From Acidimicrobiia bacterium (lineage in GTDB: Bacteria; Actinomycetota; Acidimicrobiia; Spongiisociales; UBA5794), in assembly GCA_041581135.1 (NCBI GenBank), contig JBFGCM010000001.1:32389-96388 (forward strand): a stretch of 64,000 nt of DNA. Direction: 5' to 3'. The notes beneath the pieces are model-generated. The model worked only from the letters and a program-made list of their open reading frames with translations, ran no database searches and was not told where the DNA came from. Position numbers and translations under genes: made by a program. Below, in pieces: positions 1 to 64,000 of the stretch. The stretch's first letter is position 1. Every line of letters starts with the position of its first letter.

Positions 1-834
1 GGCGGCTTCCATCGCGGCGAGGGCGGCGTCGAACCCCTGCTGCACCGCCGCTTCGATGGGGTGGTCGACCCACGGGTGGGGAACGGCCACACGGATCGAC
101 TCGAGGCCGGCGCTCGACGGCGTGACGGGCCGGCGAGCCGACCACGGATCGGCCGGGTCGTGGCCCGCCAGCACCTCATAGACCAGTCTGGCGTCCTCCA
201 CCGTCGCCGTGAGCGGTCCCACGGTGTCGATCGATGCCACCAGCGGGAAGACCCCGGTGAGCGGTATCCGGCCGTGGGTGACCTTGAGACCCACCAAGCC
301 GCACAACGCGGCGGGAACGCGCACCGAACCCCCGGTGTCGGTTCCGATGCCGACGGCGGCGAGCCCGGCAGCGACGGCGGCCGCAGAACCGCCTGAGCTT
401 CCTCCGGGCGAGGTGGCGGGGTCCCACGGATTACGCACGGGCCCGAACCACGGATTCTCGCTGGAGAACCCGAAGGCGAACTCGTGGAGGCCGGTGCGGC
501 CGACGATGACGGCGCCGGCGTCCTCGAGCCGGGTCACCACCGAGGCTGAAGCCGAGGGAGTCTTTCGGTAGAACGAGGATCCGCACGTCGTGGTGCGCCC
601 GGCCTGGTCGATGAGATCCTTGAGCCCGACCGGGACGCCCGCCAGCGGCCCGAGGGTCGTCCCGCCATCGCGGGCAGAGTCGAGCTGCTCGGCTCGTGCC
701 AGGGCCGCTTCCGAGTCGACCGACGTGAACGCGTTGAGTTCGGAGGCGGCGATGCGCTCCAGGTGCTCGACGACCACGGCGCGCACCTGTCGTGTGCCCG
801 ACCGCACATCGGCCGCGATGGCGGCAGCGGTCAT
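1..834 (-). CDS. Amidase-signature family amidase (GatA-like); C-terminus lies beyond the window edge
   Basis: This reverse-strand frame is absent from the ORF track because it runs off the edge. The ATG is at 834-832 (MTAAAIAADVRSG...). The translation contains GGSSGGSAAAVAAGLAAVGIGTDTGGSVRVPAALCG, encoded around 300-400. The start overlaps the stop of the upstream gene (ATGA). Confidence 0.85.
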   Translation of the reverse strand, partial: MTAAAIAADVRSGTRQVRAVVVEHLERIAASELNAFTSVDSEAALARAEQLDSARDGGTTLGPLAGVPVGLKDLIDQAGRTTTCGSSFYRKTPSASASVVTRLEDAGAVIVGRTGLHEFAFGFSSENPWFGPVRNPWDPATSPGGSSGGSAAAVAAGLAAVGIGTDTGGSVRVPAALCGLVGLKVTHGRIPLTGVFPLVASIDTVGPLTATVEDARLVYEVLAGHDPADPWSARRPVTPSSAGLESIRVAVPHPWVDHPIEAAVQQGFDAALAAMEAA

Positions 835-1952
835 GGTTCGATGGTCAGGCTGCCGTCGTTGGGCAGCACCGATATCCAGATGCGGCCCCGGGGCAGGACG
901 AGTGGCTCTCCGTCATCGGTGAGCAGCTCAAAGGGAATGTTTGCCGAATCGCGTTGCCAGGTCCCGGTGATGACCCGACCGCCGTGCAAGACCAGGAGAC
1001 TCCCACTGCCCACTGTGTCTGTGGCCGGCACGGGCTGGCCATCCTCGGGAACCCGGGCCGGGCTCGCGGTGTAGCGCGGCGCCCGGATCACGACCATCGT
1101 GGGCAAGGAGATCTGTTCCTGCTCCGTCCGGTCGCGGTTGACGTCCAGGAACTCGCCGCCGCCGTGGAATCGGAGGTACGTGCCGGTGGTGGCGTCGTAC
1201 TCCCAGACGGCCGAGGTGCCGACGGTGGGCCACCGCATCACCAACCGGGACGCCGGCTCGGTGGGACCGTTGTCGGTGAGCTCGATGTCGTCGAAGAGGA
1301 ACATCGGGGCGGCGGGCGGATCGTCGGGAAAGCCTCTGGTGTCGGCGCGCGCTCTGATCACCTCGGTGTTGCCGTAGGTGCCATGGGGGCGGCGGCGTTC
1401 GGGGATCTTGAAGACCGACCCGATCGAGGCCGATTCCTCGGTGATGAGGTGCGTGCCCTGGCTGCGAGCACGCGCCGCGATCCACACCGAGCTGCCGGAC
1501 ACCGCCAGCGTGGCACCGAGGAAGTTGACCAGCTCCGGATCCGTGGGCCGCAGCGAACGAATCGGTCCCACGAAGTCGCTCGACGACTGGTGGAACAGGG
1601 CGATCCAACGGGTCTGCCCTTCGACGAGCAGCTCGTAGACGGCATCGGCGGCGTTGATGCCCGAGTGGGGACGGGCATTGGGGTGGTTGTCCACCTTGAT
1701 GGCGACGACACGGCGATCGAGCAACGCGTCGTCCTCGACGCGCAGGCCATTGATCGGCGACGGCGTGCCCGGTGGCAGCGTGGTGGTGGTGGTCGTGCTG
1801 GTGGTGGTCGACGCCCGAGTGGTGGTCGGTGCGGCGGTCGTCGTCGGCGTGGTGGTGGTGCTGGTGGTGGTCGTGGAGCCGGCGTCGTCGGAGCCCGAGC
1901 ACGCGACGGCGATCACGGCCAGGACAACGACGATGGCGAGGCGGTGCCGCAT
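831..1952 (-). CDS. DUF3048-family lipoprotein (YerB-like)
   Basis: The 395-aa ORF was trimmed to the internal Met at 1952 (MRHRLAIVVVLAVIAVAC|SG, a lipobox). A Thr-rich linker follows, then the DUF3048-type core VAIKVDNHPNARPHSGINAADAVYELLVEG. Confidence 0.75.
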   Translation of the reverse strand: MRHRLAIVVVLAVIAVACSGSDDAGSTTTTSTTTTPTTTAAPTTTRASTTTSTTTTTTLPPGTPSPINGLRVEDDALLDRRVVAIKVDNHPNARPHSGINAADAVYELLVEGQTRWIALFHQSSSDFVGPIRSLRPTDPELVNFLGATLAVSGSSVWIAARARSQGTHLITEESASIGSVFKIPERRRPHGTYGNTEVIRARADTRGFPDDPPAAPMFLFDDIELTDNGPTEPASRLVMRWPTVGTSAVWEYDATTGTYLRFHGGGEFLDVNRDRTEQEQISLPTMVVIRAPRYTASPARVPEDGQPVPATDTVGSGSLLVLHGGRVITGTWQRDSANIPFELLTDDGEPLVLPRGRIWISVLPNDGSLTIEP

Positions 1953-2153
1953 GTCAGCGAGGAGCCGGGCGGCCGGCCACGTCGGAGGTCGGTGCCGGGC
2001 TGGTCTGGCAAGTCTCACCGTCGCAGCACTCGGCTTGGTTCAGCCCGAACAGCGGGCACTGGTTGTCGATGCACGCACCGTGGCCGTGGATGTACACCAT
2101 CGGCCGCCGGCACCAGGAGCAGGTCATAGGTGGGTTCTAGTCGATGCCGTCGG

Positions 2154-4475
2154 CTACGCATCGGTTTTCGGCACGAGGTGCAGCACGTGCACGGTCGCCG
2201 CTTCCACCGCATCCGGTGACCAGTGGATGGGAACGCCGTCGCCGCGGCGCCACACGCCGGTCATGTCGCGGTAGTGCGGCGACATCGGATTCCCGGACTG
2301 ACCGGATGGCAGTGCCCAGCGGCAATGCTCCCACGCTCCGACGTCGATGCCGGCGCGCATCGAGGCGACGGCGAATGAAGGATCCGCGGTCGGTTCGAGG
2401 GGCGATACCGAGCATTGACCCACGGTGTTGGCGTCGCCGCCCCATGGAAACGGCCCGATGTCGAAGACCCGGTCGAGGGGGCGCCGTCTCCCCACCGGGT
2501 GCTTGAACGTGAGCGGCCGGACCTCGCCCCACGTCCACCGGGTGGGGTCATCTCCGTGGTCGCGCCGCAGCCGTGCCTCCACGGAGCGCAGCGCCGCGAC
2601 GATGACCTCGTCCCACGGTTGGGCGAACCACCCTTCCGGTCGCTGTTCCAACAACGCGGCGAGGTGGCCGGTTCGCCGCACGAAGAACGTGGAGTGGGGC
2701 ACCATGGGGCTGAACCCGAGCCCGAGCGCCCATGCCGCCGAGTTGGGCGCCTTGGCAGTGGCGACCCGGCCCGCCATGTCGGCGACGAACAGCTCGAAAA
2801 CGGTGGCTGCAGCCGAATCGGGTGCCACCTCGCCGTCCCAGGCCTCGAGCAGGTGATGGACCACCGCCATACCGGGCCGGGGGCCGATCAAGACGTGATC
2901 TCGCATCTCGCGCCACGGAAGCGACACCACATCGACCTGCACGCTCAGGCTCGACGCCACGTCCCAGTCGTCGCGTCCGGCCACGATCTCGGCGATTCGA
3001 GCCGCCCGGTACCCGTCGAGCCAATCGGCCCCGAGGTGCGGCCCGTCCGACTGTGCATGGGGGCGGTTGTTGGCGGTGACGACGAAGCCGCCGTCCGGGT
3101 TGAGCGCGAAGGGGAGTTGCGAAGTGGTGACTCGCTCCGCTTCCCAACCCGTGGTCGGCGCCCAGCCCGGCAACGGCAAGGTGCCCTTGCCCGATCTCCG
3201 GACCGGCAGCGTGCCGAAGAGCTGCCAGCCGATGTCGCCGGTGACGTCGGCGTAGGCGAGGTTCAAGCTGGGTCCTGCCCAGTGCTCGCCCGCCGCCTGG
3301 AACTCGCCGAAGGAGCGGATGCGATGCAAAGGCAGTACCAGGGTGGCGACCTGCGGGAACAGCCACGTGGCGCTCAGCGACAGGCTCTCCCGATGTCCCT
3401 CCAGCGGCGGGCCGATGATCGGGCCTCGGCTGGTGACCATCACCTCCTCGACGACCGGCTCCGCCCCGAGCACCTCGATGTGCTCCTCGTGCACCACGCC
3501 GTCCACCCACGCATTGCCCTCGCGGTAGGTGCGGCCATTCACGTCCTCGAGGAACAAATCGGTGTTGTCGGCGAGCCCGGCCGTGACGCCCCACGCCGCG
3601 AATCCGTTGTGTCCAGAGGCGAGCGTGGGAGTGCCCGTCAGGAACCCGCCGGCGAGACCCCATTCGGGGGTGGTCACGTGGCCCAGGTACCACTGGCTGG
3701 GGAGCGTCGGAGCCAAGTGCGGGTCGTTCATCAGGATCGGTCGCCCCGTGCGCGTCTTCGCCGCAGCGATCGCCCAGTTGTTGGAGCCGCCGCCGAGGCC
3801 GGCCACGCTCTGGAGCAGTTCGAGGTCGTGGGCCAGCGTCTCGATGGCCGGTCCCGCCGGCGTGGCGGGGGGCGTGGTCACCGGGTGCCACTCCGGATAC
3901 GTCGGGTCGAGGGCGGCCAGTGCCTCCTCGCCGTCATGGTCGAGGATGTGGAGCCTGGCGAGCTCGGCGTCCCAGTTGGCGGCGAGCGAGAAGGCCTGGA
4001 GACCCACGAGCCCGATCGTGTCATGCGCAGAGAACTCCCCAGGTCGGGTTCGGAGCAAGACGAACTCGTGAGCAGAACGGCCGCTGCGCCGACCGGCGTT
4101 GATCCCAGCGGCGAATGCGGTGAGCGTGCGCAGCTCCTCCGACGGAAGGATGCCGGCGATGTGTTGCGCATTCCGCGCGAAGCCGATACGGCGGGACAGG
4201 CGATCGACGGGAAGGGTCTCCGGTCCGAGGATGGCGCTGAGCGTGCCGGCAACCGCCCGGCTGAGCAGCTCCAGCTGGAAGGACCGATCCTGGCCTTGGC
4301 AGAACCCGAGGCCGTACCAGGCGTCCACATCGGTGTCTGCCTGGATGTGAGGGATGCCGAAGCGATCGCGCCGCACCACGATGCGCCGCTCCGGCCCTTC
4401 GACGCCCAGCACGCCGTCTGTCACGGGGAGGCGTCGCCCGAGAGTGACACCGAAAGCGGCGCGAAAGACGTTCAC
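2154..4475 (-). CDS. Penicillin acylase / Ntn-hydrolase S45 family protein (possibly an acyl-homoserine-lactone acylase type)
   Basis: Contains GGGSNNWAIAAAKTRTGRPILMNDPHL, the Ser nucleophile context of penicillin amidases. The 956-aa track ORF was trimmed to GTG at 4475 because its first ~183 codons overlap the convergently coded methyltransferase. No signal peptide is visible. Confidence 0.8.
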   Translation of the reverse strand: MNVFRAAFGVTLGRRLPVTDGVLGVEGPERRIVVRRDRFGIPHIQADTDVDAWYGLGFCQGQDRSFQLELLSRAVAGTLSAILGPETLPVDRLSRRIGFARNAQHIAGILPSEELRTLTAFAAGINAGRRSGRSAHEFVLLRTRPGEFSAHDTIGLVGLQAFSLAANWDAELARLHILDHDGEEALAALDPTYPEWHPVTTPPATPAGPAIETLAHDLELLQSVAGLGGGSNNWAIAAAKTRTGRPILMNDPHLAPTLPSQWYLGHVTTPEWGLAGGFLTGTPTLASGHNGFAAWGVTAGLADNTDLFLEDVNGRTYREGNAWVDGVVHEEHIEVLGAEPVVEEVMVTSRGPIIGPPLEGHRESLSLSATWLFPQVATLVLPLHRIRSFGEFQAAGEHWAGPSLNLAYADVTGDIGWQLFGTLPVRRSGKGTLPLPGWAPTTGWEAERVTTSQLPFALNPDGGFVVTANNRPHAQSDGPHLGADWLDGYRAARIAEIVAGRDDWDVASSLSVQVDVVSLPWREMRDHVLIGPRPGMAVVHHLLEAWDGEVAPDSAAATVFELFVADMAGRVATAKAPNSAAWALGLGFSPMVPHSTFFVRRTGHLAALLEQRPEGWFAQPWDEVIVAALRSVEARLRRDHGDDPTRWTWGEVRPLTFKHPVGRRRPLDRVFDIGPFPWGGDANTVGQCSVSPLEPTADPSFAVASMRAGIDVGAWEHCRWALPSGQSGNPMSPHYRDMTGVWRRGDGVPIHWSPDAVEAATVHVLHLVPKTDA

Positions 4476-4514
4476 GCGGGCGCAGATTACCGCGCAGCTC
4501 CTACCATCGACCGC

Positions 4515-5114
4515 ATGGAAAACGTGGGCGCCGCCTGGAACGAGCGCTTTGCGGGGAAAGCGTATCTGTTCGGCATCGAGCCGAACCGCTTCGTGGTGGA
4601 GTTGTGCAGCGAGTTCTCGCCGGGTCGGGCGCTCGATCTCGGCTGCGGCGAGGGCCGCAATGCCGTGTGGCTCGCCAACCGGGGACACGAGGTGGTTGCG
4701 GTGGACATCGCGCGCGCCGGACTGGTGAAGGCGGCGCGGCTCGGCGATGCCGCCGGCGTGGAGGTCGAGTGGATCGAGGCCGATCTGCGGGAATGGGTGC
4801 CGGAGCCTTCCACGTTCGATCTCGTCCTGCTGTGTTATCTCCAGCTGCCTGAGGAGAGCCGGGTGAGCGTGCATCGCAGTGCAGCCGCGTCGTTGGTCGA
4901 CGGTGGCCGGCTCGTGCTCATCGCGCACCACTTGGACAACCTGAGCAAGGGCATCGGCGGGCCGCCGACGCCCGATGTGCTGTTCACCGAAGAGGACCTC
5001 CGCCGCGACTTCAGCGATCTCCACGTGGAACGGTTGGAAACCGTCACCCGCCCGGTGGAATCCGAGGCGGGCGTTCGCAACGCCATCGACGTGATCTGCA
5101 TCGCCCGCAAATGA
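4515..5114 (+). CDS. Class I SAM-dependent methyltransferase
   Basis: This is the C-terminal 199 aa of the 899-aa shadow ORF. Motif I is ALDLGCGEGRNAVWLA. The ATG at 4515 was chosen as start. The stop overlaps the start of the next gene (ATGA at 5111-5114). Confidence 0.8.
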   Translation: MENVGAAWNERFAGKAYLFGIEPNRFVVELCSEFSPGRALDLGCGEGRNAVWLANRGHEVVAVDIARAGLVKAARLGDAAGVEVEWIEADLREWVPEPSTFDLVLLCYLQLPEESRVSVHRSAAASLVDGGRLVLIAHHLDNLSKGIGGPPTPDVLFTEEDLRRDFSDLHVERLETVTRPVESEAGVRNAIDVICIARK

Positions 5115-7984
5115 CCGTCCCCACCGACGCGATCATGCGGTTTCTGGCGGACCTCGCCCCGGAGAAGGGTCTGGACGCGACCGTCCATGTGGGGCGGGCC
5201 TCGGATTTCGCCGCGCTCGGGCAGTACCCGATGCCCATCTCGCTGGGATTCGATGGGCGCAGGATCTCGTCTCTGCCCGGCATCCGCACGTCGGACCGCC
5301 TGGAGCGCCTCATCGGCCTGGACGCGCTACGGCCGGCCGAGCGGTTCTTGCGAATCGGCTGGCTCTGGCTGTGTGGGACCGTCGACGAGGATGGACAGGA
5401 GCGGCCGTACTTCCTTCCCTTGCTGTCGGCGTCCGTGACCTTTCACAAACGCGTGTTGCACTACGTGCCACGTATCACAGATGAGCTCGAACTGGTCCAA
5501 GGTCTCGTGCACGATCAGCATGCAGTGGACGAGCTGACGGCCCGAGCGCTCTCGCTCGGCAACAAGATGCCTTCCACGTCTGCCGCGCTCAACGAGGGCA
5601 TGCTGGCGCGCCTCCCGACGCTGCAGCGGTGGGTACACGACATGCTGGACGCCGCCGGGCTGCCTCCGGCCACCCTCAAGGGTGCCGCCGTGCATCCGTG
5701 GTCGCTTCGATCTGGTCCCGGCCTCGCGGTGGCGGTGGGGGCGGCGGTGTACCCACGTCGCGACGCCGGCGCAGTGGGTCTGCGCGACACCCTCCAAGCC
5801 TGGTCGGGCGTTGACGTGTCGCAGACGGCGTTCGGCCACGTGTACGAAGGGGCGGGAACGGTCGCAGGGGCCGATGTGGAGTCGATCGAATCTCCGTTCC
5901 CGTTGAATCGGGCGCAGCGGGATGCCATCTCGCGTGCTCGAGAGCAGGCGGTGACCGTCGTGGCGGGACCGCCGGGCACCGGCAAGAGCCACCTTGCGGC
6001 GGCACTCGCCGTCGACGAGGTGGCACGCGGCAACAGTGTGCTCGTCGCCACCCAGAGCGAACACGCCGCCGATGTCATCGTCGACATGCTCGACCGCTAC
6101 CCGGGACCGCAACACGTTCGCTTCGGTGATCGCGCCCACCGCGAGCGCACGGCGCTCGCCTTGGCGGACGGGCTGGCCGCTCCACTCCATCACGCCGAGG
6201 TGGCGGAACTGCACGAGCGACTCGACACGGCTCGGATCCGGAGAAGCGGCGTGCTGGTTCGGATCCACGAAGAGCTGGCACGGGAGCTTGCCCTGGTGGA
6301 GGGGCTGCAAACCCGGACGAGGTTGGCCGCCCTGTCAGCGCTGGTGCCGAACGTCGACGACCCCGCCTTCGACGTCGGCGCAGTCGTGAAGGCAGAGTCG
6401 CGGTTGGATGCCACCGGCTTGTTCGGCGGGAGCCGCCGCCGGCGCGCGGAGCGGCGCCTCCGCAAGCTGTTGGGAGCGGCTCCGGTGGTCTCCATCGATG
6501 ACCTGCGGCGCGGTACCGAACTCGCACGTGCTGAAGGTGCGGTTCGCGCCGGCCTGGCCGGCGGCGGGGTGAGCCTCACGGGACTGTGGGACGCACTGGA
6601 CGCAGCCGAGATCGCTGTGCGTGAAGCCGCAGGAGCGGTGGTGGAGGCGAGGCGCCGACACCGCCACAACGATGCCGGGCTCTCCAGCCGGGCCGTGGCG
6701 GCGCTGGCCTCGGCGCTCCGCGCCGGAGCCGTGCGTCGTCGGACCATATTGGGCGAGATGCGCGCCCAGCACTTCCTCGACGTGCTTCCGTTGTGGGTGG
6801 GGACGCTGACGGAGATCGACCAGACGCTGCCGCTGGAACCTGGTGTCTTCGATGTCGTCATCTTCGACGAGGCGTCACAGATCGATCAGCTCCGCGCCGC
6901 GGCAGCACTGTCGCGTGCCAAGCGAGTCGTGGTCCTCGGCGATCCGCGACAGCTGCGCCACGTGTCGTTCGTATCGGACGAGAGGATGGACGGTGCCGCC
7001 GAAGCTCACGACATCCACGGCGCCCTGCGCGGGATGCTCGACGTGCGACGCAACAGTCTCTACGACGTCGCGGCAGGTCTGGGAGACGTGGTGCATCTCG
7101 ATGAGCACTTCCGCTCGATCCCGCACATCATCGGTTTCTCCGATCGGCAGTTCTACGACGGTCGGCTCCGCTTGATGACGCAGCACCCTGCCAACGAGGC
7201 AGCCGATGGCATCCACATACGGACGGTGGAGGGGCAACGCAACGACGACGGCGTCAATGCCGAGGAGGTGCGTGCCGCGGTCGAGGTGGTGCACGAAGCC
7301 ACCCGGCACGGCGAGACCAGCATCGGGGTGGTGACGCCGTTCCGTGCCCAGGCCGATGCACTGGCCGAGGCGCTGCTGGCCGAGTTCGGCCCCGAGGAAC
7401 TCGAGCGCTTCGGTATCAGAGCCGGCACCGTGCACCAGTTCCAGGGGGCGGAGCGTGACGTGATGATCGTGTCATTGGCCATCAGCCAGGCGGATCTGAG
7501 CTCCTCGCTCCGGTTCATCTCCGATCCGAACCTGTTCAACGTGATGATCACCCGGGCGAGGCGGCGCATGGTGGTGGTCACCTCGGTGGCCCCGATCGAC
7601 TACCCCACCGGGCTGGTCGAGGACTACCTGGAGTATGCCCACCATCCTCCCCAACCGTCGGCCCGTTCCGATGTTCCTCCCGGGTGGATCGGCGAGCTGA
7701 CCACGAGGCTCCGCGGCTACTCCGTGCTGGTGGTGCCGAACTACCCCGTAGCGGGGTGGACCATCGACATGGCCGTGGGTAGGGGAGAGGCCGCGTTCGG
7801 CGTGGAGTGCGAAGTGCATCCAGACGGTCTGGACGCCCACGTCGAGCGCCACTTGGCGCTACGTCGTGCCGGCTGGACGATGACTGACGCGTTCATGAGC
7901 CGCTGGCTCGCCCAGCAGGACGAGGCGGTCGACTCGCTGGTCGCCGCGGTCATGGCGCGCGATCCGGACTTCACAAAGGCTTGA
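5111..7984 (+). CDS. SF1 (Upf1/DNA2-like) helicase with C-terminal restriction-endonuclease-like (DUF559/Vsr-like) domain
   Basis: Walker A is VVAGPPGTGKSH and Walker B is VVIFDEASQ. Helicase motifs GDPRQL, TVHQFQGAERD and VMITRARRR are present. The C-terminal ~100 aa (GWTIDMAVG...GVECEVHPD...RRAGW) resemble the REase-like module common on these helicases. Confidence 0.8.
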   Translation: MTVPTDAIMRFLADLAPEKGLDATVHVGRASDFAALGQYPMPISLGFDGRRISSLPGIRTSDRLERLIGLDALRPAERFLRIGWLWLCGTVDEDGQERPYFLPLLSASVTFHKRVLHYVPRITDELELVQGLVHDQHAVDELTARALSLGNKMPSTSAALNEGMLARLPTLQRWVHDMLDAAGLPPATLKGAAVHPWSLRSGPGLAVAVGAAVYPRRDAGAVGLRDTLQAWSGVDVSQTAFGHVYEGAGTVAGADVESIESPFPLNRAQRDAISRAREQAVTVVAGPPGTGKSHLAAALAVDEVARGNSVLVATQSEHAADVIVDMLDRYPGPQHVRFGDRAHRERTALALADGLAAPLHHAEVAELHERLDTARIRRSGVLVRIHEELARELALVEGLQTRTRLAALSALVPNVDDPAFDVGAVVKAESRLDATGLFGGSRRRRAERRLRKLLGAAPVVSIDDLRRGTELARAEGAVRAGLAGGGVSLTGLWDALDAAEIAVREAAGAVVEARRRHRHNDAGLSSRAVAALASALRAGAVRRRTILGEMRAQHFLDVLPLWVGTLTEIDQTLPLEPGVFDVVIFDEASQIDQLRAAAALSRAKRVVVLGDPRQLRHVSFVSDERMDGAAEAHDIHGALRGMLDVRRNSLYDVAAGLGDVVHLDEHFRSIPHIIGFSDRQFYDGRLRLMTQHPANEAADGIHIRTVEGQRNDDGVNAEEVRAAVEVVHEATRHGETSIGVVTPFRAQADALAEALLAEFGPEELERFGIRAGTVHQFQGAERDVMIVSLAISQADLSSSLRFISDPNLFNVMITRARRRMVVVTSVAPIDYPTGLVEDYLEYAHHPPQPSARSDVPPGWIGELTTRLRGYSVLVVPNYPVAGWTIDMAVGRGEAAFGVECEVHPDGLDAHVERHLALRRAGWTMTDAFMSRWLAQQDEAVDSLVAAVMARDPDFTKA

Positions 7985-8056
7985 CACCGGCCTGAGATGC
8001 CGCTGAACCGGCGTCGTGCACGATGTCGCCACCCGCCACACAGGAGTGCACTCGAC

Positions 8057-8578
8057 ATGAAGCCTTCCCGTATCGCCGCCGCCATCAGCGCCGGCATCCT
8101 GGCCGTTCCGATCATCGCCATCGCTGCCATTGCGATGCTCGCCGAGCCGGAGGTCCCGGCAGAGCCGGCTGTGGCGACGGTCGCCTCGACGACCGACACC
8201 ACGTCGACCTCCACCACCGTCACCACATCGACCTCGACCACCCTGCCCTCCTCCCCGTCTACGTCGGATCCCGGTTCGCACGTGCTCGACGACGACGATC
8301 AAGGCCATCACCATGGGGGTGACGACCACGGCGAGCACCATGGGGGTGATGATGACGGCCGTCACCATGGGGGTGACGACCACGGCGAGCACCATGGGGG
8401 TGACGATGACGGCCGTCACCATGGGGGTGACGATCATGGGGAGCACCATGGTGACGATGACGACGACGAGGAGGATGACGAGGACGACGAGGATGACGAG
8501 GACGACGAGGATGACGAGGACGATGACGACGATGACGACGAGGACGATGACGACGATGACGATGAGGACGAGGACTGA
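8057..8578 (+). CDS. Membrane-anchored His-rich repeat / poly-acidic tail protein (hypothetical, putative metal binder)
   Basis: The ATG at 8057 is preceded by CAGGAG. The protein has an N-terminal TM/signal segment (AAAISAGILAVPIIAIAAIAML) and a Thr/Ser linker. It then has five HHGGDD(H/D)G(E/R) units and ends in a pure Asp/Glu tract. Confidence 0.6.
   Translation: MKPSRIAAAISAGILAVPIIAIAAIAMLAEPEVPAEPAVATVASTTDTTSTSTTVTTSTSTTLPSSPSTSDPGSHVLDDDDQGHHHGGDDHGEHHGGDDDGRHHGGDDHGEHHGGDDDGRHHGGDDHGEHHGDDDDDEEDDEDDEDDEDDEDDEDDDDDDDEDDDDDDDEDED
8309..8575 (+). repeat. In-frame coding tandem repeats: 27/54-nt HHGGDDxGx units followed by GAC/GAT/GAG (Asp/Glu) triplet tract
   Basis: Read directly: caccatgggggtgacgaccacggcgag alternates with caccatgggggtgatgatgacggccgt. 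This is followed by gacgaggatgacgaggac-type triplets up to the stop codon. Confidence 0.9.
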
Positions 8579-8682
8579 GGAGTCACCGACGGGTCGCCGT
8601 CAGTCCATCGCCGCACGGCCCGTGTGAGCAACTCGGGGGACCGTGAGCATCTCGGGGGACGCCGGGCGTCGACACGGCCCAC

Positions 8683-8719
8683 CCCCGCCGCAGTACCGGC
8701 AAGGCGTGCTGCCGTGGGG
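8683..8719. terminator. Possible bidirectional hairpin between convergent genes
   Basis: ccccgccgcag (8683-8693) pairs with ctgccgtgggg (8709-8719) at 10 of 11 positions around a 15-nt loop. There is no U-tract on either strand, so the call is weak. Confidence 0.25.
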
Positions 8720-8727
8720 CGGAGCGG

Positions 8728-9648
8728 CTATGTGCCCCGCAGCGCCTCGATGAGCTCCTTCTCCACCATGTCGGCGTCCTCGTGGTCCACCTGGCAGGTG
8801 CCGGCGTTCTCGTGGCCACCGCCCTCGTAGGACAGCATCAGGGCGCCGAGGTTCGCCTGGCAGGTGCGGTTGACGATCGACTTGCCGACGGCGAACACCG
8901 TGTTCTGCTTGCCCTTGCCCCAGATGGCGTGAATCGAGACATTGATGTCGGGGAACAGCGCATACACCATGAACCGGTTGCCGGCGTGGATGATCTCGTC
9001 GTGGCGCAGATCGACCACGGCCACATTTTCGGTGACCGTGGTGATGCGCTCCAGTTGTGCCTTGAACAGCGGCTCCTGCTCGAAGTAGAGGTCGACTCGG
9101 TCCCGCACGTCCGGAAGATCGAGGATCTCGTCGATGCTGTGGTCACCGCAGTAGTCGATGAGCTCCATCATCAGCTGGTAGTTCGAGATCCGGAACGTGC
9201 GGAACCTGCCGAGCCCCGTTCGGGGATCCATGAGGAAGTTCAGGAGTGTCCAGCCCTTGGGCTCGAGGATGTCCGACAGGTTGTACTGCGCCGAATCGGC
9301 CTGATCCACTGCAGCCATCATCTCCAATGAGATGTCGGGGAACCGCTCTGCTCCGCCGTAGTACTCGTACACGACTCGCGCCGCGGAGGGTGCGTTCGGG
9401 TCGATGATCTGGTTCTCGGCGATCTCGTTGCGGATGGTCTCCGAGTAGTGATGATCGAATGCCATGTACACGCCCGGGACGTACGGCAGGTTCGTGGTGA
9501 TGTCCCGGTCGGTGATCTCGACCTTGCCGTCCTGCATGTCCTTGGGATGGACGAACAAGATGTCGTTGATCATGTCGAGCTTCTTGAAGAGGACGGCACA
9601 CACGAGGCCGTCGAAGTCGCTCCGCGTGACGAGGCGATAGTGTGGCAT
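8728..9648 (-). CDS. DHH-family phosphoesterase (NrnA/exopolyphosphatase-like)
   Basis: Trimmed to MPHYRLVTRSDFDGLVCAVL. DHH-family motifs are DFDG, AFDHHYS and the C-terminal GGGHENAG (DHHA1-like). Confidence 0.7.
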   Translation of the reverse strand: MPHYRLVTRSDFDGLVCAVLFKKLDMINDILFVHPKDMQDGKVEITDRDITTNLPYVPGVYMAFDHHYSETIRNEIAENQIIDPNAPSAARVVYEYYGGAERFPDISLEMMAAVDQADSAQYNLSDILEPKGWTLLNFLMDPRTGLGRFRTFRISNYQLMMELIDYCGDHSIDEILDLPDVRDRVDLYFEQEPLFKAQLERITTVTENVAVVDLRHDEIIHAGNRFMVYALFPDINVSIHAIWGKGKQNTVFAVGKSIVNRTCQANLGALMLSYEGGGHENAGTCQVDHEDADMVEKELIEALRGT

Positions 9649-9708
9649 GCGGCTACTCCGTTCCGGTCTGAGAGTCCTTTCTTCGGCCGGAACCACCACG
9701 GGCTTGAA

Positions 9709-10191
9709 TCAGACGACGCGTCCCATGCGCAGTGGCGGCCAGTACCGGAAGGGGACCCGCCAGCGAACCCGCTCCGCGGACAGTGGGCCCAGCCGTCGGC
9801 TGTCATCGCTGGACAGCGGACGACGGTCACCCAGGACGAAGTACTCGTCGTCACCGAGGCGCCAAGCGCCGTCGGGATGGGTGGGGCCATCGGCCCACGG
9901 TTCGGGAAGGGCGCGCTCATCGACGTGCACTTGACCGCCCGTGATGACGAGGTGATCGCCCGGGAGCCCGACGACTCGTTTCACGAGCTCGAAGCCATCC
10001 CGGGTCGGGTGCGGGAAGATGACCACGTGACCGCGCCGAGGGCGGCGGGATCGCACTGCCAGCACGAAGTCGCCGGCGCGCAGGGTGGGCTCCATGGAGC
10101 CTTCTGCGATCGCATAGCGCCGCAGGGAACGGGTGAACGCAGCCCCGCCCACCAGTGCCGCTACACCCAGGAGTGTGGTGCCTCTCCGCAT
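9709..10191 (-). CDS. sodX: S26 signal-peptidase-like protease, NiSOD maturation peptidase
   Basis: Ser box is EGSMEPTL and Lys box is VKRVVGLPGD. The gene is divergently adjacent to sodN, which is the canonical sodX arrangement. Confidence 0.8.
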   Translation of the reverse strand: MRRGTTLLGVAALVGGAAFTRSLRRYAIAEGSMEPTLRAGDFVLAVRSRRPRRGHVVIFPHPTRDGFELVKRVVGLPGDHLVITGGQVHVDERALPEPWADGPTHPDGAWRLGDDEYFVLGDRRPLSSDDSRRLGPLSAERVRWRVPFRYWPPLRMGRVV

Positions 10192-10289
10192 TCGATGGAG
10201 TTCCCGTCGTCGACCGCGGCGAGTCTACGTTTGAGCGGACCCGCGCCGGGTAGTGTTTCCGGGTATCGACGACATCGGGAGGTATCCCC

Positions 10290-10718
10290 ATGCGGGTGCT
10301 CAGCGCCCTTCTCCGGCCGCGGCGGATCGCTCATGCCCATTGCGACCTGTTCTGTGGCGTCTATGACCCGGCCCAGGCGATGATCGAGGCCAAGTCCGTC
10401 CTCAACTGCTGCACCAAGTACGAGGCGTCCGACGACCCGGTGTTCCGGGATCGGTGCGTCGCCATCAAGGAAGAACGTGCCGAGCTCGTGAAGCATCACT
10501 TGTCCGTGTTGTGGACCGACTTCTTCAAGCCACACCACACCGAACCCTTCCCCAATCTGCACGACCTGTTCTGGCGTGCCATCAAGCAGGCCTCCGACGC
10601 CAAGAAGTCCATGGATCCTGCGGTGTCCCAGAAGCTCATCGACCTCGTCCAGGAGGTGTCGGATGTGTTCTGGCAGACCGACGAGTCCAAGAGCGCCGGC
10701 GTGTATCCGCCGGGCTGA
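10290..10718 (+). CDS. sodN: Nickel superoxide dismutase precursor
   Basis: The leader MRVLSALLRPRRIAHA is followed by the Ni-hook HCDLFCGVYDPAQA. ...RAELVKHHLSVLWTDFFKP matches the NiSOD four-helix core. GGGAGG precedes the ATG. Confidence 0.9.
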   Translation: MRVLSALLRPRRIAHAHCDLFCGVYDPAQAMIEAKSVLNCCTKYEASDDPVFRDRCVAIKEERAELVKHHLSVLWTDFFKPHHTEPFPNLHDLFWRAIKQASDAKKSMDPAVSQKLIDLVQEVSDVFWQTDESKSAGVYPPG

Positions 10719-10764
10719 CCGGCGGTCAGCGTTCGCGGAGGGGCCTGCGGGCCCCTCCGGAGCG

Positions 10765-12345
10765 TCAGGAGTCGTCCGCCGCCTGCGTGGAGGACGCGAC
10801 CCGGACGGTGAGGGAATGCAGGCCGGCACCGCCGGCGAAGACGACGACCCCGAACGCAGCGGTGCCGGCGACGATCGCAGCGACGCTGCCGACGAACGAG
10901 TCCGCCGCCACGACAGACCCCGTGATGCCGCCGGCCAGCCACGCCGCCACGCCGGCCACCGCCGCCAGGGGCAGGGCACGGGCCGTGGTGTTCACCACCG
11001 GCCACAGGAACTCCGTACCGGTCCGGCGGTACCAGATCACGGCAAGTGTTGCCGTGTAGGCGAGCAGGGCCAGCGTGCTGGCGAAGGCGACGCCCCGGAT
11101 GCCGAACCCCGCTTGGAGCGCCCAGTACAACGGAAAGGCCAGCACGGTGACCGCCGTTCCGGCTACCACCGGCACCCACATCTCGCGGCGGGCGTAGAAG
11201 CCCCTCGTGATGAGCTGGAGCGCCCCCCAGACGGGTACCGCCAGCGCGTAGAAGAAGAGGGCTGCCGCGGCGGCCTCTGAGTGCTCCGGCAGGAAGTTGC
11301 CGCGCTCGAACAAGGCCCGGATGGATGGCAGCGTGAGGGCGGCGAGGAGCGCTGAAGCGGCGATGCTCAGAGCGATCACGTAGCGGAGCGCCCGCGCCAC
11401 GGTGGCCGCCATCTCCCGGTGCTTGTCCTCGGCGAACAGCCTCGCCAGGAACGGGTAGGCGGCGACCCCGGCCGCCTGCGCGATGACGCCCACCGGAACG
11501 AGCATGGTGCGCCGCGCAACCTGGAGCTGGACGACGGCGCCATCGGACACCAGGTTGCCGAAGGACTTCATGAACTGCTCGTCGAGCACCACGATCGACT
11601 GGCCCACCATCAGTGGTATCGCCAGCAACAGGTACTCGGAGATCACCGGGTGAGCCCAGGGCAACGACCACCGCACTCGCAGGCCGACGCGATGCGCCCC
11701 CCACACCTGGACCAGGAAGTTGCCGACGACGGCGCCACCCAGAACACCCCAGGCGAACCCCTCCGGTGTCGGCGCCTCTCTTCCCAGGTTGAACGCGATG
11801 CCGCCGGCGATGATGCCGACGTTGTAGATGATCGGCGCCAGCGTCGGCACCACGAACTGGCCCTTGGCGTACTGGACGGCCATGAGCAGCGAGCCGAGGA
11901 TGAAGAAGAACTGGGCCGGCAGCACGATCCTGGTCAGTCGCGCTGCCTCGGCGAGCTGATCACCTTCGAAGCGTGGGTACACCAGGTCGAGCACCGGCTC
12001 TGCCACCGCCATGGCGAGCGCAACGAGGACCACCATGGCGAGCCCGACGGGACGGGCGATGGCGGTGAATGCGTCCCATCCGCCTTCCTCGTCGTCTGCG
12101 GCCAGGTAGCGGCTGAGGATGGGGATGAAGGTGATGGCCATGAACCCGCCGGCGAGGAGGTAGTTGATCCAGTCGGCGATGGTGAACGCCGCCTGGTACA
12201 CGTCGCCGGTGGCGGTACCACCGAGGATGGCGGCAGCCACCTGTTCGCGGATGAGACCGATGATCCGTGACAGCAGGACGCCGCCGGCCACGACGGCGGC
12301 GGCCGTTCCCATGCGGCGGCGGTGGAGTCCGGGGGCGGCGGTCAC
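10765..12345 (-). CDS. murJ: Lipid II flippase MurJ (MviN family)
   Basis: Polytopic membrane protein with the MurJ N-terminal pattern LLSRIIGLIREQVAAAILG...DVYQAAFTI. The true start may be the Met at 12312. Confidence 0.85.
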   Translation of the reverse strand: MTAAPGLHRRRMGTAAAVVAGGVLLSRIIGLIREQVAAAILGGTATGDVYQAAFTIADWINYLLAGGFMAITFIPILSRYLAADDEEGGWDAFTAIARPVGLAMVVLVALAMAVAEPVLDLVYPRFEGDQLAEAARLTRIVLPAQFFFILGSLLMAVQYAKGQFVVPTLAPIIYNVGIIAGGIAFNLGREAPTPEGFAWGVLGGAVVGNFLVQVWGAHRVGLRVRWSLPWAHPVISEYLLLAIPLMVGQSIVVLDEQFMKSFGNLVSDGAVVQLQVARRTMLVPVGVIAQAAGVAAYPFLARLFAEDKHREMAATVARALRYVIALSIAASALLAALTLPSIRALFERGNFLPEHSEAAAAALFFYALAVPVWGALQLITRGFYARREMWVPVVAGTAVTVLAFPLYWALQAGFGIRGVAFASTLALLAYTATLAVIWYRRTGTEFLWPVVNTTARALPLAAVAGVAAWLAGGITGSVVAADSFVGSVAAIVAGTAAFGVVVFAGGAGLHSLTVRVASSTQAADDS

Positions 12346-12395
12346 CGAGGCAACTTACCGCTGGTGCGGCTCAGCCCTTGGCCAATGCAGGCGGC

Positions 12396-13142
12396 TCATG
12401 TGATGTCGCGATACCGCAGGAGGGCGGTCGTCACGCCCAAGCTCAGCAGCGCCAGGATCCCCATCTTGGCGACCGCGCCTCCCACCCCGGGCGCCATGTC
12501 CCCGATCAGCGTGACGACCTCGCCGACGTCGACCGGCGCCATGTCGAAGAACGCGGTGAGCGTGATCTTCCAGATCGAAGAAGGGGCCAGCCCGGTGAGA
12601 CCCGAAGTGATCGACAACTCCCAGAGGAACACGTAGATCAACCCGATGAGAGTCGCGCGTTTCGCCACGAACCCGAACGGCACGAAGATCGCGACGTACC
12701 CCAGGGCACCGATGGCAGACGCCACCAGCAACGGAATGATCAGGCCCCACTCGTTGGCGACGAGGCCGGTGGCGACCCCCATCAGCAGTGCCCCGAAACC
12801 GAGCAGCTCGAACACCACGAACCATGCGGCCACGAGCTTGGCGCCGGCGATGGCGACGCGCTGGATCGGCCGCACAGCCAGGAAGGACAGCGTGTCCTGG
12901 TCCTTCTCGTCTCCCAGCGCCGATGTGGAGAGGATCAGGGCGATCACCGGCATCGAGATGCCGAGCAACAACGTGGTGGCGAGATTCGCTGCCTGCTCGG
13001 CGGCACGGGCATCGGTCTGGGAGCCCGTGGCCAAAAAGAGGATGAGCGCCGGCACGATGGCGACGAGGCCCAGACCGATGATGCGCCGGCCGGGGAGCAG
13101 GCCCCGGACCGTTACTCGGCCGATCGCCAGCACCGCGGTCAT
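12396..13142 (-). CDS. ABC-2 type transporter permease
   Basis: This is the C-terminal 248 aa of the 542-aa track ORF (MTAVLAIGRVTVRG...). It is multi-TM. Its ATG overlaps the stop of the upstream ATPase (ATGA at 13139-13142). Confidence 0.75.
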   Translation of the reverse strand: MTAVLAIGRVTVRGLLPGRRIIGLGLVAIVPALILFLATGSQTDARAAEQAANLATTLLLGISMPVIALILSTSALGDEKDQDTLSFLAVRPIQRVAIAGAKLVAAWFVVFELLGFGALLMGVATGLVANEWGLIIPLLVASAIGALGYVAIFVPFGFVAKRATLIGLIYVFLWELSITSGLTGLAPSSIWKITLTAFFDMAPVDVGEVVTLIGDMAPGVGGAVAKMGILALLSLGVTTALLRYRDIT

Positions 13143-14080
13143 CGCCGGTGCACCAGGTAGCGGAAGACACTCTCGAGCGATTCGTCTTCGGGCTCGAAGC
13201 CGATGAACCCGACGTCGATGCCCTTGGCGACGCGGGGCAACGCATGACCCAACGTGGAGAGATCTCGAGTCTCCACGTGGAGCACGGTGTCGTTCTCCAC
13301 GCTGACGCTGTGCACGGCCGCCTCGTTGAGCAACGCGCCGCCCAGGCGGCGGGCGTTGTCGGCCCGCACCTTCACGCGAAACGGGATGTCGGACATGGCG
13401 TTGCGGATGGCGCCGATGTCGCCGGCGGCGGCCAGCTTGCCGTCGACCACGGCGATCACCCGGTCGGCCACCCGTTCCACTTCCGCCAGCACGTGGGATG
13501 AGATCACGATGGTGCGGCCCGCCGCACCGTAGGAGCGGAAGAGCTCGATGAGGTGGGCGCGCTGCACCGGGTCGGTGCCGTTGAGCGGCTCGTCCAAGAT
13601 GAGGATCTCGGGATCGCCGACGAGCGCTGCCGCCACCTTGGCCCGTTGCCGCATGCCCTTGGAGTATCCCGCGATGGGGCGGTGGGCCGACTCGACGAGG
13701 TTGACGGCTTCCATCGCCCGTGCTGCGGCCCGCTTGGGCCGGGCGACACCCGCAAGCTGCGCCGAATACGCGGCCAGCTGGGCACCGGTGAGGAACGGGT
13801 ACACGGCGTCCTCCTCGGGGACCAGAGCGACGCGCCGGTACACCGACGGCGACCGGCGCGGATCCACCCCGAACAGCGTGATCGCCCCTTCCGAAGGGCG
13901 GAGCAGCCCGGTGAGCACCCGGAGCAACGTCGTCTTTCCGGCCCCGTTGGGACCGAGTAACCCGGTCACACCCGGTCCAAACGAGCAGGAGATGTCTGAC
14001 ACCGCCACCTTCTGGCCGAACCACTTGCTCAGCGACGTCACCTCGATCGTGGCGTCTGCGGCGAACTCAGGTGTGGTCAC
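13139..14080 (-). CDS. ABC transporter ATP-binding protein
   Basis: Walker A is GPNGAGKTT, the signature is YSKGMRQR and Walker B is ILILDEP. Confidence 0.9.
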   Translation of the reverse strand: MTTPEFAADATIEVTSLSKWFGQKVAVSDISCSFGPGVTGLLGPNGAGKTTLLRVLTGLLRPSEGAITLFGVDPRRSPSVYRRVALVPEEDAVYPFLTGAQLAAYSAQLAGVARPKRAAARAMEAVNLVESAHRPIAGYSKGMRQRAKVAAALVGDPEILILDEPLNGTDPVQRAHLIELFRSYGAAGRTIVISSHVLAEVERVADRVIAVVDGKLAAAGDIGAIRNAMSDIPFRVKVRADNARRLGGALLNEAAVHSVSVENDTVLHVETRDLSTLGHALPRVAKGIDVGFIGFEPEDESLESVFRYLVHRR

Positions 14081-14967
14081 ACCAGCCTCCGGTATCGGCG
14101 GTACACGACGAACGCCCCGACGACGACGAGCACGATGATGGCGAGCAACGACGCCACCTGGGGAAGGTCGGCCTCGCTGAGAGGGTTCTCGGTGAAGGTG
14201 TCGAACACCCAGTCCCTGATCACGCCGGGATGGTTGGCGATCGCCAGCAGGGCGGACCAGCGGGATCCGGCGAATGCGGCGGTCTCCACCAAGATAAGGG
14301 CCATGATGTTGGAGCCGATCATGACCCCGATGAAGATCGCAGCCGCAGCGGACACGCGGTTGGCGAATGCGGCCACCACGAACGCGACTGTCGCGTAGGT
14401 GGCGAGGAAGGCCAGCGCGGTCACGAGCACCTTGCCCAGCACATCGACGTCGGCGCCGAGGGCGGGGAAGAACCCGTCGCTCGACACGGCCGCCTTGCCG
14501 ACGTACAGCAACACCTGAGGCAGCAGCATGAAGCCGAGCACGACGATCGAGAGGGCACCGGCGCGGGCGAGGAGGTAGTCCCGCGTGGTCAGCGGCCGGG
14601 AGGCATACATGGCCAGCACGCCTTGGGTTCGGTCCGGCACCAACAGCTCCGGCGCAGCCAACGCGGTGAACAACAGGGCAATGGTGCTGGTGGTGTCGAA
14701 GTACCCGGCGTGATCCAGCGCCTCAGGGGTGTCAACCGCGAAGCCCTCGAGGAAGATCGCGAGGCCTACTGCCACGATGGCCGGGATGATGGCGATGGCC
14801 ACGAGGACCCACGGGATGACCTTCTTGCGGGCCTTGCGGCGGATGCCCAACACACGCCGGACGCCGTCCTTGACCACCGCGGCGATGGCTCCCCGCTGGC
14901 CGAGCCGCTCTCCCTCGTGGGGCTTGTACCCGAGATCGAAGACGACGCCCCGGCCCACATCGCTCAC
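14077..14967 (-). CDS. ABC-2 type transporter permease
   Basis: Multi-TM protein that overlaps both flanking ATPase genes by 4 nt. Confidence 0.75.
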   Translation of the reverse strand: MSDVGRGVVFDLGYKPHEGERLGQRGAIAAVVKDGVRRVLGIRRKARKKVIPWVLVAIAIIPAIVAVGLAIFLEGFAVDTPEALDHAGYFDTTSTIALLFTALAAPELLVPDRTQGVLAMYASRPLTTRDYLLARAGALSIVVLGFMLLPQVLLYVGKAAVSSDGFFPALGADVDVLGKVLVTALAFLATYATVAFVVAAFANRVSAAAAIFIGVMIGSNIMALILVETAAFAGSRWSALLAIANHPGVIRDWVFDTFTENPLSEADLPQVASLLAIIVLVVVGAFVVYRRYRRLV

Positions 14968-16007
14968 GAGTCACCAGCCTTGCGGCGCTTGCGGTTCGGA
15001 GCACGCTCCAGCGGTGCAAGCCCGGGTCCTGGGGGCAGCTCGGGCGCGTCCGATGCGGTCTGCACCTCGGCGGGGGCATCGCGGTCGGGGCGCGGCTCGT
15101 TGCCCAGGAAGATGTCCTCGAGCGTGGTCGATCGATGCTGCATGCGCCGTACCCCCGCTCCCGCCTCAACCAGGGCGTCGCGGACGAGGGTGGCGGCGCC
15201 GTCGTGCTCGATGAACAGCGTGTCGTCATTCAGCTCCACGTGGGCGCCTGCGGCCTGCAGCATGGTGGCGACGGGTTCGGGGTCGCCCATCACCTGGAGC
15301 TCGATGACGCCGGTCTCCACCAACCCACTGAGCGGGCCCGTCCGGAGCACTTTCCCGCCGTCGAGCATCACCACCCAGTCGCAAGTTCGCTCGATGTCGG
15401 TGAGCACATGCGACGACACGATGATGTCGATGCCGAACTCGCGGAGACGACCGATGAGGTCCAACATCTCGGCGCGTCCATCGGGGTCGAGTCCGGCGGT
15501 GGGCTCGTCGAGCAATACCAGGTCGGGGTCGTGCACGATTGCCTGGGCGAGATTGGCCCGCTGCTTCATGCCGGTGGAGAAGTCACCCAGGAAACGAAAC
15601 CGCTCCTCGTGCAGGCCGACCAGGGTCAAGACGTCGCTGGCTCGTTGCCGGGCCGCCTTCGCCGGGATCCCCGCCAGCTCGGCCGCATAGGCGACGAAGT
15701 CTGCGGCGGATTGCTCCAGTGGCAGGCAGCTTCCCTCCGGCATGTATCCCACTCGAGACCGCACCTCCAGCGGGTCGGTGGCGACGTCGGCGTCCATGAC
15801 ACGGACGGAACCCCTGCTGGGGGAGAGGATGCCCAGCAGGATCTTCAGCAGCGTGGTCTTGCCGGCGCCGTTCGCACCGACGAGACCCACGCGGCCGGAA
15901 GGGACCTCGAGGTCGACGCCGCTGAGAGCCACGATGTCGCCGTACGCATGACCCAGGCCCTTGGTTTCCACCACCGGCGCGCCTCGAGGGTCGTGAGCTG
16001 CGGACAT
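14964..16007 (-). CDS. ABC transporter ATP-binding protein with Pro/Arg-rich C-terminal tail
   Basis: Walker A is GANGAGKTT, the signature is FSTGMKQR and Walker B is LVLLDEP. Confidence 0.9.
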   Translation of the reverse strand: MSAAHDPRGAPVVETKGLGHAYGDIVALSGVDLEVPSGRVGLVGANGAGKTTLLKILLGILSPSRGSVRVMDADVATDPLEVRSRVGYMPEGSCLPLEQSAADFVAYAAELAGIPAKAARQRASDVLTLVGLHEERFRFLGDFSTGMKQRANLAQAIVHDPDLVLLDEPTAGLDPDGRAEMLDLIGRLREFGIDIIVSSHVLTDIERTCDWVVMLDGGKVLRTGPLSGLVETGVIELQVMGDPEPVATMLQAAGAHVELNDDTLFIEHDGAATLVRDALVEAGAGVRRMQHRSTTLEDIFLGNEPRPDRDAPAEVQTASDAPELPPGPGLAPLERAPNRKRRKAGDS

Positions 16008-16034
16008 GGCCGGAAACCTAGTGAGGTTTTCCGG

Positions 16035-16277
16035 CTAGGACTGCGAGGCCTCCTCGACCTCGGCGCCGTGGCGCTGGGAGCCGCGAGTGAAGGCGCGCCT
16101 GGCGGCGGCCCGGATGCGACGCAGCCGCCGCTCCGCCCAGGCGAACTCGGTGGCGAGCACGGCGAGCCCGGCGAGGATGACGGCGATCCCTGGTCCCGGC
16201 AAGAAGAGCAGGACGATGCCGACGACGAGAAGGCTCCCGCCGACGAGAGTGACTGCGATCTTTCGAAATGCACGCAT
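16035..16277 (-). CDS. PGPGW-motif small membrane protein
   Basis: This is the C-terminal 80 aa of the 358-aa track ORF: MRAFRKIAVTLVGGSLLVVGIVLLFLPGPGIAVILAGLAVLATEFAWA. The upstream part of the track ORF is Arg/Gly-rich shadow sequence. Confidence 0.65.
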   Translation of the reverse strand: MRAFRKIAVTLVGGSLLVVGIVLLFLPGPGIAVILAGLAVLATEFAWAERRLRRIRAAARRAFTRGSQRHGAEVEEASQS

Positions 16278-16370
16278 GCCGGTGTCCACCGATCCTACGT
16301 GACGCGGGCGGCTATGAATACGGGGGAGTTCGGACTGGTCGTCGGCGCGGTCGGCTTCTAGCTTGCGCCG

Positions 16371-17084
16371 GTGGATGTCGTCATCGCCATCGCCGCTGCG
16401 TCGGTTGCGTCGGCCTTCGCCGTCCAGCTCCTCTGGGACCTGAAGAGCCGGCCCCGCCCTCACGTCGCGGTGTGGGTCGCCGCCGTGTCGGCGTTCGCGG
16501 TAGCCACGTGGGCCCTCGTGATCGGGCTGGCGTCCGGGTGGACGGAGTTCGGCTTCCGGGTGTTCTACTGGTTGGGTGCCATCGTCAACATCCCGTTGTT
16601 CGCAGCTGGTGCCGCCTTCCTCGTGTTGGGCCCGCGGTGGGGGAGACGCGTCACCGTGGGGGTGGTCATCTACGCCGTCGTCGCCGCGATTCCCGCCTTC
16701 TTCGCCCCTGCCGCCGACGTGGCGGGCGTGGGGATTCCGGAGGGCAGCGAGGTCTTCGATTTCACCTGGGAGGTCGACGCGCTGACCATCGCCGGGCCCC
16801 GGGTACTCGCCGCCGTCGCCGGCGCAGTCGGTACGCTCGTCCTCGTCGGTCTGGCGGCGTACAGTGCCATCGTGCTGCGCCGCACTGCTTCCCGCCGCGC
16901 ATGGGCCAACCTGCTGATCATCCTGGGCGTGCTGGCCCCCGCCTTTGGAGGGTCGTTGACCGCCCTCGGCGAGAGCGCCGGCTTCTCGCTCAGTCTGCTG
17001 GTGGGGGTGGGGCTGCTGTGGGCCGGTTACCGCCTCGCTTCCGGCAGCGGAGTTCAAGGTTTCGCCCGCGATGTGCCGACATAG
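16371..17084 (+). CDS. Polytopic membrane protein, unknown function
   Basis: 237 aa with about six hydrophobic segments. Its reading frame conflicts with the N-terminal extension of the 1042-aa ORF and is the more protein-like of the two. Confidence 0.6.
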   Translation: MDVVIAIAAASVASAFAVQLLWDLKSRPRPHVAVWVAAVSAFAVATWALVIGLASGWTEFGFRVFYWLGAIVNIPLFAAGAAFLVLGPRWGRRVTVGVVIYAVVAAIPAFFAPAADVAGVGIPEGSEVFDFTWEVDALTIAGPRVLAAVAGAVGTLVLVGLAAYSAIVLRRTASRRAWANLLIILGVLAPAFGGSLTALGESAGFSLSLLVGVGLLWAGYRLASGSGVQGFARDVPT

Positions 17085-17089
17085 ATCCC

Positions 17090-19396
17090 GTGCGGAAGAT
17101 CCTGCTCTCATTGCTCCTGATGGTCACCTCTTTGATCGTCGTTGCCGCGCCGGCGGCGGCGGCTCCCGCCGACATCATGGTCGGCGGCTTCTCGTCGACC
17201 GACAGCCACAAGTTCGCGGCCGGTAACCCACCCCAGTCGTGGGCTCCGGGCATCGACGTCGCCGGTCGGGAGACCGTGATCTATGACCAGCTCGTGGTGG
17301 CCGGGTACGACGTCTCGTGGATCTCCGACGCCGACATCACCAACCTGGGCACGTTGCGCACGCTCGATGCCGTGGTGCTGCCCTACACCATCGCCATGAG
17401 CGAAGCCGGGGGCCTGACCCTGTTGGAGTGGATTCGCGAGGGTGGCGCCCTGATTTCGTTGTTCGCTTCGCCCCGTGCGTTCCTCGACGAGGGTGAGTGG
17501 CAGCTGTGGATCATCGAGACCCAGGCACGGGCCTGGGAGTACGGCCCTCTCAACGAGGCGTACCAGACCGTCTTCACCAATGATCCCCAGATCAGCGACT
17601 ACAGCGTCGTGGAGGACGCCTCGACGCATCCCATCCTCGAGGCGGTGCGTTCCAACCTCGGCATCACCTCGATCCGGCTGGATCGTCCTCTGGGAAGCGG
17701 GGCCGAGTTCACAACGCCGATCAACACCAATGCCCAATCGATTCTCGAGTTCGAGATCAACGACCCGTCATGGCCCGAGTTCGACGGATTCACCGCCGCC
17801 CAGGCCACGACGTACGGCTACGGGCGCGTCGTGTACTTCGACTTCCCGATCGTCGACTATCTGCCGACCTACAACTTCACGCTGTCCAGCCAGACCCACG
17901 ACGGCGCCACCCAAGGGGACATCTTCAAGCACCTGTTGAACGAGTCGATCAACTGGGCGGTCGAGCCGGGTCTCGACTACGCCCCGGTGGTGAGCCGAGC
18001 AACGGCGTGGGCCGAGATCGACATCTACTCGAACTCCGTCTTCATGCGGCCCTACGTGGCGTTCTTTGGGGACCAGGCCTCCCGCGGCGATCTGACCCTC
18101 CGCATCTTCGACCCTGCAGGCGACCTGATGTGGTCGCATTTCCACCCGACCGTGGGCGCAGAACCGGGCATCGTCTTGGGGCCGGAGAAGTTCGGCACAC
18201 CACGGTGGGAGCCCGGCGTGACGCTCGACGACGGCGAGTACACCATCGAGGTCGAGTTCCGCTACGGCTACCCGGAGTACGACCGGTTGCACGTCCAGCA
18301 AGCACACCTCGTCCGCAAGCAGGGCACCAACTTGCTCACCCAGCCGCTGGCGGATCCCGTGGACGAGACCTTCGTCGGCGACTTCGACGGTGACGGCAAA
18401 GATGACGTCGCCACATTCCACACCGCCACCGGCAACTGGTTCGTGCAGCGGTCCGACGGTGCGTCGTTTGCCCCCGAGCACTGGGCCCACTTCTCCACGA
18501 CCACCGGCTGGGATCCGTTCCTGGTAGGCGATTTCACCGGTGACGGCAAGGACGACATCGCCGCCTATCACCCCGGCAGCGGCCGCTGGTGGATCATGCG
18601 ATCGAGCGGCCTCGAGTTCGGGCTCGAGCTGTGGGCCACGTTCAGCACGAAGACCGGCTGGGATCCGTTCCTGGTCGGCGATTTCACCGGTGACGGCAAG
18701 GACGACGTCGCCGCCTACTACGAGCCGCTGGGACGTTGGTGGGTGAACGCCTCCACCGGGTCGGGGTTCAACCCGGCACTGTGGTCGACGTTCGCCACGA
18801 CGTCGGGCTGGGACCCGATCCGGGTCGGCGACTTCGACGGTGACGGCAAGGACGACATCGTCGCCTACTACGAGGCGTTGGGACGTTGGTGGGTGAACCG
18901 CTCCAACGGCAGCAGCTTCGATCTGAGCCACTGGACGACATTCGGTACCAAGTCCGGGTGGGACCCGGTGCTGGTCGGCGATTTCACTGGTGACGGCAAG
19001 GACGACACGGCGTCGTACTACGAACCCCTGGGACGCTGGTGGATCAACGCGTCGACGGGCTCGGACTTCGTCCAGGCGCACTGGTCCACATACGCCACGA
19101 CGTCGGGTTGGACTCCGGTGACGGTGGGGGACTTCAACGCCGATGGCAAGGACGACATCGCCTCCTACTACGAGCCGCTGGGCCGCTGGTGGGTGAACAT
19201 CTCCGAGGGTGCTGGATTCGATCTCACCATGTGGGCCCAGTTCGGTACCGCGTCCGGCTGGAATCCACAGCTGGTCGGGGACTTCTCCGGAGACGGCCGG
19301 GACGACGTCGTGAGCTACTACCCGGCCACCAAGGACTGGTGGGTGTCCACCTCTGACGGCTCGGCATTCACGACGACTCGGTGGCTCGACGAGTAG
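17090..19396 (+). CDS. Secreted protein: N-terminal GATase1/ThuA-like domain plus seven FG-GAP/VCBS-type repeats (beta-propeller)
   Basis: GTG at 17090 gives the signal peptide VRKILLSLLLMVTSLIVVAAPAAAAPA. The C-terminal half carries seven GDF(D/T/N/S)GDG(K/R)DD units of about 48 aa each. Confidence 0.8.
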   Translation: MRKILLSLLLMVTSLIVVAAPAAAAPADIMVGGFSSTDSHKFAAGNPPQSWAPGIDVAGRETVIYDQLVVAGYDVSWISDADITNLGTLRTLDAVVLPYTIAMSEAGGLTLLEWIREGGALISLFASPRAFLDEGEWQLWIIETQARAWEYGPLNEAYQTVFTNDPQISDYSVVEDASTHPILEAVRSNLGITSIRLDRPLGSGAEFTTPINTNAQSILEFEINDPSWPEFDGFTAAQATTYGYGRVVYFDFPIVDYLPTYNFTLSSQTHDGATQGDIFKHLLNESINWAVEPGLDYAPVVSRATAWAEIDIYSNSVFMRPYVAFFGDQASRGDLTLRIFDPAGDLMWSHFHPTVGAEPGIVLGPEKFGTPRWEPGVTLDDGEYTIEVEFRYGYPEYDRLHVQQAHLVRKQGTNLLTQPLADPVDETFVGDFDGDGKDDVATFHTATGNWFVQRSDGASFAPEHWAHFSTTTGWDPFLVGDFTGDGKDDIAAYHPGSGRWWIMRSSGLEFGLELWATFSTKTGWDPFLVGDFTGDGKDDVAAYYEPLGRWWVNASTGSGFNPALWSTFATTSGWDPIRVGDFDGDGKDDIVAYYEALGRWWVNRSNGSSFDLSHWTTFGTKSGWDPVLVGDFTGDGKDDTASYYEPLGRWWINASTGSDFVQAHWSTYATTSGWTPVTVGDFNADGKDDIASYYEPLGRWWVNISEGAGFDLTMWAQFGTASGWNPQLVGDFSGDGRDDVVSYYPATKDWWVSTSDGSAFTTTRWLDE
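18361..19393 (+). repeat. Seven tandem ~145-nt coding repeats (FG-GAP-like blades)
   Basis: Repeats 2 and 3 are nearly identical at DNA level (ggctgggatccgttcctgg.(t/a).ggcgatttcaccggtgacggcaaggacgac). Confidence 0.85.
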
Positions 19397-19412
19397 CGGT
19401 AGATTCCCGCGG

Positions 19413-20423
19413 GTGCAGACATCCGCAGAACCGGTCCGGGTCGCAGTGGTCGGCCTGGGACGAATGGGCCGCTATCACCTCGATGTGCTCGCCGGCGTCG
19501 GAGAGCTCGATGTCGTTGCCGTCGCCGACGCCAGCAGGGACGCACTCGATGCCGTGGCTCCGCTGCTGCCGGCCGGAGCCACCGCCTACGGGGATGCCAC
19601 ATCGGCGTTCCGGCATCCGGGCGTCGAGGCGTGCCTGATCGCCACTTCGACCCCCACTCATCCCGAGCTGACCGCGGCCGCACTCGGGGGCGGGCTGCAC
19701 GTGCTGTGCGAGAAGCCCCTCACACTCCAGCCCGGTGCCGTGGATCTCGGTGGCATGGCTGCCGCACATGATCTCCTGCTGCAGATCGGGTTCTGGCGGC
19801 GCTTCTCCCCACCCTGGCTGCATGCCAAGCGCCTCATCGCCGAAGGGGCCATCGGGCAACCCCTCATGGTGCGGCTGGCCCAATGGGACGCCCATCCTCC
19901 ACCTCCCGAGTTCTGTGACCCGGCGGTGAGCGGGGGCTTGGCCATCGACTGTGGAGTCCACGAATTCGACCTGGCGGAGTGGCTCACGGGCCGCCACGTC
20001 ACTCAGGTGTGGAGTCGCGCACTTCCCGTGGTCGACGAGCGTCTGGCCGAGTGCGGTGATGTCGACAACCTGTTGGCGGTTCTGGACCTCGACGGCGGCG
20101 GCGTGGCGACGGTCGACCTCAGCCGCAACGCCCGCTACGGCGACGACGTGCGCACGGAGGTGCTGGGTTCCGAGGGGGCGCTCTTCATCGAGCTGCTGCC
20201 CACCGGTCGGGTCCGGTTGGCGAGTGGCGCCGGAGTGGAGCTGATCGAAGAGACTCCCGACGCCATGAGAGACGGCGTGGCACACCAGGCACGGGCTTTC
20301 GCCGCCGTGGTCCGCGGCCAGAAGCACGACCTCCCGGGGGCCGAGGCGAGCGATCGGGCGGTCCGCATCGGTCTCGCCGTGCAGCGGTCGGCGACCACCG
20401 GCTCAGCGCAAGTCGTTGCGTGA
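19413..20423 (+). CDS. Gfo/Idh/MocA family NAD(P)-dependent oxidoreductase
   Basis: Rossmann N-terminus is VRVAVVGLGRMGRYH and the EKP motif is VLCEKPL. Confidence 0.85.
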   Translation: MQTSAEPVRVAVVGLGRMGRYHLDVLAGVGELDVVAVADASRDALDAVAPLLPAGATAYGDATSAFRHPGVEACLIATSTPTHPELTAAALGGGLHVLCEKPLTLQPGAVDLGGMAAAHDLLLQIGFWRRFSPPWLHAKRLIAEGAIGQPLMVRLAQWDAHPPPPEFCDPAVSGGLAIDCGVHEFDLAEWLTGRHVTQVWSRALPVVDERLAECGDVDNLLAVLDLDGGGVATVDLSRNARYGDDVRTEVLGSEGALFIELLPTGRVRLASGAGVELIEETPDAMRDGVAHQARAFAAVVRGQKHDLPGAEASDRAVRIGLAVQRSATTGSAQVVA

Positions 20424-20426
20424 GCG

Positions 20427-21257
20427 TCACCGATCGCGTCTGAATCCGATCAACTCGATGGGTTGATCGCGGATCCACGCCACGAAGTCCGGGTCCATGA
20501 ACAGGTCGTACTCGGCGATGCGCCAGTCGGCGTCATTGGGGTGGACGGCTGAGATGTCGCCCGGGGCCGCGCAGTGCAACGAGAGGAACGTGGTGCCGTC
20601 TTCGGCTTCCGAGATGAGCCGCTCGAAGCTGGATCGAACCGGCGAGCCTTGGTGGCTGAGCCCCATCTCGAAGCGGTCGCCCACCGCCAGATCGGCTGCG
20701 GCAAGCCGCCGCCGCGCCTCCAGCACCCGCTCGATGTCGACGTCCTCCAGGTCGACGTCGTCGCAGTATCGCTCCATCGCAACCGGGAACAGCATGGGGA
20801 GGCCGTGGGCGATGGCCAGGTCCACCGTGTCGGCGACGAACTCGGGTGCCAGTGCGGCGCCCATGTGGTGGTCGAGATGCGTGACCTCGATCCCTGCGTC
20901 CACCGCCCTCGCAACTTGGGCGCGCAGCTCGGTGGCGACGGCCTCGGGATGGGCGTGGCGGCGCAGCTCGGTGGTGGTGCTCCACAGGTAGCCGTCGGTG
21001 TCGAAGAGTCCGGAGGCGACGGACGTGGTCGACAGCGGACGCCACCGGAAGGCCACTGACTCACTTGTCAACGCAAGGTGCACTCCGAGATCCAGGTCGG
21101 GGCGCCGGCGCGCCATGGCAGCCGCCTCCGGGAACCACGGGCTGGGAACGATCACCGAGCCCGAGACCTCGACGACGACGGCGGCCAGTTGCTCAATGGC
21201 GACGTTGGCGCCGTGGGCAGATGCCACGTCATCGACGTGGACGATCAGCTCTCGCAC
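20427..21257 (-). CDS. ChbG/YdjC-family carbohydrate deacetylase-like protein
   Basis: Contains LIVHVDDVASAHG and a HLDHHMG motif, typical of the YdjC fold. Confidence 0.65.
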   Translation of the reverse strand: MRELIVHVDDVASAHGANVAIEQLAAVVVEVSGSVIVPSPWFPEAAAMARRRPDLDLGVHLALTSESVAFRWRPLSTTSVASGLFDTDGYLWSTTTELRRHAHPEAVATELRAQVARAVDAGIEVTHLDHHMGAALAPEFVADTVDLAIAHGLPMLFPVAMERYCDDVDLEDVDIERVLEARRRLAAADLAVGDRFEMGLSHQGSPVRSSFERLISEAEDGTTFLSLHCAAPGDISAVHPNDADWRIAEYDLFMDPDFVAWIRDQPIELIGFRRDR

Positions 21258-21293
21258 GCGGCCGCGTCGTCTGTGTCGGCGAGCGACGGGCGC

Positions 21294-21539
21294 TCAGCCG
21301 GGAACGAGGAAGTCGTGGATCTTCTCGTTGGCGGCTTCCATCACTTGGAGGGCAAGGTCACCGAGTGCCCTGGCGATGGCCACTTCTTCTCCGATGACCG
21401 GCACGGGCCGATCGCTCGGGTTGCGTCGGGCCTTGCCCGTCGATTCGAAGTGATCGCCGCGTAGGAACAGCTCGGCACGAACCACCGTGTCGGTGTCGTC
21501 CTCCCAGATGTGGATCTCTACGTTGACGTCCGTCTCCAT
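21294..21539 (-). CDS. DUF1876 domain protein
   Basis: Trimmed to METDVNVEIHIWEDD, which is preceded by AAGGAGG. Contains GKARRNPSDRPVPVIGEEVAIARALGDLA, typical of DUF1876. Confidence 0.7.
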   Translation of the reverse strand: METDVNVEIHIWEDDTDTVVRAELFLRGDHFESTGKARRNPSDRPVPVIGEEVAIARALGDLALQVMEAANEKIHDFLVPG

Positions 21540-21633
21540 CTCGCCTCCTTGCCGGTCGCGCAAACGGGGCGTCTGCCCTCATGTTTCCCGGCTCCGACTG
21601 GCCATGCAAGGGGCATTTCGGCCCCATGGGGCC

Positions 21634-22365
21634 TCAGCGGCGGATCCGCAGCCGGCGCCGGAGTCGCTGCCACCGGGCCCGTCGCCCCGAGGGGAGGCCG
21701 GTCGAGCCCGGTGGTGGCGGTTGTGGCAGGACCCCGGGCGATGCTCCGATGTCGGCGGCCGGTAGGGCCTCATCTCGGGTATCTCCGGCGTCTTCGTCGG
21801 ACGTGGGGATGTCGGCGGAGGGCGCGTCAGGCGCCGATGGTGGGGTGGAAACGACCTCGGGCGTGATAGGCCGGCGAAGGGTGCTGAGCTGCTCGCGGAG
21901 GAACTGCACCTCCGTCTCCGCCTTGGCTGCTCGCTCCCGAGCCTCGGCGAGCTGTTGCCCTGCCTCGTGCAGGTTCCCAAGCTGGGTGAGCATGCGCTCC
22001 CACGCGTCGAGGGGGACGATCATCGTGCCTGGTGGGGGAGTGCCGGCCACGTCGTCGACGGGAGCGGTTGGGATTCGGCCCAGGCGCTCACCTCGGCTGC
22101 GGACCTCTGCCAGGGACACCATCCAGCGCCCGTCGATCACCTGGCCCGGGATCTTGCCCTTGCGAGCCCACGTGCGCACCGTGGACATCGGGATGCCGGT
22201 GGCCTCGTGGGCCTGTCGAATCGTCACCCACGTCGCCGGCGATGGGCTTCGGGTCGGTCCTTCGGTGGCACGCGCCGGAGGAGGCGGCGGCGGTACTGCC
22301 CGGCGGTGGCGCGCCAGCGTTTCGGCCTCCCAAACCAGTCCCGGGTCCCTCTCCACGTTCGGCAT
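21634..22365 (-). CDS. Helix-turn-helix (MerR/excisionase-type) DNA-binding protein with coiled-coil and Pro-rich tail
   Basis: The HTH is WVTIRQAHEATGIPMSTVRTWARKGKIPG. The gene is divergent from the BMC operon with a ~49-nt gap. Confidence 0.6.
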   Translation of the reverse strand: MPNVERDPGLVWEAETLARHRRAVPPPPPPARATEGPTRSPSPATWVTIRQAHEATGIPMSTVRTWARKGKIPGQVIDGRWMVSLAEVRSRGERLGRIPTAPVDDVAGTPPPGTMIVPLDAWERMLTQLGNLHEAGQQLAEARERAAKAETEVQFLREQLSTLRRPITPEVVSTPPSAPDAPSADIPTSDEDAGDTRDEALPAADIGASPGVLPQPPPPGSTGLPSGRRARWQRLRRRLRIRR

Positions 22366-22414
22366 GCTACGAGAGTGGCCGGCCCCTCGCTCTCTCTAGG
22401 ATGCGGCCGAGGAG

Positions 22415-23041
22415 TTGTGTGCACCAGTGACGCCTGAGCCAGTCGACATACCCCCGCCTGAGCCGTCGGAGGTGCGCGACCTGGTGCGGCGCATCGTCGA
22501 CGGGCTCTTGCAGGACGAGGCCGCTGCCGTGACGTCACCGCCGGCGCCGGAGGCTGAGCATGTGTCATCTTCGGTCCCGGGTCGGCTGCGGGTGGCGATC
22601 GGAGCCGACCACGGTGGGTACGCGATGAAGGAGCACCTGGCGTTCCGGCTCAGGGAGCGGGGCCACGATGTCTCGGACTGCGGCACGCACTCGACCGACG
22701 CCGTCGACTATCCGGACGTTGCGCTCGCCGTCGCCGAGTTGGTGGTGAGCGGAACATGCGACGTCGGCATCGTCGTCGACGGTGCCGGGATCGGGTCGGC
22801 GATGGCAGCCAACAAGGTCCCGGGAGTCCGGGCCGCACTGTGTTACGACCTGTCGACGGCCCGCAACAGCCGCGAACACAACCACGCTAACGTCCTCACC
22901 CTGGGCGCCGGCCTCATCGGCAATGGGCTGGCATGGCAGATCGTCGACGAGTGGCTGTCGGTGCCGTGGGGGGAAGGGCGGCATGCCAGGCGAGTGGCGA
23001 AGATCAGCGACATCGAGCGACGGTATGGCGGCAATGGATAG
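22415..23041 (+). CDS. RpiB/LacAB-family sugar-phosphate isomerase with ~55-aa N-terminal extension (BMC cargo candidate)
   Basis: The core is [11 protein letters not shown]...[17 protein letters not shown]...REHNHANVL. The extension contains [18 protein letters not shown]. The start is uncertain (TTG at 22415 or GTG at 22427). Confidence 0.85.
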
Positions 23042-23888
23042 GGAACAGCTCATCGAGGCCGTCACGCGAGAGGTGCTGTCCGTGCTCGCCGGCGGGACCG
23101 ACCCCTGTGCCCACTGCGAGGGCAGTTGTGCCGCCCACAGCTCGGACCGGGTGCGCACGGTGGTTGCCAACGGCGCCGACCGGGTCTCGTTCAACGGCAA
23201 CGCCGCCGACGTTCCGCTCGACCTGGCCAGGTACATCGACCACACGTTGCTCAAGCCCGACGCCACCGCCTCTCAGATCGACAAGCTGTGCGCCGAAGCA
23301 GTCGAATACGGGTTCGCCTCGGTGTGCGTCAACCCCACCTGGATCCGCCGGGCCGCCTCCAAGGTGCGCGGCAGCGACGTGAAGGTGTGCTCGGTGATCG
23401 GGTTCCCGTTGGGGGCCACCACGCCGGAGATCAAGGCCATGGAGACCCGCAAGGCGCTCCGTGACGGGGCGCGGGAGATCGACATGGTCATCAACATCGG
23501 CGCCCTCAAGTCCGGCGACGCCGACCTCGTACGTGCGGACATCGCCAAGGTCGCCGAGGCGTCTCATGAGGTGGGTGCCATCACCAAGGTCATCATCGAG
23601 GCGGGTCTGCTCACCGACTACGAGAAGGTGCTGGCCTGCGCCCTCGCCAAGCAGGGCAAGGCCGACTACGTGAAGACCTCGACCGGCTTCGGGGCGGGTG
23701 GTGCCACCGTCTACGACGTGGCTTTGATGCGGGAAACCGTCGGACCCGAGATGGGCGTGAAGGCGTCAGGTGGCGTCCGCACCACCGAGGAGGCAGAGGA
23801 GATGATCGCCGCGGGAGCAACCCGCATCGGCGCTTCCGCGGGAATCAGCATCGTGAGCGGAGAAGGAGCCGGTGATGAGCGACATTGA
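23025..23888 (+). CDS. deoC: Deoxyribose-phosphate aldolase with N-terminal extension (BMC cargo candidate)
   Basis: The DeoC core is [19 protein letters not shown] and the Schiff-base Lys context YVKTSTGFG. The N-terminus is M(AAM)[20 protein letters not shown] followed by CAHCEGSC. An alternative ATG is at 23034. The gene overlaps the rpiB-like stop. Confidence 0.9.
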
Positions 23889-24504
23889 TCTCAGGAGCTA
23901 CGCGTTCCTGGACAGCCTGCAGCCCCAGTACGCGGCATTCCTCGGCACTGTCGCCCAGGGATTCCTCCCACTGGCCGGGGACGCCTCGTTGTACGTCGAG
24001 GTGGCGCCGGGCATCGAGATCAACCGGCTCACCGATGTCGCGCTGAAGTCCACCAAGGTCAAGCCCGGGATGCAGATCGTCGAGCGCTACTACGGCATGC
24101 TGGAGATCCACTCACCTGACCAGCACGAGACCCGCGCCGCCGGTGAAGCGATCCTCGAGGCCATCGGGAAGACCGAGCCCGACCGGCTCAAGCCGCGGAT
24201 CCTCTCCAGCCAGGTGATACGGCGGGTCGATGACCACCAGACGCAGCTCATCAACCGGGTCCGCCACGGCAACATGCTCATACCGGGACAGACCTTCTAC
24301 GTCTTGGAGTGCGAGCCGGCGGCGTACGCCCCCCTCGCCGCCAACGAGGCAGAGAAGGCGGCCGACATCAACGTGCTCGAGGTGCGCGCCTTCGGCTCGA
24401 TGGGGCGGGTCTACCTCGGCGGCGAGGAACGCGACATCGATGTGGGATGGCGTGCCGCCGTCGCCGCGCTGGAAGGGCTCGAAGGCCGCGAAGCCAGCAA
24501 GTGA
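23875..24504 (+). CDS. BMC-T shell protein, tandem permuted BMC domains (CcmP/CsoS1D-like, double-stacking type)
   Basis: [53 protein letters not shown]...[24 protein letters not shown]...AANEAEKAA closely parallels CcmP as I remember it. Confidence 0.85.
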
Positions 24505-24547
24505 ACGACGAGAATCCACCAGAACGAGAGACAAAGGAGAAGCGTCA

Positions 24548-24850
24548 ATGGCAGAAGCCCTTGGGATGATCGAGACCCGCGGCTTCGCTGCGATGGTCGA
24601 GGCGTCCGATGCCATGGTCAAGGCAGCGAAGGTGGAGCTGGTCTCCTACGAGAAGACCGGCGGTGGGTATGTCACCTCGGTCGTCCGTGGCGATGTGGCA
24701 GCCGTCAAGGCGGCGGTCGACGCCGGCATTCGCAGCGCAGAGAAGGTGGGCGAGGTCATCTCCAGCCACGTCATCGCTCGGCCGCATCTCAACATCGACC
24801 TGGTGCTGCCACTGGGGCGGGCCGACGAGGCCCAAGCCGAGCTCGGCTAG
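24548..24850 (+). CDS. BMC-H hexameric shell protein (PduA/CcmK type)
   Basis: [57 protein letters not shown] is a canonical BMC domain. AAGGAG precedes the ATG. Confidence 0.95.
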
Positions 24851-24864
24851 ACGGACACCACGCC

Positions 24865-25152
24865 GTGCATCTGGGACGTGTCGCCGGCACGCTGGTTGCG
24901 AGCCGCAAAGACCCTCACATGGAGGGGATGACCTTTCTCGTCCTTCGCCAGTTGGACGTGGCCGCCGAGGAGACCGGCGGCTACGTGGTCGCGGTCGATG
25001 CCGTGGGAGCCGGTGTCGGAGAGGTGGTGATGTACGCCTCCGGTAGCTCGGCGCGCCAGACGGTGCTCACCAAGGACCGCCCGTGCGACGCGGTGATCAT
25101 GGCCATCGTGGACACGTGGGAGGTCGACGGGGACGAGGTCTACCGCAAGTGA
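24865..25152 (+). CDS. BMC-P pentameric vertex protein (EutN/CcmL family), copy 1
   Basis: (M)[30 protein letters not shown]...[14 protein letters not shown]...AIVD. The start is GTG. Confidence 0.9.
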
Positions 25153-26609
25153 AGATCGACGACCAGGAGATCCAAGCGATCATCGAGCGGGTCCGCAGCC
25201 GGCTCGGTGATGCCGAGGGGTCCTTGCGGCCCGCAGCCACCATGCGCGCCCAGTCACAGGTGGCGGCGTCGGCGGTGGAGTACGGCGACGGCATCCATCG
25301 GACGGTGGATGCTGCGGTGGCCGCCGCCGCCAGGGCGTTCGTCCACTACCGCGAAATGGGGTTGGAGAAGCGGCGCGAGATCATCGAATCCATCCGGCGC
25401 TCCATGTCCGACCACGGGGAGCAGCTGGCCTACATGGCTCACGCCGAGACCGGTCTGGGACGGCCGGAGGACAAGGCCGTGAAGAACCGGTTGGTGACCA
25501 CCAAGACCCCCGGACCCGAGGACCTGGAGCCTCAGGCCGTGACTGGAGATTCCGGGATGATGGTCACCGAGTTCGCCCCCTATGGCGTGATCGCGGCCAT
25601 CACGCCCACCACGAACCCCACGTCGACGATCATCAACAACACCATCGCCATCCTCTCGGCCGGCAACGCAGTCGTCTTCAACGTGCACCCCAATGCCAAG
25701 AGCGTGTCCGCCGAGAACGTGCGCCTGCTGAACCGAGCGATCGTCGCCGCCGGCGGGCCTGAGGATCTCGTAACGGCGATTCCCGACCCCACCATCGACA
25801 GCGCCAAGGCGGTGATGCACCATCCCGATGTGCGCCTGTTGCTCGTGACGGGTGGCCCCGGGGTGGTTCGCGAGGCGCTGAACACCGACAAGAAGGTGAT
25901 CGCCGCCGGGCCGGGCAATCCGCCGGCCGTGGTGGACCAGACCGCCGATGTGGAGCAAGCGGGTCGCGACATCGTGCGGGGCGCCTCGTTCGACAACAAC
26001 GTCATCTGCACCGACGAGAAGACCACGATCGCCGTCGATACGGTTGCCGACCGTCTCGTCCAGTCGATGGCGGCCAACGGCGGGTACCGCTTGAAGGAAC
26101 ACGAGATCAAGAAGCTGGAGCGCGTCATCTTCCGTGAGCTGGGCCCACCCAACAAGCCGGGGATGATCAACCCGGCCTGGATCGGCAAGAACGCCGGGGC
26201 GATCCTCGCCGAGATCGGCATCCAGGTGGACCGCGACGTGCGCCTCCTCATCGCCGAGGTGCCGGTGGAGCACAACCTGGTGTGGACCGAACAGATGATG
26301 CCGGTGATGCCGGTGGCCCGAGTCCAGAACGTGGACGACGCCATCTCGCTGGCGGTCCGCTCCGAACACGGATTCCGTCACACGGCCTCCATCCACTCGA
26401 CGAACGTCGACACCATCACCCGCATGGCGCGAGCCATGAACTGCTCGATCTTCGTGGCCAATGCTCCCAACTACGCCGGGCTCGGCGAGGGTGGTGAGGG
26501 CTTCACGTCGTTCTCCATCGCCAGCCCGACCGGTGAGGGACTCACCCGCCCGCGCTCGTTCTCCCGAGTGCGGCGCGTCTCGGTGGTTGGCGCCCTCCGG
26601 ATCGTGTAG
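25149..26609 (+). CDS. CoA-acylating aldehyde dehydrogenase (PduP/EutE-like) with N-terminal encapsulation-peptide-like helix
   Basis: GTG at 25149 overlaps the upstream stop (GTGA). The N-terminus is [20 protein letters not shown]. The core has [15 protein letters not shown], the catalytic Cys context [11 protein letters not shown], and [11 protein letters not shown]. Confidence 0.9.
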
Positions 26610-27205
26610 TGCCGCACCCGGCCGTCGCCCTGCTCGAGTTCTCGTCCGTAGCCCACGGCATCGCGGCGGGGGACGCCATGGTGAAGGCGGCCCCGGTCGG
26701 TGCGATCCACGCCGGGTCCGTCCAACCCGGGAAGTACCTCGTGCTGGTGGCCGGAGACACCGCCAGCGTGGCGACCGCCGTCGAGGCCGGGCAGGCGACG
26801 TCGGCGAGTGCCCACCTGGCGACGGTCTTCCTCCCGGACATTCACCCCGATGTCTCTGCTGCCATCAGGGGGAGCAGGGCCGACCCTGACGGAGAAGCAC
26901 TCGGCATCGTGGAGACGACCACCGTGAGCGACGCCATCGCCGCCGCCGACGCAGGGGTGAAGGGCGCTGCGGTCGTGCTTCACGCCATTCGCATGGCGGA
27001 CGGTCTCGGCGGCAAGGGGTATGCGTTGTTCGCCGGGCCGGTCGCCGAGGTGGAAGCCGCCATCGAGATCGGATCGGCCCGAGTGGCGCCCGATGTGCTC
27101 ATCGGCGCGGTGGTCGTGCCGCAGCTCCATGCCGAGATGGCCGCCAACGTGTGGACTGAGCCCCGCTTTCGCCGAGTCGTGGCGAGCCCGGACGAAGTCT
27201 CCTGA
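26609..27205 (+). CDS. BMC-T shell protein, tandem canonical BMC domains (PduT-like), no cysteines
   Basis: Two BMC domains are present: VALLEFSSVAHGIAAGDAMVKAAPV... and ALGIVETTTVSDAIAAADAGVKGAAV.... The start overlaps the AldDH stop by 1 nt. Confidence 0.85.
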   Translation: MPHPAVALLEFSSVAHGIAAGDAMVKAAPVGAIHAGSVQPGKYLVLVAGDTASVATAVEAGQATSASAHLATVFLPDIHPDVSAAIRGSRADPDGEALGIVETTTVSDAIAAADAGVKGAAVVLHAIRMADGLGGKGYALFAGPVAEVEAAIEIGSARVAPDVLIGAVVVPQLHAEMAANVWTEPRFRRVVASPDEVS

Positions 27206-27495
27206 TGCAGCTGGGACGCGTCACCGGGACGGTGGTGGCCACCGTGAAGACCCCCGGACTCGAAGGAGTCCGCTTCCTGGTGGTGCAACCCCTGGACCGC
27301 CGACGTCAGCCCTCCGGGGAAGCGGTGGTGGCGGCCGACGCGGTGCACATGGCCGGCCGAGGTGAGCTCGTGTACTTCGTGTCCTCCCGCGAGGCGGCCC
27401 AGGCGATGCCCGACACCTTCGTCCCGGTGGATCATGCCATCGTCGGCATCGTCGACGCCATCGAGTCCTCCGGTCACGGAGCAGAGCCGCTGTGA
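27205..27495 (+). CDS. BMC-P pentameric vertex protein (EutN/CcmL family), copy 2
   Basis: MQLGRVTGTVVATVKTPGLEGVRFLVVQPLD...AADAV...AIVGIVD. The ATG overlaps the upstream TGA. Confidence 0.9.
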   Translation: MQLGRVTGTVVATVKTPGLEGVRFLVVQPLDRRRQPSGEAVVAADAVHMAGRGELVYFVSSREAAQAMPDTFVPVDHAIVGIVDAIESSGHGAEPL

Positions 27496-27520
27496 GCCCG
27501 GTGCTATGGGGTGGCGGCCG

Positions 27521-27790
27521 ATGAAGGTGGCCCGGGTCGCCGGCACCGTGGTCTCCACCATCAAGGCGCCCGTGTTCGAAGCGCGCACACTCTTGTTGTG
27601 CGACCTGCTCGATGCTGACGGGGTTGCCGCCGGGTACGTCATCGCCCTCGACCTGGTGGGCGCCGGAGCGGGCGAGACCGTGCTCGTGCTGGACGAGGGC
27701 AGCTCGGCCCGCCAGCTGCTCGGCATGGAGGTGGCGCCCGTGCGCGCCGTCATCGTGGCCATTGTCGATCACGTCGAAGGCATGGGGTGA
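27521..27790 (+). CDS. BMC-P pentameric vertex protein (EutN/CcmL family), copy 3
   Basis: MKVARVAGTVVSTIKAPVFEARTLLLCDLLD...ALDLVGAGAGETVLV...AIVD. An alternative ATG is at 27506. Confidence 0.85.
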   Translation: MKVARVAGTVVSTIKAPVFEARTLLLCDLLDADGVAAGYVIALDLVGAGAGETVLVLDEGSSARQLLGMEVAPVRAVIVAIVDHVEGMG

Positions 27791-28191
27791 GCGGGCGGTC
27801 TCTACTCGCCGGGCTGCTCTTGGTGCTGGCGGCGTGTGACGGCGAGTCGATCGATGCTGCCAAGGTGGACACCTGTGACGATCTGCCTGCGGTGGGCATC
27901 GAGCTCGTGGAGCGCTACCTCGAAGCGCTCGAGGGCCAGCCCATCACGGTGCTCACCGGTCGGGAGCCTGCGCCTCCAGAGATCGAGGAGTTGGACGCGG
28001 CCGGCGCCACGCTGGACGCCCGGGCCGCCGCCCTGGGCTGTGACCCGGTGGCATTGAACGCTGCGGTGGTCGTCGGGATCTCGGATCTGGATACGGAAGA
28101 TCCGGCGGGTCGGCTGCTGCTCGAGCAAGTACGAGCCGGCGTCGATGCGCCGCTGCCGCCAACGCCCACGGAGCCGCCCGGCGACGGATGA
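27787..28191 (+). CDS. Small lipoprotein, unknown function
   Basis: GTG at 27787 overlaps the stop of the last BMC-P (GTGA). The lipobox is LLLVLAAC|DG. Confidence 0.55.
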   Translation: MSGRSLLAGLLLVLAACDGESIDAAKVDTCDDLPAVGIELVERYLEALEGQPITVLTGREPAPPEIEELDAAGATLDARAAALGCDPVALNAAVVVGISDLDTEDPAGRLLLEQVRAGVDAPLPPTPTEPPGDG

Positions 28192-28197
28192 CGCCCG

Positions 28198-28911
28198 TCA
28201 GCGCGGGGTGTTGGTGAGACGTGACGCCGCAGGCTCGTCCAGGAACCAGTGAGCGCGCGCCGCGCCGTCGATCACGCGCCCTGCCGGGAGATCCGCTTCC
28301 TGATCGAGGATGCGGTGTACCGCGTCTGCTTTCGCTTCACCTGAGACGATGAAGACGAGGTCTCGGGCGGCCCACAGCATCGGCAGCGTTGCCGTGAGCC
28401 GCCAGGCCATCTTGGACTCCACCCATGTCGCCACGTACGAGCGCTCCATCTCGGCCAACGCGTCCGTGCCCGGGAACAGCGAAGCCGTGTGGCCATCGTC
28501 GCCGAGTCCGAGGATGACGACGTCCGCCTGGGGTCGACCGTCCACCATCGGCATGAACGTCTCCAACCGCAGCTCGTAGGCGGCCGCAGCGTCGTGGGGA
28601 TCTCCCACGTGCCAGTCGGGTGCGTGGAGTCGCGACGGGATGTGGTCGACGAGCTCGCTCCTCGCCATGCCTGCGTTGGAGTCTTCGTGATGGCTCGGCA
28701 CCCATCGTTCGTCGCCGAGCCAGATGTCCACCTGGTCCCACGGCGCGTGTTCGCCACGTAGGGCGCGGTACGTGGCCCGCGGCGTCGCTCCTCCTGCCAG
28801 GCCCAGCGAGGCGGGGCGATTCAGATCGCGCAGCGTCCGCGACACGAACCCGGCCGCCTCGGTCGCCAGGAGCTGCGCAGTCGGGTAGATGGTGACGTCG
28901 ATGATCGGCAC
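28198..28911 (-). CDS. pgl: 6-phosphogluconolactonase
   Basis: Contains LGLAGGATP, WLGDERWVP and LGLGDDGHTASLFP, the motifs of the Pgl/NagB family. Confidence 0.85.
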   Translation of the reverse strand: MPIIDVTIYPTAQLLATEAAGFVSRTLRDLNRPASLGLAGGATPRATYRALRGEHAPWDQVDIWLGDERWVPSHHEDSNAGMARSELVDHIPSRLHAPDWHVGDPHDAAAAYELRLETFMPMVDGRPQADVVILGLGDDGHTASLFPGTDALAEMERSYVATWVESKMAWRLTATLPMLWAARDLVFIVSGEAKADAVHRILDQEADLPAGRVIDGAARAHWFLDEPAASRLTNTPR

Positions 28912-29101
28912 AGGCTATCGGCTTGCGTCACGCTCCACCGTATCGGGCCCCTGGGTCCTTCTCGATGACCACCAGGAGTGTCGCTGAATGTCTAGTCAGC
29001 TGCACAGAGTGGTTACTTGTGATACCGTTGGCGCGTCGCCTGTGGGGGCGATCGCGTCGGTGGCGACCGGCGGTAGACGAATCGATACAGGGGATGTGGC
29101 G

Positions 29102-29809
29102 ATGCAGCAGCTCACGCGCCGAGAGGCGCTCAAGCGCGGTGCGGTGGTCGCAGGCGGAGTCGCTTGGATGACCCCCGTGGTGCAGGCGGTAGGGATGACC
29201 TCGGCATTCGCTCAGGCCGTCTCTCCAGGATGCATTCAGTACGTGATCAACTTCCAGGTCGACGCCAACGCGATATCACTGCCGGCAGGCACCATCGTCG
29301 ACGAGCAGTGGGCGGCGTTCGGCATTCACTTCGAGTCGGGTTCGGCAACGCACCCGCTGATGATCTTCGACTCGTCGCTTCCGACCGGTGGCGATGTCGA
29401 CCTCGGCACGCCCCATGAGGACTTCGGTGGCCCGGGAGTCGGGGCTGGTGGAGCCTCCGGGCAGCCCGGCGAGAACTCGGTGGGGCTGGGCAACGTGTTG
29501 ATCATCTCCGAGGATGGCGACACCCTCGACCCTGATGACAATGCCGGCGGCGGTTCGATCATCGTGACGTTCGATGCCCCCACAGATGTCGAGTCCGTGC
29601 AGCTCCTGGACATCGATGGCGACGAAGTAGCCGGCACCATCACCACGTACGACGACAGCAACAGCGTGATCGATGCCATGGCAATTGCTGCGCTCGGGGA
29701 CAACAGCGTGCAGACGATCGACGTGGGTTCCACCGGCGTGAGCACACTCGAGATATTCCTCATCTCGAGTGGCGCAGTGCCTGCCATCACGGTCTGCCTC
29801 CCGCAGTAG
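29102..29809 (+). CDS. Tat-exported hypothetical protein
   Basis: MQQLTRREALKRGAVVAGGVAWMTPVVQAVGMTSAFAQA is a twin-arginine-type signal. The mature part is Gly/Asp-rich and has no recognisable domain. Confidence 0.6.
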   Translation: MQQLTRREALKRGAVVAGGVAWMTPVVQAVGMTSAFAQAVSPGCIQYVINFQVDANAISLPAGTIVDEQWAAFGIHFESGSATHPLMIFDSSLPTGGDVDLGTPHEDFGGPGVGAGGASGQPGENSVGLGNVLIISEDGDTLDPDDNAGGGSIIVTFDAPTDVESVQLLDIDGDEVAGTITTYDDSNSVIDAMAIAALGDNSVQTIDVGSTGVSTLEIFLISSGAVPAITVCLPQ

Positions 29810-29830
29810 TTGCAGCGCTAGCGTGCGCCC

Positions 29831-30520
29831 ATGGCGCGCGCCGTGGTCATTCCATGGTCCTCCGGACGGGCTGGCGGAACCGTTGCCGGGACTCTGGCCC
29901 GGCCGCGGGGGCAGGGGTCGGGCTTCGGTGTGCTGCTCGCCCACGGAGCCGGCGCCGGGCAGGATCACCCGTTCATGTCGCGGTTCCGGGACGGGCTGGC
30001 GGCTTCCGGTCATCTGGCGATGACCTTCGACTACGCCTACATCGCCGAGGGTCGCAAGGCCCCGGATCGGCCTCCCAAGCTGCTGGCCGTGCATCAGGCG
30101 GCGACCACCAAGTTGGCGGGCTATGCGGACCGTATCGTGCTCGCCGGCAAGTCCATGGGTGGCCGCATGGCGTCGCATCTGGCGGCAGGGGTGGCCCCGG
30201 ATGGCACCGAATTCGACGCCGCGCCCTGCGCCGGCCTCGTGTACCTCGGGTATCCGTTGATCCCCGTGGGCAAGACCGAACCCCGGGACGTCTCCCATCT
30301 GGCGAAGGTGGGCGCTCCGATGCTGTTCGTCGCCGGGACGCGGGATCGACTGGCTCCACTGGAGAGCGTCCAGCGCGTTGTCACCTCGTTGCCCGACGCC
30401 GATCTGCAGGTGGTCGAAGGGGGTGATCACTCGTTCCGGGTGCCGAAAGGGCGAGACGATGCGGAGGTCCTCGGAGAAGTGATCCAAGCGGTGGCCGGGT
30501 GGATCGGCACCCTCAGGTGA
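29831..30520 (+). CDS. Alpha/beta hydrolase (dienelactone-hydrolase/KANL3-like)
   Basis: The nucleophile elbow is GKSMGG. Also has LFVAGTRD and a C-terminal GGDHSF. Confidence 0.75.
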   Translation: MARAVVIPWSSGRAGGTVAGTLARPRGQGSGFGVLLAHGAGAGQDHPFMSRFRDGLAASGHLAMTFDYAYIAEGRKAPDRPPKLLAVHQAATTKLAGYADRIVLAGKSMGGRMASHLAAGVAPDGTEFDAAPCAGLVYLGYPLIPVGKTEPRDVSHLAKVGAPMLFVAGTRDRLAPLESVQRVVTSLPDADLQVVEGGDHSFRVPKGRDDAEVLGEVIQAVAGWIGTLR

Positions 30521-31003
30521 TCAGCCGCTCCAGTCCGCCGCCGTCTTCGGATCGCTGCCGGAAGACGTGAGATTGGCCGCACCCCCGGCGACGCTGTCTC
30601 CCTCCTGCCAGACGCCCGCCGCCACGGCGGTCGCCGTGCGTCCATGCGGGTCGCCGCCCCACTGCACGTAGCGCAGCATGGCATCGGGATCGTCGAAGCT
30701 GCGGCTGGTGTACAGGGCCATCTCACCGTCGCCGGCGTCCACGGAGAAGGCAACGTCGACGCTGGCGCCGGGTGCCACTTCTCCGGCAGGCACCTCGATG
30801 TACGTGGGGCGGTTGCAGAGGAAGTGGCCGGTGAGGTCGTAGGGAGTGGCTCCGTCGTTGCGCAACGTCACGGTTCCGCTCGCGAAGTCGATGGCGGCGA
30901 TGACCATGTCGCTGCCTTCACCGGCGTCTTGGCCCGGGGAGTCGTCGCCTCCACACGCGGCCGCCGCCAGCGCAACGATCAGGATGAGCAGACGTAGCCG
31001 CAT
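30521..31003 (-). CDS. Lipoprotein, unknown function
   Basis: Trimmed to MRLRLLILIVALAAAAC|GG, which is preceded by AGGAGG. Confidence 0.65.
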   Translation of the reverse strand: MRLRLLILIVALAAAACGGDDSPGQDAGEGSDMVIAAIDFASGTVTLRNDGATPYDLTGHFLCNRPTYIEVPAGEVAPGASVDVAFSVDAGDGEMALYTSRSFDDPDAMLRYVQWGGDPHGRTATAVAAGVWQEGDSVAGGAANLTSSGSDPKTAADWSG

Positions 31004-31066
31004 GGATGGACCTCCTGGGTTCGGGCGGTTGTGGAACTGTACGCAGCGTCTTGGCCGCCGGTTCAC

Positions 31067-31939
31067 TCAACCCTCGTGCCAGTACCTACCGGCTCGCACC
31101 TTGCCCTTGACGGTCTCGAGCACCCATGCCGAGCCCTTCTCCCACACCAGCCCGCCGTTCAGCGGGATGCCGGCATCGCCGAACTGTGCCAGGAGCTCGG
31201 CGATGAGTTGGCGGTGCGTGCACATCACGACGGTTCTGGCGCGGCTCTGCTTGATCAGCTTGAGTGCGTCGGCCGGCGTGGCATCCTCGGCCAGGGCCGC
31301 TTCCTGATCGATCTCGAGATGGAGCGCGGCGGCGATGGGATGGACGGTCTGGAGGCATCGAATGTAGGGACTCGAAGCGACCCGGGTGATGGGCACCGTG
31401 GACAGCAACTTGCGCACTCGTTTGGCCTGGATCTTGCCCTTCTTGCTGAGCGGGCGCTGGTGATCGTCTCCCTTCCAGTCGCGGCGGGTGCCGGCGTGTG
31501 CGTGACGTACCAGGTACACCCGGCCGCTGTCGGGATTGGCGAGTTGGTTGGCGGCTCGTCCCAGCACGGCGCGATCCAGTGGATGGGTGAGCAGGGTGGC
31601 GGCATCGAACGCAGGGAGCCATCGGACCTCGTCGACCTCGCTGTTGGGGGTGAACGTGCCGTCCTTCGGTTCCATGAGCCAGTACCGCACGACCTTGCGG
31701 TTGTCCGCCGGGGTCACATAGGACACGGTGCCGAGCTTCGTCCCGACATCACACTTGAAGCCGGTCTCTTCGAGCACCTCGCGTTTGGCCGCCTGTTTGA
31801 ACGTCTCCCCGGCGTCGAGCTTGCCCTTGGGGAGCGACCAGTCGTCGTAGCGGGGGCGATGCACCAGCAAGAATTCCTGCTTGCCGTCGGATCGGACGCG
31901 ATGGACCACGCCGCCGGCGGCGACAACGGTTGACTCCAC
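31067..31939 (-). CDS. mutT1: NUDIX hydrolase fused to histidine-phosphatase (SixA-like) domain, MutT1-type
   Basis: The Nudix box is GKLDAGETFKQAAKREVLEETG. The C-terminal half has LVRHAHAG, an RHG-type histidine phosphatase motif. The gene sits directly downstream of ppk1, as in mycobacteria. Confidence 0.8.
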   Translation of the reverse strand: MESTVVAAGGVVHRVRSDGKQEFLLVHRPRYDDWSLPKGKLDAGETFKQAAKREVLEETGFKCDVGTKLGTVSYVTPADNRKVVRYWLMEPKDGTFTPNSEVDEVRWLPAFDAATLLTHPLDRAVLGRAANQLANPDSGRVYLVRHAHAGTRRDWKGDDHQRPLSKKGKIQAKRVRKLLSTVPITRVASSPYIRCLQTVHPIAAALHLEIDQEAALAEDATPADALKLIKQSRARTVVMCTHRQLIAELLAQFGDAGIPLNGGLVWEKGSAWVLETVKGKVRAGRYWHEG

Positions 31940-34075
31940 TCATTCCCTCCCGACGCGGTCGAGTGCCATGGCCTGGAGCGTGTCGTGCGCGTTGATGTTG
32001 CGGAGGTTCTCGGCGCGGGTCCAATCGCCGTCGGTGCCGAGCTCCCACGCCAGGACGTCGTCTTCCAGGCAGACGTGGAGGATCTCCTCCAGCCGCTGCT
32101 GCAGTCGGGGATCCACCACCGGTACGAGCGCCTCGACCCGGCCGTCGAGATTGCGCGGCATCATGTCTGCCGAGCCGATGTAGTACACGGCCTGCCCGAC
32201 CTTCCCGAAGCGGTACACGCGGCTGTGTTCGAGGAAGCGCCCGACGATGGAGCGCACCTGGATGTCCCCCGTGCCGGGCAATGCCCCGGGGCGGAGGCAG
32301 CAGATGCCACGGATGATCAGGTCCACCCTGCAGCCGGCTTGAGCGGCGGCGTAGAGCTCGTCGATGATGTCCGAATCGACCAGATGGTTGGCCTTCATGA
32401 CGATGTGACCGTCGCTGCCCTTGGCTGCCTCGTCCCGGATGCGCTCGGTGATCCGGGTGCGCAATGAGGCCGGCGCCACCAGCAGCCGGTTGTAGTTCGC
32501 TCCCTGGCTGAAGCCGGTCAATTCGTTGAACAACAGCGAGAGATCGGCGCCGATGAGTGGGTCGGCGGTGTACAAGCCGAGGTCTTCGTAGATGCGTGCG
32601 GTATTCGGGTTGTAGTTGCCGGTCCCGATGTGGGCATAGCGACGGATCCCGTCGCTCTCCCGGCGCACCACGAGCAGGATCTTCGAGTGGGTCTTGAGTC
32701 CGGTGACGCCGTACACCACGTGGACCCCGGCGGCCTCCAGCATTCGCGCCCACTGGATGTTGGCCTCCTCGTCGAACCGGGCTTTCAGCTCGACGAGTAC
32801 CACCACTTGCTTGCCGGCCTGAGATGCCTCGATGAGCGACCGGACGATGGCCTCTTCACCACCCAGTGCCGGGTCGGCGGGGATCGAGGTGCGATACAGC
32901 GTCTGTTTGATCGCGAGCACGTCTGGATCGGTTGCTGCTTGGGCCAGGAACGCCCCGGTCGAGGTGGCGAACGACTCATAGGGATGGTGCACGAACACGT
33001 CACCGTTGCGAATGACCTCGAACATGTCGACATCGCCGGTGCCACCGCCGAGCCGTTGCGGCGTCACCGGTGTCCAGACCGGAGCCTTGAGCTCTGGCCG
33101 ATCGAGGGCGTGGAGACCCCAGAGGGCGTCCAGTCCGAGCAAGGACTCGGAGCGGTAGACGTCCCTCGGTTCGAGCTGGAGCTGGCTGGTGAGCAGGTTG
33201 GAGACGTGATCGGTCATGTCCGGGCCTACCTCGAGCCGGACCGCCGCCGCGAACCGCTGTCGGAACAACAGCACCGATTCCATGGCCTCGAGCAGGTCGC
33301 CGGCTTCTTCTTCCTCCACCGCCAGGTCGGCGTTGCGGGTGACGCGGAAGATGTAGTGCGCCACGATCTGGCGGCCGGGGAACAGGCGGTCGACATGGGC
33401 GGCGATCACCTGTTCCAAGGGCACGAAGGTGTGCCCGTCACCCACTTGCACGAAGCGATCGAGGATCTGGGGCACCTTCACCCTGGCGAAGCGGGTGGAG
33501 GACCGATCACTGTCGTGCACCACGACGGCCAGGTTCATGGACAGGTTGGAGATGTAGGGGAATGGGTGGGAGGGATCGACCGCCAGGGGCGTGAGCACAG
33601 GGAAGATGTCTCGGTCGAACACCTCGCCGAGGTGGGCCTTGTCCGTCTCGTTCAGCTCAACCCAATCGGCCACCACGATGCCTTCAGCGGCGAGTCCCGG
33701 GCGAACCTCCTTGGCCCACACGTTGTCCATGCGTTGGGTGATGGCGTCGCACTGGTCACGGATGATGTCGATGAGCTCCCGCGGATGGATGCCGTCCGGT
33801 CCGGCAGTGCCGACGCCGGACTTCAACTGCTCCTTGAGGCCGGCGACCCGCACCTGGAAGAACTCGTCGATGTTCTGGCTGACGATGGCGAGGAACTTGG
33901 AGCGCTCGAGCAGCGGCAACCGGTCGCTCTCGGCGAGCGCCAGCACCCGCTCTTGGAAATCGAGCAACGACAACTCACGATTGGTGTACGCGGCGGTCAC
34001 GAGTACCGGACATGGTACCGGTAACGAGTCGAGCGTGGTCAGGTTGCGGCGCGCGCCGGCATACGCTGGGGGCAT
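31940..34075 (-). CDS. ppk: Polyphosphate kinase 1
   Basis: Contains NRELSLLDFQERVLALA, KFLAIVSQNIDEFFQVRV and two PLD-like C-terminal domains. The ATG at 34075 abuts the divergent DUF427 start, so GTG at 34000 is an alternative start. Confidence 0.9.
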   Translation of the reverse strand: MPPAYAGARRNLTTLDSLPVPCPVLVTAAYTNRELSLLDFQERVLALAESDRLPLLERSKFLAIVSQNIDEFFQVRVAGLKEQLKSGVGTAGPDGIHPRELIDIIRDQCDAITQRMDNVWAKEVRPGLAAEGIVVADWVELNETDKAHLGEVFDRDIFPVLTPLAVDPSHPFPYISNLSMNLAVVVHDSDRSSTRFARVKVPQILDRFVQVGDGHTFVPLEQVIAAHVDRLFPGRQIVAHYIFRVTRNADLAVEEEEAGDLLEAMESVLLFRQRFAAAVRLEVGPDMTDHVSNLLTSQLQLEPRDVYRSESLLGLDALWGLHALDRPELKAPVWTPVTPQRLGGGTGDVDMFEVIRNGDVFVHHPYESFATSTGAFLAQAATDPDVLAIKQTLYRTSIPADPALGGEEAIVRSLIEASQAGKQVVVLVELKARFDEEANIQWARMLEAAGVHVVYGVTGLKTHSKILLVVRRESDGIRRYAHIGTGNYNPNTARIYEDLGLYTADPLIGADLSLLFNELTGFSQGANYNRLLVAPASLRTRITERIRDEAAKGSDGHIVMKANHLVDSDIIDELYAAAQAGCRVDLIIRGICCLRPGALPGTGDIQVRSIVGRFLEHSRVYRFGKVGQAVYYIGSADMMPRNLDGRVEALVPVVDPRLQQRLEEILHVCLEDDVLAWELGTDGDWTRAENLRNINAHDTLQAMALDRVGRE

Positions 34076-34523
34076 GGAGAGCGTGTGGGACTACCCCCGG
34101 CCCCCCGCAGTGGAACCGGTAGATCGCCGAATCCGGGTCCGGCTCGACGGGCGCGACATCGTCGATACCACCGACGTGGTGAGGGTCCTCGAGACCAGTC
34201 ATCCGCCGGTCTACTACGTGCCGCGGGCCGCGGTGGGCCCCGGGATGCTCATCCCGTCGGACCGCCGCAGTTTCTGCGAGTTCAAGGGAGTCGCCCACTA
34301 CCTCAGCACAGCTTCGGTGGCCGACGTCGCCTGGTACTACCCGGAGCCGGCCGCAGGCTACGAGTCGCTGACCGACCGCATCGCCTTCTACGCGAGTCGG
34401 GTCGAGGCCTGCTACGTGGACGACGAGCGGGTCGATCCGCAGGCCGGCGACTTCTATGGGGGCTGGATCACCAAGGACATCACCGGACCGTTCAAAGGAG
34501 CGCCGGGCACCGGCGGGTGGTGA
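34074..34523 (+). CDS. DUF427 domain protein
   Basis: MESVWDYPRPPAVEPVDRRIRV...YYVP...CEFKGVAHY...FYGGWIT is the typical DUF427 pattern. Confidence 0.75.
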   Translation: MESVWDYPRPPAVEPVDRRIRVRLDGRDIVDTTDVVRVLETSHPPVYYVPRAAVGPGMLIPSDRRSFCEFKGVAHYLSTASVADVAWYYPEPAAGYESLTDRIAFYASRVEACYVDDERVDPQAGDFYGGWITKDITGPFKGAPGTGGW

Positions 34524-34527
34524 CCGA

Positions 34528-35400
34528 CTAAGCGGGATCCACGCTCGGTGGAGGTTCCTCCGACGTGGGCGCGGCAATGGGTCCAGGCGGAGTCGGTTCC
34601 GTCGGCGGTACCGGTTCCCCCGGAAGCGCCGGTTCCCCCGAGAGTGTGGGTTCCCCCGGGAAGGTCGGTGGTGCCGACGTCTGTCGTTTGGGGCGTCGCA
34701 GGACGAGGAACACGACGGCTGCCGCAAGGACGACGGCACCGGCGCCTGCCGCCAACGCCCCGATGGGCGGGCCACCGCCGATGGTGCTCGTGGCCATCAG
34801 CGTGCGGGACGGTGCCGTGACATCGATGTCCCAGATCAGCACTCCGTCCTCGACGCGGTCGGCGTTGTGTTCCTGCACGTCGCCCGGCAGTTGCATCCTG
34901 ACTTCGGTCTCGACGAACTCGCTCAACAGCTGCGCCACCTGTTCGGCGTCGAAGAAGCTGTTGTCTGTGGCCTCTTCGAGAGCCGCGGGGTCGCCGAGCG
35001 TCGCCTCGAAGAAGAAGTCGTCCCCGTCCTGGGTCAGCGACACCCGTTCGACCGGAATCGTCTGGTCGGGCTCTCCGAGGACCACTGCGACATCGTCCAG
35101 GCCGGCGAACGGGCGGGTGAGCTCGATGCCGGTCAGATCGTCCTCTGCCCAGTCCTGTACGTCCCAGCCCTCGGTCTGCGCTCCCAGATCGAAGATGTCG
35201 GTCTCGTCCGCCCCGAGGGACTCGACCGCCTCGCGAGCCTCGTCGTCGAGTGCCAGGATGGCGCGCAGCAAGCCGGAGCCGTCCTCGTTGACGATGGTCT
35301 CCTGCACGATGTGGATACGGCATCCGGCCAGCACCAGGGCCATCGCCAGCAGCCACGTCAGACGGGTGGCCATGCCGGCGGCGCTGAGAGTACGAGTCAC
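34528..35400 (-). CDS. Lipoprotein with C-terminal TM anchor and Pro-rich tail (LppM/DUF3153-like architecture)
   Basis: The lipobox is LVLAGC. A C-terminal TM segment (GALAAGAGAVVLAAAVVFLVL) is followed by PGEP repeats. The family assignment is tentative. Confidence 0.55.
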   Translation of the reverse strand: MTRTLSAAGMATRLTWLLAMALVLAGCRIHIVQETIVNEDGSGLLRAILALDDEAREAVESLGADETDIFDLGAQTEGWDVQDWAEDDLTGIELTRPFAGLDDVAVVLGEPDQTIPVERVSLTQDGDDFFFEATLGDPAALEEATDNSFFDAEQVAQLLSEFVETEVRMQLPGDVQEHNADRVEDGVLIWDIDVTAPSRTLMATSTIGGGPPIGALAAGAGAVVLAAAVVFLVLRRPKRQTSAPPTFPGEPTLSGEPALPGEPVPPTEPTPPGPIAAPTSEEPPPSVDPA

Positions 35401-35416
35401 GGTCGTCGGCCTCCGA

Positions 35417-35866
35417 TCACATTCTGTTCTGCTCGAGATCCAGCACCTTGTCCAAGCGCCGCTGATGACGCTCCTCGCCGGTGAAGGACGCCTTCACGAA
35501 CGAGGACACGATCTCGCGAGCCAGCTCCGAGCCGATCACCCGGCTGCCCACGGCGATCACATTGGCGTCGTCGTGTTCCACGGCCTGGTGTGCGGTGTAG
35601 GTGTCGTGGGCGACGGCGGCGCGGATGCCGGTGAGCTTGTTGGCCGCGATGGAGGCGCCGGCTCCCGAACCACACACGACGATGCCACGATCGGCACGTC
35701 CGGACACCACGGCCCTGCCGACTGCGGCGGCGTAGTCGGGGTAGTCGACGGGGTCTGTCGATGTGGTGCCCAGGTCGATCACGGCGACACCCTCCGCCGC
35801 GAGATGCTCCTTCAGATCCTCTTTCAGCTCGAAGCCGGCGTGATCCGCTCCGATGGCAACTCGCAC
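35417..35866 (-). CDS. rpiB: Ribose-5-phosphate isomerase B (housekeeping copy)
   Basis: GTG at 35866 is preceded by GGGAGGA. Contains [12 protein letters not shown] and GIVVCGSGAGASIAANK, which retains the catalytic Cys. There is no N-terminal extension. Confidence 0.9.
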   Translation of the reverse strand: MRVAIGADHAGFELKEDLKEHLAAEGVAVIDLGTTSTDPVDYPDYAAAVGRAVVSGRADRGIVVCGSGAGASIAANKLTGIRAAVAHDTYTAHQAVEHDDANVIAVGSRVIGSELAREIVSSFVKASFTGEERHQRRLDKVLDLEQNRM

Positions 35867-35966
35867 TGATCCTCCCGTCGAGGGATTGGCCGCGTTCGAT
35901 GGCCAGGGTAACCGCATGCGGGGCGTCGCCAGCGCTTCGCAGCAGCGGCCCGTGGCTAGCCTCCAC

Positions 35967-36473
35967 ATGGTGCGTCGCTTCCTCGTCCTGCTGCTGGGTT
36001 TCGCCGTTGCATGCAGCTCCGGCGTCACCGCGCCTCCCGTCGGAGAGCTGGCCACGGTGTGCGCCGATCAGTTCTGCGTGTCCTATCCCGACGACTGGGA
36101 CGCGGAACCCGGCGAGACGTTCGTGACCTTCTCCCATCCGTCGGATCCCGTGACGGTGGTGGCCTCGGCCAGCGGCGTCGACATGGCCGGTGTCATGCGG
36201 GCCGGCGGAGAGCCGTGGCCGGCGCCACCCGACAGAGTGGTGCGCACGTTCTGGCGCCTCTTGGACGAGGGAGGCTCGGCCGGACTTGGCGACATCGAGA
36301 CCCGTGACGATGGGTCCGTGGCATCGGAGGGAAGCTTCGATTCCGGGCGCCTGTGGACCCGCATGATCCCGGTGGAGGGTCCCGATGCCGTCGGCATCGA
36401 GGTGCGGGCACCGAATGGCTCATGGGCAGACCACGCCGCCGCGTTCCTCGACGGCTTCACCATCCTCCCATGA
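35967..36473 (+). CDS. Lipoprotein, unknown function
   Basis: Trimmed to MVRRFLVLLLGFAVAC|SSG. Confidence 0.6.
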   Translation: MVRRFLVLLLGFAVACSSGVTAPPVGELATVCADQFCVSYPDDWDAEPGETFVTFSHPSDPVTVVASASGVDMAGVMRAGGEPWPAPPDRVVRTFWRLLDEGGSAGLGDIETRDDGSVASEGSFDSGRLWTRMIPVEGPDAVGIEVRAPNGSWADHAAAFLDGFTILP

Positions 36474-36554
36474 CGGCCTTCCCGACTCTCAGGGCGACTG
36501 GGGTGACTCGGGGTGACTGGGTGGTTCGCAGAGGGCCGCGTACACTCCCGAAGC

Positions 36555-37808
36555 ATGAGTGAGATCCGCGTCATCGGTGGTGCGCGCCTCGAAGGCTCCG
36601 TCGGGGTGCTGGGTGCCAAGAACGCCGCGCTCAAGCTGATGGTCGCCACGCTGCTGGCCCCTGGCAGCCATCGGTTGGAGAACGTGCCGGGGATCATGGA
36701 TGTCTCCATCATGGGCCAGGTATTGGATCACATCGGGGCCGAGTGCGCTCTCGACGGCTCGGTGTTGACCATCGAGGTGCCGGAGGACCCCGTGCCTGAA
36801 GCGCCCCTGGAGCTGGTGCGCAAGATGCGGGCTTCCATCCTCGTACTGGGTGCCTTGCTGGCGCGAAACGGCGAGGCGAGGGTTGCGCTGCCCGGTGGGG
36901 ACGACTTCGGTTCACGACCCATCGACATGCATCTCGACGGCCTCCGCCAAATGGGTGCTCATTTCGAGCTGGTGCACGGAGTCCTCGAGGCGAGCGCACC
37001 CCACGGACTCAGAGGGGCCGACATCTACCTCGAGTTCCCCAGCGTCGGCGCCACCGAGAACCTGCTGCTCGCCGGCTCGCTTGCCCACGGCACCACGGTG
37101 ATCGGCAACGCCGCCCGTGAGCCCGAGCTCAGCGACGTGGCGGAGTTCCTGAACAAGATGGGCGCCAAGATCGAAGGCGCCGGCACCTCCACCGTCACCA
37201 TTCGCGGAGTGCCCGGCTTGTCTCCGGCGGTACACCGAGTGGTGCCGGACCGGCTCGAGGCCGGGACGTATGCCGTTGCGGCCGCCGTCACGGGCGGCTC
37301 CATCCGGGTGGAGCGTTGTGTGCCCGAGCATCTGCGCATGGAGCTGCGCAAGCTGACCGATGCGGGCTGCACCATCGAGGCCGGTCTCGACTGGTTGCAG
37401 ATCCAAGGACCGGCGCGCCCCACCGAGGTCGACTTCGCCACCCTGCCCTACCCGGGCTTCCACACCGACATGCACCCACAGATGGTGGCGTTGCTCTCGG
37501 TCGCCTCCGGAGTCTCGCTCATCACCGAGAACATCTACGCGGCGCGCTTTCGATACATCGGTGAGCTCAACCGGATGGGGGCCGACATCACCACGGACGG
37601 CCAGCACGTGGTGGTACGCGGCGTCGAGCGGCTGTCCGGCTGCGAAGTGGACGGCACCGACATTCGAGCCGGTGCGGCGATGGTCCTCGCCGGTCTCCGC
37701 GCCGAAGGCGAGACCGTCGTCACCGAAGCGCATCACATCGACCGGGGTTACTGCGACTTCGTCCCCAAGCTGGCGGCCCTCGGCGCCGACATCTCCCGGC
37801 GCGACTGA
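36555..37808 (+). CDS. murA: UDP-N-acetylglucosamine 1-carboxyvinyltransferase
   Basis: MSEIRVIGGARLEGSVGVLGAKNAALK.... The active-site loop is LPGGDDFGSRPIDMHL, with Asp where E. coli has Cys115. Confidence 0.92.
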   Translation: MSEIRVIGGARLEGSVGVLGAKNAALKLMVATLLAPGSHRLENVPGIMDVSIMGQVLDHIGAECALDGSVLTIEVPEDPVPEAPLELVRKMRASILVLGALLARNGEARVALPGGDDFGSRPIDMHLDGLRQMGAHFELVHGVLEASAPHGLRGADIYLEFPSVGATENLLLAGSLAHGTTVIGNAAREPELSDVAEFLNKMGAKIEGAGTSTVTIRGVPGLSPAVHRVVPDRLEAGTYAVAAAVTGGSIRVERCVPEHLRMELRKLTDAGCTIEAGLDWLQIQGPARPTEVDFATLPYPGFHTDMHPQMVALLSVASGVSLITENIYAARFRYIGELNRMGADITTDGQHVVVRGVERLSGCEVDGTDIRAGAAMVLAGLRAEGETVVTEAHHIDRGYCDFVPKLAALGADISRRD

Positions 37809-37834
37809 ATCCCCGGCTCCGGTATAAAGGCCAT

Positions 37835-39178
37835 ATGCGCACTCTCATCAGCGGCTGTGTCGCGATCCTGATGACGCTGGCGCTGGCACCGATCGGGCCC
37901 GACGCCGCGGCGCAGGTGCCACCCTCCGACACGGTGACCCTGGTTCCCCTGGAGGGCACCACGTTCGGGTTCGGACGCTTCCGGTACGGCGGTGACGTGG
38001 AGATCCGCAACCGCTTCGATGGCCTGGTCCTGGTGGAACACGTGGAGCTGGACGAGTACCTCGCCGGGATTCGTGAGGTGCCGTTCTCCTGGCCGGAAGA
38101 AGCCTTGGCGGCGCAGGTGGTGGCGGCGCGGACGTACCTGGCGTGGACCCTCGACCGCGGACGGGCTGGTGCCGGTGCCACCTACGAGTTCGACATCTGC
38201 GCCACGACGGCGTGCCAGGTGTATTCGGGAACCAGCCAGGTCGCCGACGGCGATCGCTGGCAGAGCGCGATCGCGACGACATCGAATCAGCTGCTCATCT
38301 ACGAAGGCAAGCCGGCCCAGACCCTCTATTCGTCGTCGTCGGGTCCGCGGACCAGAACGTCCTCGGACGTCTTCAACGGGTCTTCCAAGCCCTACCTGCA
38401 GGCGGTCGACTCCGACGAAGAGGGAGTGACGCCCTACTGGGAGTGGCAGGTGGATCTGCCCGTGGAGGCGCTGGTACGGATCTTGGAGGCGGCGGGTTTC
38501 GCCGTCGGAGCGGACGTCCGCAGTGTGTCGGTGCAAACGGCCGATGACGGTGGTGGGCACTGGGTGCTGGAGGTCAGCTCGGCGGACGGGCTGACGCGCA
38601 TCCCCAACGCCGACCTGCGCTGGATCATGAATCGATACGGTCCCCAGCTGTATCCGGGTCTGCTGCCGGCCCGACGCGACGACGGGAGACGCTGGCCTCA
38701 GGCGATCCTGTCGTACACCTTCACGGCCGACTACACCGTTCCTGAGCAGGCCCCATTCTCTCCCCGGGTGGCGAGGTGGCTCCCGGCGTCAGATCAGCCG
38801 GAGGCCGGGTCCGTGTCCTTCATCGGGACAGGGTGGGGCCATGGCGTGGGGATGAGCCAGTGGGGGGCCAACGCCATGGCGTCCGATGGCGCCACGCACG
38901 TAGAGATCCTGTCCCACTACTACGGGGGCTTGGAACCCATCGACGGGTCCGATCGCCTGCCGGACACGGTGGCGGTGGGACTCGCCTGGGGACGTGGCGA
39001 GTTCGAGCTCGACATCTCCGGCTCGTTCGAGCTGCGAGTGAACGGGGTTCCGGCTGCGCAGCTCCCCGGCGGCGAGTGGCTCTTCCGAGCCGGGGTCGAT
39101 GGGGTGCGAGTCATTCCGCCGGCCGGCTACGCGGGGCGGGCAGTCGACGAGGTGCTCGGCAGGCCGTGGCCGCGCTGA
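37835..39178 (+). CDS. SpoIID/LytB domain-containing secreted protein
   Basis: Has a signal peptide. Contains LDEYLAGIREVPFSWPEEALAAQVVAARTY and GHGVGMSQWGA. Confidence 0.8.
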   Translation: MRTLISGCVAILMTLALAPIGPDAAAQVPPSDTVTLVPLEGTTFGFGRFRYGGDVEIRNRFDGLVLVEHVELDEYLAGIREVPFSWPEEALAAQVVAARTYLAWTLDRGRAGAGATYEFDICATTACQVYSGTSQVADGDRWQSAIATTSNQLLIYEGKPAQTLYSSSSGPRTRTSSDVFNGSSKPYLQAVDSDEEGVTPYWEWQVDLPVEALVRILEAAGFAVGADVRSVSVQTADDGGGHWVLEVSSADGLTRIPNADLRWIMNRYGPQLYPGLLPARRDDGRRWPQAILSYTFTADYTVPEQAPFSPRVARWLPASDQPEAGSVSFIGTGWGHGVGMSQWGANAMASDGATHVEILSHYYGGLEPIDGSDRLPDTVAVGLAWGRGEFELDISGSFELRVNGVPAAQLPGGEWLFRAGVDGVRVIPPAGYAGRAVDEVLGRPWPR

Positions 39179-39624
39179 GCGCTGCGCACGTGGAAGCCCT
39201 GAGGCAGCTGGCCCGGCAGCTGGGCGATCTGCCATGGGCGCTCGGTGGCAGCGCCATGCTCGCGGTGTGCGGCATCGACGTCGCGGTCAACGACCTCGAC
39301 GTGATGGCGGATGCCGGCTCGGCGTCGGACGTGCATGCGGCGTTCCCCGACTTCGCCCGTATCGGGCGCGGCCCGGGTCCCGCTCACAGCGCCTGGCTGC
39401 TCTCAGGACGCCTCGGGGACGTCGACGTCGACGTCATCGGTGACATGGCGGTGCGCGGAGCCGACGGGATCGAGGTGTTCGGCCTTCGTGTCGCCCGTAC
39501 GGTGGTCGTCGATGGGGTGGAGATCCCCCTCGCCCCGCTGGAGCAGTGGCAGCGGATCTACTTGGTGTTGGAACCGGTCAAAGCACAGCTCATCGCCGCC
39601 CATCTCGAGCGCGAGCAGCGTTGA
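39166..39624 (+). CDS. Hypothetical protein, possible nucleotidyltransferase fold
   Basis: This is the C-terminal part of the 282-aa track ORF. GTG at 39166 was chosen as start. WALGGSAML...NDLDVMAD resembles a GS...DxD NTase motif. The call is weak. Confidence 0.4.
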   Translation: MAALSAAHVEALRQLARQLGDLPWALGGSAMLAVCGIDVAVNDLDVMADAGSASDVHAAFPDFARIGRGPGPAHSAWLLSGRLGDVDVDVIGDMAVRGADGIEVFGLRVARTVVVDGVEIPLAPLEQWQRIYLVLEPVKAQLIAAHLEREQR

Positions 39625-39709
39625 CCGGGCACCTGGATCGGCTCGACTCCGAGCCGCCCTACACTCTTCAGGGAATACCCCGGCGCCGCCTGGGTTGAAA
39701 CGCGACGAC

Positions 39710-40048
39710 ATGGACGCCATGAGCCTCACCGACCCGACAACAGCGACTGCCGAGGAGCCGGCCGCCGACGAAGAGACCGGCATCGACGCCGGCGACGTCG
39801 CCGCGTCTGAATCCGACGTCGAGCCCATCGATCTCGACCTCTTGAACGCCACCATCGACTACATCCGGCCCGCGCTGCAGTCCGACGGCGGCGACATGAT
39901 CTTGCTGGGTACCCAAGACGGCAAGGTGACCATCCAGCTGGTCGGCGCATGTGGCGGGTGCCCGATGTCCACCATGACCCTCACCGCGGGCATCGAGCGC
40001 ATCCTCCGCGACCGCGTACCCGGCGTGCGTGAGGTCATCGCCGTCTGA
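39710..40048 (+). CDS. NifU-like (Nfu C-terminal domain) Fe-S cluster protein
   Basis: IDYIRPALQSDGGDMILLG...LVGACGGCPMSTMTL carries the CxxC motif of the NifU C-terminal domain. Confidence 0.8.
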   Translation: MDAMSLTDPTTATAEEPAADEETGIDAGDVAASESDVEPIDLDLLNATIDYIRPALQSDGGDMILLGTQDGKVTIQLVGACGGCPMSTMTLTAGIERILRDRVPGVREVIAV

Positions 40049-40097
40049 GGGCACTGGTCGTCCGCCACCACCTGCCCCCTCTCTAAGCTCCACCGGC

Positions 40098-41021
40098 GTG
40101 GACGAGCTCGTGCATGCCGCCATCGCCGGCGATCGCCGATCACTGGCGCGCCTCATCTCTCGCGTGGAGGAGGGCTCGCCCACCGGCACGTCCGCCTTGC
40201 GCGCTCTGTTCCCCCGTACGGGGCATGCCCACGTCACGGGTGTCACCGGTGCTCCGGGTGCGGGCAAGTCGACGCTCACCGACCGCCTGATCGCCGAAGT
40301 ACGGGCCGCAGGCGACGAGATCGCCGTGGTGGCGGTCGACCCGTCGAGCCCATTCACCGGTGGAGCGATCCTGGGCGATCGGGTGCGCATGCAAGGCCAC
40401 ATCGACGATCCCGGTGTCTACATCCGCTCGCTGGGCAGTCGCGGGGCGCTGGGCGGGATCTCGGCGGCAACGCCGCGAGTGGTGGCGGTGCTCGACGGGG
40501 TTGGATTCCCCCACGTGGTCGTCGAGACGGTGGGGGTCGGACAGGCTGAGGTCGAGATCGCGTCGAACACCGACACCACCATCGTCGTGGTGAACCCGGG
40601 CTGGGGCGACAGCGTGCAGGCCGCCAAGGCCGGGCTGCTGGAGATCGGTGAGGTCTTCGTCATCAACAAGATGGACCGTCAAGGAGCAGACGAGACCGAA
40701 CGAGATCTTCAACAGATGCTCATGCTCGGGGAGCAAGGCGGTTGGCTGCCCCCGATCGTTCGCACCAACGCCCTGACCGGGGAGGGCGTGTCAGACGTCT
40801 GGAAGGCGGTCCTGGGCCATCGGGAGTGGCTGGAGGACACCGGTGAGCTCGCGTCCGGTCGCGCCGCTCGGCTCGAAGCAGAGCTGCGGCACGAGATGCG
40901 GGTGCTGGTCGAGCGGCGGGTCCACGCCTCGGCGGGGGGCGCCGACTACGCCACACTGGTGGCCGAGGTGACGGCGCGTCGCATCGATCCTTGGTCGGCG
41001 GCAGCGAGCCTCGTCGGCTGA
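40098..41021 (+). CDS. meaB: Methylmalonyl-CoA mutase-associated GTPase MeaB/ArgK
   Basis: The P-loop is GAPGAGKST. Also has ILGDRVRM, ETVGVGQ and NKMD. Confidence 0.85.
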   Translation: MDELVHAAIAGDRRSLARLISRVEEGSPTGTSALRALFPRTGHAHVTGVTGAPGAGKSTLTDRLIAEVRAAGDEIAVVAVDPSSPFTGGAILGDRVRMQGHIDDPGVYIRSLGSRGALGGISAATPRVVAVLDGVGFPHVVVETVGVGQAEVEIASNTDTTIVVVNPGWGDSVQAAKAGLLEIGEVFVINKMDRQGADETERDLQQMLMLGEQGGWLPPIVRTNALTGEGVSDVWKAVLGHREWLEDTGELASGRAARLEAELRHEMRVLVERRVHASAGGADYATLVAEVTARRIDPWSAAASLVG

Positions 41022-41064
41022 CCGGGTACCCTCCCGGGGCCGATGCACAGAAAGGGATGGACTC

Positions 41065-41832
41065 GTGAGCCTCGTTGACTACTCCGTTGAAGGCTCAGTC
41101 GCCGTCATCACGATGCGACGGGAGCCGGTGAACGCCCTCAACCGGGAGCTGATCGGAGAGATCGACGATGCCGTCGCCCGGGCCAAAGATGCCGCGATCC
41201 GGGCGGTCGTCATCTCCGGCGACCCGCATTTCGCCGCAGGCGCCGACATCTCGGAGTTCAAGGACGCCTATGACCGAGGCTGGGAGGACACCCTGGCTGC
41301 AGAGCTGGGCGGGTTCGTACGGCGCTTCGAACGTCTCGACAAGCCGACGATCGCCGCGGTTCGTGGCTTCGCCCTCGGAGGGGGTCTGGAGCTGGCCATG
41401 GGAGCCGACTTCAGATACCTCGCCGACACGGCCAAGGTCGGACAGCCCGAGATCCTGCTCGGCATCATCCCCGGGGCAGGCGGCACCCAGCGGTTGCCCC
41501 GGCTCGTCGGCTTCCAGCGAGCGCGGGAGATGAACTTCTCCGGCCGGCAGGTGGGCGCCGAGGAAGCGTTGGCAGTGGGTCTGGCCGATCGAGTGGTTCC
41601 CGAACCCGAGCTGATGGAGGTGGCGCTCGCCGAGGCCGCTCGCTACGCCGAGGGTCCCACGCTGGCATATGCGGCCGTCAAGCGTGCCATGATCGACGGT
41701 GCCGGCCGCGCCATCGACACCGGCCTGGAGATCGAAGCGACCGCCTTCCGCGAGGCGTTCGCCACCCACGACGCCCAAGAGGGGGTTGCCGCGTTCATCG
41801 AGAAACGCACCCCCCGTTTCAGAGGCCAGTGA
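41065..41832 (+). CDS. Enoyl-CoA hydratase/isomerase (crotonase family)
   Basis: Contains FAAGADISEF and AAVRGFALGGGLELAMGADFR. Confidence 0.88.
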   Translation: MSLVDYSVEGSVAVITMRREPVNALNRELIGEIDDAVARAKDAAIRAVVISGDPHFAAGADISEFKDAYDRGWEDTLAAELGGFVRRFERLDKPTIAAVRGFALGGGLELAMGADFRYLADTAKVGQPEILLGIIPGAGGTQRLPRLVGFQRAREMNFSGRQVGAEEALAVGLADRVVPEPELMEVALAEAARYAEGPTLAYAAVKRAMIDGAGRAIDTGLEIEATAFREAFATHDAQEGVAAFIEKRTPRFRGQ

Positions 41833-42267
41833 TCAGTCGAACCGGCGGGCAAGCCGCGTCAGGTTGTATTCCCAGATCTTGGTGAGCACGGGTGTGGCGG
41901 CGATCGCGGCCGCCGTGCCACCCAAGTACCACGGGAACGTCAGCCGCTCCTCCCAGACGAAGAGGGTGGTGGCGGCGTCGATCTCCTCCAGTCGGAACTC
42001 GCCCTCACCGCTGACCAGACCGTCGTGGCGAATGCCCATCCGGCGCGGGGGGTCCCACGTGACGAACTCCATGACATCAGAGGTGCGCAGCGGTCCGACC
42101 CGGGTGTCGACCCTCATCCGTGTCCCGGCACCCGACCTGCCTTCGCTCAAGAACTCGATCTCGGCTGCGTCTGCCATCCACTCGGTGTGGGTCTCCAGCC
42201 GGGCGATGTCGTCCCACACCTCCTGGCGCGGAGCGTTGATGATTCGGGAAACCACGATCGGTCGCAT
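41833..42267 (-). CDS. SRPBCC (START/polyketide-cyclase-like) family protein
   Basis: The N-terminus SRIINAPRQEVWDDIARLETHTEWM is typical of the family. 144 aa. Confidence 0.7.
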   Translation of the reverse strand: MRPIVVSRIINAPRQEVWDDIARLETHTEWMADAAEIEFLSEGRSGAGTRMRVDTRVGPLRTSDVMEFVTWDPPRRMGIRHDGLVSGEGEFRLEEIDAATTLFVWEERLTFPWYLGGTAAAIAATPVLTKIWEYNLTRLARRFD

Positions 42268-42291
42268 GGCACGAGGCTAGGGCTCTGCCCC

Positions 42292-42320
42292 TTGACACTA
42301 CGAACGTGCAACGTATATGT
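42292..42320 (+). promoter_or_regulatory. Candidate sigma-70-like promoter for the AHSA1-arsR operon
   Basis: TTGACA at 42292-42297 is followed, after a 16-17 nt spacer, by TATATG/ATATGT at 42314-42320. This is about 50 nt upstream of the ATG at 42370. Confidence 0.45.
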
Positions 42321-42349
42321 TGCACATTGAATGCAACACAGACGTTGCG
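42307..42349 (+). promoter_or_regulatory. Two operator-like inverted repeats (TGCAAC-N6-GTTGCA)
   Basis: TGCAACgtatatGTTGCA (42307-42324) is a perfect repeat. TGCAACacagacGTTGCg (42332-42349) matches 5 of 6. Their centres are 25 bp apart, and the first overlaps the -10 region. Confidence 0.6.
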
Positions 42350-42369
42350 CGATCTTGAGGAGGGAGACG

Positions 42370-42813
42370 ATGCCGAAGACGGATGCGATCGAGCGGCAGA
42401 TCAGTGTCACCAGTCCCATCGAGCGGGTCTGGGAGGCCCTGACCGTGGCCGAGCACCTGGCCGAGTGGTTCGGCGATTCGGCCGAAGTCGATCTGCGGCC
42501 GGGCGGAACCATGCGCGTCGGATGGTCGGAGTACGACGCGACTGCAGAGTGCGTGGTCGAGACCGTCGAGCCCCCGACCCGGTTTGCATATCGCTGGGAT
42601 GTCGGGGAGAGCGACGACGGCACGGTGTGGTCCACCACGGTGACGTTCACCCTGCATGAAGAAGATGGCACGACGACGGTGAAAGTCGTGGAGTCCGGCC
42701 TCTCCCGACTGCCCGACGACCTGCATCAGAAGACCATCGAGGAGAACGCGTCCGGCTGGGAAGGCGAGCTGGAAGACCTCAGGGTGCTGCTGGAGGGGGC
42801 GCGAACGTCGTGA
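42370..42813 (+). CDS. SRPBCC / AHSA1 (Aha1-like) domain protein
   Basis: The ATG is preceded by GAGGAGGGA. Contains IERQISVTSPIERVWEALTVAEHLAEWF. These genes are commonly paired with arsR. Confidence 0.75.
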   Translation: MPKTDAIERQISVTSPIERVWEALTVAEHLAEWFGDSAEVDLRPGGTMRVGWSEYDATAECVVETVEPPTRFAYRWDVGESDDGTVWSTTVTFTLHEEDGTTTVKVVESGLSRLPDDLHQKTIEENASGWEGELEDLRVLLEGARTS

Positions 42814-43133
42814 GGCGGGACGCGTCGCTCGCGACGTTCTGGGCACTGTGCGACCCGGTGCGGGTCGAGATACTCGATCGGGTCGCCGCCGGGTCGGAAG
42901 TCACCGTCAGCCAGCTCGGTGCGGTCCTCCCCATCACCCGCCAGGCCGTCACCAGGCACGTCAAGACGCTGGAGGCCGCCGGACTGATCTGCGGCGACCG
43001 GCAGGGGCGCGAGCATCGCTACCGAGTGGCCGTGACGCCTCTGGAAGAAGCGCGGCGCTGGCTGGGTCACCGCGCCGCGATTTGGGATGCTGCGCTCCAC
43101 CGACTCGCCGACTACCTCGAGGAGCAGACGTAG
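42810..43133 (+). CDS. ArsR/SmtB family transcriptional regulator
   Basis: The winged HTH is FWALCDPVRVEILDRVAAGSEVTVSQLGAVLPITRQAVTRHVKTLEAAGL. The GTG overlaps the upstream stop. Confidence 0.85.
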   Translation: MRRDASLATFWALCDPVRVEILDRVAAGSEVTVSQLGAVLPITRQAVTRHVKTLEAAGLICGDRQGREHRYRVAVTPLEEARRWLGHRAAIWDAALHRLADYLEEQT

Positions 43134-43231
43134 GCGAGGTGCGCAGCGACCCGGCGGAGAGCCACCGGGCGTGAGGTCGGAGATGTCGGAGGAGCGCCAC
43201 ACCGACCGGCGGCGGCTATAAAGAGGCGCCT

Positions 43232-44383
43232 ATGGATCCGGCCCGGCTTCGCAAATGGTTGAGCATCGGCGCTTGGGCGGTGATCGGACTCATCGTCGTC
43301 GTGGTGGCCGCAGCGACATGGCTCTACACCAACGATCTGCGTCGCACGTTCTTGAGCCCGACCGGAGAGCCGCCGGAGCGCACGCTCGAGGTGTTGGGCG
43401 TCGGCAGCGGTCGCGTGGTGCTGTCGTATTCGGAGCTGGCGGCGCTGGACGGCGTATGGGGGCTGCGGGGGGAAGGCGAGGACTACGGCCAGGTCTCCTC
43501 TGTGCTCGACGTCGGTGAGACCCAGGTGGAGCGCAGCTTTCTCGAGTTGGTCGGGGAGTTCTTCCCGGGTGAGGCCGTGGCCCTGGACCAGTATGCGTTC
43601 GCCGGCGATCCGGAGGAAGCGCACGGCATCCCCTTCGAAGAGGTGCAGGTGGCCGGGGACCTCGGGTTCTACCCGGCCTGGTTCATCGATGGCGACAAGG
43701 ACACCTGGGTCGTCTTCATCCACGGCATGGGAGCCGATGAGCGCCGCCAGTCGCTCCGCGTCCTGCCGAGCATCGTCGACGAGGACTTTCCGGTGCTGGT
43801 GATGACCTACCGAAACGACGACGGCGCCCCCGAGACGGACGACGGTCTGTACACGTGGGGTCGAAGCGAATGGCGCGACGTCGAGGCCGCAATCGAGTTC
43901 GGGACGTCGCGGGGCGCAGAGGAGTTCGTCCTGATCGGCTACTCGATGGGCGGCACCATCGCATCGATGTTCCTCCACGAATCCGACCTGGTGGGAGACG
44001 TGCGCGGCGTGGTCCTGGATTCACCGGTCCTGTCATTGGAGGAGGTCATCGATCGGCACGCCGAAGCCAGTAGGCTCCCCGGCGTCCTGAAGGCGATCGG
44101 CAAGGCCGTTGCCCGGGTGCGTTTCGGGTTGGAATGGTCGGAGCTCGATCAGGTGGAACGTTCGAGCCAGTTCGACGTGCCGATCTTGCTCATGCACGGC
44201 GGTAGCGACACGATGGCGCCGATCGAGGTCTCCGAGCTGTTCGCCACCGCCCGCTCGGACCTCGTGAGCTTCGAGCGATTCGACGCCGCCGACCACTTGT
44301 TCCTCTGGAACACGGATCCAACCCGGTACGAGGAAGCCGTGCTGCGGTTCCTCGGCGAGGTCACCCAGATCGATCAGTCCTGA
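43232..44383 (+). CDS. Membrane-anchored alpha/beta hydrolase
   Basis: Has an N-terminal TM segment. The nucleophile elbow is GYSMGG. Also has LLMHGGSD. Confidence 0.75.
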   Translation: MDPARLRKWLSIGAWAVIGLIVVVVAAATWLYTNDLRRTFLSPTGEPPERTLEVLGVGSGRVVLSYSELAALDGVWGLRGEGEDYGQVSSVLDVGETQVERSFLELVGEFFPGEAVALDQYAFAGDPEEAHGIPFEEVQVAGDLGFYPAWFIDGDKDTWVVFIHGMGADERRQSLRVLPSIVDEDFPVLVMTYRNDDGAPETDDGLYTWGRSEWRDVEAAIEFGTSRGAEEFVLIGYSMGGTIASMFLHESDLVGDVRGVVLDSPVLSLEEVIDRHAEASRLPGVLKAIGKAVARVRFGLEWSELDQVERSSQFDVPILLMHGGSDTMAPIEVSELFATARSDLVSFERFDAADHLFLWNTDPTRYEEAVLRFLGEVTQIDQS

Positions 44384-44473
44384 GCCGAAGACGGTCATTG
44401 GCGGTCGGCTCCGCTGCCGACGTCACCGCTTGGTTCCTGCCTTCCCGCCGGTCTGCGAGAATGCCGGCTACCC

Positions 44474-45610
44474 ATGTTGTATCTCGACCATGCCGCCACG
44501 ACGACGGTGCGGCCCGAGGTTCGGGAAGCCATGGCTCCGTTCTTCGACGAGACCTTCGGCAACCCGTCGGGCCTGCACCAGGTGTCCCAGCGCGCCAAGA
44601 ACGCGATGGAGGAGGCGCGAGAGCGCGCCGCCGAGTTGCTCGGGGCGGCTCGACCCCTCGAGATCGTCTTCACCGCCGGCGGCACGGAGGCCGACAACTT
44701 GGCGCTGGTCGGTGTCGCCCTCGCCGGGGGCGCACGACGCGGCGTGGTGACGAGTGCCATCGAACACGAGGCCGTGCTTGACACGGCACACTTCCTGGAA
44801 CGGCTCGGCTGTCCGCTCGAGGTCGTCGGTGTGGACGGAGAGGGGCTGGTCGACCCTGCCGAGGTGGCGAATCGGGTGACCGCTGTCACCGGCGTGGTTT
44901 CGGTGATGGCGGCCAACAACGAGACCGGCACGGTACAGCCGTTGCGCAAGATCGCCGAGGCGGTGGCGGCCCGGGAAGGCGCTGCGGTCCTCCACACCGA
45001 CGCGGTGCAGGCCTTCATCAGCGAGGAGATCACCGTGGCGTCGACCGGTGCCGACCTCATCTCGCTGGCGTCCCACAAGTTGGGAGGGCCCAAGGGTGTT
45101 GGTCTGCTCTATGTGCGTGACGGGATCGAGTTGGAGCCGGTCTTGCATGGCGGCGGCCAGGAGCTGGGCCGCCGCTCGGGGACGCACAATGTGGCCGGCA
45201 TCGTCGGAATGGTGGCGGCGATGGACGCCGCCGTGGCCGACCGCCACGCCTTTCGGAACCGGGTCGGCGAGGCTCGGGATCGGTTCGAGGCGGCGCTCCG
45301 CAGGGCCATCCCCGACCTGGTCGTCAACGCTCCGGTGGATGCCCGCCTCGTCCAGCATTCCCACATCCGCCTCCCCGGCGTCAGCAGCGAGACCCTGCTC
45401 ATTCGGCTGGATCAGGCCGGGATCTGCGCCGCGGCCGGCTCTGCCTGTCAGAGCGGTGCGGTGGAGATCTCCCACGTGCTGGCGGCCATGGGCATGACGG
45501 AGACTGCAGCCGGCGAGTGCGTTCGCTTCACCTTCGGATGGGTGAACGCTGCCCAGGACGGCGACGAGGCGGCGCAGCGCGTGCTCGAGGTCGTGGCAGG
45601 GATGCGATGA
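44474..45610 (+). CDS. iscS: Cysteine desulfurase (NifS/IscS family)
   Basis: Contains LYLDHAATT, the PLP-Lys context SHKLGGPKGVG and the catalytic Cys context GSACQSG. Confidence 0.9.
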   Translation: MLYLDHAATTTVRPEVREAMAPFFDETFGNPSGLHQVSQRAKNAMEEARERAAELLGAARPLEIVFTAGGTEADNLALVGVALAGGARRGVVTSAIEHEAVLDTAHFLERLGCPLEVVGVDGEGLVDPAEVANRVTAVTGVVSVMAANNETGTVQPLRKIAEAVAAREGAAVLHTDAVQAFISEEITVASTGADLISLASHKLGGPKGVGLLYVRDGIELEPVLHGGGQELGRRSGTHNVAGIVGMVAAMDAAVADRHAFRNRVGEARDRFEAALRRAIPDLVVNAPVDARLVQHSHIRLPGVSSETLLIRLDQAGICAAAGSACQSGAVEISHVLAAMGMTETAAGECVRFTFGWVNAAQDGDEAAQRVLEVVAGMR

Positions 45611-46668
45611 AGGCGCTCGTTGCCATGTCGGGAGGGGTCGACTCTTCGGTCGCTGCGGCGCTGATGGTCGAGGCCGGCCATGAGGTCATCGGGGTGACCT
45701 TGAAGCAGTGGGAAGGACCGGGCGGGGAGCAGCCCACAGCCGGCTGCTGCACCGTCGGCGATGCCGAGGACGCCCGGCGCGCCGCCGCCCAGCTCGGGAT
45801 TTCCTATTACGTGCTCGACTACGTCGACGAGTTCCGCCGTGCCGTTGTGGATCGTTTCGGTGAGGCGTACATGTCCGGGCTGACGCCGAACCCGTGTGTG
45901 GAGTGCAACCGCACGGTGCGGTTCCACGCCCTGCTGGAGCGCACCGCCGAGCTCGGCTGCGACGTGTTGGTCACGGGCCACCACGCCCGGATTCGTCGTG
46001 ATGGCGCCGGGTACCACCTGCTCGTGGCCGCCGATGGGAGCAAGGACCAGTCCTACGTGCTGCACATGCTGGGCCAGCACGAGCTGGAGCACGTGCGGCT
46101 GCCGGTGGGCGAGATGACCAAGGCCGAGGTGCGTGCCCACGCCGCCCGGCTCGGACTCCGCACGGCCGCCAAACCCGACAGCCAGGATCTGTGCTTCGTG
46201 GGCGCGGGCGACTACCGAGACTTCCTCCGTAAGCACTTCCCCGAGGCCGCCCGGCCCGGGAGCATCGTCGATGAGAGCGGCGAAGAGCTGGGTCGGCACG
46301 AGGGCACGGTCGACTTCACCGTCGGTCAGCGCCGAGGACTCGGGGTCGCAGTGGGCGAGCCCCGGTACGTCGTGGACATCCAGCCGGCAGTCGCCACCGT
46401 CGTGGTGGGACGCCGGGACGCCCTGCTGTCCGATGGCTGCGAGCTGGGGGACGTGCGGTTCGTCGCCGGCCGACCCCCGGTGGACCATGCAGTAGAGGTC
46501 AAGGTGCGGTATCGCTCCCAACCGGCTCCGGCACGCCTCGAGCCGAATGGTGATACCTGGCTGGTTCGGTTCGAAGAGGCCCAGCCGGCGGTGGCGCCCG
46601 GCCAGGCCGGCGTGCTGTACCGCGGCGACGAGGTGCTGGGCGGCGGCACCATTCTCGCCCGCCTCTGA
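45607..46668 (+). CDS. mnmA: tRNA 2-thiouridine(34) synthase
   Basis: The ATG overlaps the iscS stop. The PP-loop is VAMSGGVDSS. Also has NPCVECN. Confidence 0.92.
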   Translation: MKALVAMSGGVDSSVAAALMVEAGHEVIGVTLKQWEGPGGEQPTAGCCTVGDAEDARRAAAQLGISYYVLDYVDEFRRAVVDRFGEAYMSGLTPNPCVECNRTVRFHALLERTAELGCDVLVTGHHARIRRDGAGYHLLVAADGSKDQSYVLHMLGQHELEHVRLPVGEMTKAEVRAHAARLGLRTAAKPDSQDLCFVGAGDYRDFLRKHFPEAARPGSIVDESGEELGRHEGTVDFTVGQRRGLGVAVGEPRYVVDIQPAVATVVVGRRDALLSDGCELGDVRFVAGRPPVDHAVEVKVRYRSQPAPARLEPNGDTWLVRFEEAQPAVAPGQAGVLYRGDEVLGGGTILARL

Positions 46669-48735
<2,067 letters not shown>

Positions 48736-49143
48736 CTAGCCCGCTTCGAAGCTCCAGCGATACTCGCCCTCCCCGCTCGCTCCCTTCCACCGCACGGCGA
48801 CCGTGTGGATGCCGGCATTCCATGCACTGCGGCGCCGGTCCGCGGCGGGTGCCCACTCGTAGCCGTCCGGACCGACCGCGATCTCTGCGTCCGGTACCTG
48901 CAATTGGTCGACGAACAGCTCGATGGTGTACCCGGGGTCGATTGCGACGACGACGGGGCTGGTGTCGCCCACCGGCACCGTGCCCAGTGGAGCGACGCGA
49001 TCGATGAAGTCGGGCAGCGGCGCTTCCCGCGACGGCGGCAGGAACACCACGAAGCCGACGATGATCGCAGCGAAGAGCACCCCGGCGATGGCGAGGGCGA
49101 TGCGGAACCGGCTCTGTTGCCTGGGCGTCAGCGGGATCGACAC
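48736..49143 (-). CDS. Membrane-anchored hypothetical protein
   Basis: Has one TM segment (FRIALAIAGVLFAAIIVGFVVFL) followed by a ~90-aa soluble domain. Its stop abuts the ligA stop. Confidence 0.5.
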   Translation of the reverse strand: MSIPLTPRQQSRFRIALAIAGVLFAAIIVGFVVFLPPSREAPLPDFIDRVAPLGTVPVGDTSPVVVAIDPGYTIELFVDQLQVPDAEIAVGPDGYEWAPAADRRRSAWNAGIHTVAVRWKGASGEGEYRWSFEAG

Positions 49144-49207
49144 GAAGAGAGATGCTACGGCGGTGAGGCGGCGTCATGGTTCCGGAGAAACCAGTTACCG
49201 TTGCGGT

Positions 49208-50350
49208 ATGCGCTTGAACCCGATCTTCGCCGAGCTCGGAACGTACCCCATCCAGGAGATCAAGGACCGCGCCTTGGCGATCCTGGCTCGTGGGGAGCGG
49301 CTCATCGACTTCTCCATCGGTGATCCGACCGAGCCGACCCCGGCGTTCATCGCTAAGGCGCTCAGAGATGCGGTGCCCGCCGTCTCGCAGTATCCGAGTG
49401 CGTCAGGCACGCCCGAGCAGCGGCAGGCCATCGCCGACTACGTGGCCAGACGCTTCGGCGTCACGGTGGATCCCGACGTGCACATCGTGCCGACCTCCGG
49501 CTCCAAGGAGGCGATCTTCTCCACCCCGCTCGCCTTTGTCGATCGAGATGCCGGCGACATCGTCGCCTACGGGACCCCGGGGTATCCGGTGTACGAGCGA
49601 GGCGCCTTGTTCGCCGGAGCCCGAATTCACCCGATCGTGCTCGAAGGCGATTTCGTGCTTCGCGCCGGCGACGTTCCGGACGACGTCTGGGCGCAGGCCG
49701 CGATGCTGTGGCTGTGCACGCCCCACAACCCTGCCGGAGCCGTGACCTCGGCGGCCGAACTGTCCGACCTGCTCGAGGCGGCGCGTGCCTCGGACACGCT
49801 GCTGCTCTCCGACGAGTGCTACACCGACGTGTACGAGGGGGCGCCTCCGGCCTCGGCGCTCCAAGTGGCCGGGGAGGGGGCGAGGGGCGTGCTCGTCTAT
49901 CTCAGCTGTTCCAAGCGATCCGGGATGACCGGCTACCGCTCGGGAGCGATCATCGGCGATGCCGAGGCCATCGACGCCCTCAAGCGGTTGCGCACCACGA
50001 CCGGCACGGCACCCACTGTGTTCGTGTCGGCGGCAGCCGCCACGGCATGGAGCGACGACGATCACGCCGCCGAGCGCCGTGAGATCTTCGCCAGGAAACG
50101 AGCGATTCTCCGCAAAGCGTTCGACGAGGTCGGCTACGAGACCGTTGCCTCCCAGGCCGGCCTCTACCTGTGGCTCCGGGTGGGTGATGACGTGGCGGTC
50201 GCCTCGAGGCTGCTCGACGGCGGTGTCGTGGTCTCGCCGGGCCGGGCGTTCGGCCCAGGTGGTGAGGGGTACATCCGGTTGGCGCTCGTGCCGACCGTCG
50301 AGGAGTGTGAGGCGGCGGTGGAGGTCGTGCAGCAGTGCCTGTCGAACTGA
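49208..50350 (+). CDS. dapC: Class I/II aminotransferase, succinyldiaminopimelate transaminase-like
   Basis: Trimmed to MRLNPIFAELGTYPIQEI. The PLP Lys context is SCSKRSGMTGYRSG. The gene lies directly upstream of dapD and dapE. Confidence 0.75.
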   Translation: MRLNPIFAELGTYPIQEIKDRALAILARGERLIDFSIGDPTEPTPAFIAKALRDAVPAVSQYPSASGTPEQRQAIADYVARRFGVTVDPDVHIVPTSGSKEAIFSTPLAFVDRDAGDIVAYGTPGYPVYERGALFAGARIHPIVLEGDFVLRAGDVPDDVWAQAAMLWLCTPHNPAGAVTSAAELSDLLEAARASDTLLLSDECYTDVYEGAPPASALQVAGEGARGVLVYLSCSKRSGMTGYRSGAIIGDAEAIDALKRLRTTTGTAPTVFVSAAAATAWSDDDHAAERREIFARKRAILRKAFDEVGYETVASQAGLYLWLRVGDDVAVASRLLDGGVVVSPGRAFGPGGEGYIRLALVPTVEECEAAVEVVQQCLSN

Positions 50351-51153
50351 CGGACCAAGCGTTGATAGAGGCGGCGTACGTCGATCTGGAGCGACTCGGT
50401 GATGCCGCAGAAGCCGTCCATCGCACGATCGCTGCGCTCGACGCCGGCGAGGTTCGCGTAGCGGAGAAGTCCGGCGGCGAATGGCATGTCAACGAGTGGG
50501 TCAAGGAGGCGATCCTGCTCTACTTCCGGCTTGCCGAGCTGGGGGTCAGCGAGGCCGGACCGTTCGAGTACCACGACAAGATCCCCACCAAGCGCGGGCT
50601 CGCCGACGCCGGCATCCGGGTGGTTCCCCCGGGAACGGTCCGGTACGGCGCCTACTGCGAACCAGGCGTGGTGGTGATGCCCGGCTACGTGAACATCGGG
50701 GCGTACGTGGGCAGCGGCACGATGGTGGACACGTGGGCCACGGTCGGCTCCTGTGCCCAGATCGGCCGTGACGTGCACCTCTCCGGCGGCGTGGGTATCG
50801 GTGGTGTGCTGGAGCCGCCATCGGCCCGGCCGGTGATCATCGAAGACGGCGCCTTCATCGGCAGTCGTTCCATCATCGTCGAGGGGGCGCTGATCGAGTC
50901 CGGCGCCGTGATCGGGGCCAACACCAGCATCACGTCGTCGACGCCCATCATCGACGTCACCGGTGAGGAACCCGTCGAGACGAGGGGTCGGGTACCGGCC
51001 AACTCGGTGGTCGTGCCCGGCACGCGTCCCAAGGACTTCGCGGCCGGTAGCTACCACCTGCAGTGTGCGCTCATCATCGGCAAGCGCAAGGAATCGACGG
51101 ACCGCAAGACCTCCCTCAACGACGCGTTGCGCGTGTTCGAGGTGCAGGTGTGA
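50335..51153 (+). CDS. dapD: 2,3,4,5-tetrahydropyridine-2,6-dicarboxylate N-succinyltransferase
   Basis: EWHVNEWVKEAILLYFR is followed by hexapeptide repeats. The gene overlaps dapC by 16 nt. Confidence 0.88.
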   Translation: MPVELTDQALIEAAYVDLERLGDAAEAVHRTIAALDAGEVRVAEKSGGEWHVNEWVKEAILLYFRLAELGVSEAGPFEYHDKIPTKRGLADAGIRVVPPGTVRYGAYCEPGVVVMPGYVNIGAYVGSGTMVDTWATVGSCAQIGRDVHLSGGVGIGGVLEPPSARPVIIEDGAFIGSRSIIVEGALIESGAVIGANTSITSSTPIIDVTGEEPVETRGRVPANSVVVPGTRPKDFAAGSYHLQCALIIGKRKESTDRKTSLNDALRVFEVQV

Positions 51154-52202
51154 CGCTGGAGGAGACGCTCGTCTCATTGGTCGACATCCCTTCCGTCACG
51201 GGCGCAGAGGGCAGACTGTGCACGGCCTTGGCGCAGAGGTTGCTGCCGGTCTACGACATGGATGGGGTCTCCCGGATCGGCAACAGCCTCGTCGTCGGCC
51301 GCCGCACCGGACGGCCGATCCTCGCTCTGGTGGGCCACATCGACACGGTCCCCGAGCAGGGCAATGGCACCGCCAGGATCGCCGACGGCATGGTCTACGG
51401 CCTCGGCACCTCCGACATGAAAGGCGGCGTCGCCGTCATGGTCCACCTGCTCGAAGACGAGCTGGTCCGTGCGAGCGACTTCGACGTCGTGGGGGTCTTC
51501 TACGACAAGGAGGAGGGCTCGATGGCCGACAACGGGCTCGAGCCGGTGCTCGACGCCGTGCCCTGGCTGGAGGAAGCCGAGTTCGCCGTGGTGTTGGAGC
51601 CGACCGACTTGGAGCTCCAGTTGGGCTGCAACGGCAGCTTGAACGCACGGATCACCTTCATGGGCTCGTCTGCGCACAGCGCTCGGCCCTGGCTGGGGAG
51701 TAACGCGATCACCCGAGCCGGGGCCTGGCTCGATGAGATGCACCGGCGTGAGCCGCAACCGGTCACGGTGGCCGGCCTGGAGTTCCTCGAAGTGTTCTCG
51801 GTGACCAAGGCCGGCGGGGGCATCGCCCACAACGTCATCCCGCCACGATTCGATCTCAACCTGAACTACCGGTTCCCTCCGATCTACTCGATGGAGGACG
51901 CGGCCCGTCGCGTCGCCGAGGTGGCCGCTGCCGCCGACGAGGTGGAGGTCATCGACGCCGCTCCCTCCGGCGAGATCGCCGAAGACAACCCACACCTGCA
52001 GCGGCTGGCCACCGTCAGCGGGGCAGAACGCACCGCCAAACAGGCGTGGACCGACGTTGCTCGCCTCACCAGCCGGGGCATCGCCGCCGTCAACTACGGA
52101 CCGGGTCTCGTCACACAGGCGCACCAGGTGGGCGAGCACGTGCCCATCGCCAACCTCGAAGCGTGCTACACCACACTCCGTCGGTTCCTCACCGAACCCT
52201 GA
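51150..52202 (+). CDS. dapE: Succinyl-diaminopimelate desuccinylase (M20 peptidase)
   Basis: GTG at 51150 overlaps the dapD stop. Contains LVGHIDTVP and GTSDMKGG. Confidence 0.85.
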   Translation: MTLEETLVSLVDIPSVTGAEGRLCTALAQRLLPVYDMDGVSRIGNSLVVGRRTGRPILALVGHIDTVPEQGNGTARIADGMVYGLGTSDMKGGVAVMVHLLEDELVRASDFDVVGVFYDKEEGSMADNGLEPVLDAVPWLEEAEFAVVLEPTDLELQLGCNGSLNARITFMGSSAHSARPWLGSNAITRAGAWLDEMHRREPQPVTVAGLEFLEVFSVTKAGGGIAHNVIPPRFDLNLNYRFPPIYSMEDAARRVAEVAAAADEVEVIDAAPSGEIAEDNPHLQRLATVSGAERTAKQAWTDVARLTSRGIAAVNYGPGLVTQAHQVGEHVPIANLEACYTTLRRFLTEP

Positions 52203-52262
52203 CCCGCGCGGCAGCTCGGTAATGTCAATGCGAGATCACCGTCGACCACTTGGAGGGACACG

Positions 52263-52727
52263 ATGGCGGCGCCGAGGCTCCGGATGCGGCACGCCGGCCA
52301 GGAAGCAATCGTGACCGGGGACGACGTCGCCGTCATCGGCTCAGGTGACGGCGCCACCCTTACGGTCCGCCGACCCGGTATCTCGCGCCGTCACGCCGAG
52401 GTCCGGTACACCGATACCCATTGGGTGGTGCGAGACACCGAGAGCCTCAACGGCACCTTTACCGATGGGCGGCGGGTCGACGTCATGCAGATCGACAAGG
52501 CCGTGACGCTCCGGCTCGGTCATCCCGACGAGGGCGAGGTGGTGGAGCTCGAGCCCCTCGGGGACGGCGCCCCTCCCGAGGCCACGCAACTGATCGACAC
52601 GCCGGGCGCGGCTCCCTCCGCACCCGGTCGTGACACCATGGAACGCGTCATCTTGGCGTTGTGGGCGATCGCCGGCGCCATCGTGTTCCTCGGCGCCGCC
52701 ATCATCATCGCCGCCGTCATCTCCTGA
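52263..52727 (+). CDS. FHA domain protein with C-terminal TM anchor
   Basis: The FHA core is ISRRHAEVRYTDTHWVVRDTESLNGTFTDGRRV. The C-terminal TM segment is VILALWAIAGAIVFLGAAIIIAAVI. Confidence 0.8.
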   Translation: MAAPRLRMRHAGQEAIVTGDDVAVIGSGDGATLTVRRPGISRRHAEVRYTDTHWVVRDTESLNGTFTDGRRVDVMQIDKAVTLRLGHPDEGEVVELEPLGDGAPPEATQLIDTPGAAPSAPGRDTMERVILALWAIAGAIVFLGAAIIIAAVIS

Positions 52728-52825
52728 GCGACGGTGACCCGGCAGGGCATGGGTGACGTGCCTCGCGACGACATGCCATCGGCCCGATGTGAGTAGGTTT
52801 GTCGGGCGACGGTTGGAGGGTGTCC

Positions 52826-53767
52826 ATGGTGCAGGAACTGGTGCTGGAATGTTCCGGGCTGTCAAAGTCGTACGGGTCCCGCCTGGCCGTCGACGACGTC
52901 GGGTTCTCGATCGCATCCGGTGAGACGTATGGACTGCTCGGACCCAACGGAGCGGGCAAGACCACCAGCATCTCCATGATCGCCGGCTTGCTGGAACGCG
53001 ACGCCGGCACCGTCGTCGTGGCCGGACAGACGCTGGACACCTCGTCCACGGACGCGAAGAAGGCCATCGGCCTCGTACCCCAGGACATCGCCCTGTATCC
53101 GGATCTGACCGCTCGGGAGAATCTGGTCTTCTTCGCCAAGCTCTACGGCCTCGAAGGCAATCTGAAACAACGCGTCGACGAGGTGCTCGCGATCGTGGAG
53201 CTTGCCGAGCGCGCCGGCGACCGGGTCGACGAGTTCTCCGGGGGCATGAAGCGACGCCTCAACATCGGTATCGGATTGCTCCACCATCCCCGGCTCCTCA
53301 TCCTCGACGAGCCGACCGTCGGCGTCGATCCGCAGAGCCGCAACGCCATCCTCGGCAGCGTCGAACAGCTGGGGGAGGAAGGGATGGCAGTGCTGTACAC
53401 GACGCACTACATGGAAGAGGCCGAACGGTTGTGCGACCGGGTGGGGATCATCGACGAGGGCAGGATCATCGCCGAGGGCACCCGCCGCGAGCTGGTGGCG
53501 ATCGTCGGCCAGCGAGATCGGATCCACTTGACCGCAACCGGCGATCTGGAGGCTGTGGCGGCCGCGTTGCGGGGCCATGATGCGGTCGATGATGCGTCCG
53601 GCGCCGATGGCGCCCTGGAGTTGGTGGTGCGCGAAGCATCTGCGGTGCTCCCTGGCCTACTGGCTGCAGCGACCACCGCCGGTGCCACCATCACCGGCGT
53701 GGAGGTGGTCGAGCCCGACCTGGAGGCGGTGTTCCTGCACCTCACCGGCAAGGCACTGCGGGAGTAG
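52826..53767 (+). CDS. ABC transporter ATP-binding protein
   Basis: The ATG is preceded by GGAGGG. Walker A is GPNGAGKTT, the signature is FSGGMKRR and Walker B is LLILDEP. Confidence 0.9.
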   Translation: MVQELVLECSGLSKSYGSRLAVDDVGFSIASGETYGLLGPNGAGKTTSISMIAGLLERDAGTVVVAGQTLDTSSTDAKKAIGLVPQDIALYPDLTARENLVFFAKLYGLEGNLKQRVDEVLAIVELAERAGDRVDEFSGGMKRRLNIGIGLLHHPRLLILDEPTVGVDPQSRNAILGSVEQLGEEGMAVLYTTHYMEEAERLCDRVGIIDEGRIIAEGTRRELVAIVGQRDRIHLTATGDLEAVAAALRGHDAVDDASGADGALELVVREASAVLPGLLAAATTAGATITGVEVVEPDLEAVFLHLTGKALRE

Positions 53768-53769
53768 CC

Positions 53770-54945
53770 GTGCTGCGACCGGCGATGCTCATCGCGGCGA
53801 AAGACCTCAAGCAACGCCTGCGCGACCGCTCCGCGATCGTCTTGGCCGTCGTGGTGCCGTTGGGACTGGCATTCATCCTCAGTGCCACCATCGGTGGTGC
53901 CGGAGAGGGTGACTTCACGATCCCGGTCGCCATCGCCGATCTCGATGGGGGTGACGTCGCCCTCGGTTTCCGTGGGTTGCTGGACGACCTCGAAGCCCAA
54001 GGATTGCTCGAGGTGCAGGAGGCCCCCGACGCCGCCGCCGTGGCGGCGCTCGCCGAGGACGGTGAGGTCTCTGCCGGGTACGTGCTCCCGGCGGGATTCT
54101 CGGTGGCGGCGACCGGATCGGAGCCGACTGCCATCGAGATCAGCGTCAACCCGGAGAGCGACATCGGCGCCGACGTGGCGACGGCGATCGCCCAGGGATT
54201 CGCCAGCGAGGTCACTGCCGTGCAGGTGACGATCTCGGCGGCCCTCGCATCGGGCGCCTCGGGCGACATCGGCGCCCTGATCGACTCCGCCGTGGCGCAG
54301 GGCAGTCCGATCCAGCTCCAAGCCACGGAGCTCGAGGGGGAGGGGGGCTTCGATTTCGCCACCTTCTATGCCATCGGCATCGCCGTATTCTTCGTGTACT
54401 TCACCGTGCAGTTCGGTGTGCTGGGCCTCATCGAGGAGCGGGAGAAGGGCACCATGACCCGACTCATCGCCGCCCCCATCCCGCCGACGATGATCCTGCT
54501 CGGGAAGCTCCTCAGCTCATTCGCCGTCGGTGTCGGGTCGATGATCGTGCTGTGGCTGGCCACCGGGTTCGCCATGGGAGCAGAGTGGGGTGATCCGCTG
54601 GGCGTGGTGGTGATGATCGTCGCTGCGGTGCTCTCGGCGATGGGCATCACCGCGCTGGTGGCCACCTTCGCCCACACCGCAGAGCAAGCCGGCGGCTGGA
54701 GCTCGATCGTTGTCGTGGTCTTGGGTCTCATGGGCGGCACCTTCTTCCCGATCTCCCAGGCGTCGAGTGTCTTGGCGAACATCAGCTTTCTCACGCCGCA
54801 CCGGTGGCTCATGGAGGGGTTCTTGGACCTCTCCGCAGGCGACGGGCTCGTCGATGTCCTGCCGTCAGTCGGCTTCGTAGTGGCCTTCGGCGTGGTCACC
54901 GGCCTCATCGGCCTGCTCCGTGCGCGGCACTTGGTGACGGCGTGA
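53770..54945 (+). CDS. ABC-2 type transporter permease
   Basis: Has an N-terminal TM segment, a large extracytoplasmic loop and a C-terminal multi-TM bundle. Confidence 0.8.
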   Translation: MLRPAMLIAAKDLKQRLRDRSAIVLAVVVPLGLAFILSATIGGAGEGDFTIPVAIADLDGGDVALGFRGLLDDLEAQGLLEVQEAPDAAAVAALAEDGEVSAGYVLPAGFSVAATGSEPTAIEISVNPESDIGADVATAIAQGFASEVTAVQVTISAALASGASGDIGALIDSAVAQGSPIQLQATELEGEGGFDFATFYAIGIAVFFVYFTVQFGVLGLIEEREKGTMTRLIAAPIPPTMILLGKLLSSFAVGVGSMIVLWLATGFAMGAEWGDPLGVVVMIVAAVLSAMGITALVATFAHTAEQAGGWSSIVVVVLGLMGGTFFPISQASSVLANISFLTPHRWLMEGFLDLSAGDGLVDVLPSVGFVVAFGVVTGLIGLLRARHLVTA

Positions 54946-56090
54946 AGAAGGTTCTGGCGATCGCCGGCACGAGTGTGCGCCGCTTGTTCCGCGATCGGCT
55001 GAACATCTTCTTCGTGCTCATCCTGCCGATCCTCCTCATCACTGTCATCGGCATCGTGTTCGGTGGGGGATTCACCCCCCGCATCGGTGTGATCTCGACC
55101 GACACCGGCGATCTCGGTGCGGAGCTGGTCGGCCGCCTCGAGGCGCTCGACTCGATCGCCCTTCTGCCATTCGACGACGTGGAGCAGATGCACAAGGAGA
55201 TCGACCGCGCCAACCTGGAGGCGGGACTCGTCATCCCCGCCGGCTACGACGAGACGCTGCGGTCCGGAGGTACCGTGACCCTGGACTACGCGGCGTTGCC
55301 CCGAGGCGGTGGCTTCGAGGTGCAGAGCCTCGTCTCCGCCGAGATCTCACAGCAAGCCGCCTCCGTGCGCGCTGCACAGTTCGTGTCCGGCGTCACAGAG
55401 GTCGGGTTCGACGACGCACTGGATGTGGCCGAGAACGTCGAGGTCGGCGGCGTCACCGTCACCATCACGGGCGATCAGCGGCCGTCAACCGTCGGCCAGT
55501 TCGACCTTGGGGCGGCCCAGAACCTGGTGCTCTTCATGTTCGTGACGTCGCTTGCCGCATCCGCGGCTTTGATCCAGTCGCGTCGATTCGGGGTGTCCAC
55601 GAGGATGCTGTCCACCCCCACGCCTGCTCGAGTGATCATCGCCGGGGAAACCATGGGCCGGTTCTCGGTGGCACTGGTCCAGGGCCTGTTCATCGCCGTG
55701 GTCGCATCCATCGCCTTCGGCGTCAACTGGGGGTCGTTGGCCGGCGCCGCCGCCGTCGTCGTGGCGTTCGCCCTGGTCGGGACCGGTGCCGCCATGCTCA
55801 TGGGGTCGCTCTTCAGCAATGATCAGCAGGCCGGGGGTTTGGGCGTGTTCATCGGGCTCGGCTTCGGCGCGCTCGGTGGCTGCATGGTGCCGCTGGAGGT
55901 GTTTTCACCCACGATGCGCAACGTGGCACACGTGACGCCACACGCCTGGGCGCTCGACGGCTTCAGCGAACTGATTCGGCGGGATGGCGGGCTCACCGAC
56001 ATCTGGGTGGAGGTGGCGGTGCTCCTGGCTTTCGCCGCGGTGCTGATGGCGCTCGCAACCTGGTCGTTCCGGCGTGCCATCACCGCCTGA
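54942..56090 (+). CDS. ABC-2 type transporter permease (second paralog)
   Basis: GTG at 54942 overlaps the upstream stop. The architecture matches the preceding permease. Confidence 0.8.
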   Translation: MKKVLAIAGTSVRRLFRDRLNIFFVLILPILLITVIGIVFGGGFTPRIGVISTDTGDLGAELVGRLEALDSIALLPFDDVEQMHKEIDRANLEAGLVIPAGYDETLRSGGTVTLDYAALPRGGGFEVQSLVSAEISQQAASVRAAQFVSGVTEVGFDDALDVAENVEVGGVTVTITGDQRPSTVGQFDLGAAQNLVLFMFVTSLAASAALIQSRRFGVSTRMLSTPTPARVIIAGETMGRFSVALVQGLFIAVVASIAFGVNWGSLAGAAAVVVAFALVGTGAAMLMGSLFSNDQQAGGLGVFIGLGFGALGGCMVPLEVFSPTMRNVAHVTPHAWALDGFSELIRRDGGLTDIWVEVAVLLAFAAVLMALATWSFRRAITA

Positions 56091-56096
56091 GGTCCC

Positions 56097-56615
56097 TCAC
56101 ATCACGATGAGCAGGCTGACGATCACGGCGAGCGCGACGACGAAGGCTCCGGCGATCAGGGATGCCACCACTGCAGCGAGATAGACCGGGCTCACCAGCC
56201 GTCCGAGGTCGAACACCCCGAGATCCTGTACTCGCCCGGCCACTCGTCGTACGTCGAGGAGGCCGGTGAGCACGGACCGCAACCGTGACCAGAAGCTGCC
56301 GCGGGTGACGCCCCTCATCGATGACGCTGCCTCGATGGCCTGCCCGACCGCCTCAGTCGAGCCGGCCGCGGCCCGTCGCGGGAGGGTCACCACATCGGAA
56401 AGCAGCCGGGAGAAGTCCCACAGCACCAGGCCGGGCAGTGCCAATACCAGGGCCACGATCAGCCCGATGATCACACGTCCCGCCGTGGGCCGGATGAGAG
56501 TGGCACCGATGAACAGACCGGCCGCCAGCACCACGATGCCGGCGGTACGGAGTGTCGAGGCGACCGACTGCATCGCCGGTGCCAACGACCCGACGAGGCC
56601 GCGGATCCGATCCAC
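56097..56615 (-). CDS. Membrane protein, unknown function
   Basis: 172 aa with three or four hydrophobic segments. Confidence 0.5.
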   Translation of the reverse strand: MDRIRGLVGSLAPAMQSVASTLRTAGIVVLAAGLFIGATLIRPTAGRVIIGLIVALVLALPGLVLWDFSRLLSDVVTLPRRAAAGSTEAVGQAIEAASSMRGVTRGSFWSRLRSVLTGLLDVRRVAGRVQDLGVFDLGRLVSPVYLAAVVASLIAGAFVVALAVIVSLLIVM

Positions 56616-56651
56616 GTCAGGGCGGGCCTGTCGCCTCGTGTCCCCGGTGCC

Positions 56652-57293
56652 TCACGCTTTGAGGGCTCCGACGTAGCGGTCCATCTGGGCGACGTACCGG
56701 TCGGCGTCTTCCTTGGCCTGCGGGTGACGGTTGCCGAGCGCAACCGCGGCGAAGCGGGCGCCGCGGTAGTAGGGCACCAACGCCTCGCGCGGCATCGCCT
56801 TCGGTCCGGGTTCCGCGGGGCCGGTGACGGGTGGCTCTTGTGACGTGGGCGGGAGGTCCATGGCCTGGAGCGCCTCCACCAGCTCTTCTTCAGGGAGCCG
56901 GTCGGCGAAGTCTCGCGATTCCATGCGGAACAGCTCGGAGCCATCGGTGCCGACCACGACCACCGTGGGCTTGGCGATGTTCCGCTGGTCCTTCGGATCG
57001 GCGGCACCGTATGGCTCGATGGCGGCGCTTCGGTCGGGATCGCTCAAGATGGGAAACGGCAGCTCGAGCTTGTCGATCATGGCCGCGTTCTGCTCGGGCG
57101 AGTCGATGACCACGCCGAACACTCGGGCTCCGGCGGCAAGGATGGCGTCGTGGTGGCGGGCCAAGCTGACCAGCTGGCCGTTGCAATAGGCTCACCAGTC
57201 GCCACGGAGGAACACCAAGACCGCCGGCGCATCCAAGTGGTCCGACAGGGTCCAATCCTCGGCGTTCTGATCGGTGATCGTGAAGTCGTGCAT
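56652..57293 (-). CDS. PRX_like2 / AhpC-TSA family peroxiredoxin-like protein with in-frame TGA at the catalytic Cys position (candidate selenoprotein, U-x-x-C)
   Basis: Track ORFs 57192..57488 (last 33 aa, MHDFTITDQNAEDWTLSDHLDAPAVLVFLRGDW) and 56652..57164 are in the same frame. They are separated only by TGA at 57194-57192. Read-through gives FLRGDW-U-AYCNGQL, which matches the family motif F-x-RG-x-W-C-P-x-C-x-x-Q-L. GAGGAG precedes the ATG at 57293. Confidence 0.7.
57159..57179 (-). promoter_or_regulatory. Candidate bacterial SECIS hairpin
   Basis: The mRNA reads UGA-GCCUAUUGCAAC-GGCCAGCU[GGUC]AGCUUGGCC. This forms a 5+3 bp stem with a bulged U and a GGUC tetraloop. The hairpin starts 12 nt after the UGA. 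Confidence 0.55.
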
Positions 57294-57310
57294 GGCTCTC
57301 CTCGTGACTG

Positions 57311-58885
57311 TCAGCCGGCGATCATCTCGGCGGCCTTCTCGGCGATCATGATCGTGGGTGCATTCGTGTTGCCGCGCACCACCGTAGGCATGACGGAGGC
57401 GTCGGCCACGCGCAACCGTTCCACCCCGTGGACTCGCAGCTCGGGACTCACCACAGAATCCGACGGGGACCCCATCCGCGCCGTGCACGAGGGGTGGTAG
57501 AGGAGCTCGGTGGCGGCCCGGATCCAGCCTTCGAGGTCCTCACGGGTCGACACGTCCGGCCCGGGGTGGAGCTCCTCGAGCGCAACCTCGGCGAGGGGGC
57601 GGCTGCGGGCGATCTCCCGTGCCATGTCGATACCCGCCACCATTGCGTCGACGTCGGCACGAGCCGCCATGAACTGACCGAGGATCTGCGGCTTGACCGC
57701 CGGATCCGCAGACCGGAGGCGCAGCGTGCCGCGGTTCACAGGCGCCACGAGCGTCGGGGCGATGGTGAACCCGCGACCGTCGTACGTGGTGAAGCCGTGG
57801 TTCTGGAAGTAGCCGGGAGCGAAATGGAACTGCATGTCGGGTGCATCCAGGCCCGTACTGGTGCGCACGAAGCCGCCGCCCTCCGCCACGTTCGAGGTCA
57901 GCAACCCGCGGCGTGAGGTGAGCCACCGGAGGAGCTCCTTCGTCGTCTCGGCGTCGTCGAGGGTCTGCCGTGCCGAGGTCTTCCACGTCAGCACCGTCAC
58001 CGGATGGTCCATCAGGTGGGACCCCACGTTCGGATTGTCGACGATGGGCTCGATGTCGAAGCCGCGGAGGTGGTCGGCGGGGCCGACGCCCGACAGCATC
58101 AGCAGCTGCGGCGTGTTGATGGCGCCGGCAGCGACGATCACCTCGCCCTCGGCCTGCACCCGGTGCCGTCGGCCGCGGTGGGTGTACTCGACCCCGGTGG
58201 CCCGGCCTCTTGCGATGGTCACGTGCGTCACGTGGGCGCCGCTTCGCACTGTGAGGTTGCGGCGGCGCCGCGCCGGGTCGAGGAAGGCGTTGGCCACCGA
58301 CCAGCGCCGGCCGCGCTGCTGGGTCAGCTGATAGAGACCGACCCCGTCCTGTGTGGCGGCGTTGAAGTCCGGGTTGTAGGGCAGGCCGGCCTCCTTGCCC
58401 GCCTCGACCCATCGTTCCGTCAAGGGATTGAGGCTGCGAGCGTCCGAGACGCGGAGTGGTCCGCCGGTGCCGTGATAGGTGTCGGCGCCCCGCTCGTTGT
58501 CCTCGGACCGCTTGAAGTACGGCAACACGTCGTCTGCCGACCACCCGGCGGCGCCGTGGGACGCCCAGCCGTCGTAGTCGTGCCGGTGGCCCCGGATGTA
58601 GATCATGGCGTTCATCGCCGAGGAGCCGCCGAGCATCTTGCCGCGGGGGATGTACAGCGACCGTCCGTCGAGATGAGGCTCTGCGTCGGTGGTGTACTCC
58701 CAGTCTCGGCTCGTGCGGAACAGCTTGTAGAACGCGGCCGGAATCCGCACGTTGAGATGTTGCGAAGATCCGCCTGCCTCCAGCAGCAGAACTCGTCGAT
58801 CGGGGTCGGCGCTGAGGCGGTTGGCCAGGACACATCCGGCGGATCCGCCGCCGACGATGACGTAGTCGTGAGCCTCGTCCGCCAC
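57311..58885 (-). CDS. GMC family oxidoreductase (choline dehydrogenase-like flavoprotein)
   Basis: GTG at 58885 gives VADEAHDYVIVGGGSAGCVLANRLS. Contains GGSSAMNAMIY and the C-terminal HPSCTARMG...VADASVMP. The upstream ~257 codons of the track ORF overlap the LLM gene and were rejected. Confidence 0.88.
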   Translation of the reverse strand: MADEAHDYVIVGGGSAGCVLANRLSADPDRRVLLLEAGGSSQHLNVRIPAAFYKLFRTSRDWEYTTDAEPHLDGRSLYIPRGKMLGGSSAMNAMIYIRGHRHDYDGWASHGAAGWSADDVLPYFKRSEDNERGADTYHGTGGPLRVSDARSLNPLTERWVEAGKEAGLPYNPDFNAATQDGVGLYQLTQQRGRRWSVANAFLDPARRRRNLTVRSGAHVTHVTIARGRATGVEYTHRGRRHRVQAEGEVIVAAGAINTPQLLMLSGVGPADHLRGFDIEPIVDNPNVGSHLMDHPVTVLTWKTSARQTLDDAETTKELLRWLTSRRGLLTSNVAEGGGFVRTSTGLDAPDMQFHFAPGYFQNHGFTTYDGRGFTIAPTLVAPVNRGTLRLRSADPAVKPQILGQFMAARADVDAMVAGIDMAREIARSRPLAEVALEELHPGPDVSTREDLEGWIRAATELLYHPSCTARMGSPSDSVVSPELRVHGVERLRVADASVMPTVVRGNTNAPTIMIAEKAAEMIAG

Positions 58886-58890
58886 GATGC

Positions 58891-59751
58891 TCAGCCTGCG
58901 TCGAGGGCGGTCACCAGGGGCGCCCACTCGTCCAGGAGGGCGAGCACCGACTCGGGGGCCTCGGAGGGGGCGGCGAGCAGCACGCGAGCGACGCCGGCGG
59001 CGGCGTACGCCTCCAGTTTGGCGGCATCCGGTGGCGCGCCGTAGATGCCGACTTCGATGGTGTCGGGGTCGCGACCCGCCGCCTCGGCTGCGGCGCGCAG
59101 CTGGCCCAGCTTCTCGGTGATCGCCGAACGTCCCAGGATCGGCATCCAGCCGTCGCAAAACTCGGCGATGGCAGCGAACGTCTTGGGGCCGGCCGAGCCG
59201 CCCATGATGATCGGAGGGTGCGGCTTCTGGAGCGGTTTGGGCCAGGCCCAGCTCGGCTCGAGGGACACGTGGGACCCCTGGAAGGACGCCTCCTCTTGGG
59301 TCCACAACGCCTTCATCATGAGGACCTTCTCCCGGAGGATCGCCCGCCGCTTCGTGTACGCGACGCCGTGGTGGGCCATCTCCTCCTTGTTCCACCCGTA
59401 ACCGACCCCGAACATCGCCCGCCCTCCGGACATGACGTCGAGCGAGGCGATCTGCTTGGCCAACCACAGCGGGTCGTGTTGGGCGACCAGGCTGATGGCG
59501 GTGCCCAGCTTGATCCGCTCGGTGACTGCGGCGGCAGCGGTCAGCGCCACGATCTGGTCGTGCGTTCGCCAGTAGTGCTCCGGCAGGGGTGGGGCATCCT
59601 CGCGGCCACCCCATGGCGTGGCGCGGCTGACCGGGATGTGGCTGTGCTCGGGGAACCACAGCGACTCGAAGCCGCGTTCTTCGACGGCACGAGCGAGCGC
59701 CATCGGCTGGATGGTCGTGTCGGTCGGGAAGATGACGACGCCGATGTGCAT
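58891..59751 (-). CDS. LLM-class (luciferase-like) F420-dependent oxidoreductase
   Basis: MHIGVVIFPTD...GFESLWFPEHSHIP...GVGYGWNKEE is the typical LLM F420 subgroup pattern. Confidence 0.8.
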   Translation of the reverse strand: MHIGVVIFPTDTTIQPMALARAVEERGFESLWFPEHSHIPVSRATPWGGREDAPPLPEHYWRTHDQIVALTAAAAVTERIKLGTAISLVAQHDPLWLAKQIASLDVMSGGRAMFGVGYGWNKEEMAHHGVAYTKRRAILREKVLMMKALWTQEEASFQGSHVSLEPSWAWPKPLQKPHPPIIMGGSAGPKTFAAIAEFCDGWMPILGRSAITEKLGQLRAAAEAAGRDPDTIEVGIYGAPPDAAKLEAYAAAGVARVLLAAPSEAPESVLALLDEWAPLVTALDAG

Positions 59752-59776
59752 CGGGCGAGGCTACCCCGTCGGCTCC

Positions 59777-60565
59777 TCAGACACAGATGCCGCCGTCGGT
59801 CACCCCCCGGGCGCACAGCAACGTCTGTTCCACGGTCTTGAGGACGAAGCCCTCGCCGCTCTCGGATGGGGTGCCGAAGACGTGCAGCCGGATCCCCATG
59901 ACGGAGTCGTCACCCAGCCCGACCACGTCGTATGTGACCTCCCCGAGGTCGCCGACGGTCGGCGCCACCGACAGCCGAATCCGGGACGGCGGATCCGTGG
60001 ACGCCAGGGTCTCGGCGATGAGCAGTCCCAGCTCGGTCATGGTCTCGGTCTCGGGGGTCTCACCGAGGATGTCGATGAGCTGGCTCGTGGTGTCGTCGGT
60101 GCCGCCCAGGTAGGCGAGAAAGGCGGCGCTCGCCCAACCGGTGACGCCCTGCCACGTCAGCTCGTACCAGATCGACTGCGGAAGCTGACGGGCGTTGCCG
60201 GTGGCGACGAGATCATCGGTGAGTGGAGGCAGTGTCCCCAGTATCTCCTGGTCGGTTCCCGGCGCGGCACGGAAGTTGAGCACATCGTCATGTGCCACGG
60301 CGACGACGCCCAACACGTCGCCCGCCGCGGGGCCGAAGTCGATTGGCTCGCCGGGAAGGTCGGGCGGTGTCGAGGTGGTCGTCACCGGAGCCGTCGTTGG
60401 CGGCACCGTGGTCGGCGCCACCGTGGTGGGAGTCGGCGGCTCAGTGGTCGGCGCCACGGTGGTGGTCGGAGTGCCCGTGCCGTCGGCACCGCATGCGGCG
60501 ACGATCAGTGCCAGCGCCGTCAAGAGCAGCAGTACCCGTCGCCGACTGCGTATCGGCTCCCTCAT
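59777..60565 (-). CDS. Lipoprotein with Thr/Pro linker and SH3b-like segment
   Basis: The lipobox is LALIVAAC|GA. A PTTT-rich linker follows. The LNFRAAPGTDQEILGTL segment resembles bacterial SH3. Confidence 0.55.
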   Translation of the reverse strand: MREPIRSRRRVLLLLTALALIVAACGADGTGTPTTTVAPTTEPPTPTTVAPTTVPPTTAPVTTTSTPPDLPGEPIDFGPAAGDVLGVVAVAHDDVLNFRAAPGTDQEILGTLPPLTDDLVATGNARQLPQSIWYELTWQGVTGWASAAFLAYLGGTDDTTSQLIDILGETPETETMTELGLLIAETLASTDPPSRIRLSVAPTVGDLGEVTYDVVGLGDDSVMGIRLHVFGTPSESGEGFVLKTVEQTLLCARGVTDGGICV

Positions 60566-60676
60566 CGAAACCCCTCCTGGACGTGGCTCCGTTGGGCCAA
60601 AGGCCGATGCTCTGCACGCGCCCTCGCGGCCTACGCCGAAGGCTACCGCCCGATCCGAACAACGCGAGGTGTTTGC

Positions 60677-62182
60677 TCAGAAGGGTCGCTGGTCGACCCG
60701 GCGGTGGCGCCGGCGCTCGCCGCGCCGGCCTCGGCGCCGTCCGCTGGTGGCGAACACGATGGGTCCCGGGTAGGCATCGACCCGCGCCACGAGCGTGGAG
60801 CGTTCGTCGTCGGTGAGCCGGGTCGTCGGGCGGGTCCCCAACAGGGCATCGGCCTCTTCGAGCAGGATCACCGTCCCTGCCCGGTCGGCGAGGTCGAGCA
60901 ACTCGGCCAGGTTCTTCTCCGTCTCTCCGATGTACTTGCTGGTGATGGCCGTCAGATTGATCCGGTGGACGGTCGCTCCGGTGGCGAGTGCCAGCTCTTC
61001 GGCCTTGGCCGCCGCCAGCTCGGCGGGCAGCGTGAGCCGTTGCTTGTGGAACACCACCGGTGGCTTCGGCTCGCTGACGCCCGCAGCCCGAATCACGCGC
61101 AGCACCACGAACTCCGCCGGCTTCAATGGAGCGAAGCCGACGATGATGACCATACGTCCGGCGTCGATGTCGGCCGGCGTCGTTGTCGACTGGTCACAGC
61201 GAACGAAGAACGCCTCCTTGGGCGTGGTGCCGACGAATGCGCCGCGGTGCCAATGGTCCATGAGGAACGCTTCCACGGCCACACGAACTCGGCTCCACAG
61301 CTCTTCGTCGTTGGCCTCGAACGCCGCCCATTGGGTACCCGATTCGACGCTCCGCTCGAGGTACATGGCGGTCCGGCGCACCGAGACATACTGCACGGCC
61401 GGCTCCGTGGACGACGGTGATGCCAGCGTACGGGCCCCCCAGGCCACGTGGCCGAGGTGGTCGAAGTGCCGGAGTCCGTTGATGCCCTCGATGGTGAGCG
61501 CGCTGTTCTCGTCGTCTGTGAGGCGGTGATCGAGGCCGACCACCCCACGGAGCACGGCATCGACGCCGGCCGGCGCCTTCCACACTCCGGTGTCGGCGTC
61601 GACGCGGGCGTACACACCCGCCATGGTGCCGCTTGCCGCCCGCGTGGTGGACGTATCGCCGCCGAGCTCGTCCGGGATGATCGGGCGGGGCACATACAGC
61701 GCGGCGTGCTCGCTACGCAGTGCGCCGTGGGCAGACAGCCACGCATCGATTGCCTGCACCGTGTCTCGGGTTGCATCCACTTGGGGTGGGTCCACGATGA
61801 GGAACGCGCGGTTGGAGGCGCAGAGGGCCTGCGCCGCCATGATCACGCCGGCGGCGGGGGCGTCGTGCAACGCCGCGGTGTCGGGGACACACAAGATTCC
61901 GAAGTCGTGACCGCCCAGGGCGTCGAGAGCGGCAACCAGGTCGAGTCCGCCGTCGGCGTCGGCCCGCACGATCATCGCGATGGCCCCGCCGTTGGTGAAG
62001 AACTGGCGAACCGCGTACGCCAGCTCGTGGTCGGCGGCCGGCCCGAACGCCGCCTCGAACTCGGTGAACGAGGTGACGCGCGTGGGCACGCCGATCGGAC
62101 CCGTTTCGGCCCAGCCGACGAAGGCGGCGATCGCGCTGTCAGTGGCGGTGATCGCTGGAGGCGGTGACGCGATGTCGGGCAT
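60677..62182 (-). CDS. Contractile-tail sheath protein fused to a degenerate, P-loop-less AAA+ fragment (possible relic of a contractile injection system)
   Basis: Trimmed to MPDIASPPP (ATGA overlap with the upstream gene). Sheath motifs are AAFVGWAETGP, TGVWKAPAG, WGARTL, YVSVRRT and PLKPAEFVV. The last ~115 aa are HRINLTAITSKYIGETEKNLAELLDLADRAGTVILLEEADALLG, the AAA region after Walker A as in eCIS ATPases. The ORF then ends in an Arg-rich tail. Confidence 0.7.
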   Translation of the reverse strand: MPDIASPPPAITATDSAIAAFVGWAETGPIGVPTRVTSFTEFEAAFGPAADHELAYAVRQFFTNGGAIAMIVRADADGGLDLVAALDALGGHDFGILCVPDTAALHDAPAAGVIMAAQALCASNRAFLIVDPPQVDATRDTVQAIDAWLSAHGALRSEHAALYVPRPIIPDELGGDTSTTRAASGTMAGVYARVDADTGVWKAPAGVDAVLRGVVGLDHRLTDDENSALTIEGINGLRHFDHLGHVAWGARTLASPSSTEPAVQYVSVRRTAMYLERSVESGTQWAAFEANDEELWSRVRVAVEAFLMDHWHRGAFVGTTPKEAFFVRCDQSTTTPADIDAGRMVIIVGFAPLKPAEFVVLRVIRAAGVSEPKPPVVFHKQRLTLPAELAAAKAEELALATGATVHRINLTAITSKYIGETEKNLAELLDLADRAGTVILLEEADALLGTRPTTRLTDDERSTLVARVDAYPGPIVFATSGRRRGRRGERRRHRRVDQRPF

Positions 62183-62484
62183 CAGTCGAAGACGGCCACC
62201 ACGTCGAGATTCTCGTATTTGGGCTCGCCGTCGATGAGTGCCATCAGCTTCTGCGCCCATTCTTGGGTCTGGGGTCGATCGTTGTTCTTCTGAGCGTCCT
62301 CCCACGTCGTGAAGTCGGCCTGGACCACATACCTGCCGGGCTTGTCACGGAATGCCAGGACGCGGCCCCCCTGATAGCCGGGAGCGTCGGAGGCGTCATT
62401 GCGGGTCCAGTCTCGGAGCAGCTCGACGAGTGCTTCCGGGTCGCTGCAGTTGACGATGACGTGCTGGGTGAACATCGTTCCCAT
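62182..62484 (-). CDS. Small alpha+beta (ABM/Dabb-like) protein, unknown function
   Basis: 100 aa (MFTQHVIVNCSDPEALVELLRDW...). Its stop overlaps the sheath-fusion start. The family call is tentative. Confidence 0.45.
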   Translation of the reverse strand: MGTMFTQHVIVNCSDPEALVELLRDWTRNDASDAPGYQGGRVLAFRDKPGRYVVQADFTTWEDAQKNNDRPQTQEWAQKLMALIDGEPKYENLDVVAVFD

Positions 62485-62591
62485 GGGATGTGCCCTTTCG
62501 CGAGCTTCCTGGTTGAACGCTACGCGATGACCACACTTGGCGGCAGGGGTTGTCTAGGGTCTGTCTGGCAAACCACGGTGAAAGAGGGCCC

Positions 62592-63530
62592 GTGACCGAC
62601 CTCGCAGCTGATGTCACGCCAACCCGCACGGCACCACCGCTGAAGCCAAAACGGACATGGCGGGGGTCGGGCAAGGCGTACCTGTACCTGCTGCCCACGT
62701 TCTTGGTGCTGTTCGTGTTCGTGTACTTCCCGATCTACGACTCGGCCCGCCTCAGCCTCAATCGGGTCGCTCCGTTCGGTGGTGTCGAGCGTTTCGTCGG
62801 ATTCGAGAACTACACCACCTTGCTCGGCAGCGCTGAGTTCTGGAACACCGTCCGGGTGTCGCTGTTCTTCATGATCGGCACCGTGCCCGTCGGCATCGGA
62901 CTGGCCGTGGCCGTTGCCCTGCTGCTGGCGTATCCGCTGCAGCGAATGAACTGGCTCTATCGCATGCTCATCTTCGTGCCGGTCGTCATCTCGGGCGCTG
63001 TGGCGGGGACGATCTTCCGGCTGCTGTACAACCCCGTCGTCGGCTTCTTCAACCACTGGCTGGGTTTGATAGGAGTCGATGGACCCAACTGGCTCACGAG
63101 TCGCACCTGGGCGCTGTTTGCCGTGACCGTGACGGTGATGTGGCGACAGCTCGGCTTCAACGTGATCATCGCCCTGGCTGGGCTGCAGAACATCGACGAG
63201 CAGTACTACGAGGCGGCCAAGGTCGACGGTGCCGGGCCCTTCCGGCGCATCCGCCACATCACGCTTCCTCTGCTGTCCCCCACGTTGTTCTTCCTCGTCA
63301 TCGTCAATGTGATCATCAGCTTGCAGGCCTTCGCCGAGATCAACATCCTCACCGATGGAGGTCCCGGCCAAGCCACCACCAACCTCGTCTACTCGGTGTT
63401 CGTAGACGCCTTCGTCGGCACGTCCATGCGAGGGTTCGCCTCGGCTCAGGCGTTCATGCTGGCGATCATGATCATCGCCGTCTCGTTCATTCAGTTCCGG
63501 GGTCTCGGCAAGAAGGTGCACTACCAGTGA
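62592..63530 (+). CDS. Carbohydrate ABC transporter permease (MalF/UgpA-like)
   Basis: GTG at 62592 is preceded by AAGAGGG. The EAA loop is YYEAAKVDGAGPFRRIRHITLPLL. Confidence 0.85.
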   Translation: MTDLAADVTPTRTAPPLKPKRTWRGSGKAYLYLLPTFLVLFVFVYFPIYDSARLSLNRVAPFGGVERFVGFENYTTLLGSAEFWNTVRVSLFFMIGTVPVGIGLAVAVALLLAYPLQRMNWLYRMLIFVPVVISGAVAGTIFRLLYNPVVGFFNHWLGLIGVDGPNWLTSRTWALFAVTVTVMWRQLGFNVIIALAGLQNIDEQYYEAAKVDGAGPFRRIRHITLPLLSPTLFFLVIVNVIISLQAFAEINILTDGGPGQATTNLVYSVFVDAFVGTSMRGFASAQAFMLAIMIIAVSFIQFRGLGKKVHYQ

Positions 63531-64000
63531 CCACCGTCGACACCGCCGCCGAAGTCGCCACGACCCGCGTCGAGCCGCAGACCGAGCGGGAGCGTTTCAA
63601 GTGGGGCAACGCCCCCATCCACGTGGCGTTGATGGTGATCGGGATCATCGTCGCCATGCCCATCATCATCGCCTTCTTCATGAGCTTCACTCCGCTCAGC
63701 GAGATCGTGGGCCGCGCCGATCCGCGCATCATTCCGGCGAGCTGGACGCTCGAGAACTACGGAACGGCGTGGACCGCCACTCCATTCGGGCGCTTCATGA
63801 TCAACAGCTTCGTCCAGACCGGTGTCATCACGATTGGCCAGGTGGTGTTCAGCATCCTCGCCGGTTACGCGTTCGCGATGTTCGAGTTCAAAGGGAAGAA
63901 CGCCCTCTTCGCCCTCGTGATCGGCAGCCTGATCGTCCCGTTCGAGCTGACGTTCATCCCCAACTTCCTGCTGATCTCCGATCTGGGTTGGGCCAACACG
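63527..64000 (+). CDS. Carbohydrate ABC transporter permease (MalG/UgpE-like), 3' end beyond window
   Basis: The GTG overlaps the upstream stop (GTGA). The frame is open to the window end. N-terminal TM is IHVALMVIGIIVAMPIIIAFF, followed by a second hydrophobic segment. Confidence 0.8.
   Translation, partial: MTTVDTAAEVATTRVEPQTERERFKWGNAPIHVALMVIGIIVAMPIIIAFFMSFTPLSEIVGRADPRIIPASWTLENYGTAWTATPFGRFMINSFVQTGVITIGQVVFSILAGYAFAMFEFKGKNALFALVIGSLIVPFELTFIPNFLLISDLGWANT

Follow-up and report, generated by a model that had tools for sequence, protein, structure and literature searches.

We asked what a lone contractile-sheath gene, joined in frame to part of an AAA+ ATPase, represents in the genome of an Acidimicrobiia bacterium. 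The gene lies in a 64-kb stretch of DNA (64,000 nt; hereafter the window). The sheaths and ATPases of contractile injection systems (CISs) have so far been known solely as parts of large multi-gene machines. A sequence-only reading of the window had proposed that a deletion removed the whole interior of a CIS locus and welded its two ends together, and had offered a real fusion protein as the alternative. From N to C terminus, the gene product consists of a CIS sheath core, a linker, an AAA core remnant without the P-loop and an Arg-rich tail, laid out as follows (sources in parentheses):

60677..62182, minus strand: whole fusion ORF, 501 aa plus stop, from ATG (ORF list, Pfam, independent contigs)
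61085..62182, minus strand: sheath core, residues 1–366, two conserved sheath domains (AF2, Foldseek, PDB profiles, alignments)
61565–61588, minus strand: sheath motif GVWKAPAG
61424–61441, minus strand: sheath motif WGARTL
61103–61129, minus strand: sheath motif PLKPAEFVV
61025..61084, minus strand: linker, residues 367–386, predicted disordered (pLDDT, alignments)
61016..61024, minus strand: site of the missing segment, comprising the remainder of helix alpha0, strand beta1 and the Walker A P-loop (alignment gap, Pfam start)
60743..61024, minus strand: AAA+ core remnant, residues 387–480 (Pfam, alignments, AF2)
60908–60934, minus strand: AAA motif YIGETEKNL
60836–60868, minus strand: Walker B-like ILLEEADALLG
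60680..60742, minus strand: Arg-rich C-terminal tail, residues 481–501 (HMM alignment, three-frame translation, pLDDT)
62182..62484, minus strand: upstream ABM/YgiN-like ORF, 100 aa (sequence, homologs)

The sequence of the fusion gene is no assembly artefact, because contigs assembled independently in other metagenome runs read through both the junction and the 3' end and show zero indels. The samples in which the gene occurs are marine and sediment samples. Contigs compared at 85% likeness yielded mere fragments, along with cross-matching at the GETEKN and DEAD motifs. GC3 was 0.84–0.88 in all segments of the gene, and its codon usage agrees with that of the host. That a sheath is fused in frame to an AAA+ fragment devoid of Walker A, as the sequence-only reading had it, was borne out by Pfam, AF2 and alignments; the Pfam check it had called for on both halves matched Phage_sheath_1, Phage_sheath_1C and AAA (PF00004).

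Within the sheath half, Phage_sheath_1 (PF04984) covered residues 78–252 (E = 1.4e-8; 35.2 bits vs. a curated cut-off of 31.4) and Phage_sheath_1C (PF17482) residues 260–363 (E = 9e-11; 42.2 bits vs. 26.9). The AF2 model, built on a 145-sequence alignment, had an overall pLDDT of 86.6 and ~90 or above over residues 10–366; it superseded an unusable model from a 15-sequence alignment (pLDDT 58.6). The best Foldseek matches of the model were sheath chains of the Streptomyces coelicolor CIS (9gts_2A, E = 4e-30). The sheath half superposed on 9gts_2A with a TM-score of 0.87 (target-normalized) at 38% identity, and its PDB profile matches were 8bky, 8bl4, Pvc2 and Afp2. Residues 1–366 are thereby confirmed as a complete two-domain CIS sheath core. 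The initial description of a full-length sheath over residues ~1–385 was right about completeness but placed the end of the core too far along, at 385 and not near 366. The core carries no insertion domain. Canonical sheath polymerization by the window protein appears doubtful because its N-terminal PGVYVEE motif is missing, as the alignments also showed for three relatives. The C-terminal PLKPAEFVV is kept and is followed by the AAA remnant. The closest non-fused sheath shares only ~54% identity with the sheath half.

The linker that follows drops below a pLDDT of 50 at residues 370–380, and its end (LTLPAEL) aligns with the "L.LP" helix start preceding the AAA core in relatives. The AAA profile (PF00004) matched residues 394–471 (E = 7e-9) over positions 15–95 of 131 only; because the match begins at position 15, the P-loop segment is absent. 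Relatives carry ~30–45 extra residues at this site, the gap corresponding to columns ~560–603 of the fusion alignment, and both Pfam and the alignments place the Walker A motif GxxxxGK[ST], which follows beta1, among the missing parts. AF2 modeled alpha1, beta2, alpha2, beta3 (with Walker B, ILLEEAD), alpha3 and beta4, and nothing else of the AAA remnant. Two of the five core strands are lacking in this model, and independent folding of the remnant may be impaired. The first acidic residue of Walker B (hhhhDE) is Glu instead of Asp, sensor-1 in beta4 reads FATS as opposed to LATN (Asn to Ser), and ~5–7 residues at the family SHDRYAN motif are also gone. Beta5 is unformed, and the Arg finger and helical lid are absent (AF2, alignment); the ORF stops 1 residue past the profile end, whereas canonical ATPases run ~85 residues further. 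Judging from its sequence, the remnant is unable to bind or hydrolyze ATP in the AAA+ manner, because it has lost beta1 and the P-loop, its sensor-1 differs and the tail takes the place of beta5. Its distance to the nearest AAA (1.02, vs. a canonical 90th percentile of 0.68) indicates fast evolution, and its identity to locus ATPases is only ~28%–41%.

The Arg-rich tail occupies the position of the family Arg-finger/beta5 end, has diverged strongly, and shows predicted disorder (pLDDT <50). It had looked out of frame on first inspection, but a frameshift was rejected: The family HMM alignment reaches profile position 170 of ~173 at residue 500, and the other two frames are unlike the family C terminus. 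By HMM alignment and three-frame translation, the tail is in frame.

A BLASTP comparison with all ORFs of 82 canonical CIS loci detected no other CIS gene in the 64-kb window, the fusion gene being the sole match. By Pfam scan, the neighboring genes are housekeeping genes, with tube, baseplate (gp25, gp6/J-like), spike, Pvc16 terminator and ATPase genes absent. Both searches agree with the original impression that no tube, baseplate, spike or tape-measure gene lies nearby. A scan for promoters and terminators at the fusion locus gave nothing beyond chance, and a search for RNA runs likewise came up empty. The TGA of the upstream ORF shares one base with the fusion ATG (TGATG, and not ATGA as previously read), and this overlap suggests co-transcription and translational coupling of the fusion with the upstream ABM-like gene. 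Homologs of the upstream ORF (49%–78% identity) include some labeled quinol monooxygenase YgiN or Acidimicrobiia, and no sheath gene was seen near them in the contexts examined, which were unrelated. As a partner of sheath fusions, the small upstream protein is not conserved.

Searching 1.84 billion representatives, we identified ~15 clusters that combine a sheath with an AAA core. Over its full length, the window protein aligned with 14 fusions (40%–44% identity). Full-length fusions at ~40% identity occur in many metagenomes, and cultured carriers include Ornithinimicrobium sediminis and Achromobacter xylosoxidans. All fusion loci examined were standalone, with no CIS gene ≤10 kb from any other fusion and no conserved gene neighbor across them; a scan of the viral contigs in IMG/VR turned up no fusion. 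We define these genes here as a standalone fusion class: a single ORF, away from CIS genes, in which an insertion-less sheath core is connected by a linker to a lid-less CIS-type AAA core, the N-terminal region of the ATPase (~400 residues) being removed. An insertion domain in the sheath and a lid on the ATPase are absent from almost all fusions. An example is P0022, a Pseudomonas-type sheath with its ~390-aa insertion domain cleanly excised and an AAA core after its normal C terminus. Three clusters (P0126, P0141 and P0151) have the reverse order, AAA–sheath. The window protein has every defining feature of the class; unlike most members, it lacks beta1 and the P-loop, a loss that we otherwise saw only in the Ornithinimicrobium copy.

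Loss of catalytic motifs extends across the class. Walker A is intact in nine out of 31 fusions, compared with 215 out of 223 canonical locus ATPases, and the sensor-1 Asn is present in 15 out of 31 compared with 218 out of 223. P0058 and P0124 are relatives that retain the P-loop intact. Fusions stop 0–22 residues past the AAA core with differing tails, whereas canonical ATPases are ~85 residues longer. Each fusion lineage is rare (one to four sequences per 90% cluster), and lineages have stayed intact through 25%–60% protein divergence. Class members do decay, since there is a frameshift in the Achromobacter copy and the C terminus of the Ornithinimicrobium copy is scrambled. The genes are currently annotated as "phage tail sheath protein FI." A literature search returned no papers on sheath–AAA fusions, and as far as we could find, the class has not been described before.

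Where did the two halves come from? The AAA half is most closely related to CIS-locus ATPases, whose genes lie ~3–4 kb downstream of the sheath gene, share its strand and adjoin Pvc16_N, WHD and eCIS_core genes. Fusions with better-kept AAA cores share 58%–64% identity with these locus ATPases. Two fusions retain tube remnants: The linker of P0124 holds the tube N-terminal fossil YDPYKGFKFRV, and P0144 has a segment reading as tube-like between sheath and AAA. Both halves of the fusions are, on the strength of these sequence relationships, derived from CIS-locus genes. An origin by deletion inside CIS operons, but long ago, is plausible because the halves are CIS-derived and two fusions keep tube remnants. 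To this extent the proposal of a deletion scar stood; a simple weld at the present locus was not supported, given the lack of CIS remnants, the ~54% sheath identity and the ~15 lineages. The proposal had also assumed that the ATPase sits at the 3' end and that the whole interior was lost at once. In the relevant CIS loci the ATPase is mid-locus, with baseplate genes after it, so one deletion could not have taken the whole interior.

In neighbor-joining (NJ) trees, P0060/P0122 grouped with a non-fused sheath at a bootstrap of 99, and P0022 did so at 84–86. Their distances to non-fused sheaths (0.36–0.44) fall below the canonical-to-canonical 10th percentile of 0.52. A single origin of all fusions is disfavored by the distance and NJ analysis, though deep nodes lack support, which makes the number of independent origins uncertain. 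What looks like polyphyly could also stem from gene conversion with resident CIS genes.

Comparison with known systems sets the window protein apart from each of them. The S. coelicolor CIS sheath (CISSc; 8bky, 8bl4, 9gts, 9gtp) has the same two-domain core fold (TM 0.80–0.87, 33%–38% identity); the window protein differs from it in lacking the insertion domain and PGVYVEE, in its C-terminal AAA remnant, and in having no tube or baseplate neighbors. Afp2 and Pvc2 (~354 aa; 6rao, 6j0b) are core-only short eCIS sheaths similar in size to window residues 1–366; they share 24%–29% identity with it but are unfused operon members that polymerize around a tube. The CIS-locus ATPase (Afp15/Pvc15/Cis15), homologous to the fusions' AAA core, is a protein of ~660–700 aa with a long N-terminal region, AAA core and lid, encoded inside a CIS locus. 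The window protein keeps ~94 of its core residues, without the ~400-aa N-terminal region, P-loop, beta1, beta5 and lid. [quoted passage not shown] This is a conceptual parallel only, as the T6SS components are separate proteins and the ATPase is active. In the literature, Pvc15 is described as an effector-loading ATPase (PMC11495950, PMC9054023), and Afp15 is listed as a TssH analog (Chen et al., PMC6899500).

PADLOC gave only generic IetA and TRIP13 AAA matches, which we did not accept as pointing to a defense system. The IetA match to the window AAA core had an E-value of 6e-5 in PADLOC (1e-21 for other fusions) and scored 18.5 bits against the NCBIfam cut-off of 510. IetA systems have no sheath domain, and the window has no IetS protease neighbor; we therefore rejected the IetAS anti-phage system, the below-cut-off similarity being of a generic classic-clade AAA kind.

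We then looked at selection on each half separately, as the sequence-only reading had suggested. For the fusion pair P0094 and P0033, dN/dS was 0.27 (sheath half, 0.23; AAA half, 0.39), a value based on one pair only from a lineage other than that of the window. It is limited to this pair because a metagenome scan seeded with P0094 gave no close relatives; it gave no new fusions either. Walker A is degenerate in this lineage, yet the dN/dS of the AAA half is still below one. In the window gene itself, population SNPs comprised five synonymous and two non-synonymous changes (n = 7 sites; binomial P ∼0.02, against ∼73% non-synonymous sites under neutrality by our own estimate). By our own arithmetic, random stops are expected about every 46 codons at 68% GC, and the ORF is open for 501 codons. 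The alternative offered at the outset, a real fusion protein, is the better fit to the dN/dS of 0.27 in relatives and the 5:2 SNP ratio.

We assign a probability of roughly 0.55 to the window gene being a genuine, currently maintained member of the standalone fusion class with a putative role outside catalysis. It is probably no fresh deletion scar, because similar fusions arose repeatedly in unrelated bacteria and appear to be selectively kept. Deletions inside CIS operons would have generated sheath–AAA fusions, apparently several times, and the fusions would then have persisted as isolated genes while their ATPase catalytic motifs decayed. The window copy would be an extreme of this process, having lost beta1 and the P-loop, changed sensor-1 and exchanged beta5 for a disordered Arg-rich tail. 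Its activity may come from the intact sheath fold, which would self-associate or bind a partner without acting as an enzyme, with the AAA remnant as a passive appendage or interaction surface and expression probably joint with the upstream ABM-like gene via the TGATG overlap.

The serious rival to a maintained protein is a slowly decaying relic. Under this explanation, which we regard as possible but on the unlikely side, the fusions would be functionless, recurrent by-products of CIS-locus collapse, and the window copy a late-stage case whose ORF is merely still open. The P-loop deletion, the sensor-1 change, the disordered tail and the fast-evolving AAA remnant would all fit, as would the class-wide loss of catalytic motifs, the damaged Achromobacter and Ornithinimicrobium copies, the rarity and small size of the lineages, and the missing conserved neighbor. 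Decay sits poorly with an ORF open at such length in 68% GC DNA, with the SNP ratio, with a dN/dS of 0.27 that includes an AAA half of degenerate Walker A, and with lineages intact at 25%–60% divergence. Nor would random decay be expected to make truncations converge on the core–lid boundary or to excise the insertion domain cleanly. A recent deletion at this very locus, in which a resident CIS lost its interior and its two ends were welded, is very improbable. Both halves are CIS-derived in the right order and strand, and the tube fossils in P0124 and P0144 indicate that such deletions do occur, but flanking CIS remnants are absent even though baseplate genes canonically follow the ATPase. 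The nearest non-fused sheath is also distant, the AAA half is very diverged, the missing insertion domain and lid would require three further precise deletions, codon usage agrees with the host, and the gene appears translationally coupled to an unrelated upstream gene.

We think it rather unlikely that the fusion serves as an accessory subunit for a CIS located at another place in the genome, in which role it would, for example, cap, nucleate or regulate sheath assembly, or tether the ATPase-binding surface. Each sheath half is closer to non-fused CIS sheaths of similar bacteria than to other fusions, a pattern to be expected if a resident CIS co-evolved with the fusion or exchanged sequence with it by gene conversion, and the occurrence of both domain orders suggests a physical interaction of the sheath with the CIS ATPase core (the Rosetta-stone argument). 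Against this, no CIS gene lies in the 64 kb here or ≤10 kb from other fusions, and the window copy has lost its N-terminal motif.

For the class as a whole, we tentatively entertain a broader reading, which we would not call likely: Several phyla may have convergently shrunk a whole CIS to one domesticated gene, sheath core plus ATPase core, with its own putative function. The reduced fusion, in either order and with an ATPase core that is without its lid and in many cases catalytically dead, would then be a new domesticated phage-tail-derived protein. Candidate functions would be to form a sheath-like polymer without a tube, or to serve as a decoy or cap that disturbs the assembly of foreign or resident contractile particles. 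The contacts of the CIS ATPase are still debated; in PVC, the ATPase has been connected with the loading of effectors. If convergence is true, the fusions would count, by Rosetta-stone logic, as evidence for direct binding between the CIS ATPase core and the sheath; recurrent fusion in both orders predicts a direct sheath–ATPase contact, testable in canonical machines. In genome annotation, such genes could pass for prophage or CIS remnants. Finally, the loss of catalytic motifs under purifying selection suggests that phage-tail parts can be domesticated into single-gene proteins whose role is not injection.

The gene under study joins the sheath core of a contractile injection system (CIS) to part of an AAA+ ATPase, directly downstream from a small conserved ORF:

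62182-62484, minus strand, ABM/YgiN-like ORF of 100 aa, conserved, upstream of the fusion
60677-62182, minus strand, fusion ORF of 501 codons with an ATG start (MPDIASPP...)
residues 78-252 of its product, Phage_sheath_1 (Pfam)
residues 260-363, Phage_sheath_1C (Pfam)
residues 394-471, AAA (PF00004; Pfam), profile positions 15-95 of 131 only

Since the AAA match is confined to profile positions 15-95, the P-loop-bearing region is absent. Matches in NCBIfam were weak, partial AAA hits (Cdc48, PAN, IetA) far under the cut-offs, and an identity as IetA, offered by PADLOC and NCBIfam, was dismissed as generic AAA similarity. An AlphaFold2 model built on a 145-sequence alignment had a mean pLDDT of 86.6, with values of ~90 or more for residues 10-366, 70-86 for the AAA part (387-477; alpha1, beta2, alpha2, beta3 with Walker B, alpha3, and beta4 only), and <50 at residues 370-380 and 484-501. 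The best Foldseek match of the sheath part was the Streptomyces coelicolor CIS sheath (9gts_2A; E 4e-30, TM 0.87 by target, 38% identity), followed by Anabaena, PVC, AFP, and pyocin sheaths. By sequence and fold this half belongs to the CIS sheath family, whereas the C-terminal part lacks the P-loop, sensor-1, and lid (the ATPase C-terminal domain) that define an AAA+ ATPase, as well as the defining features of the Afp15/Pvc15/Cis15 family of locus ATPases. Pfam, AlphaFold2, and Foldseek thus bore out the sequence-only reading of a sheath followed by a P-loop-less AAA fragment, with three amendments. The sheath core stops near residue 366 and not at ~385; the overlap with the upstream ORF exists but reads TGATG, with one base shared, and not ATGA; and the Arg-rich tail, thought to look out of frame, belongs to the same frame: alignment to the family HMM reaches the profile end at residue 500, the remaining two frames show nothing family-like, and a frameshifted tail was rejected. 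The fusion is genuine: an intact, CIS-derived sheath core continues into an AAA fragment from which the structural elements for binding nucleotide are missing.

The same stretch was present in marine, sediment, soil, and mangrove metagenome runs. Independently assembled contigs cross the junction and the entire gene with 0 indels (2252 nt spanning 60709-62700, 942 nt spanning 60400-61108, and 1311 nt spanning 61091-62401), which rules out an assembly artefact as the source of the fusion. In every metagenome, contig depth rose 10- to 100-fold at 60856-60983 (the 'GETEKNL ... DEAD' segment), where many other AAA genes cross-match at <95% identity; the rise is a mapping artefact, not amplification.

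The neighbours of the gene are ordinary, encoding DapD-like, M20 peptidase, FHA, ABC-2 transporter, AhpC-like, GMC oxidoreductase, luciferase-like monooxygenase, SH3 lipoprotein, and sugar ABC permease proteins. A BLASTP search with every ORF of 82 canonical CIS loci found no further CIS genes in the 64-kb window, the sole recurrent match being the fusion gene itself, and the locus does not qualify as a CIS. The ABM/YgiN-like ORF had no Pfam match at E <= 1 and 26 homologues at 49%-78% identity, several of them annotated as quinol monooxygenase YgiN or as Acidimicrobiia, which points to an Acidimicrobiia-like actinobacterium as the source of the window. It is not a conserved partner of the fusion, because the contexts of its homologues vary and a sheath gene never follows them in their contigs. 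Two side observations concern other neighbours. The ABC-2 transporter genes (52793-56087, plus strand) share up to 67% protein identity with genes of a Nitriliruptorales MAG (L030) that has a canonical CIS sheath near them, in keeping with an actinobacterial source for the window. The SH3 lipoprotein gene (59777-60565, minus strand) has a Thr/Pro-rich repeat region at 60407-60463, where one contig from metagenome run X1 has a back-joint and 33 additional letters, indicating that this short repeat varies in copy number.

A protein search returned no close relative (identity never >54%) and many proteins of 513-605 aa with the identical Pfam triplet, aligned at 39%-44% identity over 94%-99% of the query. 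What these relatives have in common is a sheath core, followed by a linker that varies and by an AAA core ending directly after the Arg-finger/beta5 region. Among 1.84 billion representative proteins searched by profile, ~15 clusters fit the full fusion profile, versus >15,000 sheaths; none of 80 IMG/VR loci held a fusion. A scan of species-representative genomes added two copies:

L055:9989-11410, fusion of 473 aa in Ornithinimicrobium sediminis EGI L100131
L026:9272-11571, fusion in Achromobacter xylosoxidans B_1, frameshifted at the junction

The copy from O. sediminis, a cultured actinobacterium, lacks beta1 and the P-loop, like the window gene, and has a Walker B of 'FDKAD' and an Arg-rich, non-homologous, scrambled C-terminus. 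In A. xylosoxidans, the sheath ORF stops at 11116, and a different frame carries the AAA core onward to 11571, its Walker A being degenerate ('WDTGSQSR'); the break reflects either a frameshift in a fusion of the P0022 type or a sequencing error. The fusion loci inspected (L001, L003, L004, L026, L055, L167, L168, and the contig gene table of fusion P0004) all stand alone among unrelated neighbours. A 369-aa HATPase_c protein adjoins fusions of the P0094/P0033 type, on opposite sides (L167:1885-2994 and L168:300-1409), whereas the P0004 contig does not encode it.

Across the class, Walker A was intact in nine of 31 fusions versus 215 of 223 locus ATPases, Walker B 'DE' was retained in 25/31 versus 223/223, and the sensor-1 Asn in 15/31 versus 218/223. 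For P0094 and P0033, each of which has a degenerate Walker A ('G[SN]DRAAHT'), the overall dN/dS was 0.27, with values of 0.23 for the sheath and 0.39 for the AAA core (one pair, small counts). The window gene falls within a recurrent standalone class in which ATPase motifs decay and ORFs persist under purifying selection.

It is plausible that the fusions arose by deletion between the sheath and ATPase genes of a CIS operon. In one fusion (P0044), the AAA half shares 58%-64% identity with CIS-locus ATPases, and two such loci have the gene order sheath, tube, unknown genes, Pvc16_N, WHD, AAA, eCIS_core, tube, baseplate; with the ATPase mid-locus, a single sheath-to-ATPase deletion would leave baseplate genes. 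In 105 locus ATPase ORFs, the AAA core begins at median residue 438 and is followed by ~85 residues of lid. Nearly all of the fusions have lost both the lid and the sheath insertion domain, and sheath-first fusions stop 0-22 residues past the AAA core in a short tail that differs in each (exceptions are P0128, P0144, and the fragment P0266). Some proteins look like intermediate stages of operon collapse: in P0144 (750 aa), sheath and AAA are separated by a tube-like segment ('IDPYKHFRFRIRAGDRVVAGF...') and ~100 residues lie past the AAA region; P0128 (622 aa), of the sheath-AAA order, is extended at its C-terminus in a similar way; and the P0124 linker retains 'YDPYKGFKFRV', which resembles the N-terminus of a CIS tube protein. 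Three representatives (P0126, P0141, and P0151) have the reverse order, a lid-less AAA core, 10-28 residues, and then a full sheath core. Their junction resembles a sheath-AAA C-terminus read through into a natural sheath N-terminus and would fit descent from tandem sheath-AAA copies. By a Rosetta-stone argument, the existence of both orders hints at contact between the CIS ATPase core and the sheath.

Distance and neighbour-joining analyses (414 sheath cores, 254 AAA cores, 100 bootstraps) split the fusions into ~15 lineages. P0060/P0122 and P0022 group with non-fused sheaths (bootstrap 99 and 84-86, respectively) at distances of 0.36-0.44, under the canonical-locus 10th percentile (0.52). 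P0022 is ~70% identical to a Pseudomonas fluorescens-type sheath on either side of a cleanly absent ~390-aa insertion domain and runs on into the AAA part, beyond the point where such a sheath normally ends. The AAA start point also varies by lineage (at a tube fossil, at a 'W.DL.LP' helix, inside alpha0, or just before beta1), and lies past the P-loop in the window protein and the Ornithinimicrobium copy. We read these sequence comparisons as suggesting several independent origins that converged on one architecture, in trees made by a simple method and with unsupported deep nodes; an appearance of polyphyly could also result from gene conversion with resident CIS genes. The window protein clusters weakly with the Ornithinimicrobium copy, P0169, P0237, P0054, and P0239, and the N-terminal 'PGVYVEE' is absent from it, the Ornithinimicrobium copy, P0169, and P0237. 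Loss of the P-loop in the window gene and the Ornithinimicrobium copy is either shared or convergent.

We give a probability of roughly 55% to the window protein being a maintained, functional, catalytically dead fusion protein. Seven sites were polymorphic in other metagenomes, five synonymous and two non-synonymous (M115V and T414I), an excess of synonymous changes by our own arithmetic (binomial P ~0.02 at ~73% non-synonymous sites). The AAA remnant has a mean identity of 35% to other fusions versus 42%-47% for comparably distant members, and lies at a distance of 1.02 from the nearest AAA versus a locus-ATPase 90th percentile of 0.68; a slowly decaying relic is a less likely but serious reading of the gene. 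That the protein serves as an accessory subunit of a CIS encoded elsewhere we regard as improbable. The sequence-only reading had favoured a scar left by deletion of a CIS interior. The deletion itself is plausible, but it appears ancient and not local, and a recent local scar is scarcely credible; the alternative raised with it, a real fusion protein, is better supported. In such a maintained fusion, any activity would be non-enzymatic and reside in the sheath fold, with the AAA remnant as an appendage that is passive or serves in binding, and the protein would be expressed in coupling with the upstream gene.

We found no published description of sheath-ATPase fusions in the full texts and CIS surveys consulted, which cover the literature incompletely and offer absence of evidence only. 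The fusion class is unexpected and testable, and the window copy is its most degenerate form.
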